From contig JBDRLS010000037.1 in the NCBI GenBank assembly GCA_043812875.1, positions 1 to 35,088 on the forward strand: 35,088 nt of DNA, read 5' to 3'. Position 1 is the first letter of the stretch; every line of letters begins with the position of its first letter. The position numbers were made by a program, and so were the translations under genes. This DNA comes from Nanobdellota archaeon (GTDB lineage Archaea > Nanobdellota > Nanobdellia > Woesearchaeales > JAHIVG01). Positions 1 to 35,088 of this stretch are shown piece by piece. The notes under the pieces are model-generated. The model saw only the letters and a list, made by a program, of their open reading frames with translations, searched no databases and was not told where the DNA came from.

Positions 1-2
1 CA

Positions 3-323
3 GCATCATTCTTTTCATGGGCAGAATACACGAACAGTTATTTCTCCTCTGTCGTCCGCATCCAGAAAGACCGCGGACAGAAGGTCTGCCAGGAAGGGCC
101 GTACAAATATATCCGCCATCCAGGCTATGTCGGCGCAAATCTCTTGTGGCCCAGCATGGGCTTGATCTTCGGCTCTGCGTGGTCGCTGATCCCTTCGGGA
201 ATACTCTTTGTGCTCACTATCGTCAGGACCTCTCTTGAGGACAAGACCCTACAGAAAGAGTTGAAGGGCTACAAAGCGTATGCGAAAAAAGTGAAGTATC
301 GGTTATTGCCCGGGGTTTGGTGA
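3..323 (+). CDS. Isoprenylcysteine carboxyl methyltransferase (ICMT/PEMT-like) family membrane methyltransferase, C-terminal fragment (5' end lies outside the window)
   Basis: Absent from the ORF track because it has no Met and is open from the window edge in frame 3. My translation reads ...VVRIQKDRGQKVCQEGPYKYIRHPGYVGANLLWPSMGLIF...SLEDKTLQKELKGYKAYAKKVKYRLLPGVW*. This carries the GPY-x-x-RHPxY and E(D/E)xxL...Y..Y signature of the ICMT family. Stop TGA is at 321-323. The listed ORF 17..238 is an out-of-frame shadow. Confidence 0.75.
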   Translation, partial: ASFFSWAEYTNSYFSSVVRIQKDRGQKVCQEGPYKYIRHPGYVGANLLWPSMGLIFGSAWSLIPSGILFVLTIVRTSLEDKTLQKELKGYKAYAKKVKYRLLPGVW

Positions 324-328
324 GAGAA

Positions 329-1150
329 TTACACTAAGAGTCTATTATGTTCTTCGCGTAGTTCAAAAAGTGTTTCAAGGCAAGTCTTGATCTGGACATC
401 TTCAATCATTTGTTGTAAAGAAGCAAAGTTGCCTGTATCAGTAAGTCCTTGATCAGTTTTTTTACTGGCTTCGCGAACGAACAATAGATTGCCAAAATCA
501 ATATCAATACCATGATCCATTAAGAATCTGTCTCGAAGAGCGCAATACATGCTCATTTCCATGGAAACCGCAAAAACATTTTTTGGAATTTTTCCTTCAA
601 GGGCGTCATAGTAGATGCTGTCTGTTACTCTTGTCATGCCGCCATAGACATTCTGCCCGTCTTTTTTCAATCGATTTGCGGTTTCTATTAGCTTAGCGTA
701 AACATTGGGACTTGCCCAGGCTACATAATGTGGGCCCATGACACTGCTGCTCGCTTCCTCATCCCGATCAACTTTGGTTGTCGCGACAAAATCACCGACA
801 TTAAGGAAATCTTGGTTTGCTCCAGCTGATCCCATGCGAGTACCAAAGATTTTTGGATCTCCCTCTTCGGAATCTGCAGGCAGGCACGCTTCAAGAAGTT
901 CGGGAAAGGTAGCTTGCACGCTAGCGACACCAATCCCTGAGCTGGATGCTGTAACCCCCATCCGTTTATAAAAACCATGAACAGTAACAAATCCTCGATT
1001 CTTTACGGTTTTTACTGGCGGATCCAGATACTTCCGAACCTTTAAAACGCGTCCAGGGTCTCCAGAAGTTAATATATTAGGATGGGCATAGGTTATTCCA
1101 AGATGGACTGACTCTGGTTGTCCGCTATCAAAAGTAATCAATCGTCTCAT
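329..1150 (-). CDS. Nucleoside phosphorylase, PNP/UDP family 1 (uridine or purine nucleoside phosphorylase-like)
   Basis: 273 aa. Motifs: ILTSGDPGRVLKV (GDPxR), NRGF..VHGFYK, SSGIGVASV..FPELL, TRMGSAGA, GDFV, SMEMSMYCAL (EME-like). A TATA-like tctttataaag and a GGGGA SD-like element lie upstream on the minus strand. Confidence 0.65.
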   Translation of the reverse strand: MRRLITFDSGQPESVHLGITYAHPNILTSGDPGRVLKVRKYLDPPVKTVKNRGFVTVHGFYKRMGVTASSSGIGVASVQATFPELLEACLPADSEEGDPKIFGTRMGSAGANQDFLNVGDFVATTKVDRDEEASSSVMGPHYVAWASPNVYAKLIETANRLKKDGQNVYGGMTRVTDSIYYDALEGKIPKNVFAVSMEMSMYCALRDRFLMDHGIDIDFGNLLFVREASKKTDQGLTDTGNFASLQQMIEDVQIKTCLETLFELREEHNRLLV

Positions 1151-1224
1151 AGTTATCCCCTATTGAAAAGGGGAATGAAGAACACTTTATAAAGATTTAG
1201 AAAAAAAGAAAAAAAATAGCTCAG

Positions 1225-1701
1225 TTACTTGGCGAAGGGGCAGCTGCCTTGGCCTTTGTGCATGCCGCGACCTTTGCCCATGCCCTTGCCGAAACCATAC
1301 TCTTCTTCAAGCTCTTGCATCTTCTCAAAGTCGCCGTTCTCCTTGGCTGTGTGCATCTCCACCATGACGTTGAAGGTCTCTTCGTTGATATCAAATTGGG
1401 GTGTGATTTCAGCGTTCTCTAGGGCTTCCTTCCAACCTTGGAAGTCACCTGCTTCAACAAACTCATAGAGCTGCATATGCGCTTCTTTGCGTTCTCTCAT
1501 GCCTTCTGGCATGTCCGCATGGCGCTCTCGAGCCATCTGGAAGTTCTCTTCCGTGATCTGAGCCTCTTTTGCTGCTTTCCAGCCTGGAAAATCATCATTC
1601 TCGACTGCATTCCAAGCATCCTTGTTCATCCAGCCTCCCGCAGACACCAGTCCTACAATCGCAATGACCATCATCGCGGTTATGGCAAATGTTTTTTTCA
1701 A
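1225..1701 (-). CDS. Hypothetical membrane-anchored or secreted repeat protein (three DF-x-GWK/DFEKM units, Gly/Lys/Met-rich tail)
   Basis: 158 aa. N-terminal hydrophobic segment MKKTFAITAMMVIAIVGLVSAGG. Internal repeats DDFPGWKAAKEAQITEENF..H, GDFQGWKEALENAEITPQF..H and GDFEKMQEL. C-terminus GKGMGKGRGMHKGQGSCPFAK. I recognise no family. Confidence 0.55.
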   Translation of the reverse strand: MKKTFAITAMMVIAIVGLVSAGGWMNKDAWNAVENDDFPGWKAAKEAQITEENFQMARERHADMPEGMRERKEAHMQLYEFVEAGDFQGWKEALENAEITPQFDINEETFNVMVEMHTAKENGDFEKMQELEEEYGFGKGMGKGRGMHKGQGSCPFAK

Positions 1702-1821
1702 TTCTCATCACCTCATTATGTTGTGAACAGCTAAAAGTCAGGGTCATTTATAAGGGAGAAGAAGGCGAGATGTACACTTCCAGTCCATTATGTTTAAAAA
1801 GGGCAAAAAGATACTAAGCCT

Positions 1822-2487
1822 ATGCCCTGGCGAAGAATTATACTGGACCCAGCAACCATATCTATTGAATTGGCCTTTTCACTGATAGTGATCCTTCTTT
1901 GCGCCCTGATCTTCTTTAAGACCAAGGAGATGTATTCGCTGACGCATCACAAGGGCATCCAATACTTCCGGCTGTCATTCGTGTTCTTCGGATTGGCCTA
2001 TTTCTTCCGATTCCACTACCTGCTCCATCCGCTGACAAGATACTATTTTGACATCTACATCTCCCATCAACTGCTTATGCCCCTTGCACTAGTGCTCACC
2101 AGCTATGTGAGTTCCATGGCGATCATCTATCTCACCATGAGCCTTTTCTGGAAAAAGCTGGAAGGCAAGATCCTGGTGCATTTCATCCATATGTTCGCCT
2201 TGCTGATCTCCATCGTCATCTTGATCACAGGCTCTTCTGAGGTCCTTACCTATATCCAACTCATCTTGCTCCTCGCAACGATCTATGTCGGTTTCACCAT
2301 GAGAAAGAGGAAGCATTTCTCAAAATTGTTCATCATCTATCTCCTGCTGTCCGTCATCTGGGCGCTGAACCTCATTGTCCTCGGACCTTCATTCCTCCTC
2401 AGGCTTGAATGGAAGCTTGCCATCTATCTTCTTACTGTCGGCATCTTCAGTTTCATTACCTACAAAGTGATCAAATGGACAAATTAG
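1822..2487 (+). CDS. Hypothetical polytopic membrane protein
   Basis: 221 aa with about 6-7 hydrophobic segments. A TATA-like gtttaaaaagg is centred about 27 nt upstream of the ATG. Confidence 0.55.
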   Translation: MPWRRIILDPATISIELAFSLIVILLCALIFFKTKEMYSLTHHKGIQYFRLSFVFFGLAYFFRFHYLLHPLTRYYFDIYISHQLLMPLALVLTSYVSSMAIIYLTMSLFWKKLEGKILVHFIHMFALLISIVILITGSSEVLTYIQLILLLATIYVGFTMRKRKHFSKLFIIYLLLSVIWALNLIVLGPSFLLRLEWKLAIYLLTVGIFSFITYKVIKWTN

Positions 2488-2618
2488 AAATCCCAACCAC
2501 CATAAAGGGCGGGGTATTTTTAGTGCCCGGAAAAATCAAAGATTTTTTGGGCACGAGAAACCATTTCGGTTTCTCTGTGTTCAGATACCCCTTCCCAAAG
2601 TTTGCAGGGAGTTAACCA

Positions 2619-2921
2619 ATGAATATCAACCAAAGGGCATCTAAACAAATAAGAAAGCGGGACAGGCTGGAGGTCATCTTCGATCTCCTCAAGACCATTA
2701 GAGATAATCATAACTCCATCAAGCCGACGCCCTTGCTCCGATATTCAAATCTGTCATCACAAAGCTTTTCTGAATACCTGAAAGAAGTCCTGGATAAGGA
2801 GTTCGTCATCGAGATAACAGACAAGAAAGGAAAGAAATTCTACAGCCTCTCAGTCAAGGGCTTCAAATACCTCGAGAAGTACAAGACCATCATCGGGTTC
2901 ATAGATGAGTTTAACCTTTAG
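2619..2921 (+). CDS. Small winged-helix DNA-binding protein (archaeal wHTH regulator-like)
   Basis: 100 aa: RDRLEVIFDLLKTIRDN..IKPTPLLRYSNLSSQSFSEYLKEVLDKEFVIEITDKKGKKFYSLSVKGFKYLEKY. This has the helix-turn-helix plus beta-wing pattern of small archaeal wHTH proteins. Confidence 0.55.
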   Translation: MNINQRASKQIRKRDRLEVIFDLLKTIRDNHNSIKPTPLLRYSNLSSQSFSEYLKEVLDKEFVIEITDKKGKKFYSLSVKGFKYLEKYKTIIGFIDEFNL

Positions 2922-2941
2922 CAAATGAACAGCCTAATAGG

Positions 2942-3619
2942 CTAAACGATATTCAGTTCATAAAGAAAATGAATGAATTCCCGAGCAATCCTTGCATCCT
3001 GTTTCATCAACTTACGATTGAATATCTGTCTCTTAAAAAGCCAACGGTCGAGAGGAGTGCATTCAGACCAGTGCCTTTGTATCTTATCAAGGAGTTTCCT
3101 ATTCCATTCAGATGGCTTTAAACTCCCATAATCAAATTCCACTACATAAGACTTGATATCCGGAAACACCTTCATGCCTGCCCTGACAACGGATTTGTCG
3201 GCCTCCAGAGGCATGGGATCACCATTGATTCTCTTATAAAATGGGAATTCACCCAATTGGTCATCTTCAGGATCGATCCAGGATGGTAAGGCATAGATGT
3301 CTGAGGGGCCATCACATCGCCTAAAGGAATGGGTATGCAAATCGAGGACAAGAGTTGGTTCCACTGCTGCAACGACCTGTTCAATTTCAGCAATGCTATT
3401 CGTGCAGAAAGTTGCTGACTCCAATCTGAGATTGATTGCAAGACCACTCATGCCAGGGGCGATCATCGGATAGAATAGGATATCATCATCAGGATAATGG
3501 CTGCTATAGTCATCTGCACTTTTTTTCCAGAGAACGTCCTCTCCGATATGTTGCCCTATGAACGCTAAAACGCGGTGATGCGATAATGTTGATGTCGCGA
3601 TCTGATGGGATGAATTCAT
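2942..3619 (-). CDS. Hypothetical protein, possibly an M14/succinylglutamate-desuccinylase-aspartoacylase-like zinc hydrolase
   Basis: The ORF track extends to a GTG at 3664. I prefer the ATG at 3619 (MNSSHQ...) because a TATA box tttataaatatt (3644-3655) sits about 30 nt upstream. The weak motifs GQHIGED (HxxE) and LVLDLHTHS resemble the G-x-HGNE and DLH zinc motifs. The family call is tentative. Confidence 0.4.
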   Translation of the reverse strand: MNSSHQIATSTLSHHRVLAFIGQHIGEDVLWKKSADDYSSHYPDDDILFYPMIAPGMSGLAINLRLESATFCTNSIAEIEQVVAAVEPTLVLDLHTHSFRRCDGPSDIYALPSWIDPEDDQLGEFPFYKRINGDPMPLEADKSVVRAGMKVFPDIKSYVVEFDYGSLKPSEWNRKLLDKIQRHWSECTPLDRWLFKRQIFNRKLMKQDARIAREFIHFLYELNIV

Positions 3620-3643
3620 ATATAATAGGGTAATGGAAAACGG

Positions 3644-3655
3644 TTTATAAATATT
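3644..3655 (-). promoter_or_regulatory. TATA box for the 2942..3619 gene (near-leaderless)
   Basis: The minus strand reads aatatttataaa, centred about 30 nt upstream of the ATG at 3619. The MITE target-site duplication starts 2 nt further upstream. Confidence 0.45.
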
Positions 3656-3665
3656 CCTATGCACC

Positions 3666-3786
3666 GGACGCGTAGAAAACCTGGTTCTTTTTGATTAGGG
3701 CGGTGTGCTTTTGTGATCACTCACCTTGTCATCTGCCGCTTAAACGGATCAAAAAGAATTTCACCTTATCGTTTTTCTACGCGGCC
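3666..3786. mobile_element. MITE-like element, copy A (121 bp, terminal inverted repeats, 8-bp target-site duplication)
   Basis: The ends ggacgcgtagaaaac... and ...gtttttctacgcggcc are inverted repeats. An inner arm ttctttttgat pairs with atcaaaaagaa. A perfect direct repeat tatgcacc flanks it at 3658-3665 and 3787-3794. It shows about 92% identity (111/121 by eye) to copy B at 13155-13275. Confidence 0.7.
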
Positions 3787-3905
3787 TATGCACCCGGTTT
3801 TCACTGGATATCTGCTCAGGTGATACTCAAACCGTTCTTCCAATCTTTGAGTTCAACCTGTGATGATCCTCATTCCAGGCAAGAAAAAGATGAGGAAAAA
3901 AAAGC

Positions 3906-4124
3906 CTACTTTGCCTTCTCCGCGGCCTTCCCGATCTGGATCGTCACCAGAACAGCAATGATGGTTACGACAATGGCATAGGTGAGCATGGCCGGAATGC
4001 TGTCCGCCTCACCGAAGAGCTTCTTGAAGATCGCCTGGATTGCGCCGTTCCATGCGAGGGCCGCGACAAGGCCGAAAGCTGCTATTAATAAAGCTGCAAT
4101 TTTTTCAATGACATCTTTTTTCAT
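3906..4124 (-). CDS. Small two-TM membrane protein (hypothetical)
   Basis: 72 aa with two hydrophobic helices (IAALLIAAFGLVAALAW and MLTYAIVVTIIAVLVTIQI). SD-like GGGGGTG lies 7 nt upstream, a TATA atatttataaatac further upstream, and an oligo-T run downstream (A8 on the plus strand, 3893-3900). Confidence 0.6.
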   Translation of the reverse strand: MKKDVIEKIAALLIAAFGLVAALAWNGAIQAIFKKLFGEADSIPAMLTYAIVVTIIAVLVTIQIGKAAEKAK

Positions 4125-4211
4125 GAGTGCACCCCCAAAAAGGTATGCCCTTATTCCTGCAACAGGTATTTATAAATATATCGCTTAGGAGAGAGAACAC
4201 AAAGAAACACC

Positions 4212-4820
4212 TTATAACAGGGGCATATTCACTCCAAGCCTGTTTAAAAGGAAATCGTACAGCGCGATGACAAGGAAGAGGATGATGAAGAAGATCGTCC
4301 ATCGATATCGCTTCAGGAATGTGATGTGCCTTTCCTCCACTTGGTAGGGATCGACGATGCTGTCCGCGAGATAAACAGAAAGATAGGTGCCTAGAAAAGA
4401 GAGGAGGATGATTCCCCCATAGGGAAAGGGAGCATCCAGGATATGCTTGAAGAGAGAGAGCAGGATGCTCTTGTCATAGAGTGAAGGATTGATGAAGTAG
4501 GCATAGAAGTTGAGCATGATGGCGAAGACCCAGACAATGAGTTCAGTGAAGATCATGCGCATGCCCGTGATGAGACGCATCGGGAAATCGATCAGCAAGC
4601 CTGCATCAACGACAGGCGTGCACAGGACGAAGAAAGACCATGTGAGGAAGCTTACCAAGAAACCATCTTTCACGCCGTGGTGAAATGAAGTATAGAGAAA
4701 GTAACCTATTAAGATAACTATAAGGGAGATAAATTTTGTAAGCGGATGTTTATCAAAGCCATGCCGGACAGCTGCAATAAATGCATCTTTCTGTTTCATG
4801 AATCCAAGCAGTTTTGGCAT
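4212..4820 (-). CDS. Hypothetical polytopic membrane protein
   Basis: 202 aa with about 5-6 hydrophobic segments. No recognisable motif. Confidence 0.55.
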   Translation of the reverse strand: MPKLLGFMKQKDAFIAAVRHGFDKHPLTKFISLIVILIGYFLYTSFHHGVKDGFLVSFLTWSFFVLCTPVVDAGLLIDFPMRLITGMRMIFTELIVWVFAIMLNFYAYFINPSLYDKSILLSLFKHILDAPFPYGGIILLSFLGTYLSVYLADSIVDPYQVEERHITFLKRYRWTIFFIILFLVIALYDFLLNRLGVNMPLL

Positions 4821-4881
4821 GTTCCATACCTTGAACCCTCAGCATTTTTAAAAGTATTGGAAAACAAAGAAGAGAATTCAC

Positions 4882-5145
4882 TCAGAGCTTGATTGCTCCC
4901 TCACCGCCGAGGCGCTTCAAGCCTTTGATGAGGGGCAGCCGATTTTTCACTGATTCAGAAAGCATTTCGATTTCTGAAGGAGTTAGGTCAATGATGCCTG
5001 ACGAATTTAGTCCGCGCCAGCATAGGGACACCGACTCTTCTTTAGGATGAAGAAAGTCTTCGTTAATCATGATTTCTTTTAGTTCCCCTGAGCATTCAAT
5101 CCTTGATATGCCATCTTTGTTCGCGTGCCTGACCTTGAGTTTCAT
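4882..5145 (-). CDS. Hypothetical small protein
   Basis: 87-aa ORF with coding-like composition. No recognisable motif. Confidence 0.4.
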   Translation of the reverse strand: MKLKVRHANKDGISRIECSGELKEIMINEDFLHPKEESVSLCWRGLNSSGIIDLTPSEIEMLSESVKNRLPLIKGLKRLGGEGAIKL

Positions 5146-5295
5146 GATATCACCTTCGTATCTATTTCATAATAGTAACTTTCATTAATATGTTTTTTGG
5201 ATATCAACAGTTGCCCACTGGACATCCTCGCGTGAGCTATTTAAAGCTGATCTGAAGACTAAGATTTCTTAGCAACAGCTCTAGGAGGACATTGA

Positions 5296-7407
5296 ATGCA
5301 CGCAACCTTAGTAGATGTCTTTCTGCACAACGGCTATAAAGTCTGGCTCAAGGCAGAGGACAACACAAACATCTTCCTCCACGACAGCTACAAGCCTGTC
5401 ATCTACGTCAGCGATATCCCCCTCGCTGCATTGAAGACCGCGCTGAGAAACCATGGCATCAGCTCTTCCATCACCACAAAGAGAACCATCATCGGAGAGA
5501 ACAAGGCTGTCCTCGGCATCAAGGTGCAGCCAGAGCGCGTCCGCGCCCTTGTCAGAGACCTCGAAAGACGCTATCCGGAGGCGAAGCTCTACCATGCTGA
5601 CCTCCAGGCGGAGCAATACTACTTGTTTGCGAAGAAGCTCACACCCCTGTGCAAGGTCGAAGTGCATGAGCACGAGGGGGAGATCGTGCACATCGAGCGC
5701 ATCGGAGGGGGGGATACGACGCTCAAAGAAACAGATCTTTCTTTCGAGACAAGCTATTCGCTGTACAAGGACTTCGATTGTGAAATGACGTCGTTGCAGA
5801 TCGATGAAGGGGTAAAGGGGGGAACAGAGAAACACATCCTAGAGCAGCTGCAAGAGCATCTCTGCCACCAAGACCCGGACATCCTTCTGCTCAGAGACAG
5901 CAATATCACGTTGCCCTATCTCTCCTACCGCGCTAAGAAACACGACATGATCTTGAAACTCTCAAGGTTCCCGCAGGATATCCTCTTCCATGAAGGCAAA
6001 AGTCACTATAGCTATGGCAAGACTGTCTACCGCCCGAGATCAGTTCTCCTGAAAGGCAGACTCAACATGGATCAGGGATCATTCCTCTACAAGGAAGCTG
6101 GCTTCGCCGGTGTTGCAGAACTCGCCTCATTATGCAAGAGCAGCATCCAACGCTTAGGGATGAGAAGCCCCGGTGCAGGCATCAGCAGCCTGCAGGCATG
6201 GCAGGCATTTCAGGACGGAATCCTCATCCCCTACAAGGAAAACCTGGTCGAGAAGTTCAAGTCTGCAAAAACACTGTTCGCTGCAGACAGAGGAGGCCTC
6301 ATCTATGAGCCTGCTGCAGGCATCCACGGCAATGTCGCAGAGATCGACTATGTCTCGATGTATCCGACGATCATGGTGGTCAACAACCTCTCCCCGGAAA
6401 CCGTACTCTGCAATTGCTGCAAAGAACACATCACTGTGCCTGAACTGAACTACAATGTTTGCCACCGCCGAGGCCTCATCCCGAAGATGCTCGGCGAGGT
6501 GCTGATCCGACGCGCGTACTACAAGAAACATCCCACGCCAGAGAACAAGGCAAAGGCCGTAGCTTTGAAATGGCTTCTGGTGACCTCGTTCGGCTACATG
6601 GGATTCCGCAAGAGCAAATTCGGCAGGATTGAGGCGCATGAAGCCATCAATGCCTTCGCCCGAGATAAGCTCCTCACTGCAATAAAGATAGCTGAAAAAG
6701 GAGGTTACAAGGTGATGCACGGCATCATCGACTCCCTTTGGATTCAGAAGCAGGGCATCCGACTGGAAAAGGTGGAAGAGTTATGTGAGCTCATAAGCAA
6801 ATATACAGGAATCGACATCGCTTTAGAGGGGATGTACCGCTGGGTCGTCTTCCTGCCATCGATCCTCGACGACCGCATCCCGGTGCCGACCAGATATTAT
6901 GGCCTCTTCCACGACGGCACCATGAAGTTGAGGGGCATCGCAATACGAAGATCAAGCGCTCCCAAGATTGTTGTCGACATGCAGCGGGAGATGCTTGACT
7001 ACCTGTCAACATGTAACACCCCGAAAGAATTCCTTGCAGAATATCGAAATGCGGTGAAGCTGATCAGAACATACGCACGGAAGCTAGATGAGGAGAACAT
7101 AGAGGATGTCATCATCCGCATCGGCATCTCGAAACTGGAGTATAAGGCGAATTGCGCACAAAAAGAGGTAGTCTCTAAACTTTTGGAAGAGGGCATCGCC
7201 TTGCATCCGGGGGTGAGCGTTGCCTATGTCATCACGCGCGGCGGCTATGCTCCCGCAGAGTTCTTCCGCGGCAGCATCAACAAGGCAAGATACCTAGAAC
7301 TTCTCGTCAGAGCAGCGTATGAGCTCTTCCAGCCCTTCCTCAGCGAGGATGATGTCTGGGAGGCCTTGCATGGCGAGAAGCAGGCAGTGTTGGAGGCATT
7401 TATATGA
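5296..7407 (+). CDS. polB: Family-B DNA polymerase with degenerate 3'-5' exonuclease motifs
   Basis: 703 aa. Motif A EIDYVSMYPTIM, motif B KWLLVTSFGYMG, motif C VMHGIIDSLW, KxY region TRYYGLFHDGTMKLRGIAIRRS, DPDILLL..LPYL (Exo II region). SD GGAGGA lies 8 nt upstream of the ATG. Confidence 0.85.
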   Translation: MHATLVDVFLHNGYKVWLKAEDNTNIFLHDSYKPVIYVSDIPLAALKTALRNHGISSSITTKRTIIGENKAVLGIKVQPERVRALVRDLERRYPEAKLYHADLQAEQYYLFAKKLTPLCKVEVHEHEGEIVHIERIGGGDTTLKETDLSFETSYSLYKDFDCEMTSLQIDEGVKGGTEKHILEQLQEHLCHQDPDILLLRDSNITLPYLSYRAKKHDMILKLSRFPQDILFHEGKSHYSYGKTVYRPRSVLLKGRLNMDQGSFLYKEAGFAGVAELASLCKSSIQRLGMRSPGAGISSLQAWQAFQDGILIPYKENLVEKFKSAKTLFAADRGGLIYEPAAGIHGNVAEIDYVSMYPTIMVVNNLSPETVLCNCCKEHITVPELNYNVCHRRGLIPKMLGEVLIRRAYYKKHPTPENKAKAVALKWLLVTSFGYMGFRKSKFGRIEAHEAINAFARDKLLTAIKIAEKGGYKVMHGIIDSLWIQKQGIRLEKVEELCELISKYTGIDIALEGMYRWVVFLPSILDDRIPVPTRYYGLFHDGTMKLRGIAIRRSSAPKIVVDMQREMLDYLSTCNTPKEFLAEYRNAVKLIRTYARKLDEENIEDVIIRIGISKLEYKANCAQKEVVSKLLEEGIALHPGVSVAYVITRGGYAPAEFFRGSINKARYLELLVRAAYELFQPFLSEDDVWEALHGEKQAVLEAFI

Positions 7408-7940
7408 TCCTCGTCAAGTCGATCATCGCTAAACCTGGGAAACGGCCAGGGTTGTCAGAGAAAAGAGTCAGAACCTATTTCATCAAGAAAGGCTGCAGAG
7501 TGTGGAGAGGCATGTTCCTCTGTTTCTTCAACAGCACGGATACGTGTTATTACAAGTGGAACTACGGCCTCTATGATGAGTTATGCCAGAAGTTTGTCGA
7601 TCAGATCGGAGTTCAGCAGTTCAAACGCCTCTGTGTCTACTGCCGCCGGAACAAGGGAGCTCCGGATTATATTATTTGGGATGGGAGGAAACTGTTTTTC
7701 GTTGAAGTCAAGCTGGAGAATGAGCAAGTCAGCGATCGGCAGCTGAAAACCATGCACTATCTCTCCCAGTTCTTATCCTGTTGCATTTACCGGGTCTTCT
7801 CTGCAACACGGCAGAGCGTCAGGAGCATCGATGTCGCGCAATACCTCAAGGATGCAGAGAAGGGAGAAGTGAGGCTTTCGGATTATATCAAAAAGCTCGA
7901 ATATAGTCCAGTATTAGTGAAAAAATGGCAAAAAGCTTAA
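7404..7940 (+). CDS. VRR-NUC domain (PD-(D/E)xK) nuclease with a Cys-rich insertion
   Basis: 178 aa. SEKRVRTYFIKKGCRVWRG ... NKGAPDYIIWDGRKLFFVEVKLENEQVSDRQLKTMHYL matches the VRR-NUC pattern (PD...E-x-K...Q). The start ATG overlaps the polB stop (ATGA, 7404-7407). Confidence 0.7.
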   Translation: MILVKSIIAKPGKRPGLSEKRVRTYFIKKGCRVWRGMFLCFFNSTDTCYYKWNYGLYDELCQKFVDQIGVQQFKRLCVYCRRNKGAPDYIIWDGRKLFFVEVKLENEQVSDRQLKTMHYLSQFLSCCIYRVFSATRQSVRSIDVAQYLKDAEKGEVRLSDYIKKLEYSPVLVKKWQKA

Positions 7941-7965
7941 GAATACACACCCATTCCCCCTTTGA

Positions 7966-8388
7966 ATGGGAGGAGGCCTTGATACACCATTACCAGAATG
8001 TCCGAACAGCGTTAGAAATCAAGTCAAGACAGCTGAAGAACTCGCCATCATGGCTGCACTCTGTCCTGATGGCTATGTCGTTGAGATGCTATCAGCATAT
8101 ACTCCGTTTTCTTTTCGCGAACAAGTACGACAGCAGTGGAAGCATGGCACTGTAATAAATGATGCAGTGCTTTCTCATGTCGGGACCTTAGTTGTGAAAG
8201 AAGTTGGTGAAGATGGCGTTAAAGGAGATTTTACTCTCGCACCTTCAGATAGGGACCTGTCTTCTTATCGAAACAAATCGCATGAAACGACCGTTGATTA
8301 TAGAACCCATAACATGATAGATTTTAATGGTAAAAAGGGATCGGGCTTAACATTTCTTGTCCACCGAAGAAAACCTTCTGTATGGTAA
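7966..8388 (+). CDS. Hypothetical protein (orphan)
   Basis: 140-aa ORF directly downstream of the VRR-NUC gene on the same strand. No recognisable motif. The start is uncertain; an alternative is Met29 at 8050. Confidence 0.4.
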   Translation: MGGGLDTPLPECPNSVRNQVKTAEELAIMAALCPDGYVVEMLSAYTPFSFREQVRQQWKHGTVINDAVLSHVGTLVVKEVGEDGVKGDFTLAPSDRDLSSYRNKSHETTVDYRTHNMIDFNGKKGSGLTFLVHRRKPSVW

Positions 8389-8390
8389 AC

Positions 8391-9122
8391 CTACCACAGA
8401 TTCATCCCTTTGATGAAGCTTGCGCACGAGATTGGCTTCTCGACGCGCTCGAAGTCGCCGCGCCGGATGGCTGAGAACAAGGATTTAAGATCCTTAATCT
8501 CGTCGTTCAGGAGGATTCCTGAACATCCCACCTGTTCCAGGAGAGTATGAGCATCCGAAGCAGCAATGCCCTTGAAGGGCAGACGTCTCACCAATGCTTT
8601 CGCAAGGTCATTCGCCTCTTTCATCCATGCGATGACGGGAAAGAGATTGATGAGATGCGCATTGAACACCTCGACTTCGTCGACCATGCCACAGAGCTCC
8701 TTGACCTTCTCCAATTCCTTGTTATTGATATACCGATATTTTGCAAATGGCAATCCTGTAACAGTTATGAATGGATGGGGAAGGATCGCTAATCCCCCCA
8801 GATCATGGATTGCATCTATTGCTTCACGCGCATCCTTAAAATCCTTGATCGGCTCCTGGCAGCCGAGCGCCAGGATATGATGGTCTGACATGATCTCCTG
8901 CGCGTGGACAATATATCCTATTGCATCTTTGTAGGTCACCTTAGCGAATAACCCCTGGTCGATCTCTTCTACACCGGGAAGCTTTTTCGCCTGGTCATAC
9001 GTATAGATCCAAGAATCAGCCCGTATTCGAGTCAATGAGGTTATCCCTCGAGAAAAGACATCGAGCAGCGCCTCTTTTGGATGCGTATTCGTCGGGTGGC
9101 AGTGAAGATCGGCAAGCTGCAT
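8391..9122 (-). CDS. PHP-domain metal-dependent phosphoesterase
   Basis: Motifs: MQLADLHCHP (HxH), SDHHILALG, LAILPHPF, GIAASDAHT. I trimmed the tracked ORF (to 9320) to the ATG at 9122. The upstream extension overlaps the pspC-like gene and looks non-coding. Confidence 0.75.
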   Translation of the reverse strand: MQLADLHCHPTNTHPKEALLDVFSRGITSLTRIRADSWIYTYDQAKKLPGVEEIDQGLFAKVTYKDAIGYIVHAQEIMSDHHILALGCQEPIKDFKDAREAIDAIHDLGGLAILPHPFITVTGLPFAKYRYINNKELEKVKELCGMVDEVEVFNAHLINLFPVIAWMKEANDLAKALVRRLPFKGIAASDAHTLLEQVGCSGILLNDEIKDLKSLFSAIRRGDFERVEKPISCASFIKGMNLW

Positions 9123-9198
9123 CACCACTTTCTTTTCTTGCTCCTTTAAGTATTTTGCCAAAAAATATTTATTTGACAATGATGCAACTCTTTTCAAT

Positions 9199-9387
9199 AT
9201 GCCAAAAAAACAACTCTTCCGGAGCACGAAGAACAGGGTCATCGCCGGCGTCTGCGGCGGCATTGGTGAATATTTCAATATCGATCCAGTCATCGTCCGA
9301 GTCGTCTGGGCCATTGCCACGATCGCAAGTTTCGGCGTCGGAATCCTTGCTTATTTCGCTGCATGGTTCATCATCCCTGAGAGATAG
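9199..9387 (+). CDS. PspC-domain membrane protein
   Basis: 62 aa. LFRSTKNRVIAGVCGGIGEYFNIDPVIVRVVWAI is the canonical PspC domain, followed by one TM helix. Confidence 0.85.
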   Translation: MPKKQLFRSTKNRVIAGVCGGIGEYFNIDPVIVRVVWAIATIASFGVGILAYFAAWFIIPER

Positions 9388-9780
9388 TCATTTCTTAAAA
9401 TCCAGCGCAGCAGAATTGATGCAATACCGCTTCCCTGTGGGCTTCGGGCCGTCGTTGAAGACATGGCCGAGATGACCCTTGCATTTCTTGCAGATGACCT
9501 CTGTGCGTTTCATGAGCAAGGATCTATCTTCCTTGAGATTGACTGTGCCCTTCTTTGCGTCCGAGAAGGAGGGCCAGCCGCAATGGGAGGGAAATTTTGT
9601 GTCTGAAGAGAACAGCACATTCCCGCACGCAGCGCAGACATACTCGCCTTTCTCTTCGTGGTTCCAGTACTTCCCGGTGAACGGGACCTCAGTGCCTTTC
9701 TCGCGCAGGATGTGGAACTGCTTCTTAGATAATTTCTCTTTCCAATTATCGTCAGAAATCATATCGTCATTTGAGGACAC
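9388..9780 (-). CDS. msrB: Peptide-methionine (R)-S-oxide reductase MsrB
   Basis: [37 protein letters not shown] and KRYCINS are present. The tracked start is a GTG at 9780. The ATG at 9762 is more likely, because the TATA box (9785-9792) is centred about 26 nt upstream of it. Confidence 0.9.
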
Positions 9781-9784
9781 GGTC

Positions 9785-9792
9785 TATAAAAA
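9785..9792 (-). promoter_or_regulatory. TATA box for msrB (leaderless arrangement)
   Basis: The minus strand reads tttttata, about 26 nt upstream of the ATG at 9762. Confidence 0.45.
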
Positions 9793-9944
9793 TGTATGTT
9801 TGCATCAAGAAATTGCTCTCTGATCTGTTCTTCAGTGAGCACGGTTGTCTCGATGGTCAACCTTCTCGATACCCGAGAATTGCATTTGACTTGTAACAGA
9901 TTTATAATATTGAATGGCGCCCTCTGAGTAATCGATATTCCATA

Positions 9945-10130
9945 TTAACTGGCGATTGATCCATCAGAACAGATTCCTTCAAAAATGTCATTCCTGTTAA
10001 TCCCATTCTGATAAGGGATGAGTTCCCCAAGAAGATCCCTCACCATCTCGGCCTCATCTTCCGGAGCGGTTTTCAATGAAAACTGATGAACATATTCGAC
10101 TGTAGCTAGAGTTTCAATCTGTTTGTCCAT
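9945..10130 (-). CDS. Hypothetical small acidic protein
   Basis: 61-aa ORF. A TATA-like gttttataagg lies about 28 nt upstream of the ATG on the minus strand. Confidence 0.4.
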   Translation of the reverse strand: MDKQIETLATVEYVHQFSLKTAPEDEAEMVRDLLGELIPYQNGINRNDIFEGICSDGSIAS

Positions 10131-10371
10131 TGAAAAAAGAATCCAAAGCTACCTTATAAAACTTTCTTGGATTGGTGATGATGAAGAGGTCAGAGCAGTG
10201 CATTACCACCAAGGCACTGTAAGGGGAGGGATTCTGTTACCGATGATCATTAACAAGGCCACCGCATAGTAAATAAATTTTTCCTTCATTGAAATCACCG
10301 GGATATACTGAATGATTGGTATTTTTATAGTTTTTGGTTTTGCTCAGATCTGGAATACCACGGACAGGAGA

Positions 10372-10533
10372 TCACACCTGTCCAGTCTGCGTATACTTCT
10401 GCATCAGTCTTTCCATGATGATCTGAGGAGCATAGCCTTTCTTATTGACGGCTTTGATAAATTCATCATAAGTAGTGCGATCGATGTTCCAATCTAGTCT
10501 CATCTTCTGAGGTCCTTTCGGAGTTGCTGCCAT
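10372..10533 (-). CDS. Possible ribbon-helix-helix (CopG/Arc-like) small protein, 53 aa (below the ORF-track cutoff)
   Basis: My translation: MAATPKGPQKMRLDWNIDRTTYDEFIKAVNKKGYAPQIIMERLMQKYTQTGQV*. It shows a beta-strand/helix/helix pattern. A TATA-like ctttattaatc lies about 35 nt upstream. The opposite-strand tracked ORF 10312..10497 looks spurious. Confidence 0.35.
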   Translation of the reverse strand: MAATPKGPQKMRLDWNIDRTTYDEFIKAVNKKGYAPQIIMERLMQKYTQTGQV

Positions 10534-10685
10534 GATATCACCCAACGAAGAAAATACATTTCAGATTAATAAAGTCTTGCATTGAATAAACAAGGTTGAG
10601 ACAAGGAATTAAAAGAAAATAATGGACAGGCCGTGCAGAATAACAGATAAATATATATATACTCAATTACTCATGGCAAAGGCTA

Positions 10686-11600
10686 ATGAATATACCAGAC
10701 TCTTCAACAATGAATCGGAAAGATCAGCGAGAGTGGATGAAAAGAGAGTGTGCTCAGTATTTAGACAAGTTCATTAAAGTTCTTATGAAGTTAGACCAAG
10801 CAAATAGGATCAGAGACAAAATCAAAACAAGGAGAACTGCGGTCCTTGCTCAAGTCGGCCGAAATTTTGATGCCCTGAAATCAAACCAAGGTCTTTTACA
10901 GACCCTTCAGCGTCTTTATAATCAAGAATTGAGATTTATGAGGGTTATACTAAAAAAGGAGAAACAAGGAAGGGGATACCTTGCACAAGTACAAAGGAAA
11001 GTGAGCGGCCCAAAAAATGCATTATCAAGAGCCATTGATATTCTAAAAGAACATAAGGGTATTGCAAAATCATTATTTGAAGGAAAGGTAGTTGCCGGAG
11101 TAAATATTACAGCTCAAGAATTAAATCATGAAATACAAAATGAAATTAGGCTTTTAAGGAAAATGCAGAGACACATGGAGTTTCTCAAAGACAGAATGAA
11201 TAAGGAAAACCACTTTTTAATAAACCCGAATCTGCAACATTTCTCAGAGTTCTTACAGGCTTGGGATACAGAACTTCGTGAGGAAGAAAAGATGTTTGTT
11301 GAATTGCGCAAATATCATCCAAGAAGAGCTATTGTGAAACAAAAACTCTTCCAGAAGATTGCACAATCAGGAGGATTAGGCATCGGCTCGGCAGCCTTTA
11401 TCGCTATTCTTGTAGGATCATATGGATTTCTTGCGGGACCGGACGCGGGTTATAGTAGTCAAGAACTCCTAAAGATTATGGGAAATACTCTTGCTTATAG
11501 CTCGGTCATAATGACTGCTTTTTTTCTAATCGGCTTTACCAAAGAAACCTACGATAGCATAAAAAAGGAACTTCCCTTTGAGATACACTTGCGTGCATAG
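10686..11600 (+). CDS. Hypothetical coiled-coil protein with C-terminal transmembrane segments (AT-rich gene)
   Basis: 304 aa. It has a long heptad-like K/E/Q/L-rich N-terminal 220 aa, then GGLGIGSAAFIAILVGSYGFLAG and LAYSSVIMTAFFLIGF. GC is visibly lower than the neighbours; sampled 60-mers gave about 23-42% against about 53% in purF. Confidence 0.6.
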   Translation: MNIPDSSTMNRKDQREWMKRECAQYLDKFIKVLMKLDQANRIRDKIKTRRTAVLAQVGRNFDALKSNQGLLQTLQRLYNQELRFMRVILKKEKQGRGYLAQVQRKVSGPKNALSRAIDILKEHKGIAKSLFEGKVVAGVNITAQELNHEIQNEIRLLRKMQRHMEFLKDRMNKENHFLINPNLQHFSEFLQAWDTELREEEKMFVELRKYHPRRAIVKQKLFQKIAQSGGLGIGSAAFIAILVGSYGFLAGPDAGYSSQELLKIMGNTLAYSSVIMTAFFLIGFTKETYDSIKKELPFEIHLRA

Positions 11601-11617
11601 CGTTATTTTCTATTCTG

Positions 11618-11622
11618 AAAAA
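11618..11622 (-). terminator. Oligo-T tract directly after tRNA-Ala
   Basis: The minus strand reads TTTTT immediately 3' of discriminator A73, which fits an archaeal oligo-T terminator. No CCA is encoded. Confidence 0.4.
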
Positions 11623-11696
11623 TGGACAGACCGGGATTTGAACCCGGGGCAACCCGATTGCCAACCGGGCATTCTACCAGGCTGAATTATCTGCCC
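11623..11696 (-). tRNA. tRNA-Ala (anticodon GGC)
   Basis: The minus strand reads GGGCAGA-TA-ATTC-AGCCTGGTA-GAAT-G-CCCGG-TTGGCAA-TCGGG-TTGCC-CCGGG-TTCAAAT-CCCGG-TCTGTCC-A. This is a perfect 74-nt cloverleaf with the G3:U70 alanine identity pair and a canonical T-loop. Confidence 0.9.
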
Positions 11697-11776
11697 ATTG
11701 GATACAAGAAAACAGGAGGAAGTTTAAAAAGCTTGTGGCGGATAACATTTAAAAAGGGAAATCCCAAAGGAAGGCC

Positions 11777-12571
11777 ATGATGATCATGAAAGCCCTTCTT
11801 ATCTTAAGTCTCGCATTAGTCATCTCTGCCTGCGCCCCGTCTGAGCAAGAGATCATCTCCTGCACTGTCCATGCTGATTGCGTCCCAGAGCCCGCATGCC
11901 ATCCCATGAGGTGTATCAACGCGAAATTCGTAGAGCTCTATGAGAAACCAGAGATCTGCACGATGCAGTTCGACCCCAAAGCTGCATACGACAAGATTGA
12001 TTGCCTTTGTGTTGAAAGCACATGCACAAACAAGAATCTTGAACATATTCCTGAACCTCGTGATGAGAACGGCTGTCTATTCGAGCAAGGATACTATTGG
12101 AAAGAGCAGATCAGCGCATGCGTCCTCCCTGAAGAATTCACTGATAAAGAGATTGAACTTGCACTGTTGGCGATAAAGAAACAAGGCAGTTCAGCTGGTC
12201 TTGCCGTGATTGGCATTGAAGAGGCTGATTGCGAATTCTGCTATGATGTCCTCTTTGATCTTTATGGTGAAAAGTTGAGCGTCCGTGTGGATTCTGAAAA
12301 CCTCATCTATTCCTTTGAAGGGTGCGTCGAGGCCGGCAATCCAGTCATTGAAGAGTTCCCCCGGCGATGTAAAGTATCTGAAGGGAAATACTTCCTTGAT
12401 GAGATCACAGGCAGGACACGATGCAGTCTTGCGCCTGATCCAGGTCCGTGTAAAGCAGCCATGGAAAGGTTTTATTACAATGGCCGCAGATGCACGACTT
12501 TCACCTGGGGGGGATGCGACGGCATGGTGCCTTTCGAGACTCTTGAGTCCTGCTTAGAGACCTGTGAGTGA
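11777..12571 (+). CDS. Cys-rich secreted lipoprotein with a C-terminal BPTI/Kunitz-type serine protease inhibitor domain
   Basis: 264 aa. The signal peptide has a lipobox-like LVISAC, and there are about 24 Cys. The C-terminus CSLAPDPGPCKAAMERFYYNGRRCTTFTWGGCDGMVPFETLESCLETC (nt 12422-12565) matches the six-Cys Kunitz pattern, including GPCKA, (F/Y)YYN and GGC. Confidence 0.8.
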   Translation: MMIMKALLILSLALVISACAPSEQEIISCTVHADCVPEPACHPMRCINAKFVELYEKPEICTMQFDPKAAYDKIDCLCVESTCTNKNLEHIPEPRDENGCLFEQGYYWKEQISACVLPEEFTDKEIELALLAIKKQGSSAGLAVIGIEEADCEFCYDVLFDLYGEKLSVRVDSENLIYSFEGCVEAGNPVIEEFPRRCKVSEGKYFLDEITGRTRCSLAPDPGPCKAAMERFYYNGRRCTTFTWGGCDGMVPFETLESCLETCE

Positions 12572-12621
12572 ACGCAGACCCGACAGAAACCCTTATAAAC
12601 CATTTATAAGCAAAATAGGCT

Positions 12622-13152
12622 ATGGCCTGGCATGAGTTCATCACAAAAGAAAAGAGGTTGTGGCATGAACACTTCATCCCCAGCTTTATTGCAGGACTCG
12701 CAGTTGCGCTTCTCGCATTCATATTCCAGATCACTGTCGCGAACATCGTCCTCTTCGCCAGCGTCGGATCATCAGCCATCATCCTTACCCATGCCCACCA
12801 TCACCATCTGACCAAGTTAAGGACAACAATAGCGGCCTATCTCATCGCCATCATCTTCTCCATGAGCATCTACATTATAAACATGTATATGCCACTATCA
12901 CTCCCAGTAAGCATGTTCATCCTCATCTTCTGCGTCGCCATGCTCATGTATCTCCTCGACACATTCCACCCGCCAGCCATCACAGCCTCATTATCCTTCC
13001 TTCTCCTGGAACGCAGAGCTGTCGACCTCATCTACCTTTTTGTTGCGATCATCGCCATGTTCATCATGGTACGCCTCATCACCTATGTCCTCTCCCAGAA
13101 CCTGCCTATCCAGAAGTTCTTCCAAGAGTTTGTAAAAAAGCCTCGAACGTGA
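12622..13152 (+). CDS. HPP-family integral membrane protein
   Basis: 176 aa with four hydrophobic helices and the family-defining FHPPAITASL motif. The stop TGA (13150-13152) lies inside the MITE target-site duplication. Confidence 0.75.
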   Translation: MAWHEFITKEKRLWHEHFIPSFIAGLAVALLAFIFQITVANIVLFASVGSSAIILTHAHHHHLTKLRTTIAAYLIAIIFSMSIYIINMYMPLSLPVSMFILIFCVAMLMYLLDTFHPPAITASLSFLLLERRAVDLIYLFVAIIAMFIMVRLITYVLSQNLPIQKFFQEFVKKPRT

Positions 13153-13154
13153 AC

Positions 13155-13275
13155 GGCCGCGTAGAAAACCTGGTTCTTTTTGATCCTGGCGGTGTGCTTT
13201 TCTGATCACTCACCTTGCCATCTGCTGCTTAAACGGATCAAAAAGAATTTCACTTTATCGGTTTTCTACGCGGCC
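13155..13275. mobile_element. MITE-like element, copy B (121 bp)
   Basis: A perfect 16-bp TIR: ggccgcgtagaaaacc and ggttttctacgcggcc. The inner arm ttctttttgatcc pairs with ggatcaaaaagaa. Flanking direct repeats are acgtgaac (13147-13154) and aagtgaac (13276-13283), matching 7/8. Confidence 0.7.
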
Positions 13276-13289
13276 AAGTGAACCAAAAC

Positions 13290-13298
13290 TTATATAAA
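13290..13298 (+). promoter_or_regulatory. TATA box for purF (leaderless arrangement)
   Basis: ttatataaa is centred about 27 nt upstream of the ATG at 13321, and 15 nt downstream of the MITE end. Confidence 0.5.
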
Positions 13299-13320
13299 CA
13301 ACTCACGGTTCAACCTGCAC

Positions 13321-14763
13321 ATGTGTGGTGTGATCGGTCTATTCGCTGACAGCCCTGTAGCGAAAGACCTCTGTTCTGGCCTTTTAGTTATACAGCATCG
13401 CGGCCAGGATTCTGCGGGCATTGGGACATTTGATGAGAAATTCCATATCCGAAAAGGAAACGGCCTTGTCCCCCAGATACTCAGTGAGCGTTCTATAGCC
13501 CATTTCAAGGGGAATATGGGCATCGGACAAGTGCGCTATCCCACAATCGGCGGCGGCTGTTCCCAAGATGCCCAGCCATTTCTCGTGAATTCTCCCTATG
13601 GCATCCTCATGGTCCATAACGGCAACATCACCAATTATTATGAGCTGAAAGAAGAGCTTCTCACCAAGAACAAACGCATCCTCGAATCAGAGAACGATGT
13701 CGAAGTCGTCCTGAATGTATTCGCAGATGAGCTCGCGCACCAGGAGCTGAACGGCCTCTCTCCTGAGCAGGTATACAATGCAGTTGACGGGGTCTTCAAA
13801 CGGGTCAAGGGGGCCTATTCCTGCATTAGCATCATCGCGGGCAAAGGAATGGTCGCCTTCAGGGACCCTTATGGGATAAGGCCGTTGATCATGGGCCGCC
13901 GAGGCAATGAGTATGCTTTTGTCTCTGAAACAGCTGCCCTCGATTACCTAGGATATACGTATGTCAAAGATGTCGGACCAGGAGAGGTCATCTTCATCGA
14001 CCAACAACGGAAGGTCCATAGCAAGACCGTCCGCCACGAAAAGCATCATCCATGTATCTTTGAGATCATCTATTTCGCCCGCCCGGATTCCCTCATCGAT
14101 AAGATCAGCGTCTATAAATCACGGCTCCGCATGGGGACAGAACTCGCAAAACTGTGGAAAGAATCTGGATTTGAGGCCGATGTCGTCATTCCTGTCCCCG
14201 ATACCTCAAGACCGGCTGCGCTCGCCTTCGCTGAAGAGACAGGCATCAAGTACCGTGAAGGGTTCATCAAGAACAAATACGTCCACCGCACATTCATCAT
14301 GTCAAGCCAAGAGAAGAGGACAAAGAGCGTCAAGGAAAAACTCAATCCACTGCAGCTCGAGATCAAAGGGAAGAATATCGCTGTGGTCGACGACAGCATT
14401 GTCCGCGGCACCACCTCGAAGAAGATCGTCGAACTCCTCCGTGAGACAGGCGCGAAAAAGGTCTACTTCATATCAAGCGCACCTCCACTCATATCGCCCT
14501 GTGTCTATGGCATCGACATGCAGACGAGGAAGGAGCTCATCGCCCATGGAAAGAAGATGGAAGAAATAAAAGATTACATCGGCGCCGATGGACTGATATA
14601 TCAGACGATACCCGGGCTCATCAGGGCATGTCATGAGGGAAATCCCGAGATCACCCAATTCTGCACCGCCTGCTTTGACGGCAACTATCCGACCAAAGAT
14701 GTCACTCCTGATATGCTTGCACAGATTGAGGAGAAACGCTCATGCAAGAAACAGTCCTCTTGA
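13321..14763 (+). CDS. purF: Amidophosphoribosyltransferase (glutamine PRPP amidotransferase)
   Basis: 480 aa. It has the MCGVIGLF N-terminal nucleophile, HRGQDSAGI, MVHNGNITN, the PRTase loop VVDDSIVRGTTS, and C-terminal CTACFDGNYP. Confidence 0.95.
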   Translation: MCGVIGLFADSPVAKDLCSGLLVIQHRGQDSAGIGTFDEKFHIRKGNGLVPQILSERSIAHFKGNMGIGQVRYPTIGGGCSQDAQPFLVNSPYGILMVHNGNITNYYELKEELLTKNKRILESENDVEVVLNVFADELAHQELNGLSPEQVYNAVDGVFKRVKGAYSCISIIAGKGMVAFRDPYGIRPLIMGRRGNEYAFVSETAALDYLGYTYVKDVGPGEVIFIDQQRKVHSKTVRHEKHHPCIFEIIYFARPDSLIDKISVYKSRLRMGTELAKLWKESGFEADVVIPVPDTSRPAALAFAEETGIKYREGFIKNKYVHRTFIMSSQEKRTKSVKEKLNPLQLEIKGKNIAVVDDSIVRGTTSKKIVELLRETGAKKVYFISSAPPLISPCVYGIDMQTRKELIAHGKKMEEIKDYIGADGLIYQTIPGLIRACHEGNPEITQFCTACFDGNYPTKDVTPDMLAQIEEKRSCKKQSS

Positions 14764-16046
14764 TCGGAAACGGGGCAAGGGAACATGCGCTGGCCGAGGC
14801 ACTCTCCAAGGATCATGCGCGGATCATCGCGCTGATGTCCGCCAATAACCCGGGCATCATAGGACTTTCTGCAAAGCAATACATCGGAGCGTTTGATGAT
14901 AAGGCGATCTTGAAGAGGATCATCGAAGATGAAAAGCCGACCTTCGCGGTCATCGGACCTGAAGCACCTTTAGGCAGGGGAGTGGTTGATGTCCTGCAGG
15001 CAATGGGCGTCCAATCAGTCGGCCCGGTCGCGGAGCTCGCTAAGCTCGAGACAAGCAAGGCATTCACCAGGCATCTCATGGAGAAATACAAGATTGACGG
15101 GATGCCCCGCTGGCGCGCCTTCAAGTCTTTGCACGAGATTGTCTCGTTCATCAACGACATCGGAACCGTTGTCATCAAGCCGGACGGATTGACCGGGGGC
15201 AAGGGCGTCTGGGTGCAGGGAGAGCATTTCTCAACGACACAGGATGCTGTCGACTATTGCAAGACTGTCTTAGAAACGCACCATAGCGTCGTGGTGGAAG
15301 AGAAGCTTGAGGGCGAGGAATTCTCGTTGCAATGCCTGACAGATGGAACTCATGTCATAGCAACTCCCCCGGTCCAAGATCATAAGCGCGCTTTTGAAGG
15401 AGACTCAGGGTCGAACACCGGAGGAATGGGCTCCTATTCCTGTGAGGATCATCTTCTTCCCTTTCTCAGACAAGAACACGTCGATACCGCGCTCAAGATA
15501 ACCCTACAGATGGTGGATGCATTGTACAAGGAGACCGAAAAGCGTTTCAAGGGCGTCATGTACGGCGGCTTCATCCTCACCAAGGATGGTGTAAAACTCA
15601 TCGAATACAACGCCCGTTTTGGAGATCCAGAGGCCATGAATGTCCTGCCCCTCCTTGAAACAAGCTTCGTCGATCTCTGCAGGGCAGTCATCGACGGAAA
15701 ACTCGACAAGCTTGACGTGACATTTGCCAAGAAGGCCACGGTCTGCAAATACGTCGTTCCCAAAGGGTATCCAAGAAAGCCGTTGAAAGGAGAAAAAATC
15801 ATCATTGGCAAAAGCCCTGCCAGGGTGTATTACGCATCCGTCGACAAGCGGGATGATGGACTCTATCTCTTGGGATCGCGCGCCGTCGCATTCGTCGGGG
15901 TCGCAGACAGCATTTCTGAAGCCGAACAGATCGCCCAGCAGGGTGTTGAATCTGTCCAAGGACCGATCTTTTTCAGGAGCGATATCGGCACAGAGAAGCT
16001 CTTGCAGAAACGGATAGGGCATATGAAAGAAATAGTCTCAAATTAA
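14742..16046 (+). CDS. purD: Phosphoribosylamine-glycine ligase
   Basis: 434 aa with VLLIGNGAREHALAEAL, VIKPDGLTGGKGV, EEKLEGEEFS and LIEYNARFGDPE. It overlaps purF by 22 nt. Confidence 0.95.
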   Translation: MQETVLLIGNGAREHALAEALSKDHARIIALMSANNPGIIGLSAKQYIGAFDDKAILKRIIEDEKPTFAVIGPEAPLGRGVVDVLQAMGVQSVGPVAELAKLETSKAFTRHLMEKYKIDGMPRWRAFKSLHEIVSFINDIGTVVIKPDGLTGGKGVWVQGEHFSTTQDAVDYCKTVLETHHSVVVEEKLEGEEFSLQCLTDGTHVIATPPVQDHKRAFEGDSGSNTGGMGSYSCEDHLLPFLRQEHVDTALKITLQMVDALYKETEKRFKGVMYGGFILTKDGVKLIEYNARFGDPEAMNVLPLLETSFVDLCRAVIDGKLDKLDVTFAKKATVCKYVVPKGYPRKPLKGEKIIIGKSPARVYYASVDKRDDGLYLLGSRAVAFVGVADSISEAEQIAQQGVESVQGPIFFRSDIGTEKLLQKRIGHMKEIVSN

Positions 16047-17254
16047 CCTTTTATAATCCCATACCCAATGAGCCTAAATCGGTCGCCGATCCTCCTCGAG
16101 ATGGTAATACGGGCACCGTCCTCAGCACAGATCGGGAGTTTTAATGATATTGAGACGGCACCTTTGCTCAGTTCACTTACAATGCCGACTGTCGCGGCGC
16201 TGTTCACATTCAGCATGAGCGCCTCTCCTTTCTTCAGCGCTTCCACGACAAGATCTTCCTTGGACCCGACGACGCGTTCAAGAAGATGCACCTCCAGGAT
16301 GATCGCGTCCCAGACAGGAGGGAGCTTGCCGGGGATGCCGACAAGATTACCAGCGATGCTGTCTGACTTCACAATGCTCGGATCAAGCTGGGTGAGGATC
16401 CCCATAGAGCCTCCAGGCCCGATCTCATTTACAGAGTCTCCTCCTGTCATGATCGCTTGAATCGTGGTTTTAATAGGTTTCCAGACCCGTTGGTTTTTCT
16501 CGGTGACGATCCTTCCGGGCCGGATCTCGATTTCCTGGCCGACCTTGAATTTCCCTTGTTTCAGCGAGCCTCCAAGAACTCCGCCGACGATGCAGTCTAT
16601 CTCTGTGCCTGGCCGATTCGTGTCAAAGGATCGGGCGACGAGCATGATAGGGTCTTTCTTGGCATCCCGCTTAGGGGTCGGAACGACCTCCTCGATGGTT
16701 TGAAGGAGAACGTCGATGTTTGCATTATGCTGGGCAGAGATGGGGATGATGGATGCAGTCTCATAGGGTGTTCCCTTGAGAAATGCCTTGATCTCTTGAT
16801 GGTTTCTTTTAGCAGATTCTTTGGTTACGGTGTCGATCTTGTTCTGGACCACGATGACCTTCTCGATGCCAATGATCTGCAATGCCATCAGATGCTCACG
16901 CGTCTGCGGCTGCGGGCAGCTTTCATTCGCTGCAATGAGAAGCAATGCGCCATCCATCAAGGTGGCTCCGGAGAGCATGGTCGCCATGAGGCTTTCGTGC
17001 CCAGGAGCGTCGACAAAGCTGATCTTCCTCTTCAGCACTCCCTTGGCGCCGGAAGGGCATGTCTCTGATGTCGAATAGGTTTTGTCCTTCTTACAATCAT
17101 AGATGGTCGCATCGGCATAACCGAGGCGTATCGTGATTCCTCGCCTGATCTCTTCAGAATGAGTATCTGTCCACTTGCCAGAGAGTGCCTTCACCAGGGT
17201 GGTCTTCCCATGGTCGACATGGCCAACCAGGCCGATGTTGCACTCGGATTGCAT
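16043..17254 (-). CDS. eif2g: Translation initiation factor aIF2 gamma subunit
   Basis: 403 aa with NIGLVGHVDHGKTTL, DAPGHE and VQNKID. The start shares one nt with the rps6e stop (TAATG). Confidence 0.95.
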   Translation of the reverse strand: MQSECNIGLVGHVDHGKTTLVKALSGKWTDTHSEEIRRGITIRLGYADATIYDCKKDKTYSTSETCPSGAKGVLKRKISFVDAPGHESLMATMLSGATLMDGALLLIAANESCPQPQTREHLMALQIIGIEKVIVVQNKIDTVTKESAKRNHQEIKAFLKGTPYETASIIPISAQHNANIDVLLQTIEEVVPTPKRDAKKDPIMLVARSFDTNRPGTEIDCIVGGVLGGSLKQGKFKVGQEIEIRPGRIVTEKNQRVWKPIKTTIQAIMTGGDSVNEIGPGGSMGILTQLDPSIVKSDSIAGNLVGIPGKLPPVWDAIILEVHLLERVVGSKEDLVVEALKKGEALMLNVNSAATVGIVSELSKGAVSISLKLPICAEDGARITISRRIGDRFRLIGYGIIKG

Positions 17255-17751
17255 TACTTGGCCTCCGCAGCCTCGGCTATTGGCTTGTCTGGAGTCTCTT
17301 TCTTCTCTTCCCTGGATTGTCTTGAGGGTTTGTCTTCCTTCCCAGGCTGCTTTCCTTCCTTAGCATCGGCCTTGTCTTCAGCAGGCGCAGCGAAAAGCGC
17401 TTCCTTGCCTTGTTTAGAGATGGTTAAATTGATCTGCGCTGTTTTCTCGAATATCGTGTTTCCCGCGACGTTCTTGCGCTGTTTCTGGCCGTGACCGTGT
17501 TTCTTCATGCCGACGCCTTCCACTGCAAAGATGCGCTTGCGCAGCGTTCCCTTGAGGTCTGCGCGCATGGGAAATCCTGCTGAATCAGAGCCGCCAGTGA
17601 TAGTGAATTCATATCCCGCGAGGCCAAAGAGTTCCCCTTTGATGGTTTCGCCGATCTTCTTGCCGAAAAAGGGCCGGGTTTCGTCATCCTTGAGCTCTCG
17701 CTGTACAGATTTTCCAGATTTGTCATTCATGATGATTTTGAAGCTTGCCAT
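17254..17751 (-). CDS. rps6e: 30S ribosomal protein S6e with a Lys/Glu/Ala-rich C-terminal extension
   Basis: 165 aa with FKIIMNDKSGKS, ITGGSDSAGFPMRADL and QRKNVAGNTI. There is an extra charged tail of about 35 aa. Confidence 0.9.
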   Translation of the reverse strand: MASFKIIMNDKSGKSVQRELKDDETRPFFGKKIGETIKGELFGLAGYEFTITGGSDSAGFPMRADLKGTLRKRIFAVEGVGMKKHGHGQKQRKNVAGNTIFEKTAQINLTISKQGKEALFAAPAEDKADAKEGKQPGKEDKPSRQSREEKKETPDKPIAEAAEAK

Positions 17752-17774
17752 AGTGAAGAGCAGGATTTGCGGGG

Positions 17775-17785
17775 TATTTATAAAT
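17775..17785 (-). promoter_or_regulatory. TATA box for the rps6e-eif2g operon (leaderless arrangement)
   Basis: The minus strand reads atttataaata, centred about 29 nt upstream of the ATG at 17751. Confidence 0.5.
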
Positions 17786-18011
17786 GTTGCGCAAGGCGAA
17801 GTCCAAAACCCACAGATAAAATTCGTTATTACCCGAAATGCGCGTTATTCAGTGAGGATGCATAATTGAAATTGGGTGTAAAAGGTCACCCATCTGAAAA
17901 AAGCATCACTCGGATATATTTTTCCTTGATGTCATAAGGGACGACTTCATCTGCTCGTTCCACTCTTATTAAACAATATACGATATCCCAACTAACTTCT
18001 CCTGGATATTT

Positions 18012-18173
18012 TTAATCGATAGCCGCACGAAGAGGTTCAAAGACTGCGTCCCAATCATGATTATCTCCAAAAAGATTGCAGTTCATTTTACATACTCTTG
18101 TTGATTCAACTACCTGAGCTAAGGTCAGATCTTTACATTTACTTACTAATTGAGCCACCAAGTCTTCATCCAT
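18012..18173 (-). CDS. Possible small ORF, 53 aa (below the ORF-track cutoff)
   Basis: My translation: MDEDLVAQLVSKCKDLTLAQVVESTRVCKMNCNLFGDNHDWDAVFEPLRAAID*. A TATA-like catttaaaaac lies about 30 nt upstream. I recognise no family, so this is weak. Confidence 0.25.
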   Translation of the reverse strand: MDEDLVAQLVSKCKDLTLAQVVESTRVCKMNCNLFGDNHDWDAVFEPLRAAID

Positions 18174-18324
18174 TTTACTTGGGAAGGATTATTAAGTTTT
18201 TAAATGAAAAGGTTGCAAACTCCCTCGTCTTAGAAAAAATGACTAAAAAAGGCCTAGGGACTTATCATGAGCGGCCTAGATATTAAAAGTATAGATTATT
18301 AAAGCCCCCTCTACTTATAAGCCC

Positions 18325-19389
18325 ATGCACCCATTCCAGACCATACCAGTCATTGAAAAGCCGGACACTATCCTCGATATCGCGTTTTCCAAGACGAAAA
18401 AGAAAACAACAGTCCATCCTAGGAATTGGGACCATTTCCAACGGAAACAGGCTGATACATTGCAGAAGATCACTGTAGTCAGAGATGACCTCGCCATCAA
18501 ATTCACGCACTTGCTCAAAGCCTTCCCCTCTTTCAATACCCTGCCTCTCCACTATCAGAAGCTCGCAGAGCTCACCTTAGACCTCGGAGAGGTGAAGCAC
18601 GCACTCGGGGCATTGAATTGGGCAGTGAAGCAGATCAATGATGTCTCCGAGAAACTGGCCAATGATGTCAGGAGGACGAGATCATTGGAAAAGCTATCCC
18701 AGCTGCAGCGCGCTTTCTTCGGCAGAGTGTCAAATATCGTCAAGAAGGTGAAGATCGAACTCGGTGATCTCGAGGCAGCAAGAAAGATCATCAAGAGCTA
18801 TCCCCTCTTCAAAGAGCAGTTTACCGTGTGCATCGTCGGCTTCCCCAATGTAGGGAAATCAACGCTCCTTGGCAAGTTGACGACTGCAAAGCCAGAGATC
18901 GATGATTATGCGTTCACTACGAGATCGCTGAATCTCGGCTATGGCCCTGAGATCCAATATGTCGACACCCCGGGGACTTTATCAAGATTAGAGAAGATGA
19001 ATCCTGTCGAGAAGCAAGCGTTCATCGCCATGAAATATCTCGCTGATGCATTCATCTCTGTCATCGACCTCACAGAACTCTACCCCCTTAAAGACCAGAT
19101 GATGCTCCATAAAAACATCTTAGCATACGGGAAACCGACAATCATCTATCTGAGCAAGACTGATATGCTGACAAAAGAGATGATCAGGGAATTCCACACG
19201 GATGAGGCAATCATATATGATATCGATGGATTGAAGGACGCCATGAAAACTCTCCGGAATAAGACGTCTGAGTATCAACTCCAGAAGCAGCCAGCGTATG
19301 TGGTCACGCCTCATCAACGGAAGGCCTCACAAATAAAGCGATCAGCACCTCCTCCGTCAAAGCGAAGGCGCAGGAACAACAAGCCTTAA
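18325..19389 (+). CDS. NOG1-family GTPase (Obg class)
   Basis: 354 aa. An N-terminal NOG1-type helical region is followed by [13 protein letters not shown] (G1), AFTTRS (G2), VDTPG (G3) and LSKTD (G4). The C-terminal tail [16 protein letters not shown] is basic. Confidence 0.8.
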
Positions 19390-19414
19390 AAACGCATTCT
19401 TCTCACCACCATCC

Positions 19415-20602
19415 ATGTTGATAGGAATTGTCGGCAAGCCGAGCTGCGGGAAATCTACCTTCTTCAAAGCAGCGACGCTGGCAGAGGTGGAGACAGCGAA
19501 TTATCCCTTCACCACGATAAAGCCGAACCATGCTGTGGGCTATGTCAGGGTGAAATGCGCTGAAACCTTCTTCAATGTCAAATGCAACCCTCGAGTCGGC
19601 TTTTGTCTCAGCGGAGAACGCTTCGTCCCAATAGACCTTCTCGACGTCGCTGGTCTTGTCCCGAATGCGCACAAGGGAGAGGGAAAAGGCCTTGAGTTCC
19701 TCAATGACCTCAACCAAGCAGATGCATTGATCCATGTCATCGACGCCTCTGGAAGCACAGATGTCAAGGGGAATCCAGTTGATGCATTGAGTTATGATCC
19801 GGTCAACGACATCAAATTCCTCGAGCACGAACTCGATCATTGGTATCTTGGAATCTTAAGGAAGGGATGGGACCGTCTTGCGAGGCAGATCCAGAGCGAG
19901 AAGGCTGAGCCATGGAAAGTCTTGGCAAAGCAGCTCTCGGGGTTGGGTGCTGATGAAAACCTCTGCAAGGCAGCCATTGACATATGTGCTCTCGACCCAG
20001 GAAAGCCATCCAACTGGACAGAGGAACAGCTGTTTAATCTCGCAGCCTACCTCCGCGCCAAGACTAAACCCATGATCATCGCAGCGAACAAGGCAGATAT
20101 CCCCGGCGCGGAGAAGAATGTCAGACGGCTCAAGGAAGCGTTCCCTGATCATAGAATCATCGGATGCTCTGCTGAGGCTGAGTTCGCGCTTCGCGCAGCA
20201 GCGAAGAAAGGAGCTATCGACTACATCCCAGGTGAGAAGACATTCTCTATCAAGAGAGAGCTCAACGACAGGCAGAAACACGCCCTTGACTTCATCAAGG
20301 CCTTCATGGAAAAGGAGGGGACTGGAATACAGCAAGTGCTCAACGCTGCTGTCTTCGACATCCTCAAGTACATGCCTATCTTCCCCGGCGGCATGAACAA
20401 GCTCGCTGACAAGGACGGCAATGTCCTGCCTGACTGTTTCTTGATACCGGAGGGAAGCACAGCATTGGATTTTGCCTATCGCATCCATACTGATCTCGGC
20501 AAAGGCTTCATCCGCGCCATTGATGTCAAGAAGAAGCAGACTGTGGGCAAGGACTACACGCTTCATTCTGGAGATGTCATCGAGATCATCTCTGATAAAT
20601 GA
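19415..20602 (+). CDS. Obg-family GTPase/ATPase, YchF/OLA1-related, with a C-terminal TGS-like domain
   Basis: 395 aa with IGIVGKPSCGKSTFF (G1), YPFTTIKPN (G2), LDVAGL (G3), ANKAD (G4), and C-terminal ...GKDYTLHSGDVIEII. Confidence 0.8.
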   Translation: MLIGIVGKPSCGKSTFFKAATLAEVETANYPFTTIKPNHAVGYVRVKCAETFFNVKCNPRVGFCLSGERFVPIDLLDVAGLVPNAHKGEGKGLEFLNDLNQADALIHVIDASGSTDVKGNPVDALSYDPVNDIKFLEHELDHWYLGILRKGWDRLARQIQSEKAEPWKVLAKQLSGLGADENLCKAAIDICALDPGKPSNWTEEQLFNLAAYLRAKTKPMIIAANKADIPGAEKNVRRLKEAFPDHRIIGCSAEAEFALRAAAKKGAIDYIPGEKTFSIKRELNDRQKHALDFIKAFMEKEGTGIQQVLNAAVFDILKYMPIFPGGMNKLADKDGNVLPDCFLIPEGSTALDFAYRIHTDLGKGFIRAIDVKKKQTVGKDYTLHSGDVIEIISDK

Positions 20603-20618
20603 GCAGGCATACAATAGG

Positions 20619-21194
20619 TCAATTATTCAGAGGTCCACGATGACCGGGGTAAATGTCTGTTACATCAAGACTGTCCAGACGGCGGAAGGATTCCTTAGCT
20701 TGCTCATGAGAACTATTGAGATACCACGGCGCCCAGACTTTCTTCCCCCTTTTTATCTGTAATGCATCGCCTGGGAAAAGGATACTCTCTTTATAAAAAT
20801 AGAATGCCAGTTGGTTGGGGGAATGACCAGGGACGTAGAGGACCTTGCAGCCGCCCCATATCTCAAGCTCATCTCCTTCATTAAGAGGGATATATTCATC
20901 AGGGATCGGCGCTTCGAGGTGTTTGAGTATGCCTTGCCGCTTGGAGTTGTGCGCATAGACACGGGCGCCAGTCATTTTCGCCAATTCATCTACAGCCCCT
21001 GCATGATCCCTGTCACGGTGGGTAAGGAAGATGTCTAGAAGTTCTGGATTTCCCGCTTCTTTCAGAAGATCAATATATTGGTTGATGTGTTTTCGGTATC
21101 CGACATCGATAGCAGCTGCTCGGTTTCCATCCACAAGCAAATATGCACAACAGCCGGTATGGGTATAGAATAGATTCTCACGTAGTTGCATCAA
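20619..21194 (-). CDS. MBL-fold metallo-hydrolase (variant metal motif)
   Basis: 191 aa. Has AAIDVG, IFLTHRDRDHAGA (an HxDxDH variant of HxHxDH), YVPGHSP, and a late GD/GH pair. Confidence 0.75.
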   Translation of the reverse strand: MMQLRENLFYTHTGCCAYLLVDGNRAAAIDVGYRKHINQYIDLLKEAGNPELLDIFLTHRDRDHAGAVDELAKMTGARVYAHNSKRQGILKHLEAPIPDEYIPLNEGDELEIWGGCKVLYVPGHSPNQLAFYFYKESILFPGDALQIKRGKKVWAPWYLNSSHEQAKESFRRLDSLDVTDIYPGHRGPLNN

Positions 21195-21222
21195 AGAAGG
21201 AGGAATATACTCCTATAAAAAT

Positions 21223-21444
21223 TTATTTCAGCACTTCGTATTCTCTGACAATGATGATCATGAAGATGATCAGCACAAGCGCGCCGCCGACGATGAATGA
21301 CAGTCCGCGAGAGAATGGGTTGACGTCCGCTGTGGCCATGACAAAAAGGCCGTAGGCCATCACACCGAAGCCCAGCCAGAGAAACTTGTCGAGCACGAGC
21401 TTCATGATCTCAAACTCTTCCTGCTGGGTGAGGCGCTTTTTCAT
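21223..21444 (-). CDS. Small two-TM membrane protein (hypothetical)
   Basis: 73 aa. The start ATG overlaps the stop of the upstream pilin-like gene (ATGA at 21441-21444). Confidence 0.5.
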   Translation of the reverse strand: MKKRLTQQEEFEIMKLVLDKFLWLGFGVMAYGLFVMATADVNPFSRGLSFIVGGALVLIIFMIIIVREYEVLK

Positions 21445-21998
21445 CCCGTGACCTCCATTGTAATATCAGGCCAAAAAGAAGTTAATTTATCAATAGTTCC
21501 ATCGGTGACTTTCATCTGACAAAGGTACTTTCCATTTACCGCAGTACTAGGAATAGTGAAAACGAGATTATACTGGGTTCTTTCTCCAGGTTGTATCGTC
21601 TTTGGATTGCTAATTTGATTTTCTGACGAAATTGAAAAAGCGGCATCAATCGCGCCAGTGCATGTAGTAATTTCGGGATAAAAACCAGTTAATGGAGTTA
21701 CTTCAGTATTATAAACACCAACCTTCATGACCTGGTCCTCCCCTGCAATAATGATTTTGTATTCGTTGGAAACAGTGATAGGATGAGAAGAATCTGCTCG
21801 AGGAGCATCTGCTTCCTGAGCGATCATTTGCTCGACATTTTGACTTACCTTCCCGAACATCCCTTTGATGAATCCCAAACCCAAACCAAGCATGGTGATA
21901 GCCATGATAAGAACAACAATCGCATTAATAGAGAGACTTAAGCTTCCCCGCTTCGGAGCTTTTCTTTGGCCTCCTTTGAATAGACTCATCAGCTTCAC
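21441..21998 (-). CDS. Archaeal type IV pilin-like protein (class III signal peptide)
   Basis: 185 aa. The N-terminus ...APKRG/SLSLSINAIVVLIMAITMLGLGLGF is followed by a beta-rich domain. The shared C-terminal motif TAVNGKY matches TAVSGTY in the paralog at 25493..26065. Confidence 0.6.
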   Translation of the reverse strand: MKLMSLFKGGQRKAPKRGSLSLSINAIVVLIMAITMLGLGLGFIKGMFGKVSQNVEQMIAQEADAPRADSSHPITVSNEYKIIIAGEDQVMKVGVYNTEVTPLTGFYPEITTCTGAIDAAFSISSENQISNPKTIQPGERTQYNLVFTIPSTAVNGKYLCQMKVTDGTIDKLTSFWPDITMEVTG

Positions 21999-22227
21999 CT
22001 CTTTTTTGAACAGTCAATATGAATACGTTTTCTTTCGTTCTTCAACTTTATAAACCTTTCGAATCGAGATACCTGATAACATGGACCACTAAGTTTAGGA
22101 TTATAGGATAATTCAACCGAAACACCCATACTTCTCCATATTTCACTTGGACAATATTTAAATACTAGTTTATAGTACAGTATCTTAGTATACAAAAATG
22201 TACTACAAACAATAACGAAGCCAGCCA

Positions 22228-23934
22228 ATGGAAAACCTAGTACTGACCATAGTCGCATACTGCATCTTCACCATAATAGGAGGCATCATAGCGACGAAGT
22301 TCAAACAGCCGAGCATCATGGGCCTTCTTTTGATGGGCCTCCTCATCGGGCCTCATGCCTTGAACATCGCGGGAGACCACTCAGTAACTGATTTCATGAT
22401 CGAGATCGGGGCAGTCCTTCTCTTGTTCCTTATCGGCTTGGAATTCTCGATAAGCCGGTTAAGGAAAGTAGGCTTCAAAGCAGGGGTCATAGGCCTTGTA
22501 AAGGTGGGCATTGTCATCTTCCTGACATTCCAAATCAGCTTGCTCCTCGGCTTCGACATCGCAACAAGCCTCATCCTGGGGGTCATCCTCTCCTTCAGCT
22601 CGACTGTTGTCATCATCAAAGTCTTAGAGCAAAAGGCCATGATCCATAGGAAAGAGATCCCCCTGCTCGTCGCCGCCCTCATAGTGGAAGACATCATCGT
22701 CGTCTTCCTCCTCGCGTTCTTCTCTACATTGGGTGAGGGGGCTGTCGCAGGCATGCAGACAGCTGTCTTCGGACTCGCGGTCCTCAGCATAGTCTACTGG
22801 ATCCTCTCAAAAACACTCAAAAAGATTGTGACATGGACCCTTAAGAACAGCACTGATGACATCACCCCCTATCTGGCCCTCGGCCTTTGCGGGGCACTCA
22901 GCTACGGAGCCTACTTGCTCCACCTTTCCCCGACTATCGGCGCATTCTTGGCAGGCAGCGTCATTGCTTCTCTGCCTCAGAATAAAAGCTTTATTCGGGC
23001 AACTACACCGTACGTCATGATGGCGACCAGCCTATTCTTCATCGCCATGGGTACATTGGTAAATATTGAGACTGTTGTAGAGAACGCCTGGTTGATACTG
23101 GGCTTATTGGCCGGCGTTTTGATCGTGCGTTATGTGGCAATCTCAGTGATTACCAGTGTTGTCGCCAATTTCCGCTCGGAACAGGCCGCGTTCTTCAGCG
23201 TGGCCATGTTTTCCGTCGGTGAATTTTCATTGCTCATCGCGCGCCAGGCATCTTCCTTGACCAGTCTTGATGTCATCTCCATTGCCGCGGCCATCGTCTT
23301 CATCTCCTCATTCCTGATGATCTTCTTCATCCCAGAATCAAACAGGTTCTCACATCTGATCATCATGCCTCAAAGGTATCAGAAGAGACTGTATCATCTC
23401 TCAGGCACCGTCAAGTCCCTGCTGGAAGGCTTAGACACGGACAGCAGGGCATCCACTCTATTCAAGCGCCGCAGCGCTGAAGCAATCCGCTTCGGCATCG
23501 GTGCAATCCTGGTCGGGGCACTGGTGCCCTTAGGCCTCCAATGGGAGCGAATCCCTGCCTTGGCGCGAATCATCGGCTACTGCCTGGCTGGCTTCGTCGT
23601 AGCCGCACTCCTTGTCAAGGCAGGAAAACGCTCCAAGGAAGCATTCGAATATTTGGTGAATATATACACCAGCATCGAGGTGACAAGGCAGCCCCATCAA
23701 GCAAGACATATCTTATTAAGACTCATATCAGGAGCCATCTTCTTTGCTTTGGCCATCTACAGCCCGTTCCTCCTCTTCACTCTTGAACTGCCTATATGGA
23801 GCCTGGCTACAGGCTATATCCTCATCTTTATCTCAGCCAGCCTGGTAAGAAAGGTGACTGGCAAAATGAAAGTAGGCATCACCACAATCCCGAAACAGCG
23901 TTATTTTGATCGGATCAAAGCAAAACCTTTTTAA
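22228..23934 (+). CDS. Cation:proton antiporter (CPA2/Kef-type Na+/H+ exchanger family) with an extra C-terminal membrane region
   Basis: 568 aa. The N-terminal about 380 aa has the typical Na_H_exchanger layout (KQPSIMGLLLMGLLIGPHALNI, GLEFS, VIIKVL). A further about 180-aa region with 4-5 helices is unassigned. Confidence 0.8.
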   Translation: MENLVLTIVAYCIFTIIGGIIATKFKQPSIMGLLLMGLLIGPHALNIAGDHSVTDFMIEIGAVLLLFLIGLEFSISRLRKVGFKAGVIGLVKVGIVIFLTFQISLLLGFDIATSLILGVILSFSSTVVIIKVLEQKAMIHRKEIPLLVAALIVEDIIVVFLLAFFSTLGEGAVAGMQTAVFGLAVLSIVYWILSKTLKKIVTWTLKNSTDDITPYLALGLCGALSYGAYLLHLSPTIGAFLAGSVIASLPQNKSFIRATTPYVMMATSLFFIAMGTLVNIETVVENAWLILGLLAGVLIVRYVAISVITSVVANFRSEQAAFFSVAMFSVGEFSLLIARQASSLTSLDVISIAAAIVFISSFLMIFFIPESNRFSHLIIMPQRYQKRLYHLSGTVKSLLEGLDTDSRASTLFKRRSAEAIRFGIGAILVGALVPLGLQWERIPALARIIGYCLAGFVVAALLVKAGKRSKEAFEYLVNIYTSIEVTRQPHQARHILLRLISGAIFFALAIYSPFLLFTLELPIWSLATGYILIFISASLVRKVTGKMKVGITTIPKQRYFDRIKAKPF

Positions 23935-23936
23935 AT
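23928..23936 (+). promoter_or_regulatory. TATA box for rpl10e (leaderless arrangement)
   Basis: tttttaaat is centred about 26 nt upstream of the ATG at 23958 and overlaps the antiporter stop codon. Confidence 0.45.
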
Positions 23937-23957
23937 GGCTGATTTTTCTCCTCGGCT

Positions 23958-24482
23958 ATGGCACGATTACGAAAGTTTTGCGCATATCGGACTGTCGAAC
24001 GACCTTATACAAGGATATCCAAATATAGGAAAAAAAGCTACATCCGAGCCAATCCCAATATCAAGATCGTCCGCTTCGACATGGGAGCAAGCACCAAGGA
24101 GTTTGAGTATGATCTTGACCTGCAGGTCAAAACAAAGACCCAGATAAGGCAGAACGCCATCGAGTCAGGGAGGCAGACTTCCAACAGGGTCCTTGAAAAG
24201 AACATGGGAAAGAGCGACTTCCACTTCAAGATCAGGATCTATCCATTCCATATTCTCAGAGAGAATCCGCTCGCAGCAGGAGCAGGCGCAGACCGTATGA
24301 GCACAGGAATGAAGAAGAGCTTCGGAAAAGCCATCGGCATGGCGGCCCAGGTCAAGAAAGACCAGACCATCGCGACGATCCGCTTGAACAAAGCAAACCT
24401 CAAGTTCGGAAAGGACGCTCTCAGAAGGTTCGCATCGAAGATGCCCGTCGGCTGCAGGACTGTTGTGCATGAAGCAAAATAG
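23958..24482 (+). CDS. rpl10e: 50S ribosomal protein L10e (uL16)
   Basis: 174 aa. ARLRKFCAYRTVERPYTRISKYRKKSYIRANP...RFDMG is the canonical L10e N-terminus. Confidence 0.95.
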   Translation: MARLRKFCAYRTVERPYTRISKYRKKSYIRANPNIKIVRFDMGASTKEFEYDLDLQVKTKTQIRQNAIESGRQTSNRVLEKNMGKSDFHFKIRIYPFHILRENPLAAGAGADRMSTGMKKSFGKAIGMAAQVKKDQTIATIRLNKANLKFGKDALRRFASKMPVGCRTVVHEAK

Positions 24483-24516
24483 GAACTTTTTTATCTCTCA
24501 AGCCATCCCCTATTCC

Positions 24517-24939
24517 ATGAATACCATAATATCTGAGGTCCCTCTTGAAACAATTGCTCGACAGCTCGGCCTCGACTATACACTAATGCAAAAAGCATTT
24601 GTCTCCCACGCAGCCGCTCTCAGGGAAGAAACAGAAGGGGAGTTCCCTCCACATCCCAGCATTGAAAGATGTATTGTCGGCGTAAGTAAACAACATGAAG
24701 GGGGTTTTATTCTCGTCCATCATACCCTGTTTGGAAACGAAAAAATTGAGGTCTATGATCAGGATGATCCTCAAGGACTCCCAGTCACTTTAGAACACGA
24801 AAATGATCGATATCAGCTGTACGAAAACAATCATAGGGGATGTGCGGTTGACGAAGCTGAAGCAATCTTGACCACTATAAATTCAAACAAACCTTGGTAT
24901 CGACGCCGCCCGAGTTTCTTCCCAAGAAAAGGTTGGTAA
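24517..24939 (+). CDS. Hypothetical protein, tandem paralog 1
   Basis: I trimmed the tracked ORF (24463) to the ATG at 24517 (MNTIISEVPLE...) to avoid overlapping rpl10e. It shares PLE(T/I)(I/L)A(R/Q)(Q/E)L at the N-terminus and (D/E)(E/D)A(E/P)AIL near the C-terminus with the next gene. Confidence 0.5.
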   Translation: MNTIISEVPLETIARQLGLDYTLMQKAFVSHAAALREETEGEFPPHPSIERCIVGVSKQHEGGFILVHHTLFGNEKIEVYDQDDPQGLPVTLEHENDRYQLYENNHRGCAVDEAEAILTTINSNKPWYRRRPSFFPRKGW

Positions 24940-25009
24940 CTAACACAGATAATTGTCTTTTATAAAACTCAATTACAAAAACTCGCCAGGCTAGATTTTC
25001 AATAACAAG

Positions 25010-25019
25010 TTTTATATTT
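25010..25019 (+). promoter_or_regulatory. TATA box for paralog 2
   Basis: ttttatattt is centred about 26 nt upstream of the TTG start at 25041. Confidence 0.4.
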
Positions 25020-25040
25020 CTCAACACATCCCCTGGTTGA

Positions 25041-25454
25041 TTGAACGCCACTGAACCAGAAATCCCTCTTGAGATTCTTGCACAGGAATTATTTCCTAAT
25101 CCGACTCCATTACAGCGAGAATTAGTCGCTCATGCGAAGTCAGTCGAACCATTGAAAGACCATTGGGTTGGAAATGACCAGACGGAAAGGCGTTTCAGCG
25201 CCGAATCTAAGAGAGAGGGAGTGGTATACATCCTTCAATGCTACGGCTGGAATACAGACGGCAACCTTTACATCCATAATGATAATTACGGTACACCACC
25301 CGCAGTCATCAATTCAACAGGTGGAACATTTACATTGGTCGACAATGGCACGAAGGGACCTGCATTGGAAGATGCACCGGCAATCTTGGAAGTGTTGAAA
25401 CCATTGGAGTCTTGGAAAAAGCTGTTTGAAGAGTTTAGACATCTTCTGCGTTAA
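25041..25454 (+). CDS. Hypothetical protein, tandem paralog 2 (TTG start)
   Basis: 137 aa with the same motif architecture as 24517..24939. No in-frame ATG lies near the 5' end. Confidence 0.5.
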   Translation: MNATEPEIPLEILAQELFPNPTPLQRELVAHAKSVEPLKDHWVGNDQTERRFSAESKREGVVYILQCYGWNTDGNLYIHNDNYGTPPAVINSTGGTFTLVDNGTKGPALEDAPAILEVLKPLESWKKLFEEFRHLLR

Positions 25455-25461
25455 AGAAAAG

Positions 25462-25472
25462 CTTTATAAATT
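25462..25472 (+). promoter_or_regulatory. TATA box for the pilin-like gene 25493..26065
   Basis: ctttataaatt is centred about 26 nt upstream of the ATG at 25493. Confidence 0.45.
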
Positions 25473-25492
25473 CCATGCTTGAATGAATATCC

Positions 25493-26065
25493 ATGAAAAG
25501 AGGCGCTATTGAGCTGTCGATGAACTTCATCGTCATGCTGATCATCGGCATCGCAGTCCTCGGCTTCGGTTTCTGGTTCGCGAACAAGATCTTCTTCGCT
25601 GCAAATACGCAGGCAGTGACCATGGACAACCAGCTCCAGGCAGATATCGAGCGCATGCTCATCGACCCGTCAAAGCTTGTTGCGATCCCATACACAAAAA
25701 AGAAGATCGCCCGCGGCGACATGCAGGTGTTCGGCGTCGGGGTTGTGAATACGCTGAATACTGAAGGGGAAGCTGATAATTTTTATCTGAAAGTTGAACA
25801 TTATAAAGCCTATGATACTGAACAAAATGAAATAGAACAAGGAGATATAAATCCAATAGATGAATGGGTAACCACAACATTTACATTAGATGCACCAGTT
25901 AGCATACCCAAGAATGAACGAAAGCTCTTTGCCATCGGCTTCAATCCACCAAAAACTGCTGTTTCCGGAACTTACACCTTTAAGCTCTTTGTTGAAAGAA
26001 TGGATGGAACTGAAAGAAAAGCCTACGACTGGGACAACTATCTCCTCTATGTCGAAGTGCCTTAG
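25493..26065 (+). CDS. Archaeal type IV pilin-like protein (class III signal peptide), paralog of 21441..21998
   Basis: 190 aa. MKRG/AIELSMNFIVMLIIGIAVLGFGFWF is followed by a beta-rich domain with ...PPKTAVSGTYTFKLFV. Confidence 0.6.
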   Translation: MKRGAIELSMNFIVMLIIGIAVLGFGFWFANKIFFAANTQAVTMDNQLQADIERMLIDPSKLVAIPYTKKKIARGDMQVFGVGVVNTLNTEGEADNFYLKVEHYKAYDTEQNEIEQGDINPIDEWVTTTFTLDAPVSIPKNERKLFAIGFNPPKTAVSGTYTFKLFVERMDGTERKAYDWDNYLLYVEVP

Positions 26066-26661
26066 TCCTTGCGCGCGAAGATGTTGATCCAGTTCGTGTC
26101 CTTATTGTCACGGTCGATATAATTCGTCATGATCGTGAAGCCTGCTTCCTCGACGTATTGCTCAAGCTCTTGTTGATGATAGAAAGAATATTTGACTTTG
26201 TGCGGTTTCAAGAACCGATGGGGGACAAGCTTCTCTCCCTCCCCTTCTTTTGCACTGACAAATAATATGCCTTTCTTCTTGAGGACACGAAAGCACTCAC
26301 CTAAAAGGACTGGCAGTTTTCTCTTCGGCGTGAATATCACCGAAGCATTCGCCCAGATGCCATGAAAGCTGTTATCCTTAAAACTCATATTGAGCGCATC
26401 CATCTGCATGACCTTCCCCCGGGATTTAGCCCTTTGAAGAAGATTGAAAGACGCGTCGATGCCTACAGCGTTTATTCCCTCCTGCCTGAAGTATTCCAAA
26501 TCTCGACCGATGGCACAGCCGACATCAAGAACTTTTTTCCCAGACAAGAACGTGATGAACTGATTCAATTGATACTGCAGGATCAGAGGATAGGTCGCTC
26601 GCTCATACACCTCAGGATCAGAGTCAAAAACCTTGACAACAGACCTAAGCTGGCGTCTCAT
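26062..26661 (-). CDS. Class I SAM-dependent methyltransferase
   Basis: VLDVGCAIGRDLEYF (motif I), GIDAS, and FHGIWANASVIF. I trimmed the tracked ORF (to 26922) to the ATG at 26661 (MRRQLRSV...). The upstream 87 codons overlap tpiA in another frame and look Arg/Ser-rich and non-coding. Confidence 0.8.
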   Translation of the reverse strand: MRRQLRSVVKVFDSDPEVYERATYPLILQYQLNQFITFLSGKKVLDVGCAIGRDLEYFRQEGINAVGIDASFNLLQRAKSRGKVMQMDALNMSFKDNSFHGIWANASVIFTPKRKLPVLLGECFRVLKKKGILFVSAKEGEGEKLVPHRFLKPHKVKYSFYHQQELEQYVEEAGFTIMTNYIDRDNKDTNWINIFARKD

Positions 26662-27409
26662 AGTTGACAATCCGGATGAATTTCTTAGCGTCGAGACTTG
26701 CGCCGCCGGGCAATACGCCGTCAACATCCTTCTTCGCCATGAGCGCATCAATGTTTTCAGGCTTGACGCTCCCGCCGTAGATGATGCGCACCTTCTGTCC
26801 GACCTCCTTGTCATAAAGCCTGGAAATGAAGGAACGGATGCTCCTATGCGCGGCCTCAGCGTCCTCTGGCGTTGCCGCCTTATGGTCCGGGTCCCCTCTG
26901 CTGATGGCCCAGATGGGCTCATAGGCGATGACCGAGCTGAGGATCCCGCTCTTGGTGATGCCCTTCAATCCTTCACGAAGCTGACGTTCCAACACCTTGT
27001 CCGTGATGTGGCTGCCTTTCTCGTGGGCAGTTTCCCCGATGCACAAGATCGGAGTGAAGTGATAGTCAAGGGCAAGCTTCATCTTCCGATTGATCATGGC
27101 ATTTGTCTCCCCGAAAAACGTACGCCGCTCAGAATGGCCGAGTAGGATATGGCTCACCCCTACTTCTTTCAGCATCAAGGGGGATATTTCTCCGGTGTAG
27201 GCGCCGCTCTCCTCAAAATACATGTTCTGCGCCCCGAGCTTGATCAGGCTTTTCTTGATCACCGCAGAGACCGCAGGAAGCGAGACATAAGGGGGGCAGA
27301 CCACCACTTCATGCCTGCTCTGCAGTCCGAGGAGCGCCTTGGCCAGTTCCTTCGCCTGCGCCGGTGACTTATACATTTTCCAATTGCCTACAAATATCTT
27401 TTTTCTCAT
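26645..27409 (-). CDS. tpiA: Triosephosphate isomerase, bacterial/eukaryotic-type (about 254 aa)
   Basis: From the ATG at 27409: MRKKIFVGNWKMY, GAYTGEIS, GHSERR, CIGE, AYEPIWAI and YGGSV. The start overlaps the stop of the upstream surface-protein gene (ATGA at 27406-27409). Confidence 0.9.
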   Translation of the reverse strand: MRKKIFVGNWKMYKSPAQAKELAKALLGLQSRHEVVVCPPYVSLPAVSAVIKKSLIKLGAQNMYFEESGAYTGEISPLMLKEVGVSHILLGHSERRTFFGETNAMINRKMKLALDYHFTPILCIGETAHEKGSHITDKVLERQLREGLKGITKSGILSSVIAYEPIWAISRGDPDHKAATPEDAEAAHRSIRSFISRLYDKEVGQKVRIIYGGSVKPENIDALMAKKDVDGVLPGGASLDAKKFIRIVNYETPA

Positions 27410-28620
27410 GGTGATCTCCTCCTGACTGAATGGACCTCGATGGTCGATGATGGATTTGCTCTGAAGAAAAAACGGAGAAGGATCATGATCAAAAACAATC
27501 CGAGAAGGACACCGAGGATGAGCCACATGCGATTGCCCTTTTCTTTTGGAGAGACAACGGTCACAGGCTGGGTCGCTGAGAGCAAGGTCTTTTCCCCTGC
27601 CATGACTTCTATCGTCACCTCTTGCGGGCCATCCATCCCGGGAAGAGGCTTCATATGAAGCTGGACATCATGTTCAGCGCCGCTGTCAATGAGGATGACA
27701 CTCGGTTGAGATGAGGTGAGCTCAGCCCACGGGGCTGTCGTCTTTATGATGAACCGGACAGGGACTGCTGAAGGGTTGCGGAGATAGAGGCTGATAGTCT
27801 CCCCGCCGGGAGGGACAAAGCTAACTGAAGAGACCAGCACTGCTTCGGGCTCTTCGATGACCTGGCTCCGTCTTATGTCCAGGGCGATGGGAAAGGTCCA
27901 TGACTTGGAGAGGGAGTGGACAGCGATGGCAAAGCTTCTGATCCCGGAGGGGATATCCTCTCGAAGCGTGATGCTCATCAGATAGGTATTCTTGTCTCCA
28001 GCAGCCACCCGCGGTTTTTCCTCTTCAAAGACCGCTGTCCCGAAGTCCATGCCCTGCACAGACAAAGCATAGGGCAGGGTCTCCTGCCCTTGGTTAGTGA
28101 TGATGATGGGAATGCTTATTGTCCCTCCAGGAATCGTTCTTGTCGAGAATGATCCGAGGATCACCTCATCTCGAGGACGAGCAATGATGGCCAGCTCGCC
28201 AAAAGCGGGAGAGACATTGAAGTGATGATAACTTCCCATATAGCCCGCATAGGTGAACGGCAGGGGCGTCCCGTCTTGGATGACCACGATATCATTTTCC
28301 ACAAGATTATGCTCTTTGAGAAAGCTGTCCAAGACCCTGATGGTCAAAAGGAGCTTGGTGTCATAGGAATCTAATGACGACCTGATCGTGAGCGTCTGAT
28401 AGAGGAGCTCATCAATTGAAAGCGTAGAGGCTGTTGTCACGCGGACTGAGGCATATCCCTCAAAATCACTCCTGATGTTCAGTTCAGAAAAAGGAAGCTC
28501 AAAGGAATCTGCGGAAAATACCACAGGATCCCCATCGAAAAAGAATTCATGGTTCTGCTCAGCAGCGCCTACCGGGGCCGCAGCCAGGATTAACAGGATC
28601 AACCATATCATGCTGAACAT
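27406..28620 (-). CDS. Hypothetical cell-surface protein (signal peptide, beta-rich ectodomain, C-terminal TM anchor)
   Basis: 404 aa. Signal MFSMIWLILLILAAAPVGAAE, repeated beta-rich segments (for example PIIITNQGQETLPYALSV, CARDB/NEW3-like), and a C-terminal WLILGVLLGLFLIMILL anchor. Confidence 0.6.
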   Translation of the reverse strand: MFSMIWLILLILAAAPVGAAEQNHEFFFDGDPVVFSADSFELPFSELNIRSDFEGYASVRVTTASTLSIDELLYQTLTIRSSLDSYDTKLLLTIRVLDSFLKEHNLVENDIVVIQDGTPLPFTYAGYMGSYHHFNVSPAFGELAIIARPRDEVILGSFSTRTIPGGTISIPIIITNQGQETLPYALSVQGMDFGTAVFEEEKPRVAAGDKNTYLMSITLREDIPSGIRSFAIAVHSLSKSWTFPIALDIRRSQVIEEPEAVLVSSVSFVPPGGETISLYLRNPSAVPVRFIIKTTAPWAELTSSQPSVILIDSGAEHDVQLHMKPLPGMDGPQEVTIEVMAGEKTLLSATQPVTVVSPKEKGNRMWLILGVLLGLFLIMILLRFFFRANPSSTIEVHSVRRRSP

Positions 28621-28767
28621 GGGGGGAAGCGGCTTTTTATTGGTTTTGGTTTTACAGGCGTTGTCCTAAGAAGAACACCCATCTTGGCCCGACTACCAAT
28701 AGGATAGTGCAGGGGATAAAAGGCCGAAGTGGACCTGATCCAGGATATGGCGTTTTTACCGGCATCA

Positions 28768-29490
28768 TCAGACGGAGCTGTGCTCTTGCCACAATGGACC
28801 TGAACGAGAGAGGAGAACACCGCATATGAGCGCGAATATGGCGGCTGCTGCAGAAGTTATCATGATTCGCTCACCCATCTGCTGGAAGAAATATTGAGGA
28901 AACAGCTGTATCATGTTGGTGTCCTGTGAAAATGCGAAGTTCCCTTGAGGAAAGAAGAGGACATGGAAGTAATAGAACGTGCTGCTGAAGTTCTCAAAGG
29001 CGACAAAGGCGATGCCTCCAAAGAGCAGCATTGCTATCGATGAGATGGTCAATGCCATGCCGAGGTATTTGAAGCCGTAGGACACCCAATATGTTTTCAT
29101 CTCCATGTAGGATAAGACAAAGAGCAGCGCGACGGCCAGGAGGAGGAACAGGATGCTTATCCGGAGAAAGTTTTTCCCGTTGAGCATATGCGCCCTCACA
29201 TCGGTGAAATGGGCAACCTCATCCTCGCCAAAAAAATCAGGGGGGGTATCGAGTGCCGCATGTGACCTCGTTCCCAAGAATGAGAGCAGTTCTGAGGTGA
29301 TGTCATTGATCGCTTGCCGATCGTATCCCTGTTCCAAGAAGGATCCATATATTCCGGATCCATAATGCCGCTCATAGACACTGGATGAAAAGATCCAGGC
29401 ATGGGCAGAGCCGAGCAATAAAACAAGGGGCAGAAAGATGGCAATGAGGACGATGGCTGGCCACAGCTTAGTCATTGTGTCCTTCCCCAT
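28768..29490 (-). CDS. Integral membrane protein, DUF1461/TIGR01906-like
   Basis: 240 aa. One N-terminal TM, a loop with FFGEDEVAHFTDVRAHM (E..H..DV motif), then three or more TM helices. The family call is tentative. Confidence 0.5.
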   Translation of the reverse strand: MGKDTMTKLWPAIVLIAIFLPLVLLLGSAHAWIFSSSVYERHYGSGIYGSFLEQGYDRQAINDITSELLSFLGTRSHAALDTPPDFFGEDEVAHFTDVRAHMLNGKNFLRISILFLLLAVALLFVLSYMEMKTYWVSYGFKYLGMALTISSIAMLLFGGIAFVAFENFSSTFYYFHVLFFPQGNFAFSQDTNMIQLFPQYFFQQMGERIMITSAAAAIFALICGVLLSRSGPLWQEHSSV

Positions 29491-29890
29491 CCTTAGCTTT
29501 CTTGTTGAATGCTTTAGAGATTATTTCCTCGACTGAACGCCGCCGAGGAGCATGTTGATCTTGAGGAGGCATATCCATGTCAGGGGCGTGGCTTTGGAAC
29601 CAGGGTGTGTCTTCCGGTTCCTCTTGTGCCTTTTTTTCCTCTTCCTGGAGCAGCTCCTCAAAGGCAGAGTCCTTCTCATCCTTCGTCTCGTCATCCTCAC
29701 CAGCGCCAGTATGATAGACTTTATCATCCCCATGAGGATTGTACTCATGCTGAGGGTCATAAGACCGCTCTTTCTTGCCCTGACCGTGATAGTGGTCTTT
29801 CTCCAGAAGGTCTTCTGTGCCTGCGTGGGCCCCGTACTTCTTGGCCTCATATCCAGGATGATGCTCCTCTCCTTGGGGGGGATTGTACAT
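29468..29890 (-). CDS. Hypothetical acidic, His/Glu/Asp/Lys-rich low-complexity protein
   Basis: 140 aa with no hydrophobic core, so predicted disordered. It overlaps the downstream gene by 23 nt. Confidence 0.4.
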   Translation of the reverse strand: MYNPPQGEEHHPGYEAKKYGAHAGTEDLLEKDHYHGQGKKERSYDPQHEYNPHGDDKVYHTGAGEDDETKDEKDSAFEELLQEEEKKAQEEPEDTPWFQSHAPDMDMPPQDQHAPRRRSVEEIISKAFNKKAKDGEGHND

Positions 29891-29932
29891 GCGCTGTGAT
29901 GGACATCCTGTCTTTAAAAACCTATCCGATGC

Positions 29933-31225
29933 CTAGTGCTGGCTGAGGTCATAGGCTTCCCGGATACGCTTCTGGACAAGGTCATCAGCGCTTGCCTCAG
30001 CGACGATGACTAGCATGCCCCATTCGGTCTGCGATGGCCTCAGCCAGAGAAACCCGTCGTCAAACAGTATCTTGAGCGATGTCTGCTGTGAGCGCTGAGG
30101 ATGATCAGCATAATGCTTTCTCAGCACCTTGACAGCACGGGAAGGATGAGGGACAGCAAAAAGGGCTTTTCGATAGTGCTTTCGGGGGAGGGTCCTCAGC
30201 CATTCCTTCAATGACCGCTGCTGCATGGCCTGCATCAATCCCAGGAGGCTGCGGAATCCATCCCGGGTCTTTCCTGGGGGGAAGATGACACCTCCGCTGC
30301 TCCCCTCGCCGCCGATGACCGCATGATGCCGAGCGATGCCCTCCACCACATTCCGCTCTCCCACTTCCACTTCGACTATCTTTGCGCCGATGGAAGCGCA
30401 AACTTCATGCACCATATGGGAGGTTGCATCATTGACGACCAACGTGTCGCCTTCTTCAAGCATGGTGTGGGCGAGTATGCCTAAGGCATCATTCCCTGTC
30501 AGACAGATGCCTTCTTTTGTCAAGAATTCAACCCGGTCAGCGTCACAGTCGAATGCTGCTGCAACATCACATCCAAGCTTCTTGAGCTCTTTCTCAAGGG
30601 GGGATAATGATAAGGGATTCGGTTCGATGTCCCGCCAAAAGCCGCCTTGCGTCGAGTGGTGCATCTTGAACGGCATGCCGCTATCCTTGATGAGCTGAAC
30701 TGCTGCGCCGCCATTGGGATCGGCGAGAATCTTGCCTGCGAGGGGTTTGACTTCTTCGATGAGGGCTGATACCGACTTGAGATAGCTTGATATCGCGTCT
30801 TTGCACGTGACAGGAAACGTGTTCGTGCGCGGTTTCAATGTCCGAGCCCATGCCTTCATCTTCGCTGCATCCTTCTCTGCGATGATCGCCCCATCCGGGC
30901 CGAGGAGCTTCCAGCCGTTGAAGTCTATAGGATTATGAGAGGCGGTGATCATGATGCCCCCGGCCGACTTCTCTTGGACAACGGCATGGCTGACGACTGG
31001 AGTCGGGGCAACACCGACGCTGATGATTTCCCGGTCCATGTGTTGGCTAAATAGTTTGTGGATCTCAGGCCCAGAATGCCTGGAGTCCATGCCGATGACA
31101 ATCGGCCCTTTGCCGAGCAATGCATCTAATGCCGCAGCATAGCCGAGGATGAGCTCTCGGGTGATCTCTTCGCCATAGATCCCCCTTACTCCTGAGATGG
31201 TTTCGACGAGCATATGAGAACGCAT
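29933..31225 (-). CDS. Phosphoglucomutase/phosphomannomutase-family enzyme (phosphoglucosamine mutase-like)
   Basis: 430 aa with GVRGIYG, the active-site loop ITASHNPIDFNGWK, the metal loop FDCDADR, and GGEGSSG. Confidence 0.9.
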   Translation of the reverse strand: MRSHMLVETISGVRGIYGEEITRELILGYAAALDALLGKGPIVIGMDSRHSGPEIHKLFSQHMDREIISVGVAPTPVVSHAVVQEKSAGGIMITASHNPIDFNGWKLLGPDGAIIAEKDAAKMKAWARTLKPRTNTFPVTCKDAISSYLKSVSALIEEVKPLAGKILADPNGGAAVQLIKDSGMPFKMHHSTQGGFWRDIEPNPLSLSPLEKELKKLGCDVAAAFDCDADRVEFLTKEGICLTGNDALGILAHTMLEEGDTLVVNDATSHMVHEVCASIGAKIVEVEVGERNVVEGIARHHAVIGGEGSSGGVIFPPGKTRDGFRSLLGLMQAMQQRSLKEWLRTLPRKHYRKALFAVPHPSRAVKVLRKHYADHPQRSQQTSLKILFDDGFLWLRPSQTEWGMLVIVAEASADDLVQKRIREAYDLSQH

Positions 31226-31322
31226 TCATCCAAGTTTATAAGCTTTATCGCAAAATCGGCTCCGATCGGATATCAGCCATCGAACCAAAACCTATAAAAA
31301 CCTCCATCACTTCAGCATAGCC

Positions 31323-31643
31323 ATGACAGCAAAAGAGGACACCCTTGAATTGGGGGGGAACATCAGGCTTGTCGGTTTCCGTGAGCTGGACAGCTCTACG
31401 CTGATCGTCCTTAAGAAGATCGTGGGCAACACGGTGAAGAGATTCTCAGAGAAGACAACCATAACAGAGCTCGCATTGGTCATGAAGAGAGTGCACGAAC
31501 GCGAGAAGAGCGAGATCTATGAGTTGAAGGCCAATCTCATTTGCAAAGGGAAGAATTATGCCGCTGCAATCGATGACAGGAACTTGTTCTTTGCAGTCGA
31601 CAAAGTCATGAAGAAGCTCGAGGCCGAAGCATTCGGGAAGTGA
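31323..31643 (+). CDS. Possible ribosome hibernation factor-like protein (RaiA/HPF, S30AE family), tentative
   Basis: 106 aa with a beta-alpha-beta-beta-beta-alpha pattern. The C-terminal ...KGKNYAAAIDDRNLFFAVDKVMKKLEAEAFGK resembles the HPF ...A...D.Y.AID...DKLERQL.K helix. Confidence 0.35.
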   Translation: MTAKEDTLELGGNIRLVGFRELDSSTLIVLKKIVGNTVKRFSEKTTITELALVMKRVHEREKSEIYELKANLICKGKNYAAAIDDRNLFFAVDKVMKKLEAEAFGK

Positions 31644-31644
31644 C

Positions 31645-32313
31645 ATGATCATGGAAGCGATAATATTTGATTTAGACAATACGCTCATCGACTTCATGAA
31701 GATGAAGCGCTTAAGTTCAGAGGAAGCCATCTCTGCCATGATCGACGCCGGCCTGCCGATGGAAAAAGAGAAGGCAGTGAAGATCCTCTTCGACATGTAT
31801 CAGAAGCATGGTTTCGAGAACCAGAAGATCTTCCAGTTCTTCCTCAATGAGACACAAGGCAAGGTCGACATGCGCATCCTCGCCTCAGGTGTCGTCGCCT
31901 ATCGAAGGATCAAGGCAAGTTTCCTTGAGCCATACCCCCACACACTCTCCACGCTGCTCAAGCTCAAGCTGAAGGGCATCAAGCTCGCTGTCCTCACCGA
32001 TGCGCCGCGACTAGAGGCGTACACCAGGATCGCTGCAGCCAAGCTCTTCCCATTCTTTGACGTCATCCTCACTGCAGACGATACCAAGGCGAAGAAGCCG
32101 AGCACCCGTCCCTTTCTTATTGCATTGGACAGATTAAAGACCGTTCCTGAGAAGACCCTCATGGTAGGTGATTGGTATGACAAGGACATCATCGGAGCGC
32201 ATAGGGTCGGCATGAAGACAGCATTCGCGCAGTACGGGACCCACCATAAGCCAGGCAAGACGGATTACATCCTGAAATCCATCAAGGACCTCCTGGTGAT
32301 CATGCATGCTTGA
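31645..32313 (+). CDS. HAD-superfamily hydrolase (subfamily IA-like)
   Basis: 222 aa with IIFDLDNTLIDF (motif I DxD), LTDAPR (motif II), KAKKPS (motif III Lys), and GDWYDKDI (motif IV). Confidence 0.85.
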   Translation: MIMEAIIFDLDNTLIDFMKMKRLSSEEAISAMIDAGLPMEKEKAVKILFDMYQKHGFENQKIFQFFLNETQGKVDMRILASGVVAYRRIKASFLEPYPHTLSTLLKLKLKGIKLAVLTDAPRLEAYTRIAAAKLFPFFDVILTADDTKAKKPSTRPFLIALDRLKTVPEKTLMVGDWYDKDIIGAHRVGMKTAFAQYGTHHKPGKTDYILKSIKDLLVIMHA

Positions 32314-32542
32314 GAAACTCCATTCCATCGGCTTAGGCATCATCGTCCTCGGAGTGTTTGTCATGATTTTGGCCGTGTTATTCTCTGGAGGAAACAAAGC
32401 AGACACCAAGGCGGCTGTCGTCGGCTTCATAGGTCCAATTCCTTTTGGTTTTGGGAATGATAAAGCGATCATGTTTGCTGCGATCGCCGTCACAGTGCTG
32501 TTCTTCATCGGCTGGCTGATCGTGCAGGTTAAGATTAGATGA
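32306..32542 (+). CDS. Small membrane protein, DUF131/TIGR00304-like
   Basis: 78 aa with two TM helices flanking VVGFIGPIPFGFGND. It overlaps the HAD gene by 8 nt. Confidence 0.55.
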   Translation: MLEKLHSIGLGIIVLGVFVMILAVLFSGGNKADTKAAVVGFIGPIPFGFGNDKAIMFAAIAVTVLFFIGWLIVQVKIR

Positions 32543-32602
32543 ATTCTGAAGTAGGGATGATTGACAGCAACATTTTAATGCAGCTAATCATTCCCCCTTT
32601 CC

Positions 32603-33439
32603 ATGAAGGAAGAATGGACTGAACACCTAGATGGGGATTTATTGCTAGAGACACTACTGCACGAAGAATTTGCGAAACGAGTCGAGGCATCATTAGCGAA
32701 GACTAGAGAGATGAAGAGAGAAACAATAACGGATGTGCAATATGTGCTCGGCACAGGGAGCAGAATCTATGAAACAGTTCATGTCTGTAGTGAGATGTCC
32801 AGTGAAGTGCCGGACCATATCAGGCTACTAAACAAAGACATATTTAATGATGAAATAAGGAAAAAATGCCGAAAGATAGGTAGAACTTATAGGGTGGAAT
32901 TCCCTTCAGATGACGAAATCATACCGCCTTGTGAACTCAATGATGAGTCTATCTATCTTCAAGTCATAGGGATGTACACCCATGTCGGCTGCACAATGAC
33001 TGAAAGAATGATGGCGAATGAACCTTGGAGAACCCACCTATGGATGAGTTATGATGACTTAGAACGTTCATTGGATCATTATTGGAATGGACCACTATTA
33101 GATGTGGGAAAGACTAAGCTCACGTTTCCAGGATTCCGACCTATTGAAATAATTCTTGCAGTTGATGATATTACCAAACGCCCGATCCTTATATTATACC
33201 AGGCATTACCTGGAGTGACCGAGGTTCGGATGACTGAAGAGGAATTCTATCAGAAGAGAAATCTTGCTGATAGAGTAACAACACTGAATCCCCAACCCTT
33301 CAAAGACTTTTATTGCCGGGCCGGCTTCCGAGCATATAGAGCTTTTTATCCGTTCACGCGAACAGCGCAGAAAGAAATAAGAAAGTTCGGACATTCATTC
33401 AAGGTCATCAAGGAGGTCAACGATGCAGCTCTCATCTGA
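32603..33439 (+). CDS. Hypothetical protein
   Basis: 278-aa ORF with coding-like composition and lower GC than core genes. No recognisable motif. Confidence 0.5.
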   Translation: MKEEWTEHLDGDLLLETLLHEEFAKRVEASLAKTREMKRETITDVQYVLGTGSRIYETVHVCSEMSSEVPDHIRLLNKDIFNDEIRKKCRKIGRTYRVEFPSDDEIIPPCELNDESIYLQVIGMYTHVGCTMTERMMANEPWRTHLWMSYDDLERSLDHYWNGPLLDVGKTKLTFPGFRPIEIILAVDDITKRPILILYQALPGVTEVRMTEEEFYQKRNLADRVTTLNPQPFKDFYCRAGFRAYRAFYPFTRTAQKEIRKFGHSFKVIKEVNDAALI

Positions 33440-33656
33440 AGGCATGATCACTGTCATCGTCAAGCCCAATGCCAAGAAGACAGAACTCTTAGGCTATGAT
33501 GAGGCAAGGCAAGCATACAAGATCGCGGTCAAGGCGCCTCCAGAGGGAGGGAAAGCCAATTCAGAACTTCTGAGATTTATCAAGAAAGAGACTGGGAAAG
33601 CAGCGGTCATTGTCCGAGGAAAGACGAACAGGACAAAACAAGTGAGACTAGGCTGA
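33423..33656 (+). CDS. DUF167 (YggU/UPF0235) family protein
   Basis: 77 aa. ITVIVKPNAKKTELLGYD....KIAVKAPPEGGKANSELLRFI is the canonical DUF167 pattern. An alternative start is Met8 at 33444. Confidence 0.85.
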   Translation: MQLSSEGMITVIVKPNAKKTELLGYDEARQAYKIAVKAPPEGGKANSELLRFIKKETGKAAVIVRGKTNRTKQVRLG

Positions 33657-33660
33657 ACCC

Positions 33661-33838
33661 TACATCAAGGATTTTTTCCAGAAAAGCTCCAACAACCTCA
33701 ACTGGATCAGGGTGTATGCCTCCGTCTTCAATATGTAAATTGAGGTCCCCCGCTTTAACAGGGCATAGCGTGCCGTTAAACCATTACCATAGACGATAAT
33801 GTGGAAAAGAATAGATTCATGTCACGTTCGATTTAATA
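33661..33838 (+). pseudogene. Possible degraded 3' remnant of an IS630-family transposase gene
   Basis: Broken frames read ...IKDFFQKSSNNLNWIRVYASVFNM*IEVPRFN... then, after a frameshift, ...TITIDDNVEKNRFMSRSI*. Compare the intact copy: IQKLFEEF...YLPPYSPELNPIETCW...FITIDDMQDAL...NFMRYLCR*. The similarity is weak, at protein level, judged by eye. Confidence 0.3.
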
Positions 33839-33859
33839 ACTATCACACAGAAAAGAATA

Positions 33860-33969
33860 AGCCTCTGGGGAGAGTTGCACTCCCGACCTTTGCCTTTCTG
33901 TCACTTCGTTCCGAACATTTCGTCCCGAAATGTACCAAGGCAACGCAATGGCTACTATGCTACAGAGGC
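33860..33969 (-). tRNA. tRNA-Thr (anticodon GGU)-like gene with a 37-nt intron at 37/38 and a non-canonical D/T-loop elbow
   Basis: The minus strand reads GCCTCTG-TA-GCAT-AGTAGCCA-TTGC-G-TTGCC-TTGGTA[CATTTCGGGACGAAATGTTCGGAACGAAGTGACAGAA]A-GGCAA-AGGTC-GGGAG-TGCAACT-CTCCC-CAGAGGC-T. Supporting features: a perfect 7-bp acceptor stem, 5-bp anticodon and T stems, U8, A14, G15:C48, U33, G53:C61, T54/A58 and U73. Deviations: the D-loop lacks GG (it has GC), and T-loop position 55 is G. A T-rich tract follows. Confidence 0.5.
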
Positions 33970-34129
33970 GAGCGAAGCGAGACTCAGTTGCTCGAAAATC
34001 TTTGATTTTTGTTGCTACAGAGGCGCATTCAACGCCTACGAATCACAAACCCTTTAAAAAACTTACTCCAAACTAGTTGAGGACAATAATAACGCATAAT
34101 TTATATAGGGGTTATGTTTTAGTTATGTC

Positions 34130-34597
34130 ATGATAAACTTACAAACTCGGGAACTCGTTCTGAAATGGAAGCATGAAGGCAAAAAGCAACAGCACATTGC
34201 GGAGTTGGTTGGCTGCCATCAATCCGCGATCAGTCGACTCATTGACAAATATGAGAAAACAGGAAGCGTCAGAAATCTGCCTCGAAGTGGTCGTCCGACG
34301 CCATTGACGAAAATAACGCTCTTAAAACTTAAGAAAGAATTCGAGAAACAAGCAAGAGCAGCAAATAAGAATTATTGTTCGATCGATGTAAAACAATTCG
34401 CCCAAATAATTGAGCATGAGACCAACAAAAAATATTCAGGTCGCCATGTCGAAAGAATCCTCCACAAGCTCGACTTCTCCAGGATAACACCTCGTCCACA
34501 GCATTTGAAAAATGATCCGAAAAAAGTAGACAAGTTCCGTCAAGAATTTAAAAAAAACTCAAAACGAAGTATGTGGGTCATGCAATTATCGCAATAG
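34130..34597 (+). CDS. IS630-family transposase, N-terminal HTH part (orfA)
   Basis: 155 aa. QQHIAELVGCHQSAISRLIDKYEKTGSVRNLPRSGRP is the typical IS630/Tc3 HTH-plus-GRP motif. Confidence 0.8.
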   Translation: MINLQTRELVLKWKHEGKKQQHIAELVGCHQSAISRLIDKYEKTGSVRNLPRSGRPTPLTKITLLKLKKEFEKQARAANKNYCSIDVKQFAQIIEHETNKKYSGRHVERILHKLDFSRITPRPQHLKNDPKKVDKFRQEFKKNSKRSMWVMQLSQ

Positions 34598-35085
34598 ATG
34601 AAGCAAGTTTTCATCTTACCACGACCTACAAGAAGATCTGGTTTCCTCGAGGAGAAACTCCTCGTGGCGCCTTTTTCTGGAGTAATAAGAAGCTGATCAC
34701 TTTCGGCGCATTGACGAGCGACCACCATTTTCATTATGACTTTTACGAATCCCAAAACAGTCTGACTTTCAAGCATTTTCTTCGAAACCTATTCGAAAAA
34801 CTGCCAAGGAGAAAGAAGTATGTGGTCATCTTGGACAATGCAGGATTTCACAAAACATGCTGCATACAAAAACTTTTCGAGGAATTCGCACCACGTATAA
34901 AAGTCGAATACCTGCCACCCTATTCGCCAGAACTCAACCCCATCGAGACCTGCTGGAAAGTCACAAAAAACAACGTGACAAAGTCACAATACTTCATAAC
35001 CATAGACGACATGCAAGACGCATTAGAAACCTACTGGTCAAAACACATTTTTATGCAAAACTTCATGCGTTACTTATGTCGCTAA
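34573..35085 (+). CDS. IS630-family transposase, DDE catalytic part (orfB, -1 frame)
   Basis: AIDEASFH (D1), VILDNAGFHK (D2), YLPPYSPELNPIETCW (E). Reading through in the -1 frame from the A8 run (34550-34557) gives ...QEFKKKLKTKYVGHAIIAIDEASF..., a fused transposase of about 330 aa. Confidence 0.8.
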   Translation: MGHAIIAIDEASFHLTTTYKKIWFPRGETPRGAFFWSNKKLITFGALTSDHHFHYDFYESQNSLTFKHFLRNLFEKLPRRKKYVVILDNAGFHKTCCIQKLFEEFAPRIKVEYLPPYSPELNPIETCWKVTKNNVTKSQYFITIDDMQDALETYWSKHIFMQNFMRYLCR

Positions 35086-35088
35086 CTA

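Follow-up and report, generated by a model that had tools for sequence, protein, structure and literature searches.

The genes for a B-family DNA polymerase of the PolB2 group and for a VRR-NUC nuclease form a conserved, overlapping pair that is confined to one PolB2 clade, from a small group of uncultivated archaea. This pair was analysed in a 35,088-nucleotide stretch of archaeal DNA (the window). With a probability of roughly 60%, we read it as a PolB2 translesion/extender polymerase co-transcribed with an overlapping gene for a structure-specific VRR-NUC endonuclease. In DPANN-type archaea (Woesearchaeota / GTDB Nanoarchaeota), the nuclease would on this reading be a fourth member of the PolB2 damage-tolerance operon, specific to the clade. 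The features of the locus are:

5238..5245, plus strand: TATTTAAA, a TATA-box-like element read from the sequence; possible archaeal promoter, ~50 nt ahead of the polB2 start
5283..5288, plus strand: AGGAGG Shine-Dalgarno (SD) sequence, 7 nt ahead of the polB2 ATG
5296..7407, plus strand: polB2, a 703-aa B-family DNA polymerase, PolB2 (B2) group; exonuclease domain decayed, polymerase site intact
6286..6291, plus strand: D331-R332, the PolB2-specific D(K/R) motif; D331 invariant in A1
6346..6372, plus strand: motif A, DYVSMYPTI, with catalytic D351 and steric-gate Y356; aligns with KOD-type DFRSLYPSI
6568..6603, plus strand: motif B, KWLLVTSFGYMG, with K425; aligns with KILANSLYGYYG
6718..6735, plus strand: motif C, HGIIDS; aligns with YSDTDG; H475 and D479 invariant
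7381..7404, plus strand: QAVLEAFI, a PIP-box-shaped motif at the PolB2 C-terminus; candidate PCNA-binding site
7392..7396, plus strand: GGAGG SD within the polB2 3' end, 7 nt ahead of the VRR-NUC ATG
7404..7940, plus strand: VRR-NUC nuclease gene, 178 aa (Pfam PF08774); site E19, P87-D88, E101-x-K103, Q113
7509..7652, plus strand: helical insertion, VRR-NUC residues 36-83; four helices (AF2) between strand beta1 and the PD strand
7966..8388, plus strand: 140-aa ORF, doubtful as a gene and outside the module
8391..9122, minus strand: PHP-superfamily phosphoesterase, 243 aa from the Met at 9122; convergent, unrelated neighbour

The four reading frames described in a first-pass annotation of this DNA were recovered at 5296-7407, 7404-7940 and 7966-8388 on the plus strand, with a convergent frame ending at 8391. 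The overlap it had noticed, in which the polB2 stop and the VRR-NUC start share ATGA (7404-7407), was likewise found, and the nuclease gene has in addition a ribosome-binding site to itself, GGAGG, spaced 7 nt from its start just as the polB2 SD is. Transcription may start from TATTTAAA, judging by its resemblance to a TATA box.

The nuclease was assigned by a Pfam VRR_NUC match of 26.1 bits (cutoff 23.8), and its codon-usage score (+0.27) lies in the range of known genes. At the level of sequence, its E-PD-ExK-Q active site is intact: P87, D88, E101, K103 and Q113 do not vary among 8 homologs, and E19 is kept in 7 of the 8, the exception being a truncated gene call. An AF2 model built from the 8-sequence alignment has a pLDDT of 78, falling to 60-69 in part of the insertion. 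Foldseek placed Pseudomonas and human FAN1 (paFAN1, hFAN1) best, at a TM of ~0.5, over ~200 columns and with full-length coverage, followed by Hjc; RecU was also matched, and the standalone VRR-NUC 4qbn appeared only at rank 50. The 48-residue insertion sits between beta1 and beta2, the fold site at which a two-helix insertion of FAN1 blocks the dimerisation interface (PMC4103454); the model therefore points to a nuclease that is most likely monomeric. The insertion also houses the four Cys seen earlier as a possible cluster. All four are present in the window protein, but the cluster is wholly absent from 5 of the 8 homologs: C48 occurs only here, C77 in one relative, and C61 and C80 in only two. 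A conserved four-Cys metal site is therefore not supported, the Cys being unconserved and the insertion modelled as helical.

The protein shares with the FAN1 domain (human and Pseudomonas; 4ri8, 4r89, 5y7g) the E-PD-ExK-Q site and the helical insertion, and its model suggests a FAN1-like enzyme. It is not an ortholog. It has four helices in the insertion instead of two, 12-24% identity, only 178 aa, and no UBZ, SAP or TPR domains. Standalone bacterial and phage enzymes (psNUC, stNUC, saNUC; 4qbn, 4qbo) and archaeal Hjc are similarly small, single-domain PD-(D/E)xK proteins, with the VRR-NUC-specific Gln, but are dimeric Holliday-junction resolvases of ~90-120 aa, without the long beta1-beta2 insertion or a linked polymerase gene. 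Were the window protein a conventional dimeric Holliday-junction/four-way-junction resolvase of this kind, its role would lie in recombination-dependent lesion bypass or in restarting forks, alongside the RadA-like iRadA/PolB2 machinery, and it would not be a FAN1-like flap nuclease. The Hjc and RecU matches, a PHROG match annotated as Holliday junction resolvase, and the presence of iRadA in the same operon at two loci are in keeping with this. The helical insertion where FAN1 blocks its dimer interface, and FAN1 itself as best full-coverage match ahead of 4qbn, speak against it, and we consider a resolvase unlikely, though the most credible of the alternatives.

The pairing recurs in related genomes, which supports the first-pass annotation on this point. 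Among 5.8 billion proteins, members of the VRR-NUC subfamily fall into eight protein clusters, and metagenomes supply a few further copies. Among ~13 genomic instances in all, several on short contigs, the gene adjoins polB2 in 9, and in 8 of those 9 it lies directly 3' of it. Adjacency was seen in the window and at loci L090/L091, L005, L092/L093, L094, L099, L102 and L103; at L001 one gene intervenes. The two frames overlap by 4-86 nt where the start could be placed, and the VRR-NUC N-terminus is conserved. The complete iRadA-PPB2-PolB2-VRR arrangement is found at L005 and L092. VRR-linked PolB2s cluster together in a neighbour-joining tree as one DPANN-type clade, and outside it the nuclease gene was absent from all 80 species-representative PolB2 loci. 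Four VRR-subfamily loci lack an adjoining polB2 (L095-097, L100, L101, L104) and four clade polB2 loci lack the nuclease gene (L003, L006, L087, L008); thus the link is frequent, not obligatory. VRR-NUC is unmentioned in the searchable PolB2 literature and in the supplements of PMC11791011. We found no published description of the pairing, which is the new part of the locus.

Could the adjacency carry no function, the VRR-NUC gene being of housekeeping or mobile-element origin and simply passed down with polB2, behind which it sits in one lineage of compact genomes? Confinement to one clade, the unpaired loci on both sides, the commonness of VRR-NUC genes in viruses (PMC4103454) and the weak PHROG matches would fit. 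Gene order and overlapping frames nevertheless hold down to 28% VRR-NUC identity (range 28-62%) and ~36-39% PolB2 identity, while the genes on either side are entirely different from one locus to the next. The internal SD keeps the polB2 spacing, and no PADLOC matches or mobile-element hallmarks were found near the pair. Chance inheritance is thus improbable.

The polymerase is, by its sequence, an ordinary PolB2 (Dpo2-type) member, of an archaeal repair family without proofreading, as the first-pass annotation had supposed from its motifs. It matches NCBIfam NF004416 at 401 bits and Pfam DNA_pol_B at 55 bits, without a match to the exo1 model, and has 2354 homologs at E <= 1e-5. Its AF2 model (pLDDT 92.7) retrieves the 9N/KOD polymerases in Foldseek (TM 0.76). 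Motifs A and B, previously called intact, align with the KOD-type motifs; D351, S354 and P357 are invariant across 118 homologs, as are K425, L428, V429, F432, G433, Y434 and G436 in the family motif analysis. In motif C, Ile replaces the first Asp of DxD and the second, the metal ligand D479, is kept, again as first described. DFxSMYP, KWxLVxxFGYxG and H-x-x-x-D-S occur in every one of the top 118 homologs, none of which has DxE. The IID of motif C matches residues 401-403 of Sulfolobus islandicus Dpo2 (PMC11791011), and the spacing from D331-R332 to motif C agrees with that between DK253 and IID401 of the same protein. In PolB2 the D(K/R) motif was modelled as contacting the N-terminal arm of PPB2 (PMC7544198, PMC11791011).

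The window polymerase thus shares with Dpo2 of S. islandicus and S. solfataricus, encoded in the iRadA-PPB2-PolB2 'mutasome' operon, the B-family fold, a one-Asp motif C with conserved His and the D(K/R) motif (PMC8764526, PMC7390963, PMC11791011, PMC7544198). Homologs at 33-40% identity lie in such operons, among them the close relatives at L005, L092 and L003. It differs in length (~700 aa against ~555 aa), in the overlapping VRR-NUC gene 3' of it, and in its own PIP-shaped motif. The latter sits at the very C-terminus and fits Qxx[LIM]xx[FWY][FWYLIM]; its counterpart in the L001 ortholog is QARLEDWI, and only 5 of 64 sampled PolB2 carry such a motif. Neither iRadA nor PPB2, operon partners not mentioned in the first-pass annotation, was found within the 35-kb window.

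Originally, in 2008, the PolB2 family was reportedly viewed as catalytically dead structural protein. If that held for this lineage, the nuclease would be the sole enzyme of the pair. The polymerase does depart from consensus at 18 of the 129 columns that are highly conserved in the family, D554S of the RRxD motif among them, and the iRadA and PPB2 genes are missing from the window. Most of these deviations fall within the exonuclease remnant, however, the residues known to matter for catalysis (D351, Y356, K425, H475, D479 and D331-R332) are all retained, and the AF2 model is highly confident. Since Dpo2, with the same IID, is an active, robust polymerase that lacks exonuclease activity (PMC8764526), we regard a dead polymerase as very improbable.

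The exonuclease domain has decayed, as first proposed, but not by the residue replacements then suggested for Exo I and Exo III. In the profile alignment, Exo II RDSNITLPYL pairs with (N)GDNFDFAYL, and T205 occupies the catalytic Asp position, which bears out the earlier assignment. The profile alignment and the strand order of the AF2 model put Exo I probably on the strand at ~residues 129-138, with DLSFETS, the former candidate, on the following strand; the family has no conserved DxE under either placement. FAGVA, formerly taken as Exo III, aligns with KOD FLPMEAQLSRL, downstream of that motif, and was rejected. Some 45 PolB3 residues, YSMED among them, have no counterpart here. No intact exonuclease residue therefore emerged from the alignment: Exo I is unconserved, Thr stands in place of the Exo II Asp, and Exo III has been lost. 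Dpo2 likewise has an unconserved Exo I and no Exo III, the latter missing altogether in the B2/G2 group (PMC7544198). The combination of degenerate exonuclease and intact palm is already known as a family-wide PolB2 trait, not peculiar to this gene.

Earlier included in the module, the ORF of 140 aa and the PHP gene are incidental neighbours; no related PolB2/VRR locus has either, and at the closest one a different convergent gene comes right after VRR-NUC. The ORF has no Pfam, NCBIfam, PADLOC or PHROG match, a weak coding signal (codon score +0.04), no SD ahead of its ATG and no credible homolog; in the databases it matched only an Ig-like repeat, weakly and with the score added up over 10 repeats. 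For the PHP gene, the Met at 9122 (MQLADLHCH) is the most likely start, which places a DLHCH motif at the N-terminus. Whereas the expected DNA_pol_B and VRR_NUC models matched their genes, the PHP model itself did not, and only PHP_C did (PF13263, 37.6 bits). Some PHP domains are 3'-5' exonucleases (Pol III alpha, PolX); VRR-NUC enzymes are not 3'-5' exonucleases but structure-specific endonucleases of the PD-(D/E)xK type. The earlier idea that the polymerase, lacking all Exo catalytic residues, is proofread in trans by one of these two proteins is the least probable of all, given the endonuclease fold of VRR-NUC, the opposite strand, PHP_C-only match and non-recurrence of the PHP gene, and the counterproductive effect of proofreading on an extender of mismatches and lesions, the role assigned to PolB2 (PMC8764526).

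In the damage-tolerance reading that we favour, PolB2, by family-wide design devoid of a proofreading site and with a single Asp in motif C, would extend at damaged DNA, perhaps tethered to PCNA by its own QAVLEAFI. Damage-tolerance operons that join an error-prone polymerase to accessory, RecA/RadA-like or regulatory subunits are known from E. coli Pol V (the UmuD'2C-RecA mutasome) and the imuA-imuB-dnaE2 cassettes, but these use other polymerase families and none has a VRR-NUC nuclease. Here the nuclease and PolB2 would act on common damaged-DNA intermediates, the former most likely as a monomeric flap or branched-DNA endonuclease, if the model holds, that trims or incises the structure which PolB2 extends or displaces. 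By analogy, the partnership may resemble that of FAN1, which functions in the context of a B-family extender translesion polymerase and PCNA, with Pol zeta in eukaryotic crosslink repair.

The window is a piece of archaeal chromosome, with genes for NOG1- and YchF-type GTPases, L10e, S6e, eIF2-gamma, purF, purD and tRNA-Ala. All four ORFs that the first-pass annotation had described together are present:

5296-7407, plus strand: polB, family-B polymerase
7404-7940, plus strand: 178-aa ORF, the VRR-NUC nuclease gene
7966-8388, plus strand: ORF140, 140 aa
ending at 8391, minus strand: convergent PHP-like ORF, with DLHCH right after the Met at 9122

The sequence confirms that polB and VRR-NUC overlap in ATGA (7404-7407). 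The VRR-NUC ATG is preceded at 7 nt by GGAGG and the polB ATG, at the same spacing, by AGGAGG; a TATTTAAA element occurs ~50 nt upstream of polB. We consider it probable (roughly 0.6) that the first two genes are expressed together, one coding for a PolB2 extender polymerase and the other for a structure-specific endonuclease of the VRR-NUC type, and that the pair represents the PolB2 damage-tolerance operon as extended in one clade. The closest relative of the polymerase, 56% identical, comes from a MAG under the name Nanoarchaeota archaeon (GCA_043806015.1); the 111-kb contig that encodes it (L001) shows synteny with the window farther downstream (PspC, purF, purD, eIF2-gamma, S6e). Two window genes apart from the cluster were also noted. 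A 264-aa protein (11777-12571, plus strand) ends in a protease-inhibitor domain of the Kunitz/BPTI type (PF00014, E 3e-11), which is unexpected in an archaeal genome, and the bacterial lipoprotein intramolecular transacylase Lit has a homolog at 28768-29490 on the minus strand (PF07314, E 2e-19) of a chromosome that looks DPANN archaeal.

The window VRR-NUC passed PF08774 marginally (26.1 bits, cutoff 23.8), as a match shared with homologs P0124 and P0126; a single-sequence word-index search returned nothing beyond the query. A profile of three sequences (the window protein and the neighbours of PolB2 relatives at L001 and L005) found eight clusters among 5.8 billion proteins, and a metagenome scan added a few further loci. 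P87-D88, E101-x-K103 and Q113 were invariant in 8/8 homologs and E19 was kept in 7/8, the eighth being a truncated gene call. The VRR-NUC signature consists of E-PD-ExK and a Gln ten residues past the Lys (PMC4103454), and the window protein, with all of these residues, thus carries it. The four cysteines of the insertion, once read as a metal site, are not conserved among the homologs (C48 in the window only, C77 in 2/8, C61/C80 in 3/8, none in five), and a zinc site was rejected.

To place the nuclease structurally, its AF2 model (pLDDT 78) was used; this orders the protein as alpha1, beta1, four helices (36-83), PD strand, ExK strand, helix and strand, that is, with a four-helix insertion between beta1 and beta2. 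At that site FAN1 has a two-helix insertion, which blocks the dimer interface of the standalone, Holliday-junction-cleaving VRR-NUC proteins. Foldseek returned bacterial and human FAN1 first (~200 aligned columns; RMSD to the FAN1 VRR-NUC domains ~2.5 Å over ~80 columns), while a PDB sequence search gave only marginal FAN1 matches (E ~0.1). FAN1 orthologs contain UBZ/SAP/TPR domains, whereas the window protein is a nuclease domain alone at 178 aa, and so it is not a FAN1 ortholog. From the model, we infer that it may cut flaps or branched DNA as a monomer. It is unlikely to be a dimeric junction resolvase of the conventional kind, acting with iRadA and PolB2: although Hjc and RecU are among the Foldseek matches, they are listed after FAN1, with the standalone 4qbn at rank 50, and the predicted insertion occupies the site of the one that blocks dimerization in FAN1.

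The pairing of the nuclease gene with polB2 was followed in other genomes and metagenomes. The arrangements were as follows.

Arrangement of polB2 and VRR-NUC genes at loci with a VRR-NUC homolog
Window: PolB2-VRR, 4-nt overlap
L090/L091: PolB2-VRR, VRR 62% identical, 4-nt overlap
L005: iRadA-PPB2-PolB2-VRR, overlapping
L092/L093: iRadA-PPB2-PolB2-VRR, 62-nt overlap
L094 (Woesearchaeota): PolB2-VRR, 62-nt overlap
L099, L102, L103: PolB2-VRR
L001: PolB2, one gene between, then VRR
L095-097, L100, L101, L104: VRR, polB2 absent beside it

At L001 a single convergent gene separates polB2 from the VRR-NUC homolog, which is 45% identical and 1.2 kb downstream. At L005 the PolB2 is 39% identical, and its gene overlaps the VRR_NUC gene downstream of it (8075-8590, plus strand). 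The database call for the latter, P0124 (149 aa), is N-terminally truncated; if it is started at 8075, the protein has the conserved N-terminus, MIQKEIRLRQYPY..., and the two genes overlap by 86 nt. The adjacency thus recurs in related genomes, as a frequent feature of one PolB2 clade with some unpaired loci: VRR-linked PolB2s form one clade in a neighbour-joining tree, VRR-NUC is absent at clade loci L003, L006, L087 and L008, and it was found at 0/80 other PolB2 loci (subfamily HMM; Pfam scan of 136 downstream genes, in which TctA and DUF72 ranked highest and VRR_NUC was not enriched). Flanking genes differ at every locus, with iRadA and PPB2 upstream at only two; what stays constant across paired loci, even where VRR identity falls to 28%, is only the polB2-VRR-NUC junction and its overlapping frames. 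An overlapping junction conserved amid changing flanks is good evidence that polB2 and VRR-NUC form an operon, and translational coupling from polB2 to VRR-NUC is plausible. Adjacency without function, with which the unpaired loci could be reconciled, is accordingly improbable given that junction.

Other neighbours were seen at some of these loci. DNA_alkylation genes (AlkD-like, PF08713) lie near polB2 at L001 (6449-7147, minus strand) and at L094 (7538-8227, minus strand), at the latter directly after the VRR-NUC gene. At L095 (7783-11707, plus strand) VRR-NUC is followed by two genes whose products have no Pfam match, a P-loop-like protein of 423 aa and a Cys-rich one of 751 aa that looks secreted; this is the pattern of Woesearchaeota loci with VRR-NUC away from polB2.

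The usual partners of PolB2 were also located. The family profile was used to retrieve 80 species-representative loci, and in most of them iRadA and PPB2 (Pfam DUF8156) lie directly upstream of polB2, which is the known PolB2 operon. Neither was found in the 35-kb window by tblastn or by HMM search of all six frames; they may be encoded elsewhere in the genome. Both adjoin polB2 in the close relatives L005, L092 and L003, and at L001 they form a separate cluster (3389-4064) 4.4 kb upstream of polB2. The D(K/R) motif, which reportedly touches PPB2, is retained in the window PolB2, though neither gene is in the window. Its C-terminus, QAVLEAFI (7381-7404, plus strand), and that of its L001 ortholog, QARLEDWI, have canonical PIP-box shape, and PolB2 would be held on PCNA through this tail of its own. 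Only 5/64 sampled PolB2 proteins end in such a shape, and PIP-like motifs of this kind have been described in a minority of PolB2 proteins (PMC11791011). Among the nucleases, P0124 (L005), P0126 (L094) and P0127 (L095) end in a PIP-like QEK[ILM]xxx[YW]; the window VRR-NUC ends in KKWQKA, without it.

The window polymerase is a PolB2. Pfam detected the polymerase domain (PF00136, 55 bits), with no match to the exonuclease domain. Two NCBIfam models of 665 and 717 positions, both named "type B DNA-directed DNA polymerase", scored strongly but below their equivalog/subfamily cutoffs (NF004416, 401 bits, cutoff 516; NF004418, 334 bits, cutoff 692), consistent with a divergent clade. Homologs with E <= 1e-5 numbered 2354 and occur across many archaea and in bacteria including Thermodesulfobacteriota and Methylomirabilis; the full-length ones are, with one exception, 32-41% identical. 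When the 118 best homologs were aligned, motif A (D-F/Y-x-S-M/L-Y/F-P), motif B (K-W-x-L-V-x-x-F-G-Y-x-G) and motif C (H-G/A-x-x-D-S) proved essentially invariant. D351 and K425 of the window protein, with flanking residues, are invariant across homologs, as are H475 and D479 of its motif C, HGIIDS; the first Asp of the canonical DxD occurs in 0/118, and so does DxE at Exo I in the family alignment. The group-specific D(K/R) motif described for PolB2 (PMC7544198) reads ADRGG, upstream of motif A, with D331 invariant and R332 next to it, and motif C of S. islandicus PolB2 is 401-IID-403 (PMC11791011). The AF2 model (pLDDT 92.7) matched 9N/KOD polymerases in Foldseek with TM 0.76.

Against solved PolB3 structures (KOD-type), HGIIDS pairs with YSDTDG, and RDSNITLPYL with (N)GDNFDFAYL; the first-pass mapping of Exo II was therefore correct, with T205 in place of the catalytic Asp. 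Its other two exonuclease motifs need correction. The FAGVA helix, taken for Exo III, matches residues 326-335 of KOD, FLPMEAQLSRL, and Exo III proper is deleted: the family profile aligned to P. abyssi PolB in two blocks, leaving ~45 PolB3 exonuclease-domain residues, Exo III YSMED among them, without a partner. Exo I probably lies one strand upstream of DLSFETS, an assignment made from the HMM alignment and secondary-structure order only; the profile alignment placed the PolB3 FDIET strand at ~129-131, and the modelled strands 129-138, 145-152, 164-169 and 172-174, then helix 178-192, mirror the four PolB3 strands before helix A. The exonuclease remnant is more degenerate than the family consensus, with G137, G175, N203 and F225 replacing family-conserved acidic residues. 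Over the whole protein, 18/129 columns conserved at >= 90% deviate (family median 2), and in the rest of its clade the number is 14-25.

Although this divergence could be read as that of a dead polymerase, such an outcome is very improbable with D351, K425 and D479 in place. Dpo2, the Sulfolobus PolB2 with the same motif C, is a robust polymerase without exonuclease that specialises in extension from mismatched termini and from termini paired with lesions (PMC8764526); these activities have been shown only for Sulfolobus Dpo2 (PMC8764526). The earlier description of the window enzyme as apparently polymerase-competent and proofreading-dead was right in its conclusion, as a property of the whole PolB2 family. 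That a nuclease of the cluster proofreads for it in trans is the least credible proposal.

Neither ORF140 nor the PHP gene belongs to the module in which they had been placed; by tblastn neither has a counterpart at any related locus, and at the closest, L090, a convergent gene follows immediately after VRR-NUC. ORF140 has no family match in four libraries, no Shine-Dalgarno sequence ahead of its ATG, and a weak codon-usage score (+0.04), the best of its six frames and well below most known genes. A phmmer match of E 1e-16 was the sum of 10 weak matches to Ig-like repeats of a 1962-aa protein, each ~29 bits (E 1e-4) when taken pairwise, and homology was rejected. T-rich TTTTCTTTTC (8105-8118, plus strand) and A5 (8331-8335) runs inside ORF140 could end the convergent transcripts of polB2-VRR and PHP as oligo-T terminators of the archaeal type; if so, this would point to the 450-nt stretch with ORF140 being a 3' intergenic zone and not a gene. 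The PHP gene is real by codon usage, and DLHCH, ILPHP and SDAH motifs are visible in its translation. Only PHP_C (PF13263) passed its cutoff (NCBIfam CehA/McbA, 17 bits, cutoff 80), and a PDB sequence search gave nothing meaningful. Since the longer reading (309 aa, 8391-9320, minus strand) overlaps a 62-aa PspC-domain gene (9199-9387, plus strand) conserved in L001 at 50% identity, the start is most likely at 9122. PADLOC gave no defence-system match; its HEase match to PolB probably reflects an intein-containing polymerase model. A polinton-like-virus paper naming PolB and VRR-NUC was discarded as precedent, as it describes a Bro-N-VRR-NUC fusion without a link to PolB.

In the searchable literature, no paper was found that names "VRR-NUC" and "PolB2" together. 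The 2025 study of PolB2-operon neighbourhoods names Orc1/Cdc6, LexA, SRAP and DUF72 (PMC11791011), with no VRR-NUC-type nuclease in its text or examined supplements; its tree was restricted to PolB2 genes near iRadA and PPB2 (PMC11791011). The PolB part of our finding is already in the literature.

PolB2 was long dismissed as inactivated and is now seen as the damage-inducible extender polymerase of targeted archaeal mutagenesis; its holoenzyme, with iRadA, PPB2 and clamp, is known only from models. The practical reach of the pairing is limited to about a dozen instances, all in uncultivated archaea. An overlapping nuclease gene conserved in one clade points to a further partner of PolB2, and hints that its substrates are not simple gaps but intermediates with flaps or branches. 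In some DPANN archaea polB2 is not coupled to iRadA/PPB2 and codes for a PIP-like tail of its own. The pairing mirrors that of eukaryotic FAN1 with Pol zeta. A speculative and rather unlikely further step is that this DPANN clade has rebuilt its PolB2 translesion machinery around the nuclease, with a FAN1-like monomeric VRR-NUC as a stoichiometric subunit that binds PolB2 and/or PCNA and partly or wholly replaces iRadA-PPB2 in genomes like that of the window. If true, the rebuilt machinery would be a prokaryotic counterpart of eukaryotic FAN1 and Pol zeta incision and extension at crosslinks or blocked forks.
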